NCBI GenBank assembly: GCA_963662465.1
Contig: OY759599.1
Coordinates: forward strand, 1,824,001 to 1,888,000
Reading direction: 5' to 3'
Length of the DNA stretch: 64,000 nt
Source of the DNA: Desulfatiglandales bacterium
Lineage (GTDB): Bacteria > Desulfobacterota > DSM-4660 > Desulfatiglandales > Desulfatiglandaceae
A program made the translations under genes and the position numbers. The notes beneath the pieces are model-generated. The model saw only the letters and a list, made by a program, of their open reading frames with translations. It did no database searches and was not told where the DNA came from. This document shows, in pieces, positions 1 through 64,000 of the stretch. How positions within the stretch are numbered: position 1 is the stretch's first letter; each line of letters begins with the position of its first letter.

Positions 1-464
1 CGGATGATTTCCACCAGCTTCATGATGGGAACGGGGTTGAAAAAGTGCATGCCGCAAACTCTTTCGGGCCTTTTGGTTGCCGCCGCGATTTCAGTGAGGG
101 ACATGGATGACGTATTGGAAGCCAGAATAACATGGGGCGCACACAGCTCGTCGAGTTCTTTGAACACACTTTTTTTCAGATCCAGGTCCTCAATAACCGC
201 TTCAATGACAAAATCGACATCTTTCAACTGTGTCATTTTAGTAGTACCCTTGATTCTGCCCTGGATGGCATCTTTATCCGCTGCCGTGATTTTCCCCTTT
301 TCAACACTCTTTGAAAGAAAGCGGTCGATGCTCTTCATCCCCCGCTCCACATACTCATCTTTAATATCTCTCAGAACAACCTCGCAACCGATTTGGGCTG
401 CCATCTGCGCGATGCCGTTACCCATGGCGCCGGCGCCAATCACGCCAATCTTCTTAATGTCCAT
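1..464 (-). CDS. hbd: 3-hydroxybutyryl/3-hydroxyacyl-CoA dehydrogenase, N-terminal part (runs off window start)
   Basis: Not in the ORF track. Manual translation from ATG 464 (RBS AAGGAG) gives [20 protein letters not shown]...[12 protein letters not shown]...[10 protein letters not shown]...[17 protein letters not shown]. Confidence 0.9.
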
Positions 465-487
465 GATATCTCCTTTTGAAAATTTGA

Positions 488-715
488 TTACGCGGACTCA
501 ACTGAAGTCACTTCAGGAACGTTTTGCTTCAGGACTTTTTCAATGCCCAGCTTGAGGGTCATTTGACTCATGGGACAGCCACCGCATGCACCCATCAATT
601 TAACTTTTACCAATCCATTTGCATCCACGTCCACGAGTTGCACATCCCCTCCATCCGCTTGGAGAGAAGGCCTGACTTTTTGAAGTGCATCCTCTACTTT
701 TTCCCTTAATGTCAT
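488..715 (-). CDS. NifU C-terminal domain (NfuA-like) Fe-S carrier protein
   Basis: [15 protein letters not shown] and GACGGCP (CxxC) motifs. Start placed at ATG 715; ORF track gives 736. Confidence 0.88.
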
Positions 716-795
716 GTTGTTATTACCCCGTTTCACTTTGGTTTTAGACTCTCTTCTTAGAACCGAAAATTTTTATCATATATTTGAGGAGATTG

Positions 796-1905
796 CTACC
801 CAAAAATCTTGATGACCCGTTCATCCAGAAAGTGCTTGAGCCCACTTGATTTTAGAGGAGACCAACCCATGCTTTTCCGCCAGACTTCATCCGATTCCAT
901 GCACAAGTAGAGTCCCAAATCAGAGTGCCATTGTTCCAGATTTTTCCGCATGAAATCATAGAGTTCGATCCTGATGGGCTTAAAATACCGGGCCTTGCCG
1001 TCCAGGCCCGTAATAAACTCGCCATCGAGAATTGACGTATGGGGATGCCGTTTCCGAATAATCGGTTTGAGATCGGGCATGAACCTGAAAGAACCCATGC
1101 TGATCCAGATAATCCTTTCGGGATCCAGATGCCGGGCCATCATATCAATGGTCTTTAGATATCCTTCCCGCCAGCCTTTATGGGGTATCATCGGATCAAA
1201 ATGAAAACTCACCACAAAGCCTTCCTGCTGGCATCGTCTCGCCGCGTCAAGCCTTTGCTTAAGCGTTGCTGCCCCCTTCTCTTCTTTTGCCGCAATCAAC
1301 GGGCTGTTGAGAGACCAGGATACAATAATGCGATCCCTGTATGGAGAGGCCAGCAACCCCTCTATTTGCGCGGTTTTGGTTTTGAATTCCAGGACGACAT
1401 TCTTTCTTTCGGAGAAAGGCTTCATAAGGATATCAGTCCAGTGCGTCAACGAATCCAAGGCAAGACTATCCGCGAATTCACCGGTTCCCACCCGGATAAT
1501 TTGTTCCGGATCCCGGTCTATGACTGCCATGATTCGGGCCAGATTCTCTTCCAGGTTAACGTGAATCCTCAAATACGGCTGGTTCAGGAAATAGGACTGA
1601 AGAATGCAGTAGCTGCAGTCGAGGGGGCAATTGGTTGCCGTATTGAGAATTTGATATCCACAGCAGATGTATTCCTTTGTCCCCGGACAGGGTTTCAAAA
1701 ATTCGCCTTTATAGGAAATCAGGTGCAGCGTATCCTTGCCCATGTTTCCGCTCCCCGCTTTTGAATCGAGAGCCTTTTGAAGTTCAAGCGGCGCTCCGGA
1801 AACGTCCGGTAGTTCATGGGGAAGTCCGCCCATAATGCTTCGGGTCATGGGTTTTTTTTCAGACCCTTCGTCTATAATGACTCTTTTGATATGAAAATCC
1901 ACCAT
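796..1905 (-). CDS. Spore photoproduct lyase (SplB)-like radical SAM protein
   Basis: CPLDCSYC radical SAM motif, KPCPGT..YICC, RVGTGEFADSL and YLCMES. ATG 1905 overlaps the upstream stop (TAATG). Confidence 0.85.
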   Translation of the reverse strand: MVDFHIKRVIIDEGSEKKPMTRSIMGGLPHELPDVSGAPLELQKALDSKAGSGNMGKDTLHLISYKGEFLKPCPGTKEYICCGYQILNTATNCPLDCSYCILQSYFLNQPYLRIHVNLEENLARIMAVIDRDPEQIIRVGTGEFADSLALDSLTHWTDILMKPFSERKNVVLEFKTKTAQIEGLLASPYRDRIIVSWSLNSPLIAAKEEKGAATLKQRLDAARRCQQEGFVVSFHFDPMIPHKGWREGYLKTIDMMARHLDPERIIWISMGSFRFMPDLKPIIRKRHPHTSILDGEFITGLDGKARYFKPIRIELYDFMRKNLEQWHSDLGLYLCMESDEVWRKSMGWSPLKSSGLKHFLDERVIKIFG

Positions 1906-2903
1906 TAAGCGCCTTTGTTCCAAGGGTCTTCGAGTTCTATGAGGCTATCTTTTTTTGCCAGGGTTACCAGTTTTTCTCTCAAATCCTTTCCGTCCATAAA
2001 AGAGATTTCAAGCTTATAATTGGGACCTTCAAAATAGGGAGGGGGGGTGATTTGGAACCCCGCGGGAAGTTTCAGGTTTTTCACCATGCGATTGAAGCCT
2101 TTTTCGGCCTTCACTAAATGGGGCAATCGCCTTGTACGCAGAAGTTTGATAAGGGCCCTGACTTTCTGGGGGCTGTTCATTTGCTCGTTCTCGCAAATAA
2201 TCGTCAAATCGGATTTATTCAGCAACTCGAAAATGGACTGATTTTCAATACGGGACAGATCATTAACAAAATCAATGAACTGGGCTTGCTGGTTTTTGCT
2301 GAACTTGACAGCGGAAAAATATCGGCAAATTTCATTTCTTGCGGGTGAATCCATTTCCAATAGCAGCTTTGCCGCTTGTATTGACAAACTGCCACAGGCC
2401 AGCAGGTCTTTGGCCCGTCGATCGAGGGACGTCTCGATCCGCACAAAAAGATGAAGGGTTTCTTCATGTGAGGGCAAATTAAACAGGGGCATGACGTTCT
2501 TCATTACTTCTTCCTCGGGAAGCAATTCAGCCAGTCTGGTCAAGGCCATGCCCGTTTCAACTGCATTGAAATCCCTGACCGCCAGATTATCGTAAAGATT
2601 CAGCATCAGACATTGGAGCGATGAAGTCTCAGGCGGCAAAACGCGACATGGCGCCTGGTCCACATCCAGCGTCTTCAAAACCGCTATCCTTCGAAAACCC
2701 GCAACCACCCAAAATTCATCCTCGACCCCGCCCTTCCCTTTTCTTGCCAGAATCGGCGAATTAATCAAACCGATTTTATTTATGGAAGCCGCCAGGGGAC
2801 CCGGATCAAAACCATAGCTCATACCATAGGGACCTGGTGAATCATCAATCTGGGATAGATTGATCTGTTGCGGAAAGATGTTGGTAATTTCGAGCATGTT
2901 CAT
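1905..2903 (-). CDS. ParB/Srx N-terminal domain protein
   Basis: LAASINKIGLINSPIL, VVAGFRRI and DNLAVRDFNAVE match ParB-N patterns. RBS GAGG before ATG 2903. Confidence 0.75.
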   Translation of the reverse strand: MNMLEITNIFPQQINLSQIDDSPGPYGMSYGFDPGPLAASINKIGLINSPILARKGKGGVEDEFWVVAGFRRIAVLKTLDVDQAPCRVLPPETSSLQCLMLNLYDNLAVRDFNAVETGMALTRLAELLPEEEVMKNVMPLFNLPSHEETLHLFVRIETSLDRRAKDLLACGSLSIQAAKLLLEMDSPARNEICRYFSAVKFSKNQQAQFIDFVNDLSRIENQSIFELLNKSDLTIICENEQMNSPQKVRALIKLLRTRRLPHLVKAEKGFNRMVKNLKLPAGFQITPPPYFEGPNYKLEISFMDGKDLREKLVTLAKKDSLIELEDPWNKGA

Positions 2904-3016
2904 GTATAACCTCAATTTCTGGAATCATAATAATTTTCCCGGGTCTGGTGTGTTTTTTGCTCCCAGCTCTCCTATAGCACTATTTGACAAACTTTGGAAG
3001 GGAGGGGGGGGACTGG

Positions 3017-4387
3017 CTACAAACCATATTCCTTTATCTTCGATATGAGCATGGGGCGACTGACCTCAAGGAGTTTGGCGGCCTGCGTTTTATTGCCGCC
3101 GGTTCTTTTGAGCGCTTTTGCAATGAAGTCTCGCTGCAAACGTTTTGTGGCCCGCTTGATGGAGAGAATTTCCAATCCGTCGATTTCTTCAAGGGGATTT
3201 CGGTGTTTCAGCAGGCTGGTGGGAAGGTCTTCAGGGGTTATCCACCTACCTGTTGCAAGCAGTACAGCCCTCTCCATGGTATTTTCCAATTCCCTGACGT
3301 TTCCCGGCCAGTGATACCCCATGATCATGCTCATGGCGTCCGAAGAAAGACCCTCCACATTTTTCCCGAGTTTGTGGTTAAGTTGATCCACAAAGTAGCC
3401 GATTAAAAGGGAAAGATCCCCTTTCCGGTCTCTCAGGGGGGGTAAATGAATGCGCCAGACATTGATACGATAATAAAGGTCCTCCCTGAAATTTCCCATT
3501 TGTACCTCTTTGGCCAGATCCTTTGAGGTGGCCGCAATGACCCGCACATCAATTTTCCGAGCGCCGCTCCCTCCCAACGGGGTAATCTCTTCTTCCTGCA
3601 ACACCCGCAGGAGCTTTACCTGCAACGAAAATGGCAATTCACCGATTTCATCCAGGAATAAAGTTCCCTTGTGCGCTTCATCAAAACGACCGGGCTTGTC
3701 CCTGGTGGCATCGGTAAAGGCCCCTTTTTTATAACCGAACAACTCGCTTTCAATGAGACTTTCAGGAATACCGCCGCAATTAATGGAAACCATCGGCGCA
3801 TCGGTTCTCCGGCCGTTGGCATGAACAGCCTTGGCAATCAGTTCCTTTCCAGTGCCACTCTCCCCGGTGATTAACACGGTCGTTTTATGTTCCGCAACTT
3901 TTTTTACCAGATCGAAAACCTTTGCCATGGCTTCACTTCTGGCCACGATGCTGCCGAAAGAATATTTATTCTCAATCTGTTCCACTCTTTTTTTGAGATT
4001 CAGGTTTTCCGCTTTCAGCCGTTCACGCTCTTCCGCCTTTTTAAGGGTCAAAAGAACTTCGTCCGTTTTAAAAGGTTTGGAAATATAGTCGTAGGCCCCT
4101 TTTTTGATGGCCTCAAGCGCCGTGTCAACCGTGCCGTAGGCAGACATCATGATGTAAGTCTTTTCAGGATGTCTTTTCACTGCGTCCGTTAAGAAAGCCA
4201 TGCCATCCATGCGAGGCATTCTGATGTCGCACAGGATGTAGTCAAAGTCCTCGTGATCCATTTTTTCCAGCGCCGCAAAACCGTCTTCGGCACACGAAAC
4301 CAGGTAGTTTGCCTTTTCCAGCAGGAATTTCAACATATGGCGCATGTTTTTTTCATCGTCAATCACGAGTACACGTCTTTCCGGCAC
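3017..4387 (-). CDS. Sigma54-dependent response regulator (NtrC/PilR family; REC-AAA-HTH)
   Basis: VLVIDDE, GESGTGKE, ESELFG, GAFTDA, LFLDEIGE, WPGNVRELEN and a Fis-type HTH. GTG 4387 follows RBS AGGAG. Confidence 0.93.
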   Translation of the reverse strand: MPERRVLVIDDEKNMRHMLKFLLEKANYLVSCAEDGFAALEKMDHEDFDYILCDIRMPRMDGMAFLTDAVKRHPEKTYIMMSAYGTVDTALEAIKKGAYDYISKPFKTDEVLLTLKKAEERERLKAENLNLKKRVEQIENKYSFGSIVARSEAMAKVFDLVKKVAEHKTTVLITGESGTGKELIAKAVHANGRRTDAPMVSINCGGIPESLIESELFGYKKGAFTDATRDKPGRFDEAHKGTLFLDEIGELPFSLQVKLLRVLQEEEITPLGGSGARKIDVRVIAATSKDLAKEVQMGNFREDLYYRINVWRIHLPPLRDRKGDLSLLIGYFVDQLNHKLGKNVEGLSSDAMSMIMGYHWPGNVRELENTMERAVLLATGRWITPEDLPTSLLKHRNPLEEIDGLEILSIKRATKRLQRDFIAKALKRTGGNKTQAAKLLEVSRPMLISKIKEYGL

Positions 4388-4403
4388 AACAAATCTCCTA
4401 ATT

Positions 4404-5957
4404 TTAGGTTTCAACACTGCCAAGTGGTATTTCAAGGATAAGGGTTGTCCCTTTGCCGGGTTCGCTTTCCGCACGAATTTTCCCGCCTGCCCGTTCCATC
4501 ATCGTGTAACAGATGGAAAGGCCCAGGCCCGTGCCCTTTCCCGGTTCTTTGGTTGTGAAAAACGGGTCAAAGATGCGGGTAATTTCGTCAGCCGGCATGC
4601 CGTACCCCGTATCTGAAACCCGAATAATCAGAAACCCTTCTTCGTTCAGGGTCTCAAGGGTCAGAATCGATTCCGCGTGAGCCCCGGGGGAAACCGCATT
4701 ATGATCCATGGCATCCGCCGCATTGATGATGACGTTTAAAAAAACCTGTTTAAGCGAATCCTGCGCCACCCTGATCCTATCCGATTCGGCATAGAAGGAT
4801 CGCCTTATGTGAATCTGTTCAAACATGGGTTGAGGACTTAAAACGGTCAGGACTTCTTCCAGGATTTGATGGGCATGGGTTTCCTTTTGTTCGCCGCCCG
4901 AGGGTCTTGAAAAATCCAGAAGATCTCTGATAATGCTATTGATTCGCGTGATCTCCGATTCTACTCTGAACAAAAAATCCCGTCGTTCCAATCCATTGAG
5001 ATCCCCCCGCTGAAGCAGCTCGATATATCCCAGGATAATGCCCAATGGATTTCCGATTTCGTGGGCTACGCCTGTGGCCAGACGGCCAACCGAAGCCATT
5101 TTTTCAGATTTGACGATTTCATCCTGCGCCTTTTTGATTTCCCGGTTGGCCGCCTCCAACGATGAAATGTTCTCCTTGAGTTTTTTCTCATTGGCGTCAA
5201 GCTGTCTTAACATGAGATTCAAGGATTGCGAAAGTCGCCCGATTTCGCTATTGGGAGATTCTCCTTTCTGCATAATGGGAATGGCGCCGTCAAATCGTTC
5301 CGTCACAGCAAGAAGTCGGTTGATGGGCCTGACCACGGTTCGAGAGAGCAGGTAAATGCCAAAAAGAACCAGGATAAGCGTATTCATTCCGATATACGCC
5401 AGGACAACGGTTTCAGATTCTCTTAGTTTCCCATAGAGGTGTTTTAAATTAGAAAAAACGGCAACAGATCCCGTAAGACGTCCGTCAATCCATAGCGGCG
5501 AAGCGAGGACCACCTTTTCAGGCGCCAACCAGAACAGTCCCCAGGTTTTTCCTGAGAATTCAACGGTGGGATCCGCAAGGTTATCCATGGCGTTTCGAAC
5601 CACATGCTTTTCATTCACCCCCCAATATCCATGAGAAAAAACCTTCAACCCTTTTCCGTTGATGAGCATAGCTCCGGAAAACTCACCCACGCGAAGCAAA
5701 GATGCCACATTTTTGCGAAAATCAGTTCCCCCCACGTGGGTTTCCCGGTCTGTTTTGCGGTTCTCCTGATCTTCAAATACGATAATGCTGACAGCCTGAA
5801 GCAGTAACCGACCCCGTTGTACATGCGCATTGACGAGATCTCTCTCTGCAAATTTGGCCATCACCACATGAATGAGCAGCATGGCAGACAGAATCAGAAG
5901 TGCCAGACTGGTCATGATGACGGTTCTCAATCGATTGAAGACAAATGGGACCCGCAA
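4404..5957 (-). CDS. Membrane sensor histidine kinase (HAMP-HisKA-HATPase)
   Basis: Two TM segments, [11 protein letters not shown]-box, [22 protein letters not shown] and GTGLGL. Confidence 0.93.
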
Positions 5958-6013
5958 ATTTTAACCTCTTCATGGCGGTAGAACCTGTTTTCTCAACCGT
6001 AAACCGTGAACGG

Positions 6014-6790
6014 CTACAAAAAGAGACCGAAATACCAAATTGAAATTTCCCGGCCAAAAAAAAGATAGGCAACAGCGCCCAGCGATAGGAAAGGACCAAA
6101 GGGGATCTGTGTGCGGGCGCCTTTTCCCCCCACCAGGATAAAGATAGAACCGATAACGGCGCCGCTTAAGGAAGACATCAAAACGATGAGCGGCAGGGGC
6201 TTCCAGCCCATCCATGCGCCGATCATGGCCAGTAGCTTGATATCTCCGCCCCCCAAACCTTCCCTTCCCGTAATTCGCGCATAACCGGCGGCCACCAGAT
6301 AAAGCGCTCCCCCGCCTGACGCCGAACCTATCAGGGCATCGACCCAACAGGTCCCTCCCGGCAAAAAAGATACGGCCCATCCCACCACAATGCCCGGCAA
6401 TGTCAGAACATCGGGCAGGATTTTGTAATCAAAATCAATGAAACTGAGAATCACCAACGTTCCAGTAAACAAAAGGAAAAGAATGTATTGTAGATGTAAA
6501 CCAAATCTGATAAAGAGAGCTAAGCTCAATAAAGCCATTAAGATCTCCACCAGAGGATATCTGAAGGACACACTGACCTTGCATTGCCTGCACCGGCCCC
6601 GCAGAAAAAGATAGCTGATCACGGGAATGTTATCATAGTATGGAATTCTGCTCCCACAGTGCGGGCATGACGATGGGGGATGTATAATTGACTTGTTGAG
6701 GGGAATGCGATAAATACAGACGTTCGCAAAACTTCCCAAACAGAGCCCAAATAAAACTGAATAAATGCCTAAGGTGAAATCAATATTCAT
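6014..6790 (-). CDS. pilD: Prepilin peptidase / N-methyltransferase
   Basis: GSFANVCIYRIP, CPHC..CRQC, FIDFDYKILPD, GGGDIKL and PFGPFL. Confidence 0.93.
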   Translation of the reverse strand: MNIDFTLGIYSVLFGLCLGSFANVCIYRIPLNKSIIHPPSSCPHCGSRIPYYDNIPVISYLFLRGRCRQCKVSVSFRYPLVEILMALLSLALFIRFGLHLQYILFLLFTGTLVILSFIDFDYKILPDVLTLPGIVVGWAVSFLPGGTCWVDALIGSASGGGALYLVAAGYARITGREGLGGGDIKLLAMIGAWMGWKPLPLIVLMSSLSGAVIGSIFILVGGKGARTQIPFGPFLSLGAVAYLFFGREISIWYFGLFL

Positions 6791-6817
6791 GAGATAGACG
6801 CTGAGGACACAAAAAAG

Positions 6818-7447
6818 ATGCCTCCCAAAAAGAATTCAGGAAAAAAAAGCAAGGTGTTGTTTCTTTCAATCCATTCGGATAATCCACAACAGCGCCATAT
6901 CGACCGCGTGAGTGAAATCCTGGATCAAGGGGGCGTCATTTCCTACCCCACGGATACGTTTTACGGGATCGGCTGCGACCTTTTTAACAAGAAGGGAATC
7001 CAACACATTTACCGATTGAAAAATCGACCCTTGAAACAGCCCTTCTCTTTTGTCTGCGACAGCCTGAATGAAATCAGCAAATATGCGTTGGTATCCAACT
7101 ATGCGTACAAAACCATGAAGCGCCTGTTGCCGGGACCATATACCTTTATTCTGGAAGGAACTCGCCTGGTTCCAAAAATCATGTTGACCAAACGAAAAAC
7201 CGTGGGCATTCGCGTGCCGGACAACAATATCACCCGTGCCATTGTTCGTACGCTGGGCAGGCCGATCATCAGTACCAGCGCGGAGTTTAATGACCCCTAT
7301 GCCATCGAGGAAGCTTATGGCTCCAATCTCGACGCGATTATTGACGGCGGCCTGCTTTATCCGAACCCCTCAAGCGTTGTCAGTCTGATTGATGACAGCC
7401 CGGAAATTATTAGGGAAGGCAAAGGGGATATCAGTAGTTTCCACTAG
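6818..7447 (+). CDS. Sua5/YciO/TsaC family threonylcarbamoyl-AMP synthase-like protein
   Basis: YPTDTFYGIGC, LPGPYTFIL, VGIRVPD and IISTSA. Confidence 0.9.
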   Translation: MPPKKNSGKKSKVLFLSIHSDNPQQRHIDRVSEILDQGGVISYPTDTFYGIGCDLFNKKGIQHIYRLKNRPLKQPFSFVCDSLNEISKYALVSNYAYKTMKRLLPGPYTFILEGTRLVPKIMLTKRKTVGIRVPDNNITRAIVRTLGRPIISTSAEFNDPYAIEEAYGSNLDAIIDGGLLYPNPSSVVSLIDDSPEIIREGKGDISSFH

Positions 7448-8345
7448 ACGAGTTTGCAAGGCCATCCCATTGGTACGCCACCTGGGCCCTCTGATCAAAC
7501 AACACACCGGAAATAGACCTAGCGCTTGATTCAAGAAACAAATTCAACCATTCCCCTTTGCTTTTTTCAGGATAAACCAGCTCTACATCTCCCTTAATAC
7601 CAAGGATTTCTTTCACGATTTCAACCGTATCCTGGAAATTCCCCAAATAATCAACCAAACCGAGATCTTTGGCCCGGGCGCCTGAGAAAATCCGACCGTC
7701 CGCAATTTCCCTAACCTTTAAAACGGATAGATTTCGACCCGAGGCCACCGATGATACAAACTGCCCCTGTAAATCCGTTATCAACGCTTCGACAATTTCC
7801 CGGTCTCTTTCGGTTAATTTTCGATCCGGCGACCCCATATCCTTGAACTCGCCGCTTTTGACGATTTCAAAATCAACACCGATTTTGTTAAGGAGTTCCT
7901 GAAGGCGAACAAATTGGATAAAAACACCGATGCTGCCGGTGATGGTCCCGGGATTTGACACGATTTTACTGGCGGCGGCCGCCACATAATATCCACCCGA
8001 TGCCGCGATGGATCCCAGGGATACGACAACCGGTTTCTTAGGAATAATCTTCTGAACTTCCCGATGAATCTCCTGAGTCGCTCCCACCCCCCCACCGGGA
8101 GAATTGATTCGCAGGATGATGGCTTTTATGCTGTCGTCCTTTCCGAATTTATTCAGTTGGGAGGTAATGGTCTTGGAAGTGGAAATCGTCCCTGTTATGG
8201 AAACAACGCCGATCTTTTCTTTAAAAAGTACCGTTCTGGAAGGCACGAAAAAATGAAGGACCAGAATCAGGGTGCTGCCCAATACAACAGCGACACCCAG
8301 GAGGATGGCCAGCACGGTCAATAATGGGCGGCTTTTTGTTGACAT
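7431..8345 (-). CDS. sppA: Signal peptide peptidase SppA (36 kDa type)
   Basis: RINSPGG, AASGGYY, TGSIGV and KSGEFKD, with an N-terminal TM anchor. Confidence 0.93.
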   Translation of the reverse strand: MSTKSRPLLTVLAILLGVAVVLGSTLILVLHFFVPSRTVLFKEKIGVVSITGTISTSKTITSQLNKFGKDDSIKAIILRINSPGGGVGATQEIHREVQKIIPKKPVVVSLGSIAASGGYYVAAAASKIVSNPGTITGSIGVFIQFVRLQELLNKIGVDFEIVKSGEFKDMGSPDRKLTERDREIVEALITDLQGQFVSSVASGRNLSVLKVREIADGRIFSGARAKDLGLVDYLGNFQDTVEIVKEILGIKGDVELVYPEKSKGEWLNLFLESSARSISGVLFDQRAQVAYQWDGLANSSSGNY

Positions 8346-8461
8346 GACTACACATTTTCTTCCAAAATTAAAATCATGGCTGTTCAGATAAATAAGTTCA
8401 CAACTTCCAAAAGCACCACATCTCTAATGACCCGATTTAATGCTATGCTTTGTGTTTGCTC

Positions 8462-8493
8462 AAATCCGCAATCCGAAATCCGAAATCCGAAAT
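8462..8493. repeat. Heptamer tandem repeat (AAATCCG)n
   Basis: aaatccg caatccg aaatccg aaatccg aaat, between rpsA and sppA. Confidence 0.75.
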
Positions 8494-8498
8494 GCTGG

Positions 8499-10304
8499 TT
8501 ATTCCCCCAGGGATTGGCGCTCTATATTCATCATCTCTTCCCGCAGCAGATCACCCAGGTTTGAAGTCGCTTCCTTTCGGTTGTTGACATAGTTTTGGAA
8601 AATCTCTTTTTCACTGGGCTGTTCCAGTTTACGAATGGAAAGCCCGATTTTCTTTTCAGGGCGGGAAACATTGATGACCTTTGTCTGGATGACGTCGTCC
8701 ACTTGAAATCGAGACAGGGGGTTACCGTGTTTATCGCCCGAAATCTCGGAGACATGGACCAGACCCTCGATGCCTTCTTCCAGTTCAATAAACAACCCAA
8801 AATCGGTTATGTTGGTAACCGTTCCGGTAACTCGCGTTCCAGCTTTATATTTTATGGGAATTTCATCCCATGGATCAGGCGCCAGCTGTTTGATGCCCAG
8901 AGAAAAACGCTCATTTTCTTTATCGATGTTAAGGACCACAGCCTGCACTTCCTGGCCCTTCTTATAAACCTCGGAGGGATGTTTAATCCGTTTGGTCCAA
9001 GACATATCAGAGATATGAACGAGCCCGTCTATCCCTTCATCAATACCTATAAACGCCCCAAAATCCGTAATATTCTTTATTTTCCCTTCGATGGTGGCGC
9101 CGATAGGGTACTTTTCTCCAATCACATCCCAGGGGTTGGGCTCAACCTGTTTCATCCCGAGTGAAATACGTTTCCGTGAAACATCCATGTTAAGGACGAC
9201 GGCGTCAACCGTATCGCCAACATTTAAAATCTGTGAAGGGTGTCGTATTTTCCGCGTCCATGACATTTCCGACACATGGATCAAACCTTCAACGCCCTGT
9301 TCTACTTCCACGAAAGCGCCGTAGTCGGTAAGACTGACAACACGCCCGGCAATTCTTTGGCCGATGGGATATTTTTCCGTTACCTGGCTCCATGGGTCGG
9401 GCGCCAATTGTTTAATCCCCAGCGAAACCCGTTCCTTCTCGCGGTCAAAATTCAACACCTTGACTTGGATTTCATCTCCCACCTGATAGATCTCGGAAGG
9501 GTGTCCTACCCGTCCCCAGCTCATATCCGTAATATGAACAAGGCCGTCGATTCCCCCCAGATCAATGAACAGTCCGTAATCGGTAATGTTTTTGACTGCC
9601 CCTTTCAAAACAGCGCCGTCGCTGATAATTTTGAGTGTTTCCTCTTTCAGCGCGGCACGTTCGGTTTCGAGTATGGCGCGACGGGACAAAACGATATTTC
9701 CCCGCCGTTTATTGTATTTAACAATCTTAAATTCATGCTCGGTATCCACCAGGCTGTCCATATCTCTGACCGGCCTGAGATCTACCTGGGAACCGGGTAA
9801 AAAGGCCTGAAGACCGATATCAACAGACAATCCACCCTTCACCCTGGAAACAATCTTGCCTTTAACCGTGCCGTCGCTTTCGTATATTTCCTTGATTTGA
9901 TCCCATATTTTGATCTTTGCGGCCTTTTCCTTGGACAGTCGAATGACCCCTTCCTCATCTTCTCTTTTTTCAAGGAGAACCTCAACCTTGTCGCCCACTC
10001 TGGCGGAAAGCTGCCCCTGAGCATCCAGAAATTCATGAATGGGGATCTGACCTTCCGACTTGTAGCCGATATCTACCAACACGTATTCCTTATCTACTTG
10101 AACGATTTCTCCGGGAACCACCTCGCCTTCCTGAATGCTCTTCAAACTTTCTTCATACATTTGCATGAAGTTGTCCGCATCCATGTCCTGAATATCGTCC
10201 GCGCCTTGGCCCTCCTCATCAATCATCGGGTCATCATCTTGGGATACAGCTTCATCATCGGTTATTGTTTCGTCTTGAGTTAAGAAGTCAGTCGTTTTTT
10301 CCAT
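8499..10304 (-). CDS. rpsA: 30S ribosomal protein S1
   Basis: Six S1 repeats (e.g. ITDYGLFIDLGGIDGLVHITDMSW); lies next to cmk. Confidence 0.97.
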   Translation of the reverse strand: MEKTTDFLTQDETITDDEAVSQDDDPMIDEEGQGADDIQDMDADNFMQMYEESLKSIQEGEVVPGEIVQVDKEYVLVDIGYKSEGQIPIHEFLDAQGQLSARVGDKVEVLLEKREDEEGVIRLSKEKAAKIKIWDQIKEIYESDGTVKGKIVSRVKGGLSVDIGLQAFLPGSQVDLRPVRDMDSLVDTEHEFKIVKYNKRRGNIVLSRRAILETERAALKEETLKIISDGAVLKGAVKNITDYGLFIDLGGIDGLVHITDMSWGRVGHPSEIYQVGDEIQVKVLNFDREKERVSLGIKQLAPDPWSQVTEKYPIGQRIAGRVVSLTDYGAFVEVEQGVEGLIHVSEMSWTRKIRHPSQILNVGDTVDAVVLNMDVSRKRISLGMKQVEPNPWDVIGEKYPIGATIEGKIKNITDFGAFIGIDEGIDGLVHISDMSWTKRIKHPSEVYKKGQEVQAVVLNIDKENERFSLGIKQLAPDPWDEIPIKYKAGTRVTGTVTNITDFGLFIELEEGIEGLVHVSEISGDKHGNPLSRFQVDDVIQTKVINVSRPEKKIGLSIRKLEQPSEKEIFQNYVNNRKEATSNLGDLLREEMMNIERQSLGE

Positions 10305-10397
10305 TAACCTGATAACCCCCCCCTGAGTCTGTCTGCCTTAGCAAAATAATCTAGGCTATTCACTAGCAAACCTAAGACGGAATTTCAACTTATTTCC

Positions 10398-11090
10398 TCA
10401 AATAGAGCGCAATAAGTCCAAATTTCCAATATGCTTGAGCATGCATTTCACCACCGCTTCGATTCCCATTCCCGTTGAATCGAGAACCAATGCATCGGCA
10501 GCGGGCTTCAAAGGCGCCAAGGTTCGATTTTCATCCTGATAATCCCTTTTTTTCAATCTTGCGCTAACCGTCTCCTTTTCCACTGTTTTCCCACGGGCTA
10601 ACAATTCCAAATATCGTCTGGAGGCCCTTTCTTCAAGGGAAGCCGTCAATAAAAATTTAAACCTCGCATTGGGGAAAACCACTGTTCCCATATCCCTTCC
10701 TTCGGCAACAAGACCCGTACTCCGGCCCTGGGCCATTTTTCTTTGAAGGTTTCCCATGGCTTCCCGAACTTCTTTGACCGCAGAGACCCTTGACGAAAGC
10801 ATATCGATCTCAGCGTTTCTGATTTGTTCCGATATGTCCTCATTTCCCATCAACAATCCAGACGGATTTTGGTCTGTGCCAAAGCGCAGATTCAGGGTCG
10901 CACACAATTTTCCCAATTTGATGCCGTCATCCATGGAAATCCCTTTCCGTTTGGCGGCAAGGGCCACGGCACGGTACATGGCGCCGGTGTCCAAATAGGC
11001 ATACCCGATCCTGGCGGCAAGTATCCGGCTGATGGTACTTTTGCCGGAACCCGCTGGGCCGTCAATGGTGATAACCTCTACAGCAGTCAT
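10398..11090 (-). CDS. cmk: Cytidylate kinase
   Basis: ITIDGPAGSGKST, YLDTGAMYRA and EGRDMGTVVFP. Confidence 0.96.
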   Translation of the reverse strand: MTAVEVITIDGPAGSGKSTISRILAARIGYAYLDTGAMYRAVALAAKRKGISMDDGIKLGKLCATLNLRFGTDQNPSGLLMGNEDISEQIRNAEIDMLSSRVSAVKEVREAMGNLQRKMAQGRSTGLVAEGRDMGTVVFPNARFKFLLTASLEERASRRYLELLARGKTVEKETVSARLKKRDYQDENRTLAPLKPAADALVLDSTGMGIEAVVKCMLKHIGNLDLLRSI

Positions 11091-11488
11091 CTTGATTACC
11101 TTTCGCGGCATTTCTGCCCGCAATTTTCATGCTCACGGTTTTTTTGAGGAAGACGGTTGATTATGGTTGCATTTTCTTGTAGGATCGCATCCTAAAAGTT
11201 CGCGGATTTACATATATTAAAAGAGGGAAAAAGTAAATGGAACGCGTGCAATCTCTGTTTTTTTCCAATGCACAAAATATTTTTTATTGATTTTCCCTTG
11301 ACTTGCAAACGCTGATCCTCTATTTTTTCACTCGGTCGCGGCAACCGGCTGTCAGTTTCTTTGTGTTTTGGTTTCAATTTGAGGTGGTAATTGACCCCAT
11401 TCATATTTGAGCTTATAACCTCAAGCGGCCTTTGCTTTGGGGTCGGAAGCTGGATAAGGTGTTTTTCAGGCGTAACCAGGGAGGAAAG

Positions 11489-11767
11489 ATGAACAAGTCA
11501 GAATTGATTGAAGCCTTAGCCAAAGAGAAAGATTTACCCCTGAGGAAGGCTGAGGAGGTAGTCAACACCGTCTTTGGGGAAATGGAAAGCGCCCTCATCA
11601 AAGGCGAGCGAGTTGAAATTCGAGGGCTGGGAAGTTTTAAAGTAAAAGAGTACGAAGGTTACAAGGGCCGAAACCCTAAAACCGGGGAAATCATCAATGT
11701 GGGGCGTAAGAAACTTCCTTTTTTCAAGGTTGGGAAGGAACTGAAGGAAAGAGTCGATATTATGTAA
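11489..11767 (+). CDS. ihfB: Integration host factor beta / HU family DNA-binding protein
   Basis: MNKSELIEAL..ERVEIRGLGSF..GRNPKTGE..PFFKVGKELKERV; RBS GGAGG. Confidence 0.82.
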   Translation: MNKSELIEALAKEKDLPLRKAEEVVNTVFGEMESALIKGERVEIRGLGSFKVKEYEGYKGRNPKTGEIINVGRKKLPFFKVGKELKERVDIM

Positions 11768-11789
11768 ACAGCAGCAAACAAGTTAAGAC

Positions 11790-12063
11790 CCTTGGTCGCG
11801 CTAGACGGGGAGTTAGCGGTGCCCCTTAACCCGAAATCCGCTTATGCGGGGTTGAAAGTCCTTCTGGAGAGTCCTGATTTGAGATGCGTTTTGACACTTT
11901 TGGGGTTGATATGGACCTCACGTAACAGGCACTTATAAACCCCGTCAGATCCGGAAGGAAGCAGCGGTAAGTAAGAAAGTCTGTGTCGTCGAGTGAATCT
12001 ATATGGTTCCCCGGGTGAAGAAGCCATATCGGTCAGGTTTCGAAAAAGGATGCGCGGCCAAGG
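11790..12063 (+). ncRNA. ffs: Signal recognition particle RNA, large (Alu-domain) bacterial type, about 274 nt
   Basis: Helix-8 signature GTCAGATCCGGAAGGAAGCAGC; 5' Alu-like GCTAGACGGGGAGTTAGCGGTGCCC; terminal pairing of CCTTGGTCGCGC with GCGCGGCCAAGG followed by a T-run. Confidence 0.92.
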
Positions 12064-12082
12064 ACTTTTTTTTGGAAGGTTC

Positions 12083-12859
12083 ATGCTGGATTCCCATCAT
12101 CATTGGGCGCTCAAAAATGGCGCTACATGCCTCCAATATCAAAATCTTTCCCAATATAGCCAACTGATCCACGGGACTTTTACCCGGCACGGGGGCTCAA
12201 GCTGTTCTCCCTATGCCACTCTGAATACCAGTTATGATGTTGGGGATCTCACGGACAGCGTGACGGCAAATTTATCCATCATCAAGCGTACTCTGGGGGC
12301 TGCCCACCTTTTCTTCACGCATCAGGTCCATGGGACGGAAGTCCTGGTCCTTTGCGCCGATTCCCCCGGATTGTTCAAGGTTTCCCCCGAGGCGGATGCC
12401 ATGATAACCAATATCCCCCGTGTGGCGCTGATGATAAAACAAGCGGATTGTCAGGGGGTGATCCTCTTTGACCCTAAGGAAAATGTGGTCGCCAATGTCC
12501 ATTGCGGTTGGCGGGGAAACGTGCAAAACATCCTGGGAAAGGTGATACGCCTGATGCAACATCATTTTGGTTGCAGGGGAGAAAACCTGGTTGCCGCCAT
12601 AGGACCCTCTCTCGGCCCCTGTTGCGCGGAATTCATCACCCACGGGGAAATATTCCCAGCGCATTTCGAGGATTTCATGATCGAGGAAAACTATTTTGAT
12701 CTCTGGGGCTTGAGTTCTTATCAACTCCAAACAGCAGGCGTTAATCCAAAGAACATTACGATTTCGGGAATTTGCACTCGATGTCATACCGACCGGTTTT
12801 TTTCTTACAGGGGGGAAAAGACAACCGGACGATTTGCCACCGTTGCCATGCTCGCATAG
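12083..12859 (+). CDS. pgeF: Peptidoglycan editing factor PgeF / YfiH family
   Basis: FTRHGG, QVHG, ADC, VHCGWRG, IGPSLGPCC, CTRC and FFSYR. Start moved to ATG 12083, downstream of the SRP RNA. Confidence 0.9.
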   Translation: MLDSHHHWALKNGATCLQYQNLSQYSQLIHGTFTRHGGSSCSPYATLNTSYDVGDLTDSVTANLSIIKRTLGAAHLFFTHQVHGTEVLVLCADSPGLFKVSPEADAMITNIPRVALMIKQADCQGVILFDPKENVVANVHCGWRGNVQNILGKVIRLMQHHFGCRGENLVAAIGPSLGPCCAEFITHGEIFPAHFEDFMIEENYFDLWGLSSYQLQTAGVNPKNITISGICTRCHTDRFFSYRGEKTTGRFATVAMLA

Positions 12860-12963
12860 GCCCTCGCCATTTGACCTTGACTAACCGAAGCAACAGGCAT
12901 AAGATCCGGTTCAAATCCAGCTTTCACTTTCTTATCAAAATTCATGAGGAATAATCATCAGAA

Positions 12964-14571
12964 ATGCTCACCAAATACATCATCGTCACCGGAGGCGTAC
13001 TTTCGGGATTAGGCAAAGGTATTGCAGCTGCTTCAATCGGCCATCTCTTATCCGCAAAACTCAAAATTGTTCCCATCAAATGCGACGGCTATCTTAACGT
13101 TGATCCCGGCACCATGAATCCTTTTGAACACGGAGAGGTTTTCGTGCTGGATGACGGCGCCGAAGTAGACATGGATTTCGGCCATTACGAACGTTTTCTG
13201 GGGGTCCAATGCAAGTCCAATTGGAATTTGACCATGGGCAAGGTTTTCGACATGGTCAGGAAAAAGGAAAGGCGCGGCGATTATCTGGGTAAAACCGTTC
13301 AATATATTCCACACGTAACAGATCTGATCAAGGATCACATTGCCCAGGTCGTAGAAGAAGAATCGCCGGACCTGGTAATTATAGAAATCGGCGGAACCGT
13401 CGGCGACATTGAAAACGAACTGTTTTTGGAAGCCATGCGCCAGATGAAAAAAGATGTGGGGCGAAACAATATTATATTCGTGCATCTCACCTATGTACCG
13501 ATCCCGGCCGGCGTCAATGAGCAGAAATCCAAACCCACCCAGCAGAGCGTCAATCTCTTGCAGCAACGGGGTATCTTCCCGGATATTATTATCGGTCGAT
13601 CCCCGGAATTCCTGACACCTGAAATCAAGACCAAAATATCCAATTTCTGCGATGTCAAACCCGAGGCCGTGATTACCGGTTTGGATGTGGACGACATCTA
13701 TGAACTCCCCATTATTTTCGAACAGGAGGGTCTGCCCGAAAACATCCATAAAAAACTCAACATATACAGCCCTCCGGATCTCAGAAAGTGGAAAAAGCTG
13801 GTGGAGAATATCAGGAATCCTGAGAAAGAAATCACCATCGCCATGTGCGGAAAATATACCAAACTTGAAGATTCCTATGCCTCCATCATTGAGTCCTTTA
13901 ATCACTGTTCCGCCCACCTGAAATGCAAAATAAACCTCAAATGGGTTGAGACAACCGGGTTAAGAGATGCCTCCCAATTGGATCAAATCGACGGTTTGGT
14001 TGTCCCCGGCGGGTTTGGATCACGGGGCGCTGAAGGGAAAATTGAAACGATCCGCCTGGCGCGGGAACAGGATATCCCCTTCCTGGGACTCTGTTTGGGG
14101 CTTCAACTGGCGGTTATTGAATTCGCGCGGCATGTCTGCGGTCTGGAGGGGGCCAACTCCACGGAAATGGAACCTGAAACGCCATATCCGGTCATTGATA
14201 TTCTGCCGGAGCAAAGAACGGTGACCGAAAAAGGGGGAACCATGCGTCTTGGCGCCTACCCTGCCCTGATCACTGAAGGATCCGTGGTGCATTCCCTCTA
14301 TGGAACCCGAGAAGTATCCGAGCGCCACCGGCACCGCTATGAAGTCAACCCTGAATACCATCAGATCCTTCAGGAAAAGGGGATGGTATTCTCCGGTATG
14401 AGTCCCAACGGCAAGCTGGTTGAGTTTATTGAATTGCCGAAGTTAAAATTCTTTTGCGCGACTCAGGCCCACCCGGAGCTGAAGTCAAGGATGGAGGTCC
14501 CTGCCCCGCTCTTCTTCGGGTTTGTAAAGGCTTGCATGGAATCGATCAGGAAGAAAGGTAATATCGAATGA
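12964..14571 (+). CDS. pyrG: CTP synthase
   Basis: TGGVLSGLGKG, KSKPTQQSV, PGGFGSRG, LCLGLQ, ERHRHRYE and QAHPE. Confidence 0.97.
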   Translation: MLTKYIIVTGGVLSGLGKGIAAASIGHLLSAKLKIVPIKCDGYLNVDPGTMNPFEHGEVFVLDDGAEVDMDFGHYERFLGVQCKSNWNLTMGKVFDMVRKKERRGDYLGKTVQYIPHVTDLIKDHIAQVVEEESPDLVIIEIGGTVGDIENELFLEAMRQMKKDVGRNNIIFVHLTYVPIPAGVNEQKSKPTQQSVNLLQQRGIFPDIIIGRSPEFLTPEIKTKISNFCDVKPEAVITGLDVDDIYELPIIFEQEGLPENIHKKLNIYSPPDLRKWKKLVENIRNPEKEITIAMCGKYTKLEDSYASIIESFNHCSAHLKCKINLKWVETTGLRDASQLDQIDGLVVPGGFGSRGAEGKIETIRLAREQDIPFLGLCLGLQLAVIEFARHVCGLEGANSTEMEPETPYPVIDILPEQRTVTEKGGTMRLGAYPALITEGSVVHSLYGTREVSERHRHRYEVNPEYHQILQEKGMVFSGMSPNGKLVEFIELPKLKFFCATQAHPELKSRMEVPAPLFFGFVKACMESIRKKGNIE

Positions 14572-15871
14572 TGCTGCGGCCGAGTCGGTTGGCCCGTATG
14601 CCCAGCATTTTCCCATGGATGCCCAACACGGCGATGCAAACCCCTTCTCTTCCATCAGGCGGAATCACATAAGCCGTTAACCAGTCATATTTGAATTCGT
14701 CGCTTCGATCATTGATGGTGCCCGTCTTTGCCCCTAACTCCACCCCTTTGTAGGCCTTTCTGCGTCTCTCCCGACGAAACGCGTTCCTGCAGGTGCCATG
14801 GAGAACAGTGTCTTTCATGAGGATCCTAAGCCCTTTTGCCGTTTCAGGGGTGATGGAGATTCCCATCTGTGATTCACTGTTTTGGTAGAGAACCTGCCCA
14901 TCCTCGTTGACGACCCTCTTGACAATCCACGGTTTCATCATCACCCCGTCATTGACCACCGCCGAAGCCAGAAGCGCTGCGTGCAAGGGAGATATGGTGG
15001 TCCCTTTGTTAAACCCGCTGGCCAGCTCAGCCAGTCCGAAATCATCTTCCGCAACAAAAACCTCGCTCATGCCAACGGGAAAATCAAAGGGAATGGTTCG
15101 ATTAAAAAAGAATTTTTCCGCCGATGACAAAAGCACATCCCCTCCCAGATCGTATATGCCCAATTTCCCGAATACCGGGTTGATGGAGGACGCAAAGGCT
15201 TCCCTGAAACTGATGGTGGCCGCATATTTGCTCTTTCGGTTTTTAAGCTGATTTTTATAGAGCGTATGCTTTCTCCCCACAAAGGAAACCGATTTTTCCG
15301 GCGAAAAACCCGCAGACTCCAAGGCCGCTGCCGCCGAAACAATTTTAAAGAGGCTGGCGGCTGGATAATCCGCCTTAAGACAAAGGCTTGCCCCTTCCGA
15401 TTCGCTGTCGTAGCTGACCATGGCGAGAATGCGTCCGTCATCGGGTCTCATGACAACCACAGCCGCCTTCACGGTTTTGGATTTCTCCAGTAAATCCAGA
15501 ATAAAAACCTGAAGGTCGGGATCGAGGGATGATTCCACAACCAGGGGAACGCCTTCTTTTTCCAGTGTAAAGCGATTTTCAAGATGAGCGGGGTCCAGAT
15601 TCAGATCCTTTACGCCCCGGATCAGAATTTTTTTTGAAACTAAGTCTACCGAATCCATTGGTTCACTTATGGCTGAGAGCGCGTCGCCCTCTGGGCCTGC
15701 TTTCCCTGAAAACCATGGGATCGGGAAAAAAAACAGATAAGTCGTAATAAGAACGCACAGGCAAAGGGTTAACAGGGTTGCCCTGGCGCCAAAACACTTT
15801 TTTGAGGGTGTTCGGCAAAGATTCGGATTGTGATCCCGCCACCCTGAATTATAGGAAAATCGGTTATCCAT
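14546..15871 (-). CDS. Penicillin-binding transpeptidase-domain protein
   Basis: TM anchor plus SxxK (SLFK), SxN (SIN) and KTG motifs. Start placed at ATG 15871, just after the serS stop. Confidence 0.87.
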   Translation of the reverse strand: MDNRFSYNSGWRDHNPNLCRTPSKKCFGARATLLTLCLCVLITTYLFFFPIPWFSGKAGPEGDALSAISEPMDSVDLVSKKILIRGVKDLNLDPAHLENRFTLEKEGVPLVVESSLDPDLQVFILDLLEKSKTVKAAVVVMRPDDGRILAMVSYDSESEGASLCLKADYPAASLFKIVSAAAALESAGFSPEKSVSFVGRKHTLYKNQLKNRKSKYAATISFREAFASSINPVFGKLGIYDLGGDVLLSSAEKFFFNRTIPFDFPVGMSEVFVAEDDFGLAELASGFNKGTTISPLHAALLASAVVNDGVMMKPWIVKRVVNEDGQVLYQNSESQMGISITPETAKGLRILMKDTVLHGTCRNAFRRERRRKAYKGVELGAKTGTINDRSDEFKYDWLTAYVIPPDGREGVCIAVLGIHGKMLGIRANRLGRSIIRYYLSS

Positions 15872-15872
15872 A

Positions 15873-17150
15873 TTATTCTCGCGAAATGATTTCAATTCCG
15901 CCCATGAAGGGTCTGAGCGCTTCCGGGACTTTAACACTGCCATCTTCTCGCTGGTAGTTCTCCAGAATTGCCACCAGGGTCCTCCCCACTGCCAGGCCGC
16001 TGCCATTCAGCGTGTGAACCAGCTCGGTTCCGGATTCCCCTTTTCGTTTAAATCGGATACTCGACCTTCTGGCCTGAAAATCCACGAAATTGCTGCAAGA
16101 GGATATTTCCCGGTACAACCCCTGGCCGGGAAGCCATACCTCCAGATCGTAGGTCTTTGCCGCGGAAAAGCCGATATCTCCCGTACAGAGGGTTACCACC
16201 CGATAAGGAAGCTCAAGACGCTGCAATATCTCTTCCGCATTCCGGGTTAACTTTTCCAATTCATCATAAGAATGCTCCGGCTTTACGAATTTAACCAGCT
16301 CCACCTTATTAAATTGGTGCTGCCGAATGAGGCCTCGGGTGTCTTTACCATAGGATCCCGCTTCCGACCTGAAGCAGGGGGTATAGGCGACATAGGCGAC
16401 CGGGAGATCGCTTTCCGCAAGGACTTCATCCCGGTGCATGTTGGTGACGGGAACCTCCGCCGTGGGAATCAGATAGAGATCTCTGCCTTCTATTTTAAAA
16501 AGCTCCTCTTCAAATTTGGGCAACTGGCCGGTGCCGAACAGGGAGGCGGCGTTGACCATGAAGGGGGGGAGAATTTCCGTGTAGCCATGCTCCACCGTAT
16601 GAATGTGGAGCATAAAATTGATTAGCGCCCGCTCCATGGCGGCGCCCGCTCCCCGGTAAAGGGCAAACCTGCTTCCAGAGAGCTTGGCGGCGCATGCAAA
16701 ATCCAAAATCCCCAGGTTTTCACCGATTTCCCAGTGCGGCAACGGTTTATAAGCAAAGTTCTCAATATTGCCCCAGATTCTGATGACCGGGTTGTCCTTT
16801 TCATCTTTGCCCACCGGAACGGATTCGTTGGGAATATTGGGAATGAGCTGAAGGAGGCTTTCCAGTTCTTCCACGAACCGTGGGAGATCCTTTTCCTTTT
16901 CCTTAATATCAGCGGCAACTGTTTTCATTTCTGAAATCGCATGGGAGGCATCCTTGCCGCTCTTCTTCATGAGGGCAATCTCTTCGCTTGCCCTGTTCCT
17001 GCGGCATCGAAGCGCTTCCAGAACGGCAAGCCGCTCTTTTCTCTCCCGGTCCAATGTTTCGAATCGTGAAATATCCAGATCGTATCCGCGGTTTCGGATC
17101 ATCTCCTTGATATCCTGAAGATTCGATCTGACAACCTTAAGGTCAAGCAT
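15873..17150 (-). CDS. serS: Serine--tRNA ligase
   Basis: [33 protein letters not shown] and HTLNGSGLA. Confidence 0.97.
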
Positions 17151-17302
17151 AATCATCTCCCGAATTTACAAAAATCATTTTCCTTACTTAACTTTTCTAC
17201 ATGATCAAACGGGAATCGTCAAACATTTTGAGGCCTAAACCAAATTGAACTTTATAAAAATCCATGCTATAAGGGCATCTTCTTCAATCAGATGGTGCAA
17301 AT

Positions 17303-18715
17303 ATGAAAAATGTCGAACCCAAAAAAAAACCCAATGCGCTGTGGAAATTCCTGAGTTCAGTCAAGCTTACCATTGTTCTACTGATTCTCCTGGCTATTGT
17401 TTCCATCCTCGGAACCCTGATCCCTCAGCAGCAGGGGGCCGAGGAATTTGCCAAAAGCCTTACCCCCGGCATGTTTCGTCTACTTTCAACGCTCCAGCTC
17501 TTTGACATGTACAACGCCCCCTGGTTCAGGCTCCTCATCGGATTTCTGGCCCTCAACCTGATCGTTTGTTCCATTAACCGATTTCCCGCCACATGGAAAC
17601 GATTCAGCGCCAGACCCGCTCCCGATCGAAACAAGCCTTTTGAAAATACCCCCGTCGAAAATTGCCTGGAGGTCGGCGACAACGCCAATGAAACAGCAGA
17701 CAGGGTCGAAAAGATATTTCAATCGGGCTACAAGAATGTGCGAAAAAAAGTCAGTGGGTCTTCTCATTTCTTTTATGGGGAAAAAGGGCGGTTCTCTCAC
17801 TTTGGCGTTTATGTAGTTCACTTGAGTGTACTCCTGATCCTCACGGGAGGTCTGGTGGGATCATTTTTTGGTTTTGAGGCCTATGTCAATATTCTGGAGG
17901 GAGAAAAAACAAACAGGATCATCAACACCAAAACCATGATCCCCCTGAAACTGAACTTTGAAGTGCGTTGCGATAAATTCTCCGTCGATTTCTACAAAAC
18001 CGGGGCGCCCAAAGAGTTTAAATCGCTACTGACCTTCCTGGTCAACGGGAAACCCGTCAAAAAAAGCGACCTTCTGGTCAATCATCCGGTGGAATTCAAT
18101 GGGATTACGTTCTATCAGGCCAGTTACGGCGCCGTTCCCGGTAAAGAAGCGAACTTGAGTATTCATGGAAAATCAAATAACCCCGTTCTGACAGAAATGG
18201 ATGTGAAAAGCGATACAGATTATCCATTGCCCGGTGGTGAAGGGACTTTCAAGGTAGTGGACATGAGAAGCGATATTATGCATTTGGGCCCCGCCGTACT
18301 CATTTCCATTCAACCTGAAACAGGGAACCGCATGGAATTTTGGGTGTTTAGGGATCAGGAGGCTGTTCAAAAAAGATTGCCTGCGCCCATGCTGGCCTCC
18401 ACCAAATTTAATCCTTCCGCCTTTTCACCCTACCGCTTTTCCCTTAAAGGTCTCCAGACGCTCTATTATACAGGTCTCCAGGCAAACAGGGACCCGGGGG
18501 TTCCCATTGTGTGGGCGGGCTGTTTTCTAATGATTTTGGGACTTTTCATGTCTTTTTTTCTGTCGCATAAAAGGATGTGGGTGCGAGTCCTGAAGCAAGG
18601 CGCAACCGTGCGAATAGAGGTAGCGGGAACAACCAACAAAAATCCGGTGGGACTTCAAAACGAACTTTATCATCTTACCCTGAGTCTCAAAAATGAATTC
18701 AGTAAAAAGGGCTAA
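17303..18715 (+). CDS. resB: Cytochrome c biogenesis protein ResB/Ccs1 (System II)
   Basis: SSVKLTIVLL..SILGTLIPQ, VHLS, VNHP and DPGVPIVWAG. Confidence 0.9.
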   Translation: MKNVEPKKKPNALWKFLSSVKLTIVLLILLAIVSILGTLIPQQQGAEEFAKSLTPGMFRLLSTLQLFDMYNAPWFRLLIGFLALNLIVCSINRFPATWKRFSARPAPDRNKPFENTPVENCLEVGDNANETADRVEKIFQSGYKNVRKKVSGSSHFFYGEKGRFSHFGVYVVHLSVLLILTGGLVGSFFGFEAYVNILEGEKTNRIINTKTMIPLKLNFEVRCDKFSVDFYKTGAPKEFKSLLTFLVNGKPVKKSDLLVNHPVEFNGITFYQASYGAVPGKEANLSIHGKSNNPVLTEMDVKSDTDYPLPGGEGTFKVVDMRSDIMHLGPAVLISIQPETGNRMEFWVFRDQEAVQKRLPAPMLASTKFNPSAFSPYRFSLKGLQTLYYTGLQANRDPGVPIVWAGCFLMILGLFMSFFLSHKRMWVRVLKQGATVRIEVAGTTNKNPVGLQNELYHLTLSLKNEFSKKG

Positions 18716-18720
18716 AACAC

Positions 18721-19563
18721 ATGCATAACTCTCTGATTCTCAGTTACACCACCTTCATATATTTTGCGGCGTTTATGGCTTACCTTCTGGGAATGGTCAT
18801 GAATCGTTCTTTTTTTTCCCGTTTGGGCACGTACCTATCGATTCTGGGGCTCACAGCCCAAACCCTGGCCATCATTCTCAGATGGGCGGAGTCCTATAAA
18901 ATAGGTATCGGTCATGCGCCCTTTTCCAACCTCTACGAGTCTTTGGTCTTTTTTGCCTGGACCCTGATGTTTCTCTATCTCATTGTAGAATGGCGCACCA
19001 AAAACCGAACCATCGGAACCTTTGTGACCCCGCTGGCGTTTCTGGCCATGGCCTATGCTTCCTTCTCCCCCAATATTAACAGCCAAATTCAACCCCTGAT
19101 CCCGGCCCTTAAAAGCAATTGGCTGATCAGCCATGTCATTACCTGTTTTTTTGGTTACGCCGCATTCGGTTTGTCCTTTGGAATCAGCATGATGTACCTG
19201 TTGAAACGGTTGGACACGGAAAAGAAAAACAACCTCTTCTTAAAACTCATCCCCTCCACCGCTATCCTGGACGACCTCAATTACCAGATGATCGTCATCG
19301 GTTTTCTCATGTTGACCCTTGGCATTATCACAGGTTCAGTCTGGGCACATTCAGCCTGGGGGACTTACTGGAGCTGGGACCCGAAAGAAACCTGGTCCCT
19401 CATCACCTGGCTGGTTTATGCATCGGTTATCCATGCCCGCTTGGTGAGGGGTTGGAAAGGGAAAAGAATAGCGATTCTTTCCATTGTGGGCTTTCTCTGC
19501 GTCCTTTTTACCTATTTTGGCGTCAATTATTTGGCGGGTCTCCACAGTTACGCAAAAAAATAG
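18721..19563 (+). CDS. ccsA: Cytochrome c biogenesis protein CcsA/ResC
   Basis: WWD motif WAHSAWGTYWSWDPKETW and C-terminal GLHSY. Confidence 0.94.
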   Translation: MHNSLILSYTTFIYFAAFMAYLLGMVMNRSFFSRLGTYLSILGLTAQTLAIILRWAESYKIGIGHAPFSNLYESLVFFAWTLMFLYLIVEWRTKNRTIGTFVTPLAFLAMAYASFSPNINSQIQPLIPALKSNWLISHVITCFFGYAAFGLSFGISMMYLLKRLDTEKKNNLFLKLIPSTAILDDLNYQMIVIGFLMLTLGIITGSVWAHSAWGTYWSWDPKETWSLITWLVYASVIHARLVRGWKGKRIAILSIVGFLCVLFTYFGVNYLAGLHSYAKK

Positions 19564-19728
19564 TCCTTTATCTTCATGTATTTTCTTGACATTTCCGTTT
19601 TTTTCTGAAATTGTCACGTTAACATGCGATTATGGAATGTGCTTAGGCAAACTTGAAGCGCTGAAGTCTTTCCATCTCCGCTTTTTTAAATCTTTTGACC
19701 CCGTGAAAATAAGATGAGGATTAAAGCT

Positions 19729-20982
19729 ATGCCTGAAATCATGATTGTTGATGATGATGTGATCACTGTAACGGAGCTGACCGAAGCTCTGAAATCTTCC
19801 GGATATAAAATATCGGGCACGGCGGAATCCGGCGAGGAGGCCGTAGACATGGCAATAAAAACCCATCCGGATCTTGTTCTGATGGATATTGTCATGACCG
19901 GTAAGATAGACGGTATTGAGGCGGCAACAAAAATCAGGACGGAATTGAACATTCCAGTCATATTTCTGACCGGTTACTCGGAGGAAGAATACATTGAAAG
20001 GGCAAAATCGGCGAGATCTTTTGGATACCTCCTTAAACCCTTTACCGATGCGCAGGTCAGTTCAGCCATAAAAATTGCCCTCTCTAATTTTGAACTTGAG
20101 AAGTCATTGGTGGAGGCGCACGCCGAACTGGAAAAAATAGTGGAAAAACGAACCGCCGATCTGGAGAAAGTCAACGATCAGATGCGCGCCTTGATGGATG
20201 CCTCCTCAGATGCGGCCCAACTCCTGGATCTCAAGGGAAATATCATTGCCGCCAACAAAATAACCGCCAAACGGTTTAAGGTTCCCTTGGATGAACTTCT
20301 GGGCAAGTGTATTTATGATTATCTGCCTCCCCAAATTGCAAAAAAGAGAGAAGGCAAGGTGGCGCAGGTCATCAACACCAAAAAACCCAGCCGGTTTGAG
20401 GACAGCCTCGGACGGTTTATTTTGCAGAACACCATGTATCCCGTATTAAATTCAAAGGGAAAGGTCGTGCAGCTGGCCATCTATTCCAGGGATATTTCTC
20501 AGGAGAAAAAAAATACCCAGAGCCTGAAAAAAAGAGAGAAAGAACTGGAATCCCGAACCCGAAGCCTGGAAGAGGCCAATACCGCGTTCAGCATCCTGCT
20601 GAGGCGACGCGAGGAAGATCGGACTCATTTTGAATCCTCAGTCATATCCAATATCAGCACCCTGATCAATCCCTACATCGAAAAACTCAAGAATACGCCT
20701 CTGGATGCGCTCCAGACCAACCATCTGAATGTCATTGAAACCAATCTGGAACAAATTATTTCACCATTCGTTCGGGATATTGGAAGCAGAGTTCTGGACT
20801 TAACGCCCATGGAAATCCGGGTGGCCAATCTGGTGAAAGAGGGCAAGAGCAACATAGAGATTGCCGAAAAGCTGTCGGTATCCAAAAATACAATTTTGAC
20901 CCATCGTTTCAACTTGAGACGAAAACTGGGCATCAAAAACAAAAAAATTAATTTGAGGGCCTATCTCCTTTCGTTTCATTAG
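19729..20982 (+). CDS. REC-PAS-LuxR HTH transcriptional regulator
   Basis: IMIVDDD/LMDI receiver, central PAS domain, LTPMEIRVANLVKEGKSNIEIA HTH. Confidence 0.87.
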   Translation: MPEIMIVDDDVITVTELTEALKSSGYKISGTAESGEEAVDMAIKTHPDLVLMDIVMTGKIDGIEAATKIRTELNIPVIFLTGYSEEEYIERAKSARSFGYLLKPFTDAQVSSAIKIALSNFELEKSLVEAHAELEKIVEKRTADLEKVNDQMRALMDASSDAAQLLDLKGNIIAANKITAKRFKVPLDELLGKCIYDYLPPQIAKKREGKVAQVINTKKPSRFEDSLGRFILQNTMYPVLNSKGKVVQLAIYSRDISQEKKNTQSLKKREKELESRTRSLEEANTAFSILLRRREEDRTHFESSVISNISTLINPYIEKLKNTPLDALQTNHLNVIETNLEQIISPFVRDIGSRVLDLTPMEIRVANLVKEGKSNIEIAEKLSVSKNTILTHRFNLRRKLGIKNKKINLRAYLLSFH

Positions 20983-20998
20983 GCCCTGAGATTCAAAA

Positions 20999-21280
20999 TT
21001 ATTGGATGGTGGGAACTTCTCCCCCGGAGTTCTCGGCCATTTGGACGGGTCCGAATTTCTGTTCGTACTTGTCCAGATTTTCCTGTAGCGCATGAAGAAT
21101 TCGTTTCATGTGTCCGGGGCTTACGACGACACGTGATTTAACCACGCCTGCCGGCGGAGCGATCATAATAAAATCCATAATAAATTCTTCGGTGGTGTGT
21201 GTCACGGCCATATTGTTGGCATACACACCGCCCACCATCTCCTTAGGAAACTCCACGTTGATTTGTTTGGGGTTAGTCAT
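20999..21280 (-). CDS. DUF3467 family protein
   Basis: GGVYANNMAVTHTTEEFIMDF..VKSRVVVSPGHMKR; RBS AAGGAG. Confidence 0.82.
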   Translation of the reverse strand: MTNPKQINVEFPKEMVGGVYANNMAVTHTTEEFIMDFIMIAPPAGVVKSRVVVSPGHMKRILHALQENLDKYEQKFGPVQMAENSGGEVPTIQ

Positions 21281-21344
21281 TTTTATCTCCTTATTGTTTG
21301 CATTATTCCACATCTAAATAGTAGTACCCGTATGCCCGCCCGTT

Positions 21345-21372
21345 GTAGAGACAAGGCATGCCTTGTCTCTAC
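21345..21372. repeat. GTAG-family REP-like perfect 28-bp palindrome
   Basis: GTAGAGACAAGGCATGCCTTGTCTCTAC equals its own reverse complement. Confidence 0.8.
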
Positions 21373-21387
21373 GCGATTCATACACTA

Positions 21388-22686
21388 TCAAGCACCATAA
21401 AGAAAAGTGCAAACCGCCACAGCTGCAATGATACCTGCCAGATCCGCTGTCAAGGCCGCCGCCAGGGCATGGCGTATCCGCTTGATTTGCACAGCGCCGA
21501 AATAGACGGCCAGCACATAAAAAGTGGTCTCAGTTGATCCCTGGAGGGTGGAAACCAGATAGCCAGTATAACTGTCGGGGCCGATAGCGGGATCATTGAT
21601 GATGGATGCCATGACCCCGTAGGCGCCGGATCCCGACAGGGGACGGAGAAGGGCCATGGGAAGCGCATCCGCCGGCATTCCCACCTTGCCCGTCCACGAT
21701 CCCAGGACGTTTACCATCATGTCCATGGCGCCGCTGGACCGGAGCATTCCCACCACCACCAAAATTGCCACCAGGTAGGGGATAATGCGAATAGCGACCT
21801 GGAATCCTTCCTTGGCGCCTTCCACAAATACCTCATAGATGGGAACACGCCTCAAAACACCGAATGCCAAAAACCCCAACATCAATCCGGGGATGATCCA
21901 GGGGGAAATGGTCCGGCCAAAAAAAACGGTTATGGGAATCAGGGAAACCAGTGCGACCATTGCCATACCGCTGACCCATAGGGGATAACCGGTGTCGGTG
22001 TCCTGTAACAGGGGTTCTGCGATATCATTCTCATGTAAATCGCCGGTATTCAGTGTTCCAACCGGACGGGTTCGTTTAAAAAACGGCAGTTTCCCATAGG
22101 CCTTTGCGGCAAAAATGGCGATGATGGTGGAAAAGAGCGTTGCAAACAGGGTAGTGGGCAAAATTCCCGCCGGATCATGGGATCCCGCAGCGGCCCGGAT
22201 GGCGATGACGCCGGTGGGCAAAAGGGTGACATTGGAAGTATTGATGGCCAGGAAGAGGACCATGGAATCCGTGGCCGTCCCTTTACCCGGGTTTAATTTG
22301 TCCAGCTCCTGCATGGCGCGAATGCCGAATGGGGTGGCGGCATTGCCCAACCCGAGCGCATTTGCGGACATGTTCAGGATCATGCTCCCCATGGCCGGAT
22401 GATCCGGGGGCACATCGGGAAAGAGTCGCACCATTACCGGTCGGATCAGACGGGCCACAATGGTGAGCATCCCCCCGGCTTCCGCAACTTTCATCAACCC
22501 GAGAAAAAGCGTCATCACCCCCACCAGACCCAGGGCCAGTTCCACGGAGCCTGTGGCGGAATCCACCATGGCTTTGGAGAGATTCTCCATGGGAGAAATC
22601 CCCCCACCTTCCCCTGCCCATTGAATCTGCCGCCATCCCGCTGAACAGAAGGATGTGAGTACTATGAGAAAAAAGATGAGATTCAT
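21388..22686 (-). CDS. SpmA-SpmB fusion (nucleoside-recognition Gate domain) membrane protein
   Basis: ANALGLGNAATPFGI, FVEGAKEGF, RPLSGSGA and GSTETTFYVLAVYFG. Confidence 0.9.
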   Translation of the reverse strand: MNLIFFLIVLTSFCSAGWRQIQWAGEGGGISPMENLSKAMVDSATGSVELALGLVGVMTLFLGLMKVAEAGGMLTIVARLIRPVMVRLFPDVPPDHPAMGSMILNMSANALGLGNAATPFGIRAMQELDKLNPGKGTATDSMVLFLAINTSNVTLLPTGVIAIRAAAGSHDPAGILPTTLFATLFSTIIAIFAAKAYGKLPFFKRTRPVGTLNTGDLHENDIAEPLLQDTDTGYPLWVSGMAMVALVSLIPITVFFGRTISPWIIPGLMLGFLAFGVLRRVPIYEVFVEGAKEGFQVAIRIIPYLVAILVVVGMLRSSGAMDMMVNVLGSWTGKVGMPADALPMALLRPLSGSGAYGVMASIINDPAIGPDSYTGYLVSTLQGSTETTFYVLAVYFGAVQIKRIRHALAAALTADLAGIIAAVAVCTFLYGA

Positions 22687-22696
22687 GTTTATGACC

Positions 22697-22779
22697 AAGT
22701 GAAAAGTGAAGAGTGAAAGGTGAAAAGTAAAGGGTAATGGTTGAAGAGGCGTTAACTCTTAACTCTTAACTCTTCACTG
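22697..22779. repeat. Heptamer tracts (GAAAAGT)n and (TTAACTC)n in roughly inverted arrangement
   Basis: gaaaagt gaagagt gaaaggt gaaaagt aaagggt ... ttaactc ttaactc ttaactc ttcactg. The second tract contains the helicase stop codon. Confidence 0.7.
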
Positions 22780-24814
22780 TCCGCACCGCCAGGGAACCCA
22801 GGGTCTCCTTAAGGGGTGATGTAAGACCGCGCTTTAAGGACATTCCTTTAAGCCTGTTCACAAACCCTTCCATGTCCATACAATCCAGCAAATGGGCCTG
22901 TCGCCATCCCGATGGAATCTGTGAAGCCCAGCCTCCTTCCCGGATTCGGTTTCGAAGTCTGACCCTGTGTCGAAGGACAATGGCGCGGATTTCAGCAACT
23001 GTGACATCCGTGGGCAACGCTTCGGGTTTTTCCGGCAGGTGCATGCAAAAGCCATTGATTTGCTGGGGTTTCATTCCGGTCCGACGGGTGATGAGCAACG
23101 CCAGAAGCACACCCCAAAGGCTTCCCATAAAGTGAAATAGCCCGAATGATCCGTCTTCAAGAATCACCATGGGGACATCCCCCGGCGCAACGCCCAGGAA
23201 TCGTGCGAAATCCCGGGCCAGACGGCTGCAAATGATGGGTCCCCTGGACAATGTTGTCTTCAAATGCGTATTGGTTGCCGCATCCTTAACCAGAATCCGG
23301 TTCCTTCCAGCCAGGCCCGACACCTTGAGATGTCGACCGCTGAGCAACAGACGGCCCTCCTCTGTTGCCGCCTGGGGAAGGGTTCCCAGCACTTGGCGGG
23401 TATCCTGGTCAACCACTTCAATGTCCCTGGCGCCATCTTCGATATTGGAATGGATGCGCCCTTTTTCAAAGGCTTCTTCCAGTTCATCCCCCATGAAGTA
23501 TCGCGGGCCGCTCCTAATGAGCCAATTTTTGTCAACCAGATGATCCAGGAGTTCGGGCAGCCGTTTCGCCCATGGGGATCCCTCGAGCCAATGGGGCATG
23601 CGGGAAATCATTGCCCTGGCGGTGATCCACCGTCCCGGTGTCTGCATGAGCAAGCTCATACATTGTTGCGCCAGTACCGATGGGCAAAAGCAATAGGGTC
23701 CACCCAGCAGACGACCATTTTGGGCACTTTCAATCAAATGCTCGTATCGCCGGGTTTCCCCGGGGTTGGCGGTTAAACAGCAGACGCGGGCGACCTGATT
23801 TCGTCGGTTTCCCCTGCCGATCCGCTGAAGCAGCGCGGATACATCCGGGGGTGGGGACGCCAGCATAATCAGATCGATGTCCCCGATATCGATGCCCACT
23901 TCCAGGGTGGTCGTGGAAAAGCATAAGCCGGATGTTCCGGTGAGCATTCTCCTTTCCACAAATTCTCGCCGAGCCAGGGCGAGGCTGCCATGATGTAGGA
24001 ATACGGCATCTCCGAAGGGCGGCCGTCCCTTAAACAGGGAAAACAGCATTTCCGCATGGGCGCGGCGCTGTACAAAGGCCAGGATCTTGCGGACTTCGGG
24101 GTTTTTGGACCTGATATCACGCAATTCGCGGGCCAGGGTCCCTGGGCTGTTGTGGATAAAATGTGCTTCAATGGGCCGATTCCCGGGAGACGTTACCATT
24201 TGGCAGTCCGATCCCACATAACGCAGCATGAGCCCCTCCGGGTCCTCAACGGTGGCGGATGAACCGATAACCTGGACTTGCTTTGCAATGCGATGTACCC
24301 GTGAGACCAGGCACGCCAGTTGATCCCCCCGAGGAGTCCCATCCAGTATATGCACCTCATCCAGCACCAAAAAACGCAGCGCCAGGAGCAGCGAAGGCGA
24401 ACGGGACAATATGGAATCAAGGGATTCCGGCGTTGTAACCACCAGGTGGGGAGGATTGGAACCCGATATTTCACGGTGTTCGCCGGTTCGGCGGCCCACC
24501 CGCAGCCCCATGGCCCCAAGGGGCGCCTTCAGGCGTCTGGCAAGGTCGTTGACCAGCGCGCGGGTTGGGGAGATAATCCATCCTGAAAGATGTCGCGGAC
24601 CGTCAAAGGACTGAATCATCTCGGCCATGGGGGCCGCGTAGGTTTCGGTTTTTCCGCTTGCCGTCGGCGAAATGAGCAACACGCCGCGACCCTTCATGAT
24701 CGCGGGGATACCGGCCATTTGAATGGGCGTGGGAGTGCCGAACCGTGCCAGGAAGGCATGCCACGACTTTGGCAGCAAGCCCTTTAATGCGCTGATGGCC
24801 GGCAAATCGTTCAT
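22766..24814 (-). CDS. Lhr-like DEAD/DEAH SF2 helicase (short; BrxHI/SngC-like)
   Basis: PTPIQ, SPTASGKT, TTPESL, LDEVH, SAT, HHGSL, TLEVGIDIG and LQRIGR. Confidence 0.88.
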   Translation of the reverse strand: MNDLPAISALKGLLPKSWHAFLARFGTPTPIQMAGIPAIMKGRGVLLISPTASGKTETYAAPMAEMIQSFDGPRHLSGWIISPTRALVNDLARRLKAPLGAMGLRVGRRTGEHREISGSNPPHLVVTTPESLDSILSRSPSLLLALRFLVLDEVHILDGTPRGDQLACLVSRVHRIAKQVQVIGSSATVEDPEGLMLRYVGSDCQMVTSPGNRPIEAHFIHNSPGTLARELRDIRSKNPEVRKILAFVQRRAHAEMLFSLFKGRPPFGDAVFLHHGSLALARREFVERRMLTGTSGLCFSTTTLEVGIDIGDIDLIMLASPPPDVSALLQRIGRGNRRNQVARVCCLTANPGETRRYEHLIESAQNGRLLGGPYCFCPSVLAQQCMSLLMQTPGRWITARAMISRMPHWLEGSPWAKRLPELLDHLVDKNWLIRSGPRYFMGDELEEAFEKGRIHSNIEDGARDIEVVDQDTRQVLGTLPQAATEEGRLLLSGRHLKVSGLAGRNRILVKDAATNTHLKTTLSRGPIICSRLARDFARFLGVAPGDVPMVILEDGSFGLFHFMGSLWGVLLALLITRRTGMKPQQINGFCMHLPEKPEALPTDVTVAEIRAIVLRHRVRLRNRIREGGWASQIPSGWRQAHLLDCMDMEGFVNRLKGMSLKRGLTSPLKETLGSLAVRTVKS

Positions 24815-26397
24815 GGGGCGCCCGACGTTAAATACACCAGCAGATCTTCCAGCATGGGTTTGAGCCGGTCGGGCCTATGTCTCGTAATATCAACTACCTC
24901 TGTAATAAACTTCAAGGCTTGCCTCGGGTTTTCGATGAGTCCGCTGCGATGGCAGGGTTCGATGACCTTTGCCATGAGGGCCGCCAGTTTTACGCCCAGG
25001 GCCAGCGGGGTCTGCGCCAGATCATAGAGCGACATGACCCTTTCGGAAAGGGTAATGTAATCCTTCGTGGTAAAAGGGGGCAACGCCATAAAGCGATTCC
25101 CTGGAATGGCTTTCTCCAGCACTGTTTTACCTTCCGGGTCATGGGTCAAAGCAAAGACCACATAAAGCGGTTGCTCGTCCTTGTACCGATATGGAAAACT
25201 TCTATGAATCGCATGCCCCCCCCTGGGTAGAATCTTGGGATCAAAACGAAGCACTGAGGGTGAAAGGCAGGCGGCTGAGAAGGTGCGAAACAACACATCG
25301 GCAAACCCCTGATCGCGACCGTCCAGTGCAGAGTAAAATTCCGCTTCATCCACCATCACGGCCAGACCCTTGTACCCTACCTGCCGGGCGATTTCCGCGA
25401 TTCCTCCCAGAATCAGGGTGTACAGATGGGTCACGGTGCGGAAGTCCTTGAGGGCGTACAGACGCACCCTTGCGCCGGTGACTTGCCGCAGTTCTTTTTC
25501 CAGTTCCACATTGCTGGCCACTTCGGACCCCTCGATCCAATCCAGGAGCCGTTCCAGCAAGTCGTCCGTTTGCCCCAGGGACGGCAGAACCGACCCGTAA
25601 AAGAGCGCGGGACCCAAATAGGGATGATAGTCAGAGCCTTTTCGATCGTTTAAACGGCGTATGAGGCAAACATCTTCATACGCTTTCATCAGAAGCGGTT
25701 TGAGCCCCCGAGGTTTCATGTCGGGATCATCGGGATAACGGATGCCCTTGGCCAGTTGATGGTAAATTCGCCGGGGCCTGGCCGGCGTCACTTCCTTGCT
25801 GTCCAGGGTGGCGCGGGTGGACAGGAATCCCTCTTCAAGGGCCATCAGCTCAGCCATTTCCAGAAAATGGGTCTTTCCCGCGCCGTAATCCCCCAGCACC
25901 ACCCTCACCCCCCCTGCCCCCGCCCCCGCGGCAACGAGGTCCTTATAGACTACCGCCAGTTCCACATCCCGACCCACCGTATAGGTGTTCAGGTGGCGGG
26001 TGGGAACCACGCCCAACCGGAGGGCCTCAAGGGCCTGCCGGGCCGTAATGGCGTCCTGTTTTGTTTTGAGGGTACTTTCTGCGGTATTGTTTTCTTTAAC
26101 ACCTGAAAAAACAGGAATAACCGGCTTTGAAGTCTTTCCCTCGGAAAATCCACGCACGGGGGTCGTCTCTTTTTCTGGGGAAACAACGCTATTTTCCACA
26201 CGGGAGGGCGATAACGGTGGGGCGTTCGATTCATGCAACAACAGCTCTTCCCGTGGAATATCCCAGGGCGTATGGGGCATTTCATCGAATTCCACCCGAA
26301 TTACCCGCCCTCCCCTGGACAGGCCGATCACTTTTCCAGCGCCCCAGTCCCGGTGTAAAATGGCATCTCCGATTCCGGGCATCCCCACCTTAGACAT
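24811..26397 (-). CDS. DUF2791/BrxD-like P-loop ATPase with N-terminal Tudor/SH3-like domain
   Basis: ALEALRLGVVP..YTVGR (BrxD-type N-motif), Walker A GDYGAGKT, Walker B VMVDEAE. Confidence 0.8.
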   Translation of the reverse strand: MSKVGMPGIGDAILHRDWGAGKVIGLSRGGRVIRVEFDEMPHTPWDIPREELLLHESNAPPLSPSRVENSVVSPEKETTPVRGFSEGKTSKPVIPVFSGVKENNTAESTLKTKQDAITARQALEALRLGVVPTRHLNTYTVGRDVELAVVYKDLVAAGAGAGGVRVVLGDYGAGKTHFLEMAELMALEEGFLSTRATLDSKEVTPARPRRIYHQLAKGIRYPDDPDMKPRGLKPLLMKAYEDVCLIRRLNDRKGSDYHPYLGPALFYGSVLPSLGQTDDLLERLLDWIEGSEVASNVELEKELRQVTGARVRLYALKDFRTVTHLYTLILGGIAEIARQVGYKGLAVMVDEAEFYSALDGRDQGFADVLFRTFSAACLSPSVLRFDPKILPRGGHAIHRSFPYRYKDEQPLYVVFALTHDPEGKTVLEKAIPGNRFMALPPFTTKDYITLSERVMSLYDLAQTPLALGVKLAALMAKVIEPCHRSGLIENPRQALKFITEVVDITRHRPDRLKPMLEDLLVYLTSGAP

Positions 26398-27667
26398 CCA
26401 GGAACTCCTCGTCGTCTACGGACCCAAGGCTTTCATATCCGCCCTGGATCAAGTGGTTGGCCTCATCGCGTGAAATTTCCACCTGGCCCCCGGATTTTTG
26501 CCCGTAGAGAAAATCCACATAGCTCTTCACAAACAGCCGCCGATGACTCACCTCAAAGGTGTAGTCCACCATGGTTTGCGCAATGAGCGCCCGGTTATGC
26601 GCCTGAATATCACGGTCGGATTTCCACCCCGTCGCCGTTTCAAAAATCAGTTCCAGCCGTTCTCCAATGCAAATCAGAAGTTCGGCCGCATCCAGATCCA
26701 GATGCTCAAGATCGATGACCGCGGCCTGGGGGCTGCGTTCTCCCAGGGGAACCGGACTTTTCAGTCGCTGGTCCAGGGCCGGATAGTCGGGAACCACGTT
26801 TCGTAAAAATTCCGGCGGCACCGCGTATAGAAAGAGGGTGGAGGGGAGCCGCGCTTGTCCGCAAAGATCCACCACCTGCCGCAGATTGTCTCCCACTGCC
26901 AGCATTTTTCGACTGGTCAGAGACAAATTCCGGTCCACCTCATCAAACAAAAGCGTAAGCCCCGGAAAACCGTAGCCGCTGATGATCTGGGACAGGCTTC
27001 GCAGCATTTTAAACCCCGTGGCGGTTTCAATGGCCTCATAGACCCCCATGGACCGTGTCTCGCTCTGGGGCACCGGTTCCCCCAGCAACCAGGGTTCCAG
27101 TGCGGCTTCCCGGGCATGGTCCCCCTGAAGGTAGGCGGCCATAAAACCCGCCGCGGCTTTTCTGAAAGAATGGCTTTCCGTGGAAACCCGTGCCGCGGTT
27201 CGCTGTATCCACATCAAGGCCCTTTCTTCTCCCATGGCTGTTACCTTGTCATCGGCCAGATCCCTCAGGATATCCGTCAGGCCGCGAGTGGGTTCCATGC
27301 CCTCTTCCAGGGGCGGGCTCGCCAGATTGACGGCGACCGCGCCATACACCTTCACGGGATCATCATAGGGACATTCTCTGGGGGAAAGATTGACCAGGGA
27401 GGTGAGAAAACCATGCTTCCAGGCGAGATCCCGAACACAATAGAGAAAATGGGTCTTCCCTCCGCCATAGTACCCCTGAACCAGTTTGAAGCTCGATCCA
27501 CGGGGGTTGTGTTTCAAACGGACCAGGTACTCCGTCTCCAGGATATGCAGATAGGAATCGTTTCCCACATTCAAATGGGTAATGCCCTGTTCAGGCGGTT
27601 GTCCGGATTCACCCACCCGTTGAATGATGTGGCCGGCCAGTTCCGGTTTAAGGGATGCCGTGTTCAT
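26390..27667 (-). CDS. DUF2791/BrxD-like P-loop ATPase
   Basis: SGQPP..LNVG, Walker A GYYGGGKT, Walker B LLFDEVD, DNLRQVVD and YPALDQRL. Confidence 0.8.
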   Translation of the reverse strand: MNTASLKPELAGHIIQRVGESGQPPEQGITHLNVGNDSYLHILETEYLVRLKHNPRGSSFKLVQGYYGGGKTHFLYCVRDLAWKHGFLTSLVNLSPRECPYDDPVKVYGAVAVNLASPPLEEGMEPTRGLTDILRDLADDKVTAMGEERALMWIQRTAARVSTESHSFRKAAAGFMAAYLQGDHAREAALEPWLLGEPVPQSETRSMGVYEAIETATGFKMLRSLSQIISGYGFPGLTLLFDEVDRNLSLTSRKMLAVGDNLRQVVDLCGQARLPSTLFLYAVPPEFLRNVVPDYPALDQRLKSPVPLGERSPQAAVIDLEHLDLDAAELLICIGERLELIFETATGWKSDRDIQAHNRALIAQTMVDYTFEVSHRRLFVKSYVDFLYGQKSGGQVEISRDEANHLIQGGYESLGSVDDEEFLDV

Positions 27668-28536
27668 GGATGCGCCTCCCTGGATATCGGCGAAAACCAG
27701 ATGCTCAGGTAATATTGTCCCTTTCCGCCCCCTTCCTCGATATAGAGTACATTCTTTTTATTTTTAGTGGCGGTCCCCGTAGCCGTGCCGAGGTTTAACC
27801 GGACGCCGTTTCGCTCCAACATGCCGTTTCTCCTGAGCCCGGCCAGATCGTAGGCCATACGGACACGGCCGTAGGCCCGATAATGGTCTGAAATCGGATC
27901 TGATCGGAATTTGGCGCTCTGAAAAGAAAGGGCAACAAAGGGGAGCAAATCAACCAGCGTAACCCGCTCACCCGGATGTTTTCGCTGTTCAAAAAGAAGC
28001 ATTTGATAGGCGTGGTGCAAGGCATCCAAAAAATCTTCGCCGGACCAGCCGGCATCCAGCAGTTTCAGATTCTTCTGAAGGGCTGCCATTATCTTTTCGG
28101 CTTTTGCCGGCACGTCCTCAACGGCGATTCGGGCATAACGAAGGGCGGCCAGGTTCTTTTCCAGGTTGACGGCGACCGTAAAGGGCGGAAGCGAAAATTC
28201 CATGGGGTCCGTCGTGATCAGTTGACATGAAACCCCTTCGCGGTCAGCGATTTCCTTCAGATCTCGGCCGAATTCAACCTTGCGTTTGCCGGCCCGTTTA
28301 CGCTGGTCTTCCACTGTTTGCGAAAGAAAATCTTCCAAATCAATGTGCAGCCCAAAGGCCCCCGGATCGAATGCTTCAAGCTGCCGGCAGGCTTCCCCCA
28401 CCTTGCCCGGCGATTCCAGAATCGCGTCGTCAGTGAGACTTTTAAGGGCCTTCTGCACTTTACCGAGAGCTTTTGACTGTTCATCCACCACCCCGAAAAA
28501 CCTTTTCGCCATATCTTCAATTGTTGTGTCGTTCAC
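27664..28536 (-). CDS. Hypothetical protein, helical N-terminus, coupled to the ATPase genes
   Basis: 290-aa ORF overlapping both neighbours by 4 nt; no motif recognised. Confidence 0.75.
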   Translation of the reverse strand: MNDTTIEDMAKRFFGVVDEQSKALGKVQKALKSLTDDAILESPGKVGEACRQLEAFDPGAFGLHIDLEDFLSQTVEDQRKRAGKRKVEFGRDLKEIADREGVSCQLITTDPMEFSLPPFTVAVNLEKNLAALRYARIAVEDVPAKAEKIMAALQKNLKLLDAGWSGEDFLDALHHAYQMLLFEQRKHPGERVTLVDLLPFVALSFQSAKFRSDPISDHYRAYGRVRMAYDLAGLRRNGMLERNGVRLNLGTATGTATKNKKNVLYIEEGGGKGQYYLSIWFSPISREAHP

Positions 28537-29702
28537 TTTTCTTTTTCTCCATATGCCTTAATGCCCTGATGTCGCAAGACGTCGCCCATCCCCGCCGGCG
28601 GCTGTTTTCCACTGCAACGGGGACATTTTTTCCGGTTCGCGAAAACAGCCAAACAGGAAGGACACAGCAAGTGAAGGGCATCATCACAAAAACCGAGGGA
28701 ATAGGTATCCATGCCGCAGGCCTCACAGGCCATGGGGTCAAATTCCCTGGAAAGAAGATTGTACACCACACTGATGCGTCTTTCCCCCTTTCGCCTTTTG
28801 ATCAAAAGGTCATGGCGCCGCACGGGAAGCCTGGCCAGAAGCAGGGTCAAGGGACGAATAGTAAGTCTTACCCGGTATTTGTCTTCCAGGGCCGCCAATT
28901 TAGCGGACTTCTCACCGGATAGCGCCTGAATCTTTTCCCTTCGAATCTCAAGATCCGCTCCCTTCAGGTTTCGTCTTTTGATTTCATCCGCCATTTCCCC
29001 TTTTAAATCTTCGAAATAGGTTTCAATCCGTTGTATGTCCCGAATATGATGTCGCAACACCTTGTCCTTGAAACCGGAAAGGCTTTCCCGGACCCGCCAA
29101 AGGGTCCTGTCGCAGGCGGTGATAAACAACGCATTCAACCGCTTTTGTGAAAATTCCATTGGTTTGACGGTGAGCGGTTCCCAATGGGACGCCTGCCCCA
29201 GAATAAGCTCCGGCAATAGGGGACAGTCCACCCCATCCGTGGAAACACAGGTATGGTGAACCGCTTCATGGCGTTCATCGGCATCCGCCGCAACCTCAAA
29301 AGACCACAGCCAGTAATCGAGTGTACTCTCATGGCTCCCTTTTTCCTTGAAGGCGCTGTTGGGAAAGCTGAAATAATCACCCGCATCTTTGTCGGATTTC
29401 TTTCGGGAAACAAGATAGGGCATCCGCAAAGCGGCGGTCTTCCCCATTTCAAGGGCCATGGGAATCGCCCGCTCCAGGAATTCGGTGCCATAACCGATGG
29501 GGACCATATCCGATGCGTCATCTTCGCCGTTTCCACCCGTGCGTGTATTGTCGGTAAGGCTCACCAGGGATTCAGAAAGCCCCAAACGACGCTGAACCTC
29601 CCCCGGCAGCAGGGCCTTGCATGTCTTTTCGCCCGCCTCCCATTCAACGACCCCATCGCTTTCTTCAATCAAATTGTTGGCAAATTGGAGTAAGTTACTC
29701 AT
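28533..29702 (-). CDS. YqhG-like protein with C-terminal Cys-rich putative Zn-finger
   Basis: Directly follows a YqhH-like SNF2 gene; coiled-coil RIETYFEDL; CEAC..CDDALHLLCPSC..CPRC. Confidence 0.62.
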   Translation of the reverse strand: MSNLLQFANNLIEESDGVVEWEAGEKTCKALLPGEVQRRLGLSESLVSLTDNTRTGGNGEDDASDMVPIGYGTEFLERAIPMALEMGKTAALRMPYLVSRKKSDKDAGDYFSFPNSAFKEKGSHESTLDYWLWSFEVAADADERHEAVHHTCVSTDGVDCPLLPELILGQASHWEPLTVKPMEFSQKRLNALFITACDRTLWRVRESLSGFKDKVLRHHIRDIQRIETYFEDLKGEMADEIKRRNLKGADLEIRREKIQALSGEKSAKLAALEDKYRVRLTIRPLTLLLARLPVRRHDLLIKRRKGERRISVVYNLLSREFDPMACEACGMDTYSLGFCDDALHLLCPSCLAVFANRKKCPRCSGKQPPAGMGDVLRHQGIKAYGEKEK

Positions 29703-29712
29703 TTTTCAATCA

Positions 29713-32127
29713 TTATATCTCATAATCATTTGCAAAAATTTCGCTGTCCAGTTTCTTAACCTTATCATATTGTTTTCGAGCGGCCAGCAGTTCGTCGCCA
29801 AGGGTTTCAAAGGCCTGGGCAATGTCCTGGTCGTTCCGGCTTCGGCCATAGATATCCAGGATGCGCTCTTCAAATTCCATCTCGCTCTTGGTTTGTCCCA
29901 GGACCAGATCCACTTCTCCGATCACCAGTTCAAACAGGTTGATGCGTTTGTCGAGTACATCAAGGATATGGTGTTCGGCCGTGTTGTCGGCGCACAGGTT
30001 ATATACGTGTACGGGCCGGGTTTGTCCGATGCGATGGATACGCCCGATGCGTTGCTCAATTTTCATGGGGTTCCAGGGCAGATCATAGTTGACCATGGTG
30101 GAACAGAACTGAAGGTTTCGGCCTTCTCCACCGATCTCGGAGCAGAGCATTACATTGCACCCGTTCTGGAAATTGAGGACGGCCTGGTCTTTTTCGGACG
30201 CGCTCATTTTTCCCTTGAACATGGAAAAGTCGACGCCTGCTTCCGAAAGTCGCTTCCCGATGTCTTCGAGGGTGGCCGTAAAACGTGAAAACACCAGCAC
30301 TTTTTCGCGGCTTACCTTCAATAGCGCCAACAGACGGGCAGTTTTGGCGGTATCGGGGACATAATCGCACAGCCTGGCCAGTTTACCCATCTCCTTTTTG
30401 AAATCGCTGTCCACCCGGGGATGCTCACACAGCTTTAGCAGGGTTTTTCGAACCGCCCCCGGGCTGGAACCGGCTTCCTGCAACAGCAGCCCCAGGGACA
30501 GGCGATTCATGTTGTTTTGAAAGCCTTTGCGCACCAGATCCGTCAGTCTGGCATACAATTCCCGTTCCGCCGGCGCGCCTTCCACCAGGACCGTGACAGC
30601 ATGGCGGGGCGGCAGTTTGATGTCGGCCAGGGCCCGGGTATTGCGAATCATGACCTCCCCGATGAGTCCCCGGAGTTCCTCACGGTTTCTGGGCTGGGTG
30701 GGATCACCGCGCAGCACAAATTGACGTCTGAATGCCGTTTTGGTCCCCAGTTGACCCGGCTTTAACAGGGTCACCAGACTGAACAGATCCATGAGGTTGT
30801 TTTCCACCGGGGTAGCGCTCAGCAACAGCAGAAAACGGCTTTTCAATTCGTTGATAAGCTTCCACCCCACTGTCCTGTCATTCTTCACGTGATGGGCCTC
30901 ATCCACGATAACCATGTCAAACCCGATATGGGTTAACAGGGGTCGGTGATGTTTGTTCCGAGCCAGGGCCAGGGAAGCCACGATCAAATCGTTACTTTTC
31001 CAGAAATGTTCCGGGTCTTGACGTAATTCAGGGGAATCCGTCGATACCGCTTTGATCTGGAATTTTGCCGCCAGTTCCTCGCACCACTGGCTGGTGAGGG
31101 CCGGCGGCGTCAGAATCAGTGCCTTTTTCACCATGCCCCGCATGAGGTATTCCTTGAGCACCATGCCGGCTTCGATGGTTTTTCCCAATCCCACTTCATC
31201 GGCCAGCAACACCCGGCCCCTGAAAGAGCGCATCACCTTTCGGACCGTATCCACCTGGTAGGCGTACTGCTCCACGCCCTTCAAGGTATTGACGCAGATG
31301 AGGTTGTCAAAGTGATCCGCCTGGGAAAATCGGCTCGCCTCCTGAGCCAAAAGGTACTTTTTGATATTGGCCACCTTGCCGGATAGAAAATGCGCATACA
31401 AATCATCCGGGCTCCGGATCAAGGCCGTCATATGGATTTTCGGCGGTTCGGGTTTCGGCGGCGCCTTCGGTTCAGGGTTTGGAAGCTTGGTACGGCCTGA
31501 AGAGGACTGTTTCAATTTGCGTCCGGTTACTTTTTTTTCTTTCGATACACGGGGGCTAACAGGCTTTCCCTTTACCGCGGTTTTTTTCGAGGTTTTGAAT
31601 GCTTTTCCGAATATGCTCCCTGACCCGCCGCTTTTTTTCGACTTTCGGTCAACACCGGACCCAGCCTGCTGGGAAGAAGTCTCTAACTGAGTCCGTAATG
31701 ACAGGACAATCCGCTTGATCATACCGGGATCTATACCCGTCTCTTCAAAAAATAACGTGCTGCACTGAGTGACCTTCTCAAGAAGTGGGAGAACCTTTTC
31801 AAATTCGCCGGTTTTAATAATCCTGAGGCCGTACATGAGGGATTCTTCGGGCGAAAGCGGCCTCAGCTGTTGGAGTTTCTGAAAGCACCAGATGACATTG
31901 TTATCGTCATAACCCTCCTCCATAAGAATCTGCGCCGTCAAACGATAGGCATCCGCGTAATCGGGATGTTTTCGTATTACAGTACGGATCAGATCCAGGG
32001 CAAAATCCGGTTTGCCTTTTCGCCACTTGGATTCAGCCAGGTTTATAGCGCCTTCGCAATAACTTTTTCCCAGCCACGACAATTCTTTAGAATCACTTAA
32101 GTTGGGTTTTCTTTTTTTTAAAACCAT
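29713..32127 (-). CDS. SNF2-family (YqhH/RapA-like) helicase with TPR-like N-terminus
   Basis: LADEVGLGKT, QWCEEL, VDEAHH, LSATP, GGEGRNLQ and YDLPWNPMKIEQRIGRIHRIGQ. Confidence 0.92.
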   Translation of the reverse strand: MVLKKRKPNLSDSKELSWLGKSYCEGAINLAESKWRKGKPDFALDLIRTVIRKHPDYADAYRLTAQILMEEGYDDNNVIWCFQKLQQLRPLSPEESLMYGLRIIKTGEFEKVLPLLEKVTQCSTLFFEETGIDPGMIKRIVLSLRTQLETSSQQAGSGVDRKSKKSGGSGSIFGKAFKTSKKTAVKGKPVSPRVSKEKKVTGRKLKQSSSGRTKLPNPEPKAPPKPEPPKIHMTALIRSPDDLYAHFLSGKVANIKKYLLAQEASRFSQADHFDNLICVNTLKGVEQYAYQVDTVRKVMRSFRGRVLLADEVGLGKTIEAGMVLKEYLMRGMVKKALILTPPALTSQWCEELAAKFQIKAVSTDSPELRQDPEHFWKSNDLIVASLALARNKHHRPLLTHIGFDMVIVDEAHHVKNDRTVGWKLINELKSRFLLLLSATPVENNLMDLFSLVTLLKPGQLGTKTAFRRQFVLRGDPTQPRNREELRGLIGEVMIRNTRALADIKLPPRHAVTVLVEGAPAERELYARLTDLVRKGFQNNMNRLSLGLLLQEAGSSPGAVRKTLLKLCEHPRVDSDFKKEMGKLARLCDYVPDTAKTARLLALLKVSREKVLVFSRFTATLEDIGKRLSEAGVDFSMFKGKMSASEKDQAVLNFQNGCNVMLCSEIGGEGRNLQFCSTMVNYDLPWNPMKIEQRIGRIHRIGQTRPVHVYNLCADNTAEHHILDVLDKRINLFELVIGEVDLVLGQTKSEMEFEERILDIYGRSRNDQDIAQAFETLGDELLAARKQYDKVKKLDSEIFANDYEI

Positions 32128-32347
32128 CCCGGTCTCAGTGCTTTCAGTTTATCTTAAGTCAAAATTTTAGGGTCAGGGTAAAAAAGCGCGGCCTGAATGA
32201 AAAATCTCCCCAACCATTCGATTTGCGAGTATAAAGCACATCAAATTGTGCGTCAACCAAAAACACAACACAACATGTGGTCTATAAAATCACTACACGT
32301 CCGAGCAAAACCAATGGATGCACAGATCGCTGTTCCGACTCAATAAA

Positions 32348-33658
32348 TCACCCGGCATTAAATTTTTTCAGTATCATCATCCGACTGCTCGCGATCACGT
32401 AACCCAAAAAACATAAAAGCAGCAGCCCCCCCAGCATTTCCGAATCCCTGGCTTTTATAAGATAGGCGGTAATGAAAACCACCACAAAGCCGAACAGAAC
32501 GATCAGGGTCCGCGGCAAGCGCTTCAGTATGACGCGACCAAAATGAACAAACCGAATATGGCTTATCAGCAAAAATGAGGTCAAACAAACAATGGTCATT
32601 ATGGCCCAGGGCCTGTTGCAGAACAGGCAGGCGCCCAGGGCGGCCATGGCCCCCGCAGGACTGGGCAGTCCGTTAAAAACACCGGCAGGCAGGCTGTGAT
32701 CATGTTTGTCCCGGATGAGGTATCGCCACAGCCGAAACCCTATGGCCAAAGAATAAAGGCTCCCGAAAACGAAAAATGGGAGCGTCATCTCTCCTTTGAG
32801 GATGATCAACAATCCCGGGCAGACGCCAAAACTAACCAGATCGGCAATATCATCAAACCAGGGCCCGAATTTGGTGCCGCCATGTTTCTCCGCCATCCGG
32901 CCATCAAACAGATCAAAAATCTGTCCCGCAAGGATTGCCATGGTCGCATAGGCATACCATCCCTGAAAAACAAAAATGGTCCCCATAATACCGCAAAAAA
33001 GGTTTAACATGGATAAGATATCGGCATAAAATCGATTCGCTATCAGCTTAAAGACAATGGATGAAACGGACAGGATAATGCACAAATAAAGCATTTGCGT
33101 CGAAAAATCGGGGATTGGGAAAGCATCATTAAGGAGGGTGCAGTAAATGATCAAGGAAAAGCACAGCACCGCCTTGATCTTTCCAAAATTATTTGCCGCC
33201 ACTGAGAATAGGGTGAAATGCTTGATGATATATCTGACCAGGAACTGCCCGCATATCTCAACGCTCACCAAGACCCATACTGCGGCTACACTTAAATACC
33301 CCTCGTATGCAAAAAACAGGAGGGGGGGCAAATAGGTCAATTTATCGCATAAGGGATCAATTTCCTCTCCAAAAGGGGTCGTCAGGTTACACTGTCTGGC
33401 AACAAGCCCATCAACACCGTCCAGGACCGCCGAAATAGAAAACAAGAGGATGCCCAAAGCATGCTGCTCGGCCAGAAAATACAACAGCGTGCCCGAAATG
33501 CCGATGATCACTCGCCAGAGACAGATAAGATTGGGGTGAAAAAACCAGTGTTGGCCTAGAAAATTCCGTCCTTTTTCGGTCTTTAAAAGCAGAACGAAAG
33601 CCAGATACATCAAAAAGGAAATGAGTGCGGATATACTAATGTAAATAATCCTGTCCAA
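32348..33658 (-). CDS. Tandem double-domain CDP-alcohol phosphatidyltransferase (PgsA-like plus PssA-like)
   Basis: Two signatures, DGVDGLVARQ..GEEIDPLCD and DLFDGRMAEK..GPWFDDIAD, plus FNGLPSP. TTG 33658 follows RBS AAGGAG. Confidence 0.85.
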   Translation of the reverse strand: MDRIIYISISALISFLMYLAFVLLLKTEKGRNFLGQHWFFHPNLICLWRVIIGISGTLLYFLAEQHALGILLFSISAVLDGVDGLVARQCNLTTPFGEEIDPLCDKLTYLPPLLFFAYEGYLSVAAVWVLVSVEICGQFLVRYIIKHFTLFSVAANNFGKIKAVLCFSLIIYCTLLNDAFPIPDFSTQMLYLCIILSVSSIVFKLIANRFYADILSMLNLFCGIMGTIFVFQGWYAYATMAILAGQIFDLFDGRMAEKHGGTKFGPWFDDIADLVSFGVCPGLLIILKGEMTLPFFVFGSLYSLAIGFRLWRYLIRDKHDHSLPAGVFNGLPSPAGAMAALGACLFCNRPWAIMTIVCLTSFLLISHIRFVHFGRVILKRLPRTLIVLFGFVVVFITAYLIKARDSEMLGGLLLLCFLGYVIASSRMMILKKFNAG

Positions 33659-33845
33659 TGAAGTCTCCTTATGGCAAATAAGCAAATTCAGGCTGTTTAT
33701 CAGTTTTTTGTATGACGCCCGCTTGAGGCGAAACTACAATTTTGTCATATTTTTTTTACATAAATACAATTGTGTTTGGCAAAGAAGTGGGTCATGATTT
33801 ATTCAAATTACTGTTTTTAAAGACTTAAGCAGGGAATACTTCAAA

Positions 33846-33861
33846 TGGCATATGGTTTGCA
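33846..33861 (+). promoter_or_regulatory. Sigma54 (-24/-12) promoter of amtB-glnK
   Basis: TGGCATATGGTTTGCA with canonical GG-N10-GC spacing, upstream of nitrogen-regulated genes. Confidence 0.82.
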
Positions 33862-33897
33862 ATCTCTTTTTAAAAAAAAACAGGAGGAGAAAAAATT

Positions 33898-35118
33898 ATG
33901 AATGCAGGAGATACCGTTTTCGTACTGATATCCGCTGCCCTGGTAATGCTGATGACCCCGGGTCTGGCCCTTTTTTATGGTGGAATGGTTAGGAGCAAAA
34001 ATATTCTAGGGACACTCATGCAGAGTTTCGTCATTCTGGGGATCATTACCGTTGAGTGGGTACTTTGGGGCTACACCATGAGTTTTGGTCCGGATCACGG
34101 TGGCCTGATCGGAGGGTTAACCATGTTGGGGCTGAATGGCGTCGGGATGACGCCTAGTCCCGACTATGGTTCCACCATCCCTCAACTGGCCTTTATGATT
34201 TTTCAATGCATGTTTGCCATCATCACCCCGGCCCTCATCGCGGGTGCTGTTGCCGAACGCATGAAATTCAGTGCTTTTATCCTTTTTACGCTTTTGTGGT
34301 CTACATTTGTGTACAACCCCCTATGCCACTGGGTATGGGCTATGGGCGGATGGATGGGTAAGCTCGGCGCCCTTGATTTTGCGGGCGGCACGGTGGTGCA
34401 TATCAGCTCGGGGATTTCAGCCCTGGCCGCGGCCCTCCTTGTCGGCAGAAGACTGGGATATGGCGCCACGGCCTTCATCCCCCACAACCTTCCCATGACC
34501 CTCACAGGTGCTGCCCTTCTCTGGTTCGGGTGGTTCGGATTCAATGCCGGGAGCGCCCTGGCCGCCGACGGACTTGCCGCCAGCGCGTTCGTGGTCACCC
34601 ATATTGCCTCGGCCGTGGCGGCCCTATCGTGGATTATTTTTGAATGGATTCATCGAGGCAAACCCACCACTCTCGGCGTTGCTTCGGGAGCTGTTGCGGG
34701 ACTGGTGGCCATTACGCCCGCATCCGGCTTTGTGGGACCCATGAGTTCCATTGCCATCGGTTTCCTGGCGGGCGCTTTCTGCTACGGCGGCGTACTGCTG
34801 AAAACGAGACTGGGGTATGACGACTCCCTGGACGTGGTTGGGATTCACGGCGTAGGCGGCACCTGGGGAGCGCTTGCCACGGGACTGTTTGCCAGTACCG
34901 AGATCAATCCGGCCGGCGCAAACGGGCTATTCTTCGGGAATCCCGGCCAGTTGTGGATTCAGTTCGTCTCCGTTATCGCAACCATGGCCTTTGCCTTTGT
35001 CATGACATTGATAATTCTGAAAATAGTCGACAAGTTGGTGGGCCTTAGAATCACCGAAGATGAAGAACGAATGGGTATGGATACCAGCATCCATAATGAA
35101 GCGGGATACACCTATTAA
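33898..35118 (+). CDS. amtB: Ammonium transporter
   Basis: LMTPGLALFYGG, DFAGGTVVH, WFGWFGFNAGS and DDSLDVVGIHG. Confidence 0.96.
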   Translation: MNAGDTVFVLISAALVMLMTPGLALFYGGMVRSKNILGTLMQSFVILGIITVEWVLWGYTMSFGPDHGGLIGGLTMLGLNGVGMTPSPDYGSTIPQLAFMIFQCMFAIITPALIAGAVAERMKFSAFILFTLLWSTFVYNPLCHWVWAMGGWMGKLGALDFAGGTVVHISSGISALAAALLVGRRLGYGATAFIPHNLPMTLTGAALLWFGWFGFNAGSALAADGLAASAFVVTHIASAVAALSWIIFEWIHRGKPTTLGVASGAVAGLVAITPASGFVGPMSSIAIGFLAGAFCYGGVLLKTRLGYDDSLDVVGIHGVGGTWGALATGLFASTEINPAGANGLFFGNPGQLWIQFVSVIATMAFAFVMTLIILKIVDKLVGLRITEDEERMGMDTSIHNEAGYTY

Positions 35119-35123
35119 ATTAG

Positions 35124-35614
<491 letters not shown>

Positions 35615-35775
35615 AATTGTAAACCGCAAACCAATTATAAGTTACAAAACCATTATAAGTTACAGGGTACCGGGAAAGATGTTGTGATTTTGCTGAAATA
35701 AGCCCCTTGACACAAGCCTTTTGGAAATGTAACACATGGGCCTTGATCAAACCAAGTCTCGACGGGGAGGGTTAA

Positions 35776-37257
35776 ATGAGACATAAAAGGCCCGAAACGA
35801 AAGGCGTTTATTTTTTACTGGCGTTGTGGTTCCTGTTCGTCGTTTGTCCGAATTCCCTGCCGGCTGCGGAGGGGGACAAAAAGTGGGAGATTTCTTTGGG
35901 GAGCAGTATTTATTCCTCCCCGGCCATCGGGTCCACCGGCGTCATCTATGTGGGTGGGCAGGACAGCAATCTCTATGCCGTAAATTCCGACGGAACCCTG
36001 AAATGGACCTTTGAAACGGCAGGCGAAATCAGTTCTTCACCCGCCGTTGGCTACGACGACATTGTCTACGTGGGTTCGGAAGACGGGAATTTCTATGCCG
36101 TCAAATCGGACGGCACTCAAAACTGGGTTTTTTCGGAGGCAACCGGCGGCATAACCTCCTCCCCGGCCATCGGGTCCACCGGCACGGTCTATTTTGGCTC
36201 AAAAGACATGAAGCTGTATGCCGTCAAATCAGACGGCACAACCGAGCAGGGGGAATGGCCCTTTACTGCTAACGGCGCCATAACCGCTTCTCCGGTTGTG
36301 GCCTCGGATGGAACCATTTATGTGGGTTCAGAAAGCGGCAAACTTTATGCCGTTAAATCAACCGGGAAAAAAAACTGGGAATTTCCCTCTAGTACCACCA
36401 TTGGCAGCATCCATTCCTCCCCAGCCATTGGCGCGGATGGAACCCTCTACGTGGGTTCCGATGACTTCAAGGTTTACGCCGTCAGTTCCGATGGAACTGA
36501 GAAATGGACCTTCACAACCAGCGGAAAAGTACTCTCATCCCCTTCGATTCGCGGAGACGGCGTCATCCTGGTGGGATCAAATGATGGAAAGCTCTATGCC
36601 ATCACAAAGGAAGGCACTTCATTCTGGGCTTTTTCAGCTGATAATAACCCGGTCCGTTCCTCTCCGGCGATAGGCCTTGATGAAACCCTCTATTTTGGCT
36701 CGGATGATCAGAAACTCTACGCCATAAATGCCAGTGGTGTGGAAAAGTGGCGTTTCCTGGCGGAGGGCAAGGTCTCTGCGTCTCCGGCCATCGGTTTCGG
36801 GGGAGATATCTACGTGGGAACGGAAGCCGGAAAACTGTATGCAATTGAAAGCAATTCCGTGCGGCTTGCCTCCGGCTTGTGGCCCTCTTTTCACCACGAC
36901 GTTCGACATACAGGTCGAAACTATACCAATTCAGGGCCGGCGGCCGACGCGGGTGCAGATCAAACCGTAAAATCCGGCAACACGGTCACCTTAAGCGGTT
37001 CTGATACATTGGATCCCGATTATGGCATTCCACTCTACAATTGGACCCAGACCGAGGGCGACACGGTCACGTTAAATGATTCCGCTTCCGTTACGCCGAG
37101 TTTTTCCGCTCCCAGTGTTGATGATGACAGTAAAACACTCACGTTTCAACTGGAAGTAACCGACAACGGCGGCTTGACAGATACGGATACGGTCCAGATT
37201 ACCGTCGAAAAAAATGACGATGACGGCGGTTGCTTTATCGGTGCAATCACAAATTAA
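35776..37257 (+). CDS. Secreted PQQ-like beta-propeller plus PKD-like domain protein with C-terminal GGCFI tail
   Basis: Signal peptide; about 8 repeats of SSPAIG.DG.IYVGS.D..LYA; ADAGADQTV..FQLEVTDNGG; ends DDDGGCFIGAITN. Confidence 0.85.
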   Translation: MRHKRPETKGVYFLLALWFLFVVCPNSLPAAEGDKKWEISLGSSIYSSPAIGSTGVIYVGGQDSNLYAVNSDGTLKWTFETAGEISSSPAVGYDDIVYVGSEDGNFYAVKSDGTQNWVFSEATGGITSSPAIGSTGTVYFGSKDMKLYAVKSDGTTEQGEWPFTANGAITASPVVASDGTIYVGSESGKLYAVKSTGKKNWEFPSSTTIGSIHSSPAIGADGTLYVGSDDFKVYAVSSDGTEKWTFTTSGKVLSSPSIRGDGVILVGSNDGKLYAITKEGTSFWAFSADNNPVRSSPAIGLDETLYFGSDDQKLYAINASGVEKWRFLAEGKVSASPAIGFGGDIYVGTEAGKLYAIESNSVRLASGLWPSFHHDVRHTGRNYTNSGPAADAGADQTVKSGNTVTLSGSDTLDPDYGIPLYNWTQTEGDTVTLNDSASVTPSFSAPSVDDDSKTLTFQLEVTDNGGLTDTDTVQITVEKNDDDGGCFIGAITN

Positions 37258-37297
37258 GAATGAAACCGGAACTGCCCTTTATTCAACTCCGGATGCT

Positions 37298-37960
37298 TCA
37301 AGTGCTGACAAAAGAAATGGTAAAAATGGCCATATTTCCCAGAGCATGAAGGGTGATGGGAACCATGAGATTTCTCTCTGCCTCATATGCCAGGGCAAAA
37401 ACAATTGCACCGACGAAGTGGGTGAAGCAAATCCCGGAAAAAGCCATATGGGCCGAAATAAATGCCAGCGAACTCAGAACAACCGCGATGACAGCTCCCC
37501 ACCGCCTCAGAAAACCATAAACAACCCCCCTGAAAAACAGTTCTTCCGCCACGGGGGAGAGGATGCCGCCCACAAGGAAAAATAGAATTACATCACCCGT
37601 TCTGACGGGTAAAGGGGTTTTGATGAAGGATAACGGATCAATCCTTACGACCAAAAGAAAACCGGAAACGAAGAAGACAATTCCTCCCACCCCCCCGGAC
37701 CAGACCAAACCTCTCCTGAGCCCTTGAAACACTGTCCCCTGTGACAATCCGACAGCCGAAATCCCTTTTTTCCCAATAAGGACAACTCCGACCATCAGGC
37801 CCGCTTCAATCAAACGCGATACGCTCAAGAGAACCAGCGGAGAAACGGTCTCATGCCATGCCACTGTTCTCAAGGACGTCTCCACCGCCATAATGCCAAA
37901 AAGAACCATGACCAGCGTTCCGATATCGATAGGGTCTATGGCGACTTTACCTGCGTCCAT
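37298..37960 (-). CDS. CPBP/CAAX-family glutamic intramembrane protease
   Basis: PVAEELFFRG, FISAH and LHALGN motifs; multi-pass membrane protein. Confidence 0.88.
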   Translation of the reverse strand: MDAGKVAIDPIDIGTLVMVLFGIMAVETSLRTVAWHETVSPLVLLSVSRLIEAGLMVGVVLIGKKGISAVGLSQGTVFQGLRRGLVWSGGVGGIVFFVSGFLLVVRIDPLSFIKTPLPVRTGDVILFFLVGGILSPVAEELFFRGVVYGFLRRWGAVIAVVLSSLAFISAHMAFSGICFTHFVGAIVFALAYEAERNLMVPITLHALGNMAIFTISFVST

Positions 37961-37981
37961 GTAAAAGAAATGTAAAAAAAT

Positions 37982-38024
37982 AAAAAAAAGGCATGCCTTT
38001 TTTCAACACGGCATGCCTTTTTTT
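37982..38024 (-). terminator. Intrinsic terminator hairpin after the cold-shock gene
   Basis: AAAAAAAAGGCATGCC ... GGCATGCCTTTTTTT inverted repeat with A/T tails. Confidence 0.7.
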
Positions 38025-38047
38025 AAATCAAAAATAGATCGTTTTTA

Positions 38048-38248
38048 CTAAACAACAGTTACATTCACCGCCGCAGGACCCTTCTGTCCCTGCTCAACTT
38101 CAAACGTAACCTGATCGCCTTCGCTAAGATCCTTAAACCCGGAACCATTGATCCCCGTATGATGCACAAATACATCCGGACCATCTTCCTGCTCAATGAA
38201 CCCATACCCCTTGCTGCTGTTAAACCATTTTACAACGCCACTCGCCAT
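38048..38248 (-). CDS. Cold-shock protein (CspA family)
   Basis: [15 protein letters not shown] and DVFVHH; RBS AAGGAGG. Confidence 0.95.
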
Positions 38249-38515
38249 AATGACACCCTCCTTTCAAAAATTTCTCATAGTTCCAGACTTCAGGCGCCAC
38301 TTTAACAAATGGATCATTCCTTTAGCGCGAAACATGCCCGTAAAACAAAAGACGGACGCTTTATGATAGCCGCATAATAATCGCTTTTTCCCCGAAGTCA
38401 ACCCAAAACAGCAGCAATTCTCATTTCGAAAATATTTCTTCGGTCAGGCCTCTTTTCGAGTATGAAAAACCGTTTTGGGACTCGATTTGTACCATTGACC
38501 GGAAAGCATAAGATT

Positions 38516-39232
38516 TTACCAGCGGAAACTGACCTTCAAGCCTGAATCACAGGAGTCCAAAGAAATACGCATGTTTTCCCCGGAACGATCGGATACCATC
38601 CGTCGGTATTGTTCCCAGTCCTCTTTAGGGCCGCCCGGCTGGCCGAGGATATAGATTTCACCACCGATGAATCCGACGCCGGCGCTGATGGCGCCGCCGG
38701 CAACATCTCCCGCTTTCCCGGTTGCCACCCCTACCCCTGCGTTTAGCAACAGGTTACAGAGATGGAGAACCCAGTTTTCCCGCTCACATGCCCGTTTTGC
38801 ATTGTTTCTTAACAGGGTCTCCGCAGCTTCCAGTTTTTTCAGCTTTTGACCATGGGTTGCCTCCGGCAGGTTGCGGATCGGATCCGCGCCATAGCGCGCC
38901 TCAAGCGGTCTAAAAAGAAGATCCGCCACCCCCAGGGCAGCCAAACCCGCCTGGGACCCGAAATTCACGCGATCCGCAGTGTCGTCGGTGAGTCCCGCCG
39001 CCACACCCAGACCCACCATAGCCCCACTGTTAATGGCCATCCAGCTCCAATACCAGATTTCACCATGCCGTTTATGGGCCTCCAGTTTCGCTTCAATAAA
39101 CCGGATGCGATGGTCAATGACGGCATCAGAAAGCGCCGCATTATCCCAGGCAATCTGTTTGGGGTGCGGCCCGGCGCATGCCGAAATGCCAAAAATATAA
39201 AGCAGCATGAATACAACATTGAGATATTTCAT
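38516..39232 (-). CDS. Putative lipoprotein of unknown function
   Basis: Lipobox-like ISAC after a hydrophobic leader; ATGA overlap with the upstream gene. Confidence 0.65.
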   Translation of the reverse strand: MKYLNVVFMLLYIFGISACAGPHPKQIAWDNAALSDAVIDHRIRFIEAKLEAHKRHGEIWYWSWMAINSGAMVGLGVAAGLTDDTADRVNFGSQAGLAALGVADLLFRPLEARYGADPIRNLPEATHGQKLKKLEAAETLLRNNAKRACERENWVLHLCNLLLNAGVGVATGKAGDVAGGAISAGVGFIGGEIYILGQPGGPKEDWEQYRRMVSDRSGENMRISLDSCDSGLKVSFRW

Positions 39233-40719
39233 TCCAAATCCAACCCTTTATGCCACTGTTTTACCATGGTATCGGCATTCATTTCACCCAAGCCCTTTAA
39301 TTCCAGAAATTGCCGCAGGTCATACTGGTTCCCCTCGGCCCACCAACCTTTCAGAATTCGTCCCGTTTCGGGTTCAAGCATCCATCGGGGTCCCAGTCGT
39401 TCCTTCAAATGGCTTTCCAAAACGGTTTCCCCCATCCATCCAAGAACGTAATCCAGGCAGTACAGCTCGGGAACCAGATCGAAAAGATGGCTTTCCGGCT
39501 GATAGTAAAAACCGGTATAACGTGCCATCATCCGGGCGTAAGGCGCCCCATTCGAAAGATCTCCCCGCATAAACATGTCATATTCCGCCATAAATTTGGC
39601 CGCATAGCGCCTGAACATGGAAAGGTCCTTCAGGGTTTTATGGTAGGACAGTTTTTTCGAATTCTCAGGGGAAAGCCCCAGGGATTCTTCCAGAAAAGGG
39701 ATTGAAAGCACCAGGCTCTGATTCAAAAAGGCAAAGGCTTCCGACAGAGCAAAGGAGGTCCCCATATCCCGCATCACCATGGAAATATCCGGCGAGGTAA
39801 AAGCCGCCGACAACCCGTGCCCCAATTCATGCCACAGCGTCTCCAGATCGCCCCACCCTCCTTCCGGGCGCATAAGAACATAAATCTCTTCCGGAACCTG
39901 CAACATGAGACAGATTGCCTGAGCGTTTTTGCCTGTCTCACGGCCCAGTTCCAATGTCAATCCGGGCGTGGCAGCCGGATTAATGGCCCAGTTCTTAAAA
40001 AACGGGGTTAGCGCATCCAAGGCCCTCCCGGGTAACAGGTCATCGAATTGCCGCAGGCTCAACAGGTTGATGGCGTCAAACCGGGTCAGATCGGAAAGGG
40101 GCCGATGGAATCGCTTTTGGCACCACCGTTTCATGGCCTCGAAATAGACTTCATCCGTCGCTTCAAGAAGTTTCTTCAAATAATCATAATAATAGGCATA
40201 ATCAATCCCCTTCTTTTTCCCGCAGTATGCCACGTAGTTCTCATAACCCAGGTCATCGGCAAGAATTTCCAGCAGAATCTTCCAATAATTCACGGCAAAG
40301 GGCTTTAGAAACTTACAGAGGGGACCGGTTTCTTTCTGAAGCGCCTGTCGCTTTTCATAGTTGCTGAATTTCTGACACCAGGGGATAATTTCCCCGAAGT
40401 AGATTTTTTCTCCATCCACATGCGCGGCAGCGCCCCTCATCCAGAGGCGCATTTCGTTTTCGTGGGGCAACAGACTCTGTTGCAGGTAGTGATCGATCAA
40501 TGCAAATCGCAACCGCTGTTTTTCAGGTTCCCTTGCAATATGCTCGATACGCGAAATTGTGTTCTGGTTGATAAAATCCTCATATCCTTTGTACAGTTCA
40601 TAGGCTTTAAAAGGAATTTTGTTTCCCTTCCAGAGGGCGAGGGCCTGAAGATTCCATCTGTAGTTCAGGTGATAAAGAATATTTTCGATTTCCGAAAGGT
40701 TAAGCTGGGATAATTTCAT
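39229..40719 (-). CDS. M3/M32-like gluzincin metallopeptidase homolog
   Basis: LWHELGH (HExxH) with a downstream SEAFA third-ligand motif. Confidence 0.6.
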   Translation of the reverse strand: MKLSQLNLSEIENILYHLNYRWNLQALALWKGNKIPFKAYELYKGYEDFINQNTISRIEHIAREPEKQRLRFALIDHYLQQSLLPHENEMRLWMRGAAAHVDGEKIYFGEIIPWCQKFSNYEKRQALQKETGPLCKFLKPFAVNYWKILLEILADDLGYENYVAYCGKKKGIDYAYYYDYLKKLLEATDEVYFEAMKRWCQKRFHRPLSDLTRFDAINLLSLRQFDDLLPGRALDALTPFFKNWAINPAATPGLTLELGRETGKNAQAICLMLQVPEEIYVLMRPEGGWGDLETLWHELGHGLSAAFTSPDISMVMRDMGTSFALSEAFAFLNQSLVLSIPFLEESLGLSPENSKKLSYHKTLKDLSMFRRYAAKFMAEYDMFMRGDLSNGAPYARMMARYTGFYYQPESHLFDLVPELYCLDYVLGWMGETVLESHLKERLGPRWMLEPETGRILKGWWAEGNQYDLRQFLELKGLGEMNADTMVKQWHKGLDLE

Positions 40720-40948
40720 AATGTCTCGGTCTTACGCTCTATACGGCAGTTTCTCTGACTCGAACGAAACTTTTAAATCAAACTATTTTTTGGGAAGGCA
40801 TTAACAATCGTTATCTTGACGAATCCATCAGGTTTGTAAAACTTTTGTAAAACATATCCAGAGGCCTTTAAGCTTTTCTTTTATTGTATTAGCATACGGA
40901 TACTATTTCAACCGACAAAAATCTATAACCGCGAATGGAGAGAAAAAA

Positions 40949-42721
40949 ATGATACCGACACAGCCTGTTCACAGGCTTGGAACCCGGGCCAAAATATTGT
41001 TGTCAAGCGTTTTTGGCCCCTATGCCCAGGACGATGCCTATGGCAGCCGCAAGATCAACCCCATGGAGCTTTACCAAAATCAGGTCACGCGAACACAAGG
41101 CGCCTTTTCCCTTCGCATGTTTCATCGGTCCTTTGGATTGATGCTGCTTCAGGCGAACATTGACGCTCCCTGCACCCTTTTGGACTTTCCCTCCCAGGAG
41201 CGATTTATCGAAGAACTCAAAAATTCTTCCTATGACATTGTGGGCATCAGCGGCATTATTCCGAATATCGGGAAGGTCAAGAGGATGTGCGACCTTGTGA
41301 GAACACACCAGCCCAATGCAACGCTTGTGGTGGGCGGACATGTGGTCAACAAGGAGAATATCCACGACATAATCAGTGCGGACCATATCGTCAGAGGAGA
41401 CGGGGTCAGATGGTTTAGGAAATTTCTGGGCCAGAACGAAGACGAGCCGGTCCGGCATCCGGTGACGTATTCGGGGAACGGCACCCGGATTATGGGCGTC
41501 CCCCTGAATGAGAAGGTTGGCGATACCGCCGCCATCCTGATCCCTTCCGTGGGGTGTCCCATGGGGTGTAATTTTTGTTCCACTTCCGCCATGTTCGGCG
41601 GGAAAGGCAAGTTTATCAATTTTTACGAGACAGGCGACGAACTGTTCGGCGTCATGCGGGGGATTGAAGAAAAACTCAAAGTCCGATCCTTTTTTATCCT
41701 GGATGAGAATTTCCTCCTGCATCGCAAAAGAGCCCTTCGACTCCTTGAACTGATGGAACAAAACCAAAAAAGCTGGTCTTTATACGTTTTCAGTTCCGCT
41801 CGTGTATTAAAAAGCTATCGCATTGAGCAACTGGTGGGGCTGGGGGTTTCCTGGGTCTGGACCGGACTGGAAGGGGAAGACAGCCGGTATCAGAAGCTCA
41901 AAAATGTGGACACCCGGTCATTTGTGGCCCATTTACAATCCCACGGCATTTGTGTTCTGGGGTCCTCCATTATCGGAATGGAAAACCACACCCCCGAAAA
42001 CATCGATCAGATCATCGATCATGCGATCAGCCACAATACGGATTTTCACCAATTCATGCTTTACACCCCGATTCCCGGCACACAACTGCATGCGCAGCAC
42101 AAGGCCGATGGAACCCTGCTCCCTGAATCGGAATTTCCGGCTTGCGATACCCACGGACAATACCGCTTCAATTACCGGCATCGACACATCCGCAACGGTC
42201 GGGAAGGAGAGTATCTTCTCAATGCTTTTCGCCGGGATTTCGAAGTCAACGGCCCCAGTCTCGCCCGATTGATCGGGACCACCCTCAAGGGCTGGCAAAA
42301 ATATAAAAATCATCCGGATCAAAGGATTCGCAGCCGTTTTATATTGAAGGCAAAATCCCTTCGAACCACCTACGCGGGTGCGGTCTGGGCCATGAAGAAA
42401 TGGTCGCGGGGCAACGAACCGATGGCGGCAAAAATGGACACGCTCCTGAGTAGGCTTTACCGGGAGTTTGGCTGGAAAACAAGGCTGGTTGCCCCAATGG
42501 CCGGAATGTATCTTTACCACAGTCTAAAAAAGGAAGAAGTTCGCCTTCAAAACGGATGGTCCTATGAACCGCAAGCCTTTTATGAAAAAAACGCGGCGGC
42601 CCTGGCCCTTGAGCATCAGCAAAAAAACGAAAGGCCCGTCAAGGCCACGGTTCCGTGGGTGACCGGAAATCTCACACCTGTTTTTGGCGGCATTCGAGCC
42701 GGCGTTTTGGCGTCAAAATGA
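40949..42721 (+). CDS. Cobalamin-binding radical SAM protein
   Basis: YDIVGISG..LVVGGH B12-binding region, GCPMGCNFC, ILDENF and TPIPGT. Confidence 0.88.
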   Translation: MIPTQPVHRLGTRAKILLSSVFGPYAQDDAYGSRKINPMELYQNQVTRTQGAFSLRMFHRSFGLMLLQANIDAPCTLLDFPSQERFIEELKNSSYDIVGISGIIPNIGKVKRMCDLVRTHQPNATLVVGGHVVNKENIHDIISADHIVRGDGVRWFRKFLGQNEDEPVRHPVTYSGNGTRIMGVPLNEKVGDTAAILIPSVGCPMGCNFCSTSAMFGGKGKFINFYETGDELFGVMRGIEEKLKVRSFFILDENFLLHRKRALRLLELMEQNQKSWSLYVFSSARVLKSYRIEQLVGLGVSWVWTGLEGEDSRYQKLKNVDTRSFVAHLQSHGICVLGSSIIGMENHTPENIDQIIDHAISHNTDFHQFMLYTPIPGTQLHAQHKADGTLLPESEFPACDTHGQYRFNYRHRHIRNGREGEYLLNAFRRDFEVNGPSLARLIGTTLKGWQKYKNHPDQRIRSRFILKAKSLRTTYAGAVWAMKKWSRGNEPMAAKMDTLLSRLYREFGWKTRLVAPMAGMYLYHSLKKEEVRLQNGWSYEPQAFYEKNAAALALEHQQKNERPVKATVPWVTGNLTPVFGGIRAGVLASK

Positions 42722-42795
42722 GGGGGTTTTTCTGACGCATTACACCGGTTGGCGGGGTAATGAGGAATGCTGCACAATAATATTTGCTTCTTGCA

Positions 42796-42827
42796 TTGAC
42801 AGCCGGTTATTCATTGTGAATAATCGG
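42796..42827 (+). promoter_or_regulatory. Sigma70-like promoter with overlapping 11-3-11 inverted repeat
   Basis: TTGACA-17-AATAAT; CCGGTTATTCA-TTG-TGAATAATCGG (10 of 11 paired). Confidence 0.55.
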
Positions 42828-42860
42828 AAAGTAATAATTCAAATCCCATAGGGGAAAATC

Positions 42861-43985
42861 ATGGTGAATCCCTTCGGCCTTGGAATCGCACGGGGCGACC
42901 GTTTCTGCAATCGTGAAACCGAAATACAGGATCTTCTCCGGCATGGAAGAAACGGAGACAATGTCCTGCTCTTTTCTCCCCGGCGATATGGAAAAACATC
43001 CCTGGTGCGAAAAACACTGGATCAGTTGGAAACGGAGGGGTTTCTCACCGTGTATGTCGATCTTTTCCCCATTGTCTCCGAGAGGGATCTCATAACACGT
43101 TTTTCCTCTGCTTTGCTGAAGGGCATCGGACGCGGAGTGGATGACCGTACATTCGCCGTGAGGCTGAAAGACCTCTTCAAACGGCTGATCCCCAGCATTG
43201 AATTAAAGCCGGACGGCTACAGCGTCTCCATGCGCTTCGACCAAACCTCGGAATCAGGCCCCCTGCTGGAGGATCTCATGGAAGGCCTCCATCGATACGT
43301 AACCCAAAGGGATGCACGCGCCTGCGTAGCACTGGATGAGTTTCAGGAAATCACGGAGTTGCCTGAATCCAAAAGGATCGAAGGGCTTCTCCGGTCGCAC
43401 ATTCAGTTGCACAGTGAAATATCCTACTTTTTCATCGGAAGCCGCAGGCGAATTCTGCAGGAGATGTTCTCCGACAAGAGCCGCGCCTTCTACAAAAGCG
43501 CTTTTGCATACCCCCTGAAGGAGATTCCCAGGAAAGAATTCGCCGACTACATAAATGAACATTTCTCAAAAACAGGAAAGGCCTGTCCGTCGGTCGTTTC
43601 AGAAGAAATCTACGACCGCGTCCGAGGATATCCTTACTACGTTCAAAAGCTTGCATCCATTTCGTGGGATCTAACAACGGAAAAATGCGATGGTCAGGTG
43701 GTTCAGGCTGCCTATGAGGCACTGGTTGAAATGGAAACGGCCGATTTCGAAGCCACCTGGAGCGCCCTGAGACTGTCCCAGCGTACAATCTTAAAAGCCC
43801 TGGCCCTGGAATCGACCGCTGTCCTGCCCTATTCAAGGGAGTTCCTCGAACGTTACCATCTCACCATCGGCGGCACCCAACGCGTGATCCGTACCCTCCT
43901 ATCCCTGGATTTGGTGGAGAAGCATGAGGCGGGAAAATGCCGTCTCACGGATCCGCTCATGGGCAACTGGCTGGCGCGGGGTTAG
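42861..43985 (+). CDS. AAA/'archaeal'-type ATPase with probable C-terminal winged helix
   Basis: NPF..FCNRETE, SPRRYGKT, ALDEFQE, GYPYYVQ and RLTDPLM. Confidence 0.82.
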   Translation: MVNPFGLGIARGDRFCNRETEIQDLLRHGRNGDNVLLFSPRRYGKTSLVRKTLDQLETEGFLTVYVDLFPIVSERDLITRFSSALLKGIGRGVDDRTFAVRLKDLFKRLIPSIELKPDGYSVSMRFDQTSESGPLLEDLMEGLHRYVTQRDARACVALDEFQEITELPESKRIEGLLRSHIQLHSEISYFFIGSRRRILQEMFSDKSRAFYKSAFAYPLKEIPRKEFADYINEHFSKTGKACPSVVSEEIYDRVRGYPYYVQKLASISWDLTTEKCDGQVVQAAYEALVEMETADFEATWSALRLSQRTILKALALESTAVLPYSREFLERYHLTIGGTQRVIRTLLSLDLVEKHEAGKCRLTDPLMGNWLARG

Positions 43986-44171
43986 CGCCCAATATAGCAT
44001 CACAAATATCCTCATGCTGTAGCCGAAGCCGAAAAGGATACCCTTTTTTCAAGCCATTTCTCCAATTTCTCCCCACCGAGGCATCTGCCTTGGAAGAAGA
44101 AAACCAAATCCAAAGAAAATAGATTTTATAAAATTTTTTGAAAAGTAAATCTACATCAACGGCTCCTTTAC

Positions 44172-46092
44172 CAGGGTGAATTTATTCTTCCGAATTATCC
44201 AAATAAAATATAAAAGTTGCGCTACATTATGGACAGAAACCCTCGGATGGTGTATATACTGTGACAGGCACCAAACCAATTCGGGGTTTAAATTCTTGAA
44301 CGTTAAGCAAGTCCGCATTCAAATAGTCCGCCCGCTTGAAGAACAACGCTTTCAGCATCTGATGCAGTCGCATCATTATTTGGGCGCTCTTCCCAAGATC
44401 AGCGAAACCCTCTGGTATACAGCTAGACTAAATAGTGAGTGGATTGCGCTTGTCAGTTTTTCTGCTCCCGCTTTGAAATGTACACCAAGGGACAGCTGGA
44501 TCGGATGGAATTTTCGCCATCAATACGATCGACTGAAACTGGTAACCAATAACAGTCGTTTTCTAATTTTGCCCGAATGGCATATTCCGAATCTCGCATC
44601 CCGTATCCTTTCATTATGTCGGAAGCGAATGCAGGCTGATTGGCAGGAGCGTTTCGGGCATCCGGTTGTACTCCTGGAAACCTTTGTGGACCCAAAGCAA
44701 TTCCACGGAACCGTATATCGAGCGTCTAATTGGATATATGTTGGTAAAACAAAGGGTTTTCATCGAACTCGCCAAGGCTACAGCGATAAAGCGGATTCAC
44801 CGAAAATGGTTTTTCTTAAACCATTGGTTTCCAATGTTCAAGCACTGTTATCCCGACCTGTTCTCAAAAAACCATATCTTACAGGAGGTTACAAAATCAT
44901 GCTCAGTGCGGAACATATGAAATCTCTACCCGACTTTTTTGCTCAAATTCCCGACCCGCGTCGATCCCAGGGACGACGTCACAGGCTCTCCACTGTTCTG
45001 GCCATTGCCACCGCCGCAACACTGTGCGGAATGCGCGGTTATCTGGCGATATCCGATTGGGTAAATGGTCTTGGACAAAAAGCCCTTGAGCGTTTCCGTT
45101 GCCGATATGAAAATAAGCGCTATGTAGCTCCCAGTCAGTCTACTATCCGTGATGTTCTGGTTCGCGTTGACCCCACAGAACTCGACAAAGCTCTCCAGCG
45201 TTGGAATCTGCTTTACGGTGAACAGGACGAAAGCTTGGCCATCGATGGAAAAACCATGTGTAATGCCATCGATGAACAAGGTTATCAGACTCACATCATG
45301 AGTGCTGTCGGCCATCAAACTAAGACCTGTTACACCCAAAAAAAGTCGGTTCTCTCCCTGTAGAAGGCAAAGACGAACTCAAGCGAACCAATGAAATCAA
45401 AACGGCTGCCCCTTTACTGGACGCGATCGATATCGAAGGCAAAGTCATTTCAGCTGACGCACTGCTAACCCAAAGGACTTTTGCTAAATATTTGGTCGAG
45501 CAACGCAACGCCCATTACCATTTCATCGCCAAAAACAACCAGCCCACATTACTTCAAGACATTTCCCTGTATTTTGAGGGCTGCAACGATCCTGATTTCA
45601 TACAACACGATGCTCCCGATCATGGTCGCATCGAAGTGCGCAAAATATGGACGACTACCGAACTTAACCTATACCTGGATTTCCCGTATGTCGGCCAGGC
45701 TTTTATGATCCAGAGAGAAGTTACAAACAAGAAAACCGGTAAATGCACAGTTGAGGTTGCTTACGGCATAACGAGTCAATCACCTGATCAGGCGAATCCC
45801 GAACGTGTACTTTCTATCAATCGCGGTCACTGGAGCATTGAAAACGAGTGCCATTACATCATCGACTGGAACTACGACGAAGATCGAAGCCGAATAAGAA
45901 CCGGCAATGGTCCTGAAAACATGACCAGGCTGCGTAGATTCGCGGTGGGCGTCATTAAGGCGAAAGGCGTTCGCAGTGTAGCCCAGAAAATGCGCCAGCT
46001 CACGCAGAACGTAAGGGGTGTCTTCGACTATCTCAAGATGACCAAAAATTCAGTGCCCCAAGCGTGATACCTGTTAGAACAAATTTACCGTG
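44172..46092 (+). mobile_element. ISAs1-family insertion sequence (1921 bp)
   Basis: Imperfect IRs CAGGGTGAATTTATTCT and (reverse complement) CACGGTAAATTTGTTCT, 14 of 17 identical. 10-bp TSD GCTCCTTTAC at 44162-44171 and 46093-46102. Confidence 0.93.
44296..46067 (+). CDS. DUF4338 (DruA-like) domain fused to ISAs1 transposase, completed by a -1 frameshift at about 45339-45345
   Basis: HHYLG, NNSRFLILP, LETFVD and YRASNW, then IPDPR..AIDGKT. The -1 frame continues TNEI..ADALLTQ..KNNQ..HGRIE..HWSIEN..DEDRSR. Confidence 0.85.
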
Positions 46093-46157
46093 GCTCCTTT
46101 ACCGCCCTACCTGGGTCCCTCACCGACCGCCCTGCTTGGGTCCTTTCTCTACCGGCG

Positions 46158-46682
46158 GTGACAAACTGGGCGCGGATGACATCCTCCTTCTTGGGAATTA
46201 AATATAAGTTATTGTTTACTTTTGTCTTGATGATTGCAAAGAATACCCGCTCCATTGAGCAACTGAAAAATCTTCACGGACGCGAAGCAGGTCTCATCCT
46301 TGGCATCCGGAATTTGCCAAGCAAAACAAAGGCGCGCGTATGGCTTTATGCTGCCTGCAAGTTGGATACAGCACACCAGATGCTGTCTCATATGGGCTGG
46401 GATCCCGATGATGAACAATATTACATCCAGCCAGCCACAAAATCAGGAGGTTATAGTAAAGGCGAATGTATCTTTCTAACCCCATCCGGCTGCCGGTTGC
46501 AGCTTAAAAACAGACCGTTTACCTGTAGAACCATGGTCCCGAAACAAAATATGGAATGTGAGGGCTTTCAGCTTAAACGGCGGCACGCCGCTCTAATGTG
46601 GGCAGACTATAATGACGCCATCGGCGCTATTGTTGCCTCCTTGAAAAAAAAACCTCATAACAAGAGGGTTCCCCGTAGATGA
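46158..46682 (+). pseudogene. Probable chimeric remnant: transposase-like fragment joined to a Cys-rich YkgJ-like C-terminal fragment
   Basis: RSIEQLK..EAGLILG..LPS resembles transposase segments; CIFL..GC..RPFTCR resembles YkgJ-type tails; no convincing RBS. Confidence 0.4.
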
Positions 46683-46749
46683 AAATGGCGATGTGAGAAC
46701 GGCGGGCTGAAAGCCTCTCTCACAGTCGGAGGTATGAATTCCCTTACAG

Positions 46750-49700
46750 CTATTTCAACAGGGCCTGATCGATGCAGGTCCTGATGGTTTCACCCACGAA
46801 TCGCACATGGGGCTCCCGGAGCATGCCCAGATGTCCGCTGGGCGCCTCAAAAACCTCAATGCCCGCCTTTGCCAGCTTGCCCCATCCCAGTTCCGGATCC
46901 ACCTCCACGCCCACGCCCAGAATTCTTTCATGACTTCGGAAAAGCACCACGCTTCCATCATATGGCCGTGGAACATAGCGCTCCATGGCATCCTTGTTGT
47001 AAGACCGGGCCCTGAAATCCCTCAGACCCGCATTTAAAGGACGTTCGGTCTTTTCATATAAATCCAGGTAGACCCTACGGATCCGGAATCCCACCAACTG
47101 AAAGGATCTTTGCAATCTTTTCATGCGCCATTTCAATTTGTTGAGGATATAGGCAGGGCCCTCATCCATAAGTGATTCCCAATGGGCTGATGCACGGCTG
47201 CCCGCGGAGGCGGATTTAACGGCGCCGGGCCCCACGGTGTCGAGTAACGTCAGAAAAGCCGTTTTTTCTCCTGATTCAAGGAGCTGTCGCGCCATTTCAT
47301 AAGCCACCATTCCTCCGAAGGAGATACCCGCCAACAGGTAAGGCCCCTCAGGCTGTATGAGACGCATCTCTTTCACATAGTGGGCGGCAAGATCTTCCAC
47401 CCGATTGGGCGTCGGCAAACGGCCTCCCAGGAGATGGACGGAAAGGCCATAAACCGGCTGGTTTTCACCCAGGTATTTGATCAGGGGCCGACAAAAATGA
47501 AGCCCGGCGCCCAGGACATGGATAAAGAACAGAGGAGGCTTCTCCCCTCCCGCCTGAATTTCGATGAGCGATTGAAAGTCTTCGGGGGTTTTGCCGCTTT
47601 CTATTTCTTGAGACAGTTTTTCAATGGTAGGCGCCTGAAAAAGGGTTTGCAGCGGAATTCTTTTGCCGATCTGATTTTCAATTTCCGAACAGAGACGAAC
47701 CGCCAGAAGAGAATGTCCGCCCAATTCAAAAAAATGATCCTGAATGCCGACCTTTGAAATTCCAAGCACGCTTTTCCATATTTCGGCCAGCTGTTTTTGA
47801 AGGGGTGTCGTCGGCGCCACAAAGGCGCTATCCATGGTTGTCGGCGCCATATGGGGGTCGGGAAGCGACCGTCGGTCCACCTTTCCATTGGGCAATCGGG
47901 GAAAAGAACCCAGCAGTACCACGTCCGATGGCACCAGATAGGAGGGGAGTTTTTGCTTTAAAAACTGCTTGAAAAAAGAAGGATCGGAAGCCGCGCCTTT
48001 TTTGGGAACCACATAGGCCGCCAAACACTTTTCTCCCCGTCGGTCCGCCCGAACGGCCACGGCGGCTTGTCCCACGGCCGGACAAAGGTGCAATGCCGCT
48101 TCAACCTCGCCCGGCTCCACGCGGAATCCCCGTATCTTGACCTGGCTGTCAAATCGGCCTATGAAATCAATTTGCCCATCCGGCAGATATCGCACACGAT
48201 CTCCGGTCCGGTAGACCCGACCGTCTTCCCTGAACGGATCCCGGATAAATTTCTTTGCGGTCAGATTGCCGCGATTGAGATAACCGCGGGCGACACCCAA
48301 CCCACCAATCAGCATTTCTCCACTCATCCCCACCGGAACCGGCTGCAGGTTTTGGTCCACCACATAGATCCGGGTATTGGCGATGGGTCGGCCGATGGAA
48401 ATTACCGCGGGCGGTTTTTCGGTGTTTTGAAGATCCGGTTCAAAGATCGTTGAAACAACGGTGGTCTCCGTGGGGCCATAGGTATTAAACCAGCGGATAC
48501 GCCCTCCCGTGTGCTTCATCCATGTGTTAAAGGCCGATTCCGAGGCTTTTTCACCGCCCACGATTACCGCACGGAGGGTCATGGGAAGCGGTTTTTGTGA
48601 ATCTGTGAGCCAATGCATCCATTCGTGCCAGAAAGCGCTGGGAAGATCCAGCACCGTAACACGGTCCTTTTCCAGCCATTCCATAAAAACATTCATTGAG
48701 GGGAGCGGATCAAAGGGCAGGAGGACCAGCGCGGCGCCCTGGGTCAAGGTCATGAAAATTTCCTCCACGGCCCCGTCAAAACTGATGGAAAAGAACTGCG
48801 CCACGCGGTCGCAAGATGCCATATTAAATCGTTCAGCCACGGCCAGTGCGTGATTCACAACTCCCTGATGCAGCACCATAACCCCCTTGGGCGTTCCCGT
48901 GGAGCCCGAAGTATAAATCACATAGGCCGTATTGCGGCCCGTCGTGCGGTGTGCGGGGTTTTCAAGGCTTTCATCATCAGCGGTTTCTCGTTCATCATTT
49001 AAAAAAATGATTTGACCGTTGAATTCACAAAGCGTCTCCTTCAAATGGGCCTGAGTTAGAACGATCGGAACATTTGAATCCTTCAGCATCGAGGCAATCC
49101 GTTCCAAAGGATATGTGGGATCCAATGGAACATAAGCGCCGCCGGCTTTCAAAATCCCCAGAATACCCGTTATCATATCAACGGACCGTTCCATGCAAAT
49201 GCCCACCAGCATTTCCGGGCCCACCCCCATTTTTTGAAGTTTCCATGCCAGCCGGTTGGCCCTAAGATTCAGTTCCCGGTAGGAAAAAGCCTTTTCACCA
49301 TGCATTACGGCAATAGCATCGGGCGTCCTGTCCGCCTTGGCCTCAAACAGGTGATGAACGCATAGATGTTCCGGAAATCCCCGGTCTGTATCGTTCCACG
49401 CCACTATCTGCCGGTGATACTCCGCATCCGTCAAGAGGGATATGTTTTTAATCGCTTGGCTTTTAGGCGCCATGAGTCGTTTCAAAAAATTGACAAATCG
49501 GTCCATCAATCCCTGTACATGGGATCGGTTGAAAACCCGGGGATCATAAGCCATACAGCATGTTTTTCCGTCTTTCGGAATTACCAACACCAGTCCCGGC
49601 CCGGGGACCGGTTCATAGCCTGAAAGATTCTCCACCCATTCAACCGCCGCGGCAAAGGGATGATTTTCCCGCCGCGGGGTTTTCCAGTCAAGGGCCGGAT

Positions 49701-52700
49701 ATCGCGCCGTCAGATCCCGTGCAAAGGTTTTCCTTCGGATGGTTTGATCGATTTCATATTGAAGGGTTTCCCTGAAATCCTTAAATGAAGCATCCCCGCC
49801 CACTTGGACGCGTAATGGGACATACGGCGCAAAAAATCCCTCCAGCCCGGACATGTTTTGAGAAAGGCCATGGTATCTGAAACCCAAATCAAAAGTCGAT
49901 ATTTGACAAAAACGGGCCAGAAAGGCTGAAAAAGCGGCGATAACCAGAAGGGGCGCCCTCCCAATATCCTTTTCCGGGGCCGGGTCTACAATCCGGGCGG
50001 TAATGGTTGTGAATTTCGGGTCTTGATCATCGTTTCGGCCAACGTCGATATTGCTTGCAGGGGCAGACCTGTGTGTCTGCCCAGTAAAGGACGAACACAC
50101 AGGTTCGCCCCTACATTGGCAGCCGAGCTGAAGCGGCCTCAGATCAGTCATTTTACCGACCCAATAAGCCTCATATGGGGATATTTCGGCATTCAATGTG
50201 CTCAGTGAAACCGCAATGGCCGGATCCAGGTTCGGCAATCGTTTCCCCACGGAAAGGCCGGAATCCGCAATCCATTGGGAAAGGGTCAGAGGGGCGCCAT
50301 CAATGGTTTTTAATGATTGTACCGCCAGATCGCCCAACCCCGTTGCCAGGACCAGGGACCTTTCATTGGCAGCAACGATGGTTCCGGCCTCTTTTCCGGA
50401 ATTGTCGTCGAGAAGGGCGGTTTTGGAAACGATGACAAAATCGTGGTTTAAGGCGATCTTGGCATATCCCAACGGGTTGTCATAATTCCCGAAATCAAGC
50501 GCCCTTACCAGCGCATCGATGTCGCTTGCATTGCCGCGCCAGGAGATGACGCCCCCGGCCGGAGGCCTTTGATAAAGGGCATAATAGGTCCGTCTGGCCA
50601 GGTCCTGGGGATAAAAGGCCGTTTTGTTTTCAAGAAAATTTTCCACAAGAACATCAAAGCACCGAACCGCCGCTTCATAGCATTTGGCGTTAAGGGTGAG
50701 CGATGTCTCATTGGAATCAATTTGAAACATCTCCTGCTGCAAAATGTCGCCCGTATCCACCCCTTCCGCTGCCACATGCCAGGTAATCCCATGGTTTTTT
50801 TCACCATTCATGATGGCCCAGGCCGTGGCATGAATGCCGGCATACCTGGGCAGGGGAGAATCATGATAGTTAACGGCGTATCGCCGCGGCAGATTCAGCA
50901 CTGACGGCGCGAGTACATGACTGTTGACAATACTGAAAAGGTAATCAAAAGAGCAGCCCTCCATATGGACGGCCATATTTTTGTCAGGTTTGAAAACGGG
51001 GATATCTCTTTTGAATGCCCATTGATGGTTTTCTTCATCCGGGGAAATCATGCCGCAAATGGTGCAGCCTTTTTTCAATAAGATTTCCCCGCATTGAAGC
51101 GGCAGAGACCCTTCCCCGATGATGAAACAACTGAAGCCTTCGTGTGGAATCCGAGGCTTGACGCCATCAGTCTTGTTGAAAAAGCGGGTCCGGATATGGG
51201 ACAAAGGAAGGTTCGGATTCTCCAGGATCCCTGCCGTAACCCATTTTAAATCTTCAGCCATTCCTTTTATGACATTCGCATCAAACAGGTCCCGGTTGTA
51301 TTCAAACCATCCTTCCAGCCGATTTCCTCGTTCTTCCAGGTTCAGTAAAATATCGACCTTGGCCGTGCCATTGCCCACCTCTTCATAAGTCCATGTTGTG
51401 TTCGATGATGTGATGGCGGCGGGAGGCGTATTCTGCAGGATGAACAGGATCTGAAAGATGGGATTTCGGCTGGTATCCCGCTCCAGGGCCAGGGCCTCCA
51501 GCAGTTTTTCAAATGACATATTCTGGTGGTCGTAAGCCTCGATAGCGGTTTGACGAACCCGTTTCAGTAAAGTTTTAAAACCGGGATCACCGGAGAGGTC
51601 CGTTCGCATGACCAGTGAATTGATGAAAACACCGATAATTTTTTCCAGTTGCGGGTGATTTCGGTTGGCAATTGTGGAACCGACAATAACATCCGTTTCA
51701 CGGGTGTATGTGAAAAGAAGGGCTTTAAATGCGGAAAGCATTACCATGAAAAGCGTGGCATTTTCGTTTCGCGCCAGCGCCTTCAGGGCCGCTGTTGTTT
51801 TTTCTGAAAAATCCAGGTGATGCCTGGCCCCCGCAAAGGTTTGAAATCGAGATCTCGAATGGGCCATGGGAAGATTCAGCTCGGCCCGCGGTCCTTTGAG
51901 TTTATTTTTCCAATACGCCGTCTGATTTCTGATTTCCGGACGTTCAAGCTGTTTTCTCTGCCACAGAACAACGTCGCCGTACTGAATGGGCGGCGTGCTT
52001 TCAGAAAGCACCCCTCCGCGAACGAGTGCATGGTAAGCGTCGTACAGTTCCGAAAAAAAAAGGCTTGCGCCCCAGCCGTCTATGAGGATGTGGTGTATGG
52101 TAAAGACCAATTGATGATCAAATGGATTTATACACACCAGGACCGCCTTCATCAACGGCGGTTTGGAAAGGTCAAATGGATAAGCGCCGACCTCCCTTAA
52201 GATGCCTGCCAATTTCTTTTCGCGCTGAGATATGGACATCGCCGACCCATCCACCAGCGGTATACGAAAAGAGGAATTTCCATGTACGTTCTGTAACAAT
52301 TGCGTGTCGGTCATGGAAAAGGAGGTGCGCAGGATCTCGTGTTTTTTTATCATGAAATGAAAGGCATCATGAAGCTTGCTCGGATTCAACGGACCTTTCA
52401 TATGAATGTTCAACGGGATATTGAAAAGGATTCCCTGCTCATCCATCTGATGTAGCAGCCAGATCCCTTTTTGCGCATAGGACACCGGAAATTTTCGACG
52501 AGAGCCCTGGAAATGAGAAATGGGATCACCAAAACCGGAATCCGTCGCCCGATGTCCCGCCATAAGACTTTCCGCCAACTCAGCAACAGTAGGGCCGTCA
52601 AAAAAGGTTTTCAGGGAAATTTCCACGTTCATGTTTTTTGAAATGGTCGAACAAACACGGGTCGCCAGGAGGGAATGACCGCCCAGGTCAAAAAAATTAT

Positions 52701-54408
52701 CGTTAATGCCGACGCGATGGATCCCCAGCACCTGTTGAAAGATTTCGGCCAGCGCTTTTTCAATTTGGGATTTCGGCGGTACATAGGGCGTATGGTTCAG
52801 CGTCATCAGATCATTGGGATCAGGCGCCGGCAAAATGTCCCGATCCGTCTTGCCGTTGGGCGTGGTGGGCATTTGATCCAACCGGACAAAAACCGACGGC
52901 GCCATGTATTCCGGCAGAAATTTTTTCGAAAAATCCCTGAGTTCCCCGAACGATGCAATATTGTTTTCCATAAAGACCACATACGCAACCAGTCGTTTGA
53001 AACCCGGATCATCTTCGCGCAACAGAACCGTTGCCTCCCGAACGGCTGGGTGGGAACGAAGCAGGGTCTCAATTTCACCCAGCTCAATGCGGTAGCCGTG
53101 AAATTTAACCTGAAAATCCCGTCGACCCATAAACATAAGATTCCCGTCCGGAAGCAACCGGGCCATGTCCCCTGTTTTGTAAACCCGCGCGCCGGAATCC
53201 TTTGAGAAAGGGTCAGGCCGAAACCGCTCGGCGGTCAATTGGGGCCGATTGAGATATCCGAGCGCCACACCGGTTCCGCCAATCCATATTTCGCCCGGAT
53301 CACCCTCGGAAACCGGTTGCCCATTGCTATCCACAAGGTAAACCCACATGTGACGCACCGGCTTTCCGATGGGGACATTTTCGTGCGGTTCATTTTCGGG
53401 ACCCACACCATAGAGGGTGGCGCAAACCGTGGTTTCCGTGGGCCCGTAGCCGTTTATGATTTGCAGGTCCCGGACGTTTTCGCTGATGCTGTCAAGCAGG
53501 ATTTCCTGAATCGGTTCCACCCCCACCAGCAAACGCCTGAGGGTACATTTATCAGGATTTTTCTTGATCCAGACATCCAAATCCGTCAGCATCATGGGGG
53601 GCAGGTAGGCACTGGTCACCCGCAGTCCATATAACCATTCCATAAGAGCCGGCGCATCGGTTCGAACCGGTTCGGGCGTCATGACCAAGGCGGCGCCCGC
53701 CGTCAGGGTTGAAAAAATTTCATAAACCGACACATCGAAATTGAGACTGGTCCACCAACTGCCTAGGTCCCCTTCTCCGATGGGTTTTCGATCTTGAAAA
53801 TCCATCAGCAGATTCATAACCCCTTTGTGATGGCAACAAACGCCCTTGGGTTGTCCGGTTGACCCGGACGTGTAGATTACGTAGGCAGGTTCGTCGGAGG
53901 CAACGGAAATATGGGGCATACTTGTGGGTTCCTGACCGATTTCCGCCACCCGGGTATCCAGAAACAGGCATTCAGTTTTTAACTCTTTGAAGTTGTCTGA
54001 AAAATCGGAATGGCTGAGAACCAGGGGCATCTTGCTGTCTTCCGCCAGGTAAGCAATGCGCTCGGCGGGATAGGTCGCATCCAGGGGAAGATAAGCGCCT
54101 CCCGACTTGAGAACGCCCAGGATGGCAACGATCAAGTCAGGCGTGCGCCCCATGCCGATGCCCACCGGACCCTGGGATTTAACAATACCCATATGCCGAA
54201 GATAATGTGCCAGTTGATTGGATCGGTGGTGAAGTTCTTGGTAAGTTAAGACGTCATTTTCAGATATGACGGCAATTTCATTGGAGAACTGACGTGCGCA
54301 TTTGGAGAAACATTCGTGAATAAGGTATTTTTCAGCGTCGGTTTCTTCATTTCCCATAGTTTGCTCCAGAGGATTGGGGCGGCCATCATTTCGAGGATCA
54401 CCTTTCAT
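46750..54408 (-). CDS. Two-module NRPS: A-T-C-formyltransferase-(degenerate C-like)-A-T-TE
   Basis: YTSGSTG and YGPTE twice, LGGHSL twice, HHILIDG, NYHDSPLP..GVDTGDI and TE motif GISFGG. Alternative start ATG 54357. Confidence 0.93.
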   Translation of the reverse strand: MKGDPRNDGRPNPLEQTMGNEETDAEKYLIHECFSKCARQFSNEIAVISENDVLTYQELHHRSNQLAHYLRHMGIVKSQGPVGIGMGRTPDLIVAILGVLKSGGAYLPLDATYPAERIAYLAEDSKMPLVLSHSDFSDNFKELKTECLFLDTRVAEIGQEPTSMPHISVASDEPAYVIYTSGSTGQPKGVCCHHKGVMNLLMDFQDRKPIGEGDLGSWWTSLNFDVSVYEIFSTLTAGAALVMTPEPVRTDAPALMEWLYGLRVTSAYLPPMMLTDLDVWIKKNPDKCTLRRLLVGVEPIQEILLDSISENVRDLQIINGYGPTETTVCATLYGVGPENEPHENVPIGKPVRHMWVYLVDSNGQPVSEGDPGEIWIGGTGVALGYLNRPQLTAERFRPDPFSKDSGARVYKTGDMARLLPDGNLMFMGRRDFQVKFHGYRIELGEIETLLRSHPAVREATVLLREDDPGFKRLVAYVVFMENNIASFGELRDFSKKFLPEYMAPSVFVRLDQMPTTPNGKTDRDILPAPDPNDLMTLNHTPYVPPKSQIEKALAEIFQQVLGIHRVGINDNFFDLGGHSLLATRVCSTISKNMNVEISLKTFFDGPTVAELAESLMAGHRATDSGFGDPISHFQGSRRKFPVSYAQKGIWLLHQMDEQGILFNIPLNIHMKGPLNPSKLHDAFHFMIKKHEILRTSFSMTDTQLLQNVHGNSSFRIPLVDGSAMSISQREKKLAGILREVGAYPFDLSKPPLMKAVLVCINPFDHQLVFTIHHILIDGWGASLFFSELYDAYHALVRGGVLSESTPPIQYGDVVLWQRKQLERPEIRNQTAYWKNKLKGPRAELNLPMAHSRSRFQTFAGARHHLDFSEKTTAALKALARNENATLFMVMLSAFKALLFTYTRETDVIVGSTIANRNHPQLEKIIGVFINSLVMRTDLSGDPGFKTLLKRVRQTAIEAYDHQNMSFEKLLEALALERDTSRNPIFQILFILQNTPPAAITSSNTTWTYEEVGNGTAKVDILLNLEERGNRLEGWFEYNRDLFDANVIKGMAEDLKWVTAGILENPNLPLSHIRTRFFNKTDGVKPRIPHEGFSCFIIGEGSLPLQCGEILLKKGCTICGMISPDEENHQWAFKRDIPVFKPDKNMAVHMEGCSFDYLFSIVNSHVLAPSVLNLPRRYAVNYHDSPLPRYAGIHATAWAIMNGEKNHGITWHVAAEGVDTGDILQQEMFQIDSNETSLTLNAKCYEAAVRCFDVLVENFLENKTAFYPQDLARRTYYALYQRPPAGGVISWRGNASDIDALVRALDFGNYDNPLGYAKIALNHDFVIVSKTALLDDNSGKEAGTIVAANERSLVLATGLGDLAVQSLKTIDGAPLTLSQWIADSGLSVGKRLPNLDPAIAVSLSTLNAEISPYEAYWVGKMTDLRPLQLGCQCRGEPVCSSFTGQTHRSAPASNIDVGRNDDQDPKFTTITARIVDPAPEKDIGRAPLLVIAAFSAFLARFCQISTFDLGFRYHGLSQNMSGLEGFFAPYVPLRVQVGGDASFKDFRETLQYEIDQTIRRKTFARDLTARYPALDWKTPRRENHPFAAAVEWVENLSGYEPVPGPGLVLVIPKDGKTCCMAYDPRVFNRSHVQGLMDRFVNFLKRLMAPKSQAIKNISLLTDAEYHRQIVAWNDTDRGFPEHLCVHHLFEAKADRTPDAIAVMHGEKAFSYRELNLRANRLAWKLQKMGVGPEMLVGICMERSVDMITGILGILKAGGAYVPLDPTYPLERIASMLKDSNVPIVLTQAHLKETLCEFNGQIIFLNDERETADDESLENPAHRTTGRNTAYVIYTSGSTGTPKGVMVLHQGVVNHALAVAERFNMASCDRVAQFFSISFDGAVEEIFMTLTQGAALVLLPFDPLPSMNVFMEWLEKDRVTVLDLPSAFWHEWMHWLTDSQKPLPMTLRAVIVGGEKASESAFNTWMKHTGGRIRWFNTYGPTETTVVSTIFEPDLQNTEKPPAVISIGRPIANTRIYVVDQNLQPVPVGMSGEMLIGGLGVARGYLNRGNLTAKKFIRDPFREDGRVYRTGDRVRYLPDGQIDFIGRFDSQVKIRGFRVEPGEVEAALHLCPAVGQAAVAVRADRRGEKCLAAYVVPKKGAASDPSFFKQFLKQKLPSYLVPSDVVLLGSFPRLPNGKVDRRSLPDPHMAPTTMDSAFVAPTTPLQKQLAEIWKSVLGISKVGIQDHFFELGGHSLLAVRLCSEIENQIGKRIPLQTLFQAPTIEKLSQEIESGKTPEDFQSLIEIQAGGEKPPLFFIHVLGAGLHFCRPLIKYLGENQPVYGLSVHLLGGRLPTPNRVEDLAAHYVKEMRLIQPEGPYLLAGISFGGMVAYEMARQLLESGEKTAFLTLLDTVGPGAVKSASAGSRASAHWESLMDEGPAYILNKLKWRMKRLQRSFQLVGFRIRRVYLDLYEKTERPLNAGLRDFRARSYNKDAMERYVPRPYDGSVVLFRSHERILGVGVEVDPELGWGKLAKAGIEVFEAPSGHLGMLREPHVRFVGETIRTCIDQALLK
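50056..50115. repeat. Inverted pair of GTAG-family REP elements inside the NRPS coding sequence
   Basis: GCAGGGGCAGACCTGTGTGTCTGCCC on + and GTAGGGGCGAACCTGTGTGTTCGTCC on -, 6 nt apart. Confidence 0.8.
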
Positions 54409-54684
54409 TGGATCATAACGTGGTGCGGAACGCCGGGGACATCTAGTCGGACTAATCTTGGCATGGAACTTCTATTATCAGCATATTAACATCATGTCAA
54501 ATTAGTTGCTTAGTTGTGGACGTCCCCAACCTGTTCAACACATTTTTTGCACACGATTTGATGTTTTCTTCCTTTCACACTAAAGTTTTTCATCCGTTTG
54601 TCGATATTCCCACCAACAGGATGGGATCACGCACACGCCCGATTCCATAATTCAAATCCATTAATTTTTTTAGGGAGGATTCAC

Positions 54685-55176
54685 ATGAAGTATTTGGCAA
54701 TGGTTCTGGCAGTTTGTTTTTGCATTATTTCCGGTGGTACAATATGGGCTGAAGAGGACAAAGCCTCGGTTGAAGACGTTTATGACTTGGTGCTTAAAGC
54801 CCACAGCGTTGTCAGCAACCTGGGTGAAGAAGGGCTGGTCGCATTCAACGACCCCAAGGGGGAATTTGTATATAAAGACACCTACGTATTTGTTGAAAAA
54901 TGCCCCGAATATGTGGTGGCTCACCCTTTTGCTTTGGATAAACTGAAAGGAAAAGATTTGAGGCCCATTTATCCTCACCAGAATACCCTTTGCGAAGGAG
55001 CCAAGGATCCCAACGGCACCTGGGTGGAATACCAATGGCCCAAACCGGGGGAAACAAAACCTTCCCGGAAAATCGCTTTTATCATTCAGGTGGAGGGCAC
55101 ACCCTATGCCGTGATCGCCTCTATCTATAACGATGATATATCCATTGATGATCTGAACGCAAAAACAAAGAAATAA
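54685..55176 (+). CDS. Secreted stand-alone single Cache domain protein
   Basis: Signal peptide; AFNDPKGEFVYKDTYVFV, VAHP and GTWVEYQWPKPG..RK; RBS GGAGG. Confidence 0.82.
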   Translation: MKYLAMVLAVCFCIISGGTIWAEEDKASVEDVYDLVLKAHSVVSNLGEEGLVAFNDPKGEFVYKDTYVFVEKCPEYVVAHPFALDKLKGKDLRPIYPHQNTLCEGAKDPNGTWVEYQWPKPGETKPSRKIAFIIQVEGTPYAVIASIYNDDISIDDLNAKTKK

Positions 55177-55218
55177 CGGGCAGATAGTCGCTCATCGCAA
55201 TTTCATGCCTAAATTGGG

Positions 55219-55254
55219 GCAGGAGAGAAAAATTACGCATTCTCTCCTGTTTTC
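55219..55254 (+). terminator. Intrinsic terminator
   Basis: CAGGAGAGAA ... TTCTCTCCTG followed by TTTT. Confidence 0.6.
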
Positions 55255-55269
55255 AGTCTTTGGGTTACT

Positions 55270-55440
55270 CGGTTGACCCGTACGTGTAGATTACGTAGGC
55301 CGGTTCGTCAGGGGCAGTGGAAAGCCCCCAGAGTCATAGAGGCGGAAGCCACCCCCACACCCGTAACTCCCAGGATCGCCACACGCCCTCCCATGGCGCC
55401 CACAAACCACGGGACCCCGACCACACGACCTTTCATCGGG
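55270..55440 (-). pseudogene. Decayed copy of NRPS adenylation-domain 5' region
   Basis: 55270-55323 matches 53856-53909 at 48 of 54 nt and encodes DEPAYVIYTYGSTE followed by a stop. Confidence 0.75.
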
Positions 55441-55500
55441 CACGCGTTGTTTCACGCAATTGGAGAATCTTGCAAAAAAGAGAAAGCGGTTTTTGTCGTC

Positions 55501-56154
55501 TTAGAAGTAAAATTGAACACCCAGTTGAACCGCATGGGTTTGGATGGCATCTCCGCGCAGGGGGATCCCCCCTGTCTCATAATCCTGTTCGCCCAGTCCC
55601 ATGAAACGGTAGCCCAGAGAAAACCGCCATGCGTCCGTCAAGGCGTAAGAAACACCGGTCATGACTTTATAGATGAAAAGCGTGTTATGACCATGGGTGG
55701 GAGGAAAACCGGCCAGCGTAATGTCGTTAGCCGTAAAACGGGCGCCGCCCAAACCTGCCCCCACATAGGGTCTGAATTTCGTTCCGGTGGGAATATCGTA
55801 ATAAAAATTGGCCGTACCCCCCCACATATCATAGTAACCCGAAACATCACCGCCGCCACCTGAAAAGCGTACATAATCCGCATTGCTGCGCCCGTACAGA
55901 ACTTCTCCCTCGATCCGAAAGTCACCATATCGGTAGCCCAGGCCGCCGGAAATGTCCCAGCCCGTTTCAGCTCTGGTACTTCCCGATGAAAGTACGGGGG
56001 AACTGGTATCCACGGAAAAAGGGAATACCACGGAAGGACTGAATGAGACATAGAAACCGGGTTTCGACGTTATCTCAGGGCCTTCATCAGCCCATAAAAC
56101 CCCTGCCATGAACAACCCAAAGACGCCCGAAATGACACATGCCAAGATTTTCAA
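55501..56154 (-). CDS. Small outer-membrane beta-barrel protein (OmpA/Opa-like)
   Basis: Signal peptide, GYRYGDFRIEGE, RPYVGAGLG and C-terminal aromatic QFYF. Confidence 0.85.
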   Translation of the reverse strand: MKILACVISGVFGLFMAGVLWADEGPEITSKPGFYVSFSPSVVFPFSVDTSSPVLSSGSTRAETGWDISGGLGYRYGDFRIEGEVLYGRSNADYVRFSGGGGDVSGYYDMWGGTANFYYDIPTGTKFRPYVGAGLGGARFTANDITLAGFPPTHGHNTLFIYKVMTGVSYALTDAWRFSLGYRFMGLGEQDYETGGIPLRGDAIQTHAVQLGVQFYF

Positions 56155-56185
56155 AACTCACACCTCGATTTTTTACAATCGTTTA

Positions 56186-56249
56186 CAGGGTGCAGAGTGC
56201 GGGGTGCAGAAAAATCAGCTTCGATTTTCATCCTGCCCCCTGCCCCCTG
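56186..56249. repeat. Heptamer tracts (CAGGGTG)n / (CCCCCTG)n in inverted arrangement
   Basis: cagggtg cagagtg cggggtg ... catcctg ccccctg ccccctg. Confidence 0.55.
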
Positions 56250-56487
56250 TGAAATCAATTCCAACCTGGATGTCGATAGCACAATTTCCATTTTTCATCA
56301 AGAATCAATGGTCGAAATCGGTTAAACCGCGGATTGATCGAAAAGATGTTTCGCAAACTATAATATAATTGATTAACAGGCTGATTTATAGTAGAAAAAG
56401 GGAATGTCAACCATTTATTCCGGGCTCAAATGCCATCAATGGCATACAAACCGGAAACCCTGAACCGGATTTGAACAGGAGACGGCA

Positions 56488-56805
56488 ATGGTAGAGAAAG
56501 ACCAACAGGAGTGGTACAAAAAATTTTACGAAGGAACGTTTCTGGTTCAAGGCTGGAAATCCCGCATCAAAGAGATCCTTAAGGGCCTGTCAACCGAAGA
56601 CAAAAAGGAAATGGGGGAACTGCTGGAAAACCTCGGGAAAAAAATCGGCATGGAATGGGCCAGGGACAATGACGTCCGAAAAATCAACACATCACAACTT
56701 CAACAGTGGGGAAAGGACCTTCAAAAGGCCGGAAAAACCGGGTCCGCGGCACTGGCCAAACAGATCCGGCAACTGGATGAAGAGGTGGATCGTCGGCTTG
56801 CGTGA
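56488..56805 (+). CDS. Hypothetical protein
   Basis: 105-aa ORF with RBS AGGAG. Confidence 0.7.
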   Translation: MVEKDQQEWYKKFYEGTFLVQGWKSRIKEILKGLSTEDKKEMGELLENLGKKIGMEWARDNDVRKINTSQLQQWGKDLQKAGKTGSAALAKQIRQLDEEVDRRLA

Positions 56806-56825
56806 TCCACGCGTTTTTTCCGATT

Positions 56826-56851
56826 GTGCAACCACGGGGGGTTGCCCCTAC
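56826..56851 (-). repeat. GTAG-family REP element
   Basis: Minus strand reads GTAGGGGCAACCCCCCGTGGTTGCAC (GTAG followed by a hairpin). Confidence 0.72.
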
Positions 56852-56934
56852 ATACGGGGAAAGGCCATTGACAAAATGACGCTGCGCGTTATATTCGAAG
56901 TATTACACAACCTGATAACTGGAAAACCTTATAC

Positions 56935-58599
56935 ATGATAAACAATGAAACCCTTATGGCGGCATTGATGGGGATCTTAAGACCTTCCAATGCCGGGAAA
57001 CCAACGCTTTCCACCATGCGCCGTCGGACATTGAAACTGCTTAAAGAAGCCAAGGCCTCGGGAATGTTGGAAGATTTGGTCCGCCAGGTAGTATTGACAA
57101 CGGGCATCGAATCGTTTCTGCCCCAGCGCTACGCTAAATATCAACCGGTGGTGCGGGAAGGGATGATTTTTATGATGTCAGCGCTGCCCCTTTCGCGACT
57201 GGCCGATAAAATCGTCGACCAATTGCGCCTTTCCGAAGACGCTCCTTTCGGATGTCGTCTTTTTACATTGATCAAAGACATGCCCACGCTTCAGAAACTG
57301 GGTCAGATTATCTGCCGGAGCCCAGGCCTAGCGCCGGCCATGAAAAATGCCCTCATCGATCTGGAGGACAACATTCAAACCCTGTCCTATTCCCAGATTC
57401 GCCCGGCCCTGTTCAAGGAAATTGAAAAGCGCACGCCCCGCAATCGGATCATCCCTGAAAAACGCATCCTGGCCGAAGCCTCGGTCTGCGCGGTGATCCC
57501 CGCGCAGATCGCTTCAGGCAATCAAAAGAGAACAAGCCGGGCGGTGTTAAAAATCGTCAAACCCAGGGTCAAAAAGGATATGGCCGCGGATCTGGCGCTT
57601 CTGGAACGTCTCATGGAATTTCTGGACCAAAACAAGGGGGACTGGGATTTAGGGGATTTCAATTTCAGCGCAACCCTGGCACAGGTGGGCGTCCTGCTGG
57701 CCAATGAGGTAAATCTGGCAAGCGAACAGAAAAACATCGATTGCGCAGGGTACCATTTCAGGGACAATGCCATGGTGGTGATCCCCGAAAGACTTTCCGT
57801 GTCCACCCCGGGCATGACCGCCATGACACGGGTGGAAGGAAAAAAAATAACGGACGTGGCGCACCTGACGAAAAAACAGCGGCGAAAACTGGCCGGCGCA
57901 CTGGCCGAAACCTGCATCCTGCATCCCATCCAGGACATTCGCGAGGGGGGGCTTTTTCACGGAGACCCCCACGCCGGCAATCTGGCCTATACCTTCGAAA
58001 AAGGACGTCCCCGTCTCATCTTTTACGACTGGGGAATGCTTGGACGCCTGAACAAACTGGAACGGTTCGCCATGATCCTGCTCACCCTGGGACTCATGGC
58101 AAAAAGCGCCAATCTCGTCTTCTACACAGCGGACATTATCACAAAGGGGCAGCTTTCCGCCAATCCCGTCATGCGTAAAACCATCAAGCGCATTATCGAA
58201 GAAGGCATTGACTTGCAAAGCCGGGGGACCAACGGGATACTGGGTTCCATCGAATTTTTATTTGAGAAATTCACCCATGAGGGGGTCGTCTTTTCAGCGA
58301 ATCTGATGATGTATGAAAAGGCCATGGTGACCCTCAAAGGCGTGCTGTCCGACGTGGATTCCACCTTCAACCGGGATGCCTACATGATCCGGGCGGCAGT
58401 CGTATCCCTGATGGATGATGCCATTCGCTTCCGGCTTCTCAAACTTTTCATGAAAGAGGCCTGGTCTCTGTATCGCCACAGCCTGGGCCTTTTCTTTGAT
58501 CTTCAAAAGGTAGTCTACTGGTTCATGATGGACCTGGCCCGAATCTCCCGAAAAATCCCGGATGTGTTTTCCAACACACCGGCGCCGGCGCCGGCTTAA
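56935..58599 (+). CDS. ABC1/UbiB/AarF atypical kinase
   Basis: PTLQKLGQ, AVLKIVKP, FHGDPHAGNL and YDWGM. Confidence 0.85.
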   Translation: MINNETLMAALMGILRPSNAGKPTLSTMRRRTLKLLKEAKASGMLEDLVRQVVLTTGIESFLPQRYAKYQPVVREGMIFMMSALPLSRLADKIVDQLRLSEDAPFGCRLFTLIKDMPTLQKLGQIICRSPGLAPAMKNALIDLEDNIQTLSYSQIRPALFKEIEKRTPRNRIIPEKRILAEASVCAVIPAQIASGNQKRTSRAVLKIVKPRVKKDMAADLALLERLMEFLDQNKGDWDLGDFNFSATLAQVGVLLANEVNLASEQKNIDCAGYHFRDNAMVVIPERLSVSTPGMTAMTRVEGKKITDVAHLTKKQRRKLAGALAETCILHPIQDIREGGLFHGDPHAGNLAYTFEKGRPRLIFYDWGMLGRLNKLERFAMILLTLGLMAKSANLVFYTADIITKGQLSANPVMRKTIKRIIEEGIDLQSRGTNGILGSIEFLFEKFTHEGVVFSANLMMYEKAMVTLKGVLSDVDSTFNRDAYMIRAAVVSLMDDAIRFRLLKLFMKEAWSLYRHSLGLFFDLQKVVYWFMMDLARISRKIPDVFSNTPAPAPA

Positions 58600-58607
58600 A
58601 ACGCGCT

Positions 58608-59462
58608 TTACTTCCCTGGGGCATCATCCTCAATATAGGATAACACCCGATTAAAGGTCGGCCCATGATAAAGGGCGCCCATGTGACCCAGGGGAACTGT
58701 TTGTTCCCGAATCCATCCTTCGGGCGGCATCAAGGATTCCGGGGGAAGGACCATATTGTCCACCGGAGAATAGAAGGCAACGCATGGCAGGTTGGTAACG
58801 GGCTTAAAATTTTCCAATTCCCTGATCAAAGGACTCCGGTAGCGCAAACTGTCGGCCAGTAAGCCCAGGCCGAACACCACCATTTTGCTCCCCTTATAAG
58901 GCGATGCAAGGGTAATCACTCGCCGAATTCCGGAAGATGGAGATGCCTCCCGCTTGCCCGCATAGGTTTTAGCCAGAAGCCCACCCATGCTGTGGCCCAC
59001 CATCACAAGATCTTCTCCGGCGCAGTCCCGTTCCACCCGGGCCATCCATGTTTCCAGTTTTTCATAAATATCCCAAAAAGTATTGTTCCAACTGTTGTAA
59101 GTAAACGCATAGATTCGACCGTACCCCTTGCGCCTCAACCGCCATCGGTAAAAGACCCATGCGCCGGCATTGTGATATAGCCCGTGGATCAAAACCACCG
59201 GTGGACCTTTTTTGGGATCTTTGGGATTTGGCCACCATGGTTTTTTGATAAAACCCAGCGGAAAAAGACATACCGCCACAATATTACAGCAGATACTGGA
59301 TAAAAGGCCCCTCAACAGCCACCAAAACGGTTTTTCCTTTGATGCCCGCTCAAGCGTCCTTCCATAGGGAGAATTGGCCGCTTCATACCAGAAAATCAGG
59401 TAAGCAACCGTGGGTATGAGCAAAAAAACAACCATTAGAATAAGCAGAATGATACTTGACAT
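58608..59462 (-). CDS. Membrane-anchored alpha/beta-hydrolase (lipase/esterase)
   Basis: PPVVLIHG, GHSMGG, DNMV and GH; N-terminal TM segments. Confidence 0.87.
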   Translation of the reverse strand: MSSIILLILMVVFLLIPTVAYLIFWYEAANSPYGRTLERASKEKPFWWLLRGLLSSICCNIVAVCLFPLGFIKKPWWPNPKDPKKGPPVVLIHGLYHNAGAWVFYRWRLRRKGYGRIYAFTYNSWNNTFWDIYEKLETWMARVERDCAGEDLVMVGHSMGGLLAKTYAGKREASPSSGIRRVITLASPYKGSKMVVFGLGLLADSLRYRSPLIRELENFKPVTNLPCVAFYSPVDNMVLPPESLMPPEGWIREQTVPLGHMGALYHGPTFNRVLSYIEDDAPGK

Positions 59463-59569
59463 AAAGGACCCCTTATAAAATAAAATTCATTTATTTCAAA
59501 AACTTAAATCCGTTAAAAAAACAAACGACCACAACGCGACAACCTCGCTGAAAAAAAACGACAAAGTTC

Positions 59570-59597
59570 TTGACAAAATGACGCACTGCGTTATATT
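59570..59597 (+). promoter_or_regulatory. Sigma70-like promoter with TGC-containing inverted repeat in the spacer
   Basis: TTGACA-16-TATATT; ATGACGCA-C-TGCGTTAT at 59578-59594. Confidence 0.55.
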
Positions 59598-59669
59598 GAA
59601 GTCAACACCACGGCGAGACAAACCGATAATGGACACCCTATGACGATATTCTTCAGGAGGTATTTTAAA

Positions 59670-60278
59670 ATGACCGCAACTAAAGAGATTACCAAAAAAC
59701 AGCCAAAAAAAACAGAAAAAAAGGCGGAATCCCGCTTTCATGCAATCCGATCCCTACACAAAACCAGGGAAAACTGGATCGAAACGGTCAAAGGCTACAA
59801 TGAGAAATATATTACGAAACCTTTTGAAAACAGCAAGGACTTTGTTGTGGACATGAAAAATGATCCAAAAAAGGCCTTTGAGAGCCTTTTCGATAATGGA
59901 AAAGACTTTGTTCAGGATTTAAAGAAAGACCCAAAAAAGGCATGGAAAGACTTGGCGGACGGGAGCAAGAATCTGACCGGGGACGCCAGAAAAAGCTTTC
60001 TTAAAGCGGTGGACAATGTTCGGGACAGCGGCAAGGATTTTTACGCCGGCTTGGGCAAAGACGCGCAAAACATCCTGGATGACTTTGTTGACCGGGGGAA
60101 AAAAATCGCCGATCGGATCCCCGGCAAAAACACCCTGGAAAAAGGGCTGTCCAAGAGCCTTGAATCAATTCCTGATCGTTTGAATTTACCTAGCAAAAAG
60201 GACATGGAAAAACTCTCAAAAACCGTACGAACCCTGAATGCAAAGCTGAACACCCTGAGCAAAAAATGCGCTGCCTGA
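59670..60278 (+). CDS. Phasin-like / granule-associated amphipathic helical protein
   Basis: Repeated amphipathic helices, C-terminal LNLPSKKDMEKL; RBS AGGAGG. Confidence 0.65.
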   Translation: MTATKEITKKQPKKTEKKAESRFHAIRSLHKTRENWIETVKGYNEKYITKPFENSKDFVVDMKNDPKKAFESLFDNGKDFVQDLKKDPKKAWKDLADGSKNLTGDARKSFLKAVDNVRDSGKDFYAGLGKDAQNILDDFVDRGKKIADRIPGKNTLEKGLSKSLESIPDRLNLPSKKDMEKLSKTVRTLNAKLNTLSKKCAA

Positions 60279-60383
60279 TGGTCCTCCGATCTTCAGACAG
60301 ACCCTCAAAAGGCTGCCCTGAAGAAAGGAAGGTCTCTGATTTCAAGAAAACCCCTAAATGCCAAGTGAACCTCGGAGGCAGTC

Positions 60384-61094
60384 ATGCACAAAATCAAACG
60401 ATATGCGAATCGCAAACTCTATGACACAACCAACAAGAAATATATTACCCTGGATAAAATCTCAAAACTGCTCAAGGCAGGCGAAGAGGTATCGGTTATG
60501 GATAATGAAACCGGTGAAGATATAACAGAGGCCACAATTTCCCAAATTCTCGCTCGGACCCAAAAAGGGCAAACAGACAATGCCGCGGCCAACGTCATGA
60601 TACAGCTCCTCCGGAAAGGTCCCGGCACGCTGGTGGACTACGGGAAGAAGTATGTCTCATTATGGGATCGGGCACTCACCATGGCCGATGAGGAAATCGA
60701 CAGGCTGGTTGAAAGGCTGGTGAAAGAAAAAGAGATTACGCCATCCGAGGGAAGCAAACTCAAAAAAGACATGCTGAGCCGTGCGGACGACCTGAAGAAA
60801 TGGATTGCGGAAAAAATAGATCAGAGGCTCAGCGAAGCCCTTGATCTCATGAATTTGGCCAGCAAGGACCAGGTTTCCCAACTCACTTCGAAAATAGACG
60901 CCTTGACCCTAAAAGTGCGGAAGCTGGAAAAAAAGCTGTCCCAAAAGGCCAAAGAAGAAAAAGCCCGGGAGGAGGCGGATCAGCTTAAACAAGAGGCCCA
61001 AATAAAAGTGATCCCCCTAAACAAGGAAGATCTCAAACCGGTAATGGCGCCTGAACTCCCCGAGCAGGAAGCAGCAAGTGATGTGCTTCTGTAG
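60384..61094 (+). CDS. PhaR-like DNA-binding domain fused to a phasin-like region
   Basis: IKRYANRKLYDT..YITL..DNETGEDIT..QIL, then MNLASKDQV coiled coil. Confidence 0.85.
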   Translation: MHKIKRYANRKLYDTTNKKYITLDKISKLLKAGEEVSVMDNETGEDITEATISQILARTQKGQTDNAAANVMIQLLRKGPGTLVDYGKKYVSLWDRALTMADEEIDRLVERLVKEKEITPSEGSKLKKDMLSRADDLKKWIAEKIDQRLSEALDLMNLASKDQVSQLTSKIDALTLKVRKLEKKLSQKAKEEKAREEADQLKQEAQIKVIPLNKEDLKPVMAPELPEQEAASDVLL

Positions 61095-61105
61095 GTAAAT
61101 TGACC

Positions 61106-62863
61106 TTAAAGATCCAGCAGCTCCTGCCCCAGCAGATAACCGGAGGTCGCATGCAATCCGGCGCCGGGCCAGGTAGCAGCCCCCACCATGTACAATCCCT
61201 TAACGGGCGTTTCATATCTTGACCATCCCGGAATGGGACGAAACATGTAAAACTGGTCCAGGTGGTGGCTTCCGGCAATGGAATCGCCGCCGCCTAGATT
61301 CGGGTTTTCATTTTCCAGATCAGCAGGGGAATAAACAACCCTTTTGAGAATTTTTCCTTTGACCCCGGGTGCGTAAATTTCCAGTTTATTCAGAATCCTG
61401 TCCGCATACTGCTCCTTAATTTGGGGCCACGGCGCAGGGGTAATGGCCCCTGCTCCGGATACCGCATCGGCCTTTGGAACGGCAGGCAAAACACGGACCT
61501 GAATCCAGAGCAATTGCTTGCCGGCGGGTACGCGCGTGGGATCGGTCACGGACAACTGCCCCACAATGAGCAACGGACTTTCAGGGAGCGCTCCGTTCAT
61601 GGCATCGGTATAGGTTTGACTGAGGTCCCGACTATACGGAGCGATATGGACATAATTAAATTTTCCGAATTCACTGCCTGCCGCCCATTCAACGGGACCG
61701 CTCAAGGCCAGATGAATCATCATGGTCCCAGGTCCGAACCGGTACTTCCTGAACCGTTTTACATAACCCCCGGGCAGTTGCGCGGGATCAATCAGCTGGT
61801 CCACCAATGTGTGGGGATTCACATTGGCGATAACCGCTTTTCGTGCATGAATCTTACGCCCGTCGGCGGTCTGAACACCAACCGCCCGCCCGTTATTGAT
61901 CAAAATATGGTCCACCTTTTGACCCGTTTCAATGGCGCCCCCATGCTTTTTAACCATATTCCCCATGCTTTTAATCAGGTTTCCGACCCCCCCTTCAGAC
62001 AGGGGCATCCCATAATTGAAATAGATGGGCGGTTCGACAAACGGAAACGCCGCGCCGCCGGAAACATCCGGACCAAAGTCAAGATGCATGGCCCAGGGTG
62101 TGAACAGCGCTCTGGTTTTGGGGTGATCAAACCAGTACCGGGTGTATTCCCGGGGCGATTTCAACAACATCTGAGCCAGTTCATAGCTGCCTTTGACGCC
62201 CAGTTTCCGCATGGCGCTAAATCCCATCCGGAATGCCGCAAATGAAGGCATCTCAACCTGAAAGAACGGCAAGAAGTGAGGGGACGTCTCCTTGAAATAG
62301 GCAAGCAGTTCTATCCAGGCGTCCGCATCATGCTGGGACACCTGTTTAAAGCTGTTGTACGTTTTATCCGCATCCTTATAGATGGCCATACCGGTATTAT
62401 CCGGGAAAACACTGGCCATGGGGGCATCGCTTACCACCGGCTTAAATCCCTCCTGGAAGAGATCCTTGCCAAATTCACTGAACGTGGCCGACCCCATGAA
62501 CAGACCGATATTGGCGGCGTACAGATCGTGTTTAAAACCGGGCAGGGTCACCTCTTTTGTTTTGGCACACCCCCCGATCTCCGATGCACTGTCCAGGATC
62601 AGGACCTTGTGTCCGGCCTTGGCCAGCAGCATGGCACAGCTGAGAGAGTTGTGGCCTGCGCCGATGAATAAAAAGTCGGTATCGCCGGAACCGGCGGCAT
62701 GGGCGAGTCCGGTCTTTCGGGTGGAAAACATTCCCTTCCCTAAGCCCAGGGAGGCGCCCAAAACCCCGGCCCCGATCAAGAATTTACGACGACTGACCCC
62801 GGTTTTCGGCGCCTCGGGCATCACGTCTGATGTTTCGTTTCGAGTCTCGTTCTGATTTTCCAT
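61106..62863 (-). CDS. Tat-exported phytoene-dehydrogenase-like FAD oxidoreductase
   Basis: SRRKFL twin-arginine leader ending AHA, IGAGHNSL, PGFKHD and TPVKGLYMVGAATWPGAG. Confidence 0.85.
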   Translation of the reverse strand: MENQNETRNETSDVMPEAPKTGVSRRKFLIGAGVLGASLGLGKGMFSTRKTGLAHAAGSGDTDFLFIGAGHNSLSCAMLLAKAGHKVLILDSASEIGGCAKTKEVTLPGFKHDLYAANIGLFMGSATFSEFGKDLFQEGFKPVVSDAPMASVFPDNTGMAIYKDADKTYNSFKQVSQHDADAWIELLAYFKETSPHFLPFFQVEMPSFAAFRMGFSAMRKLGVKGSYELAQMLLKSPREYTRYWFDHPKTRALFTPWAMHLDFGPDVSGGAAFPFVEPPIYFNYGMPLSEGGVGNLIKSMGNMVKKHGGAIETGQKVDHILINNGRAVGVQTADGRKIHARKAVIANVNPHTLVDQLIDPAQLPGGYVKRFRKYRFGPGTMMIHLALSGPVEWAAGSEFGKFNYVHIAPYSRDLSQTYTDAMNGALPESPLLIVGQLSVTDPTRVPAGKQLLWIQVRVLPAVPKADAVSGAGAITPAPWPQIKEQYADRILNKLEIYAPGVKGKILKRVVYSPADLENENPNLGGGDSIAGSHHLDQFYMFRPIPGWSRYETPVKGLYMVGAATWPGAGLHATSGYLLGQELLDL

Positions 62864-62976
62864 GTTGTCCTTTCTAAGCTTTGAACAGGATACATATTGA
62901 CATCCTTTATCATATTTGGTTAAAGTCCGCCATGGTTAAATTTGGTAACTGAAATCCGTGTCAGCCCTTGAAAAAA

Positions 62977-64000
62977 ATGCCTGATTTTGACGCAAAATAC
63001 CGTATTGCCTTTGAATCCTCGGGGGATGCCCTCCTGTTCCTGGACCGGGGGGGATTCCTGGATTGCAATCAGGCGGCTCTGAACATTTACGGTCTTACCT
63101 CAAAAAAAGATATCATCGGAAAACATCCCGGAGAACTGGCCCCTTTGTTGCAGCCGGACGGCAGAAATTCACGGTCTGCCGCCTCTGAAATGATCGGTCG
63201 GGCCTTTAAGGAGGGAACCTGCGCCTTTGAATGGCTGCACAGTCGCGCCGATGGGATTCAGTTTCAAACGGAAGTACTGCTGAGCCGATTTGAGGTCAAG
63301 GGTGAACCCTTGTTGCAGGTCGTTGTTCGGGATATTACCGAGCGGAAATGGGCGGAACAGCGTCTCAGGGAATCGGAAGCCAACTACCGCTCCATATTTG
63401 AAGCAGCCAATGACGGCATTGCCATACACCATATGGAAACGGGCAAGATTATCGAAGTCAACCGAAAACATTCTGAGATGTTCGGGTTTACAGCTGAAGA
63501 AATCAGGTCCCGCGGCGATATGGATCTCATCAGCACCGGTGAATCGCCCTACACCCAGAAGGATGCCTTTTGCTGGATACGCAAAGCGGCACTGGGAGAG
63601 CCTCAGCTTTTTGAATGGAAAGCCAGGGACCGCCTGGGCCATGTATTCTGGTCGGAAGTCAATTTAAAGCGGATCATCATCGGCGGAAAGAATCGCGTCC
63701 TGGCCCTGGTTCGAGATATTACCCAGCGAAAAAAAGCAGAGGACGAACTGAAGAACTCCAGGGAACAACTCCGCAATCTCACGTCCCATCTGGAACTCAT
63801 TCGGGAGGAAGAACGAAAGCATATTTCTCGGGAAATCCATGATGAACTGGGTCAGGCCCTGACCGTCTTGAAAATGGATGTTTCCTGGCTGCGCAAGAGA
63901 CTCAGAAAGGAACAGGACAATCTGGATGCCAAGGTGCTGGAAATGTCCCAATTCATTGACGCAACCATCAGCACGGTGCAGCGAATCTGCATGGATCTGA
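62977..64000 (+). CDS. PAS-PAS sensor histidine kinase (HisKA_3 type), truncated by window end
   Basis: Not in the ORF track. Open frame from MPDFDAKYRIAFESSGDA to EEERKHISREIHDELGQALTVLKMD, with no stop before 64000. Confidence 0.88.
   Translation, partial: MPDFDAKYRIAFESSGDALLFLDRGGFLDCNQAALNIYGLTSKKDIIGKHPGELAPLLQPDGRNSRSAASEMIGRAFKEGTCAFEWLHSRADGIQFQTEVLLSRFEVKGEPLLQVVVRDITERKWAEQRLRESEANYRSIFEAANDGIAIHHMETGKIIEVNRKHSEMFGFTAEEIRSRGDMDLISTGESPYTQKDAFCWIRKAALGEPQLFEWKARDRLGHVFWSEVNLKRIIIGGKNRVLALVRDITQRKKAEDELKNSREQLRNLTSHLELIREEERKHISREIHDELGQALTVLKMDVSWLRKRLRKEQDNLDAKVLEMSQFIDATISTVQRICMDL

Follow-up and report, generated by a model that had tools for sequence, protein, structure and literature searches.

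A Desulfatiglandales bacterium carries a compact cassette in which a SNF2 ATPase, two BrxD-type ATPases and an Lhr-type helicase are encoded together with two further proteins, and the question raised by this locus is whether such a set of motors protects the cell from phages or clears and repairs its DNA, the two options that an earlier note on the region had offered. We analyzed the cassette within a window of 64,000 nucleotides (the whole stretch of DNA under study), where its six open reading frames occupy positions 22766–32127, all on the minus strand, in the transcription order SNF2, Y389, U290, D1, D2 and Lhr.

Architecture of the six-gene cassette

The ORF coordinates bear out the layout that had been described, six co-oriented genes with one 10-nt gap and overlaps of 4–8 nt: the gap occurs once and is followed by overlaps of 4, 4, 8 and 4 nt. 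All eight Walker-type motifs quoted in the earlier note were found in the proteins to which it had assigned them. The block has a GC content of 54.5% compared with 49.5% for the genome, placing it in the top 2.6% among equal windows, and purifying selection acts on each of the six genes (dN/dS 0.05–0.27 in four of four locus pairs), D1 having the lowest values (0.05–0.15). Every NCBIfam equivalog score of the cassette proteins fell under its cut-off, and Y389 and U290 matched no Pfam, NCBIfam or PADLOC family.

Among solved structures, RapA is closest to the SNF2 ATPase (804 aa; 29713–32127; E 1e-43), which matches Pfam SNF2-rel_dom, Helicase_C and, weakly, TPR_16, and whose closest profiles are DrmD and RapA. 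Its TPR-like N-terminal helices are followed by a RapA-type motor core that stops where the C-terminal domains of RapA start, the end corresponding to about RapA residue 704 as extrapolated from the alignment. The protein encoded next, Y389 (389 aa; 28533–29702), has a RapA C-terminal-like part (residues 1–295) and a Cys/His tail that is putatively zinc-binding (residues 326–363). All four Foldseek matches of its AlphaFold model (pLDDT 88.5) at E ≤ 0.001 were to E. coli RapA, and realignment of residues 1–295 onto RapA 712–968 covered 188–238 residues at Z 8.4–9.1 and an rmsd of 7.2–12.4 Å; the match spans several domains in order, and its high rmsd and modest Z, level with that of coiled-coil-only matches, call for caution. 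A wide VIA search with Y389 gave only coiled-coil matches among those listed. The RapA link of Y389 rests on structure, since a PDB sequence search returned matches at the level of zinc fingers only and a broad Y389 profile matched none of the other SNF2 proteins of the genome at their C-termini; RapA_C (PF12137) had no match on Y389 and none in the genome. The secondary structure of Y389 agrees with the account in PMC12839542 of the RapA/BrxHII tail as an inactive nuclease-like domain plus a five-stranded sheet with a coiled-coil insert.

On these models, SNF2 and Y389 together make up a split RapA-like motor collinear with RapA, the SNF2 core and the C-terminal alpha/beta domains being present across two proteins. 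The cassette motor differs from E. coli RapA in consisting of two polypeptides, in having TPR-like helices in place of the N-terminal Tudor domains and in the predicted zinc-binding tail of Y389, and it lies outside the one-polypeptide, tandem-Tudor RapA family as defined by NCBIfam (237.6 bits vs a cut-off of 576). The description of Y389 as YqhG-like holds remotely, in that 3 of 39 aligned homologues match PF11079 (best E 3e-4), but fails for Y389 itself, which is unmatched. YqhG (PF11079) belongs to the yqhH–yqhG pair of Bacillus. That pair resembles the present one in its short SNF2 followed by a coupled partner and in the weak PF11079 matches of distant Y389 homologues, whereas Y389 falls under any PF11079 threshold, is longer and is fixed before a four-gene core, which places it outside the family. 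The nearest named Atlas cluster to Y389 is also YqhG (0.82), which serves as a lead only.

The SNF2–Y389 pair is common alone. Y389 follows a SNF2 gene or fragment in all 20 distant loci, with no U290 or ATPase gene 3′ of the solo pair in the 17 of 17 that have at least 1.8 kb downstream, and relatives of Y389 occur in 24 of 401 genomes of the phylum. An apparent SNF2–Y389 fusion (P0129, locus L037) was rejected as fusion evidence on account of large internal deletions.

The remaining genes form a four-gene core of U290, two BrxD-type ATPases and an Lhr/BrxHI-type helicase, which also exists without SNF2–Y389, both in loci L011, L012 and L082 and in a second clade, which has a double helicase of 1950 aa and is represented by one copy in this genome. 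The duplicated ATPase to which attention had been drawn is present as two PF10923 proteins, but it is not peculiar to this locus, belonging instead to this wider core. U290 (290 aa; 27664–28536) represents an unnamed family with 654 representatives at E ≤ 0.001; its model (pLDDT 96.1) comprises a helical hairpin, a small alpha/beta domain and a probable C-terminal winged helix, and retrieved nothing with Foldseek at E ≤ 0.001. Residues 165–287 match winged helices of ORC1, Cdt1-type and kleisin chains, and because these matches reach only Z 5.6–6.2 we regard the modelled winged helix as likely and claim no family link.

Both D1 (425 aa; 26390–27667; E 3e-35) and D2 (528 aa; 24811–26397; E 1e-25) score above the Pfam cut-off for PF10923 (BrxC_BrxD) and have intact Walker A and B motifs. 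D1 keeps an arginine aligned to the arginine-finger position of BREX BrxD, while the 22 aligned D2 orthologues have no conserved residue at this position, which was assigned by inference from AAA+ topology. All 22 of these orthologues carry a small N-terminal beta domain that appears to be Tudor-like, of the PcrA/UvrD C-terminal type (26224–26379, minus strand): 12 of its 13 PDB profile matches are UvrD/PcrA or Mfd chains (best E 7e-4), PcrA_UvrD_tudor is matched by 11 of 18 D2 members, the window's copy being below the cut-off, and the best other match in the genome is the C-terminus of UvrD. According to PMC5397179, PcrA needs a Tudor His, Trp, Lys and Leu to bind RNA polymerase; by comparison with that account, the D2 domain retains the His and Trp and lacks the Lys and Leu. 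The Lhr/BrxHI/SngC-type SF2 helicase (682 aa; 22766–24814; PADLOC BrxHI E 5e-65, SngC E 6e-46) has a hairpin at residues 467–476 that resembles the helicase-interaction motif given in PMC8318588; L011 and L082 come close to the canonical form, from which the six-gene clade departs. Because this hairpin occurs in the helicase and the canonical motif in the host RpoB, the D2 Tudor domain may dock either the operon's own helicase or RNA polymerase.

Distribution and mobility of the joined form

After seven duplicate or near-duplicate loci had been dropped (L033, L035, L042, L047, L070, L072 and L081), Y389 preceded U290 in 23 of the 26 near-clade loci whose sequence extends 600 nt or more upstream, the damaged L037 included, and D1 followed U290 in 23 of 24, so that co-occurrence as a unit is well founded. 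The full six-gene order is present in 13 loci and the window, 14 in total, and in L046 up to the contig end; the named records come from Desulfatiglandales, Desulfobacterales and one Myxococcales genome. In a quick maximum-likelihood tree of Y389, a single branch (SH-aLRT 100) separates the joined-form proteins (22 rows) from the rest, and in the corresponding tree of D1 the proteins of the joined form group together (99) and fall into the same subgroups. Locus L045, without the SNF2–Y389 pair, is nested inside the joined D1 branch and represents a loss; long branches meet among the outgroups, leaving the deeper order unsure. Across the 14 complete cassettes, the distance matrices of the six proteins correlate at Mantel rho 0.70–0.96, with 0.96 for SNF2–Lhr, a co-divergence that would also arise from linkage alone and is not decisive. 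The joined form of SNF2–Y389 and the four-gene core is a single clade with six co-diverging proteins.

The joining of two modules of known type is therefore supported, as is the claim that no named system has this layout, PADLOC and NCBIfam searches having given no named-system match. A 2012 survey of Ter systems by Anantharaman and colleagues reportedly covers neighbourhoods of TerB, an ATPase and Lhr, and may include a twin-ATPase form. Our literature search found no description of the joined six-gene form, with the proviso that the supplements of PMC12839542 may list related neighbourhoods.

The two modules could nevertheless be independent, a split RapA and a four-gene loader–helicase that share a promoter and are inherited jointly while acting on different substrates. 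Each does exist alone (the pair in all 17 distant loci with at least 1.8 kb downstream; the four-gene cores of L011, L012, L082 and the second clade), the pair is absent in L030, L045 and L027 and damaged in L037, and in the genus genome G005 a second Y389 copy has other genes downstream. We consider independence quite unlikely, however, as the joined order stays fixed down to 49–58% identity, the trees match (with rho reaching 0.96 between the outermost genes, SNF2 and Lhr, although linkage alone also gives matching trees) and the NrdR-type promoter described below is seen in the joined form only.

Within the genus, the cassette is patchy and mobile, and has been gained or lost at its site. 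Flanking genes enclose or adjoin it in three genomes (G000, G010 and G001), and the same two genes abut, leaving the site empty, in six others (G003–G007 and G009); the downstream flanking gene is missing from G008, and G002 gave no match. In G005 and G007 the cassette is present at another site. Of the 11 genus genomes, several of them incomplete, 5 contain Y389, and U290 was not found in 30 genomes from other genera of the order. Some 13 different flanking contexts were seen.

Gain and loss at one site would suit a system of the Shango or BrxD–BrxHI kind that acts against phages or plasmids without methylase or nuclease, as would the toxin–antitoxin, IS, Uma2 or integrase genes that 9 of 20 loci have within 5 kb (L026, L027, L028, L031, L034, L045, L073, L075 and L079). 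A defence-island context has so far not emerged, however: the 5 kb around each of the 20 loci contain no known defence system in complete form, and PADLOC matches near them are single candidates (PDC-S01, S03 and S70) or housekeeping cross-matches. Among the 110 of 117 flanking ORFs of the 20 loci that were scanned, housekeeping genes predominate, and solo SNF2–Y pairs have similar scattered toxin–antitoxin and AAA_14 neighbours (62 of 124 flanking ORFs selected, which is not a matched test). Relatives of the cassette were found neither in viral contigs nor, at E ≤ 1e-30, in plasmids.

An NrdR-type promoter

A block upstream of the SNF2 gene is conserved in the locus alignment. It contains, inside an inserted segment, a putative sigma-70-type promoter (TTGACG, 17 nt, TATACT; 32228–32256, minus strand; 10 of 12 consensus positions) overlaid by two NrdR-type boxes, the upstream box 1 at 32268–32283 (15.9 bits with an nrdJ-trained matrix) and box 2 at 32236–32251 (6.4 bits). 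The two boxes are 32 bp apart, and box 2 occupies the spacer of the promoter, where it touches the -35 hexamer. Neither this promoter with its tandem boxes (32228–32283) nor the Tudor domain of D2 had been picked up in the earlier note. The promoter claim rests on conservation because terminator and promoter counts over the region are no higher than in shuffles.

The matrix was derived de novo, as a palindrome, from the regions upstream of nrdJ (ribonucleotide reductase) in 29 other genomes only, and has the 16-bp consensus ACACAATATATTGTGT, with a second site 30–32 bp upstream in 15 of the 29; NrdR sites are defined by tandem boxes 31–32 bp apart (PMC2892513). The host encodes nrdR (TIGR00244 above cut-off). 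When its 8.16-Mb genome was scanned for pairs 30–33 bp apart, the top rank went to the cassette promoter (22.3 bits) and the sixth to the host nrdJ, ranks 2–5 not being nrd genes; the best tandem score in block-shuffled genomes was at most 19.1, and none of eight reached 20. Single sites are frequent, with 52 at 15 bits or more vs 5–14 in shuffles, and the best single box of the cassette ranks 43rd. The two host nrdD genes showed no core box in their upstream regions.

Boxes of at least 10 bits are found in 8 of 18 six-gene loci and in 1.0% of 5840 host upstream windows, and in none of the 30 solo modules (0/16 solo pairs; 0/14 four-gene or lone-U290 loci). The other 10 six-gene loci comprise two with a degenerate pair in register and eight with other upstream DNA; two of these eight promoter-replaced loci lie directly 3′ of endonuclease III, the cassette beginning 32–33 nt downstream of such a gene in L043 and L080. 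The promoter layout of 10 cassette loci matches that of nrdJ promoters base for base (four nrdJ promoters shown); the box-positive loci share descent and are not independent. As in the host nrdJ promoter, two 16-bp palindromes 32 bp apart lie over a sigma-70 promoter, but here the genes behind it form a mobile DNA-motor operon and do not serve nucleotide metabolism. Judging from these motifs, NrdR very probably controls the cassette. Because NrdR responds to ATP/dATP (PMC12748703) and mediates hydroxyurea induction (PMC2892513), a shortage of dNTPs most likely lifts the repression of the operon. An anti-phage system could exploit the same switch, with NrdR as its infection sensor: phage DNA synthesis would drain dATP, the operon would be de-repressed, and the loaded helicase and RapA-like motor would dismantle phage replication or transcription complexes.

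Known systems and a proposed function

Defence proteins (BrxHI, SngC, BrxD, SngB and DrmD) are the closest profile matches of the cassette, yet it does not coincide with any of their systems. In type 2 BREX (Pgl), as here, a PF10923 ATPase lies directly 5′ of an Lhr/Ski2-type helicase, and BrxHI is the top PADLOC match of our helicase; the cassette differs in having two ATPases, one of them bearing the Tudor domain, and in the additional U290 and SNF2–Y389. PglW, PglX, PglY/BrxC and PglZ are all absent from the locus and its flanks (in the positive control, L088, PglX and PglZ were detected beside a BrxD–BrxHI pair), and D1 and D2 score 94.9 and 64.8 bits vs the cut-off of 350 for the NCBIfam BrxD of BREX type 2.

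Shango consists of a TerB-like protein (SngA), an ATPase (SngB) and a helicase (SngC) and confers 10–100-fold protection (10.1101/2022.11.11.516204), which favours the anti-phage reading. The cassette shares with it the order of a stand-alone adaptor, an ATPase and a helicase, without methylase or nuclease, and contains the ATPase-then-helicase arrangement (SngB E 2e-17 and 2e-15; SngC as above), but has two ATPases, SNF2–Y389 in front and an NrdR-type promoter. None of 137 U290 family members matches a TerB family, the kind characteristic of SngA (Pfam, E ≤ 0.05). For DISARM, the DrmD scores are 262.5 bits vs 950 and 240.6 vs 610, and the locus has no other Drm genes. By membership, the cassette lies outside Shango, BREX type 2, DISARM and RapA; by analogy, it would work like a BrxD–BrxHI loader combined with RapA.

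We propose, at a probability of roughly 0.45, that this mobile, NrdR-controlled six-gene operon encodes a multi-motor machine that clears stalled transcription and replication on dNTP shortage. In this model, which predicts the binding of NrdR and all contacts between the proteins as well as substrate and phenotype, replication stress in the form of dNTP shortage would relieve NrdR repression of the operon. BrxD is described in PMC12839542 as an ORC/Cdc6-type ATPase without a DNA-binding domain and a proposed loader of BrxHI; the U290 winged helix would bind DNA and replace this missing domain, and D1 and D2 would assemble into an ORC/Cdc6-like AAA+ hetero-oligomer with the arginine finger supplied by D1. 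With its Tudor domain, D2 would dock the Lhr-type helicase (or RNA polymerase), and the split loader of U290, D1 and D2 would load the helicase to unwind DNA or RNA:DNA hybrids, the latter being substrates of Lhr according to the title of a reference in PMC12839542. SNF2–Y389, acting as a two-piece RapA, would push RNA polymerase off the same stretch; RapA recycles RNA polymerase, as stated in the titles of PDB entries. The net result would be that stalled transcription complexes and R-loops are cleared as forks slow.

The NrdR-type promoter, the RapA-like fold and the Tudor domain favour this reading, which is the second of the two options raised earlier, DNA repair or transcription clearing, and the largely housekeeping surroundings, with endonuclease III just 5′ of the cassette in L043 and L080, also count for it. 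Against it stand the patchy, mobile distribution, as in defence systems, the Lys and Leu of PcrA that D2 does not share, the RapA-type architecture also reported for the defence helicase BrxHII (PMC12839542), and the more than half of six-gene loci (10 of 18) without a box of at least 10 bits, the positives being of common descent. An anti-phage or anti-plasmid role gated by NrdR seems to us only slightly less probable. That the six proteins act as a single NrdR-switched machine, in which dNTP shortage leads an ORC-like split loader to place the Lhr-type helicase while the two-piece RapA strips RNA polymerase, is a tentative and rather doubtful proposition.

For the BrxD–BrxHI dyad and Shango, neither with a settled mechanism, and for YqhG-type proteins, to which no function is assigned, the cassette offers a putative inducing condition that lends itself to immediate testing (NrdR and a shortage of dNTPs). 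It also offers a candidate for the subunit through which BrxD-type ATPases bind DNA and a domain that may dock the helicase. If the single-machine proposal is true, it would represent a dNTP-gated pathway for transcription–replication conflicts, or an immune system for which the host repressor of the nucleotide pool acts as infection sensor, and would give BrxD–BrxHI, Shango and YqhG proteins a testable biochemical role. Whether it serves repair or defence, NrdR control of a mobile multi-motor operon would widen a regulon described mainly for ribonucleotide reductases.

A second four-gene core in the same genome

The genome of the window carries a second, distant four-gene core (G000:C1:3722292-3732371, covered by loci L009 and L029), which is placed behind an rRNA methyltransferase-like gene. 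Its first gene, U280, is homologous to U290, the 290-aa cassette protein, with 95% probability; a GNAT-TacA toxin-antitoxin pair sits between its two ATPases, and its helicase is a 1971-aa fusion of Lhr with an SF1 helicase. Genomes G008 and G009 have a core of this second type at the same site as in G000, and further examples were found in G087, G184, G213, G242, and G384.

Genes of the U290 family also stand alone, without ATPase or helicase, at loci L013-L018 (for example, L014:9807-10634). In six genomes of the phylum these lone genes hold a constant position behind HUMPS-family and SIS-domain genes, which is a housekeeping-like context. In two separate clusters, represented by proteins P0214 and P0226, the U290-family domain is fused C-terminal to another protein, which we take from its sequence to be a phosphoglucosamine mutase.

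Incomplete cassettes and neighboring genes

In a close relative, U290 and the first ATPase gene, D1 (L030:1452-2999), lie immediately behind a CDP-alcohol phosphatidyltransferase gene, the same gene as in the window, and this locus is without SNF2, Y389 (the 389-aa partner of SNF2), and the promoter with tandem NrdR-type boxes. Genome G005 contains a second near-clade SNF2-Y389 copy followed by toxin-antitoxin-like genes (L146) and, at L027, an integrase gene followed by a U290 fragment; the two loci are possibly one cassette split by insertion, or the product of a mixed assembly (contamination of G005, 8%).

At L057:2421-10129, a DUF3670 SNF2, a SWIM protein, another SNF2, and a relative of Y389 form a single run. 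Two related loci have dciA, which encodes a helicase loader, shortly after the end of the cassette (L039:10283-10609 and L077:17002-17508); this placement may be an accident of where the cassette inserted.

In the window, the reverse-strand ORF 35115-35750 runs across a directly repeated stretch (35133-35750) with a repeat of 24 residues, placed behind the P-II gene; this is probably a duplicated non-coding element rather than a gene.

Other NrdR-type sites in the genome

The tandem NrdR-type sites ranked second and third in the genome lie at G000:C1:5766884 and 2369562, the former preceding a gene for a 514-aa protein that resembles an acetyl-CoA synthase complex subunit. Strong single sites number 52 against 5-14 expected, an excess that suggests either that the regulon is broader or that another factor binds such sites.
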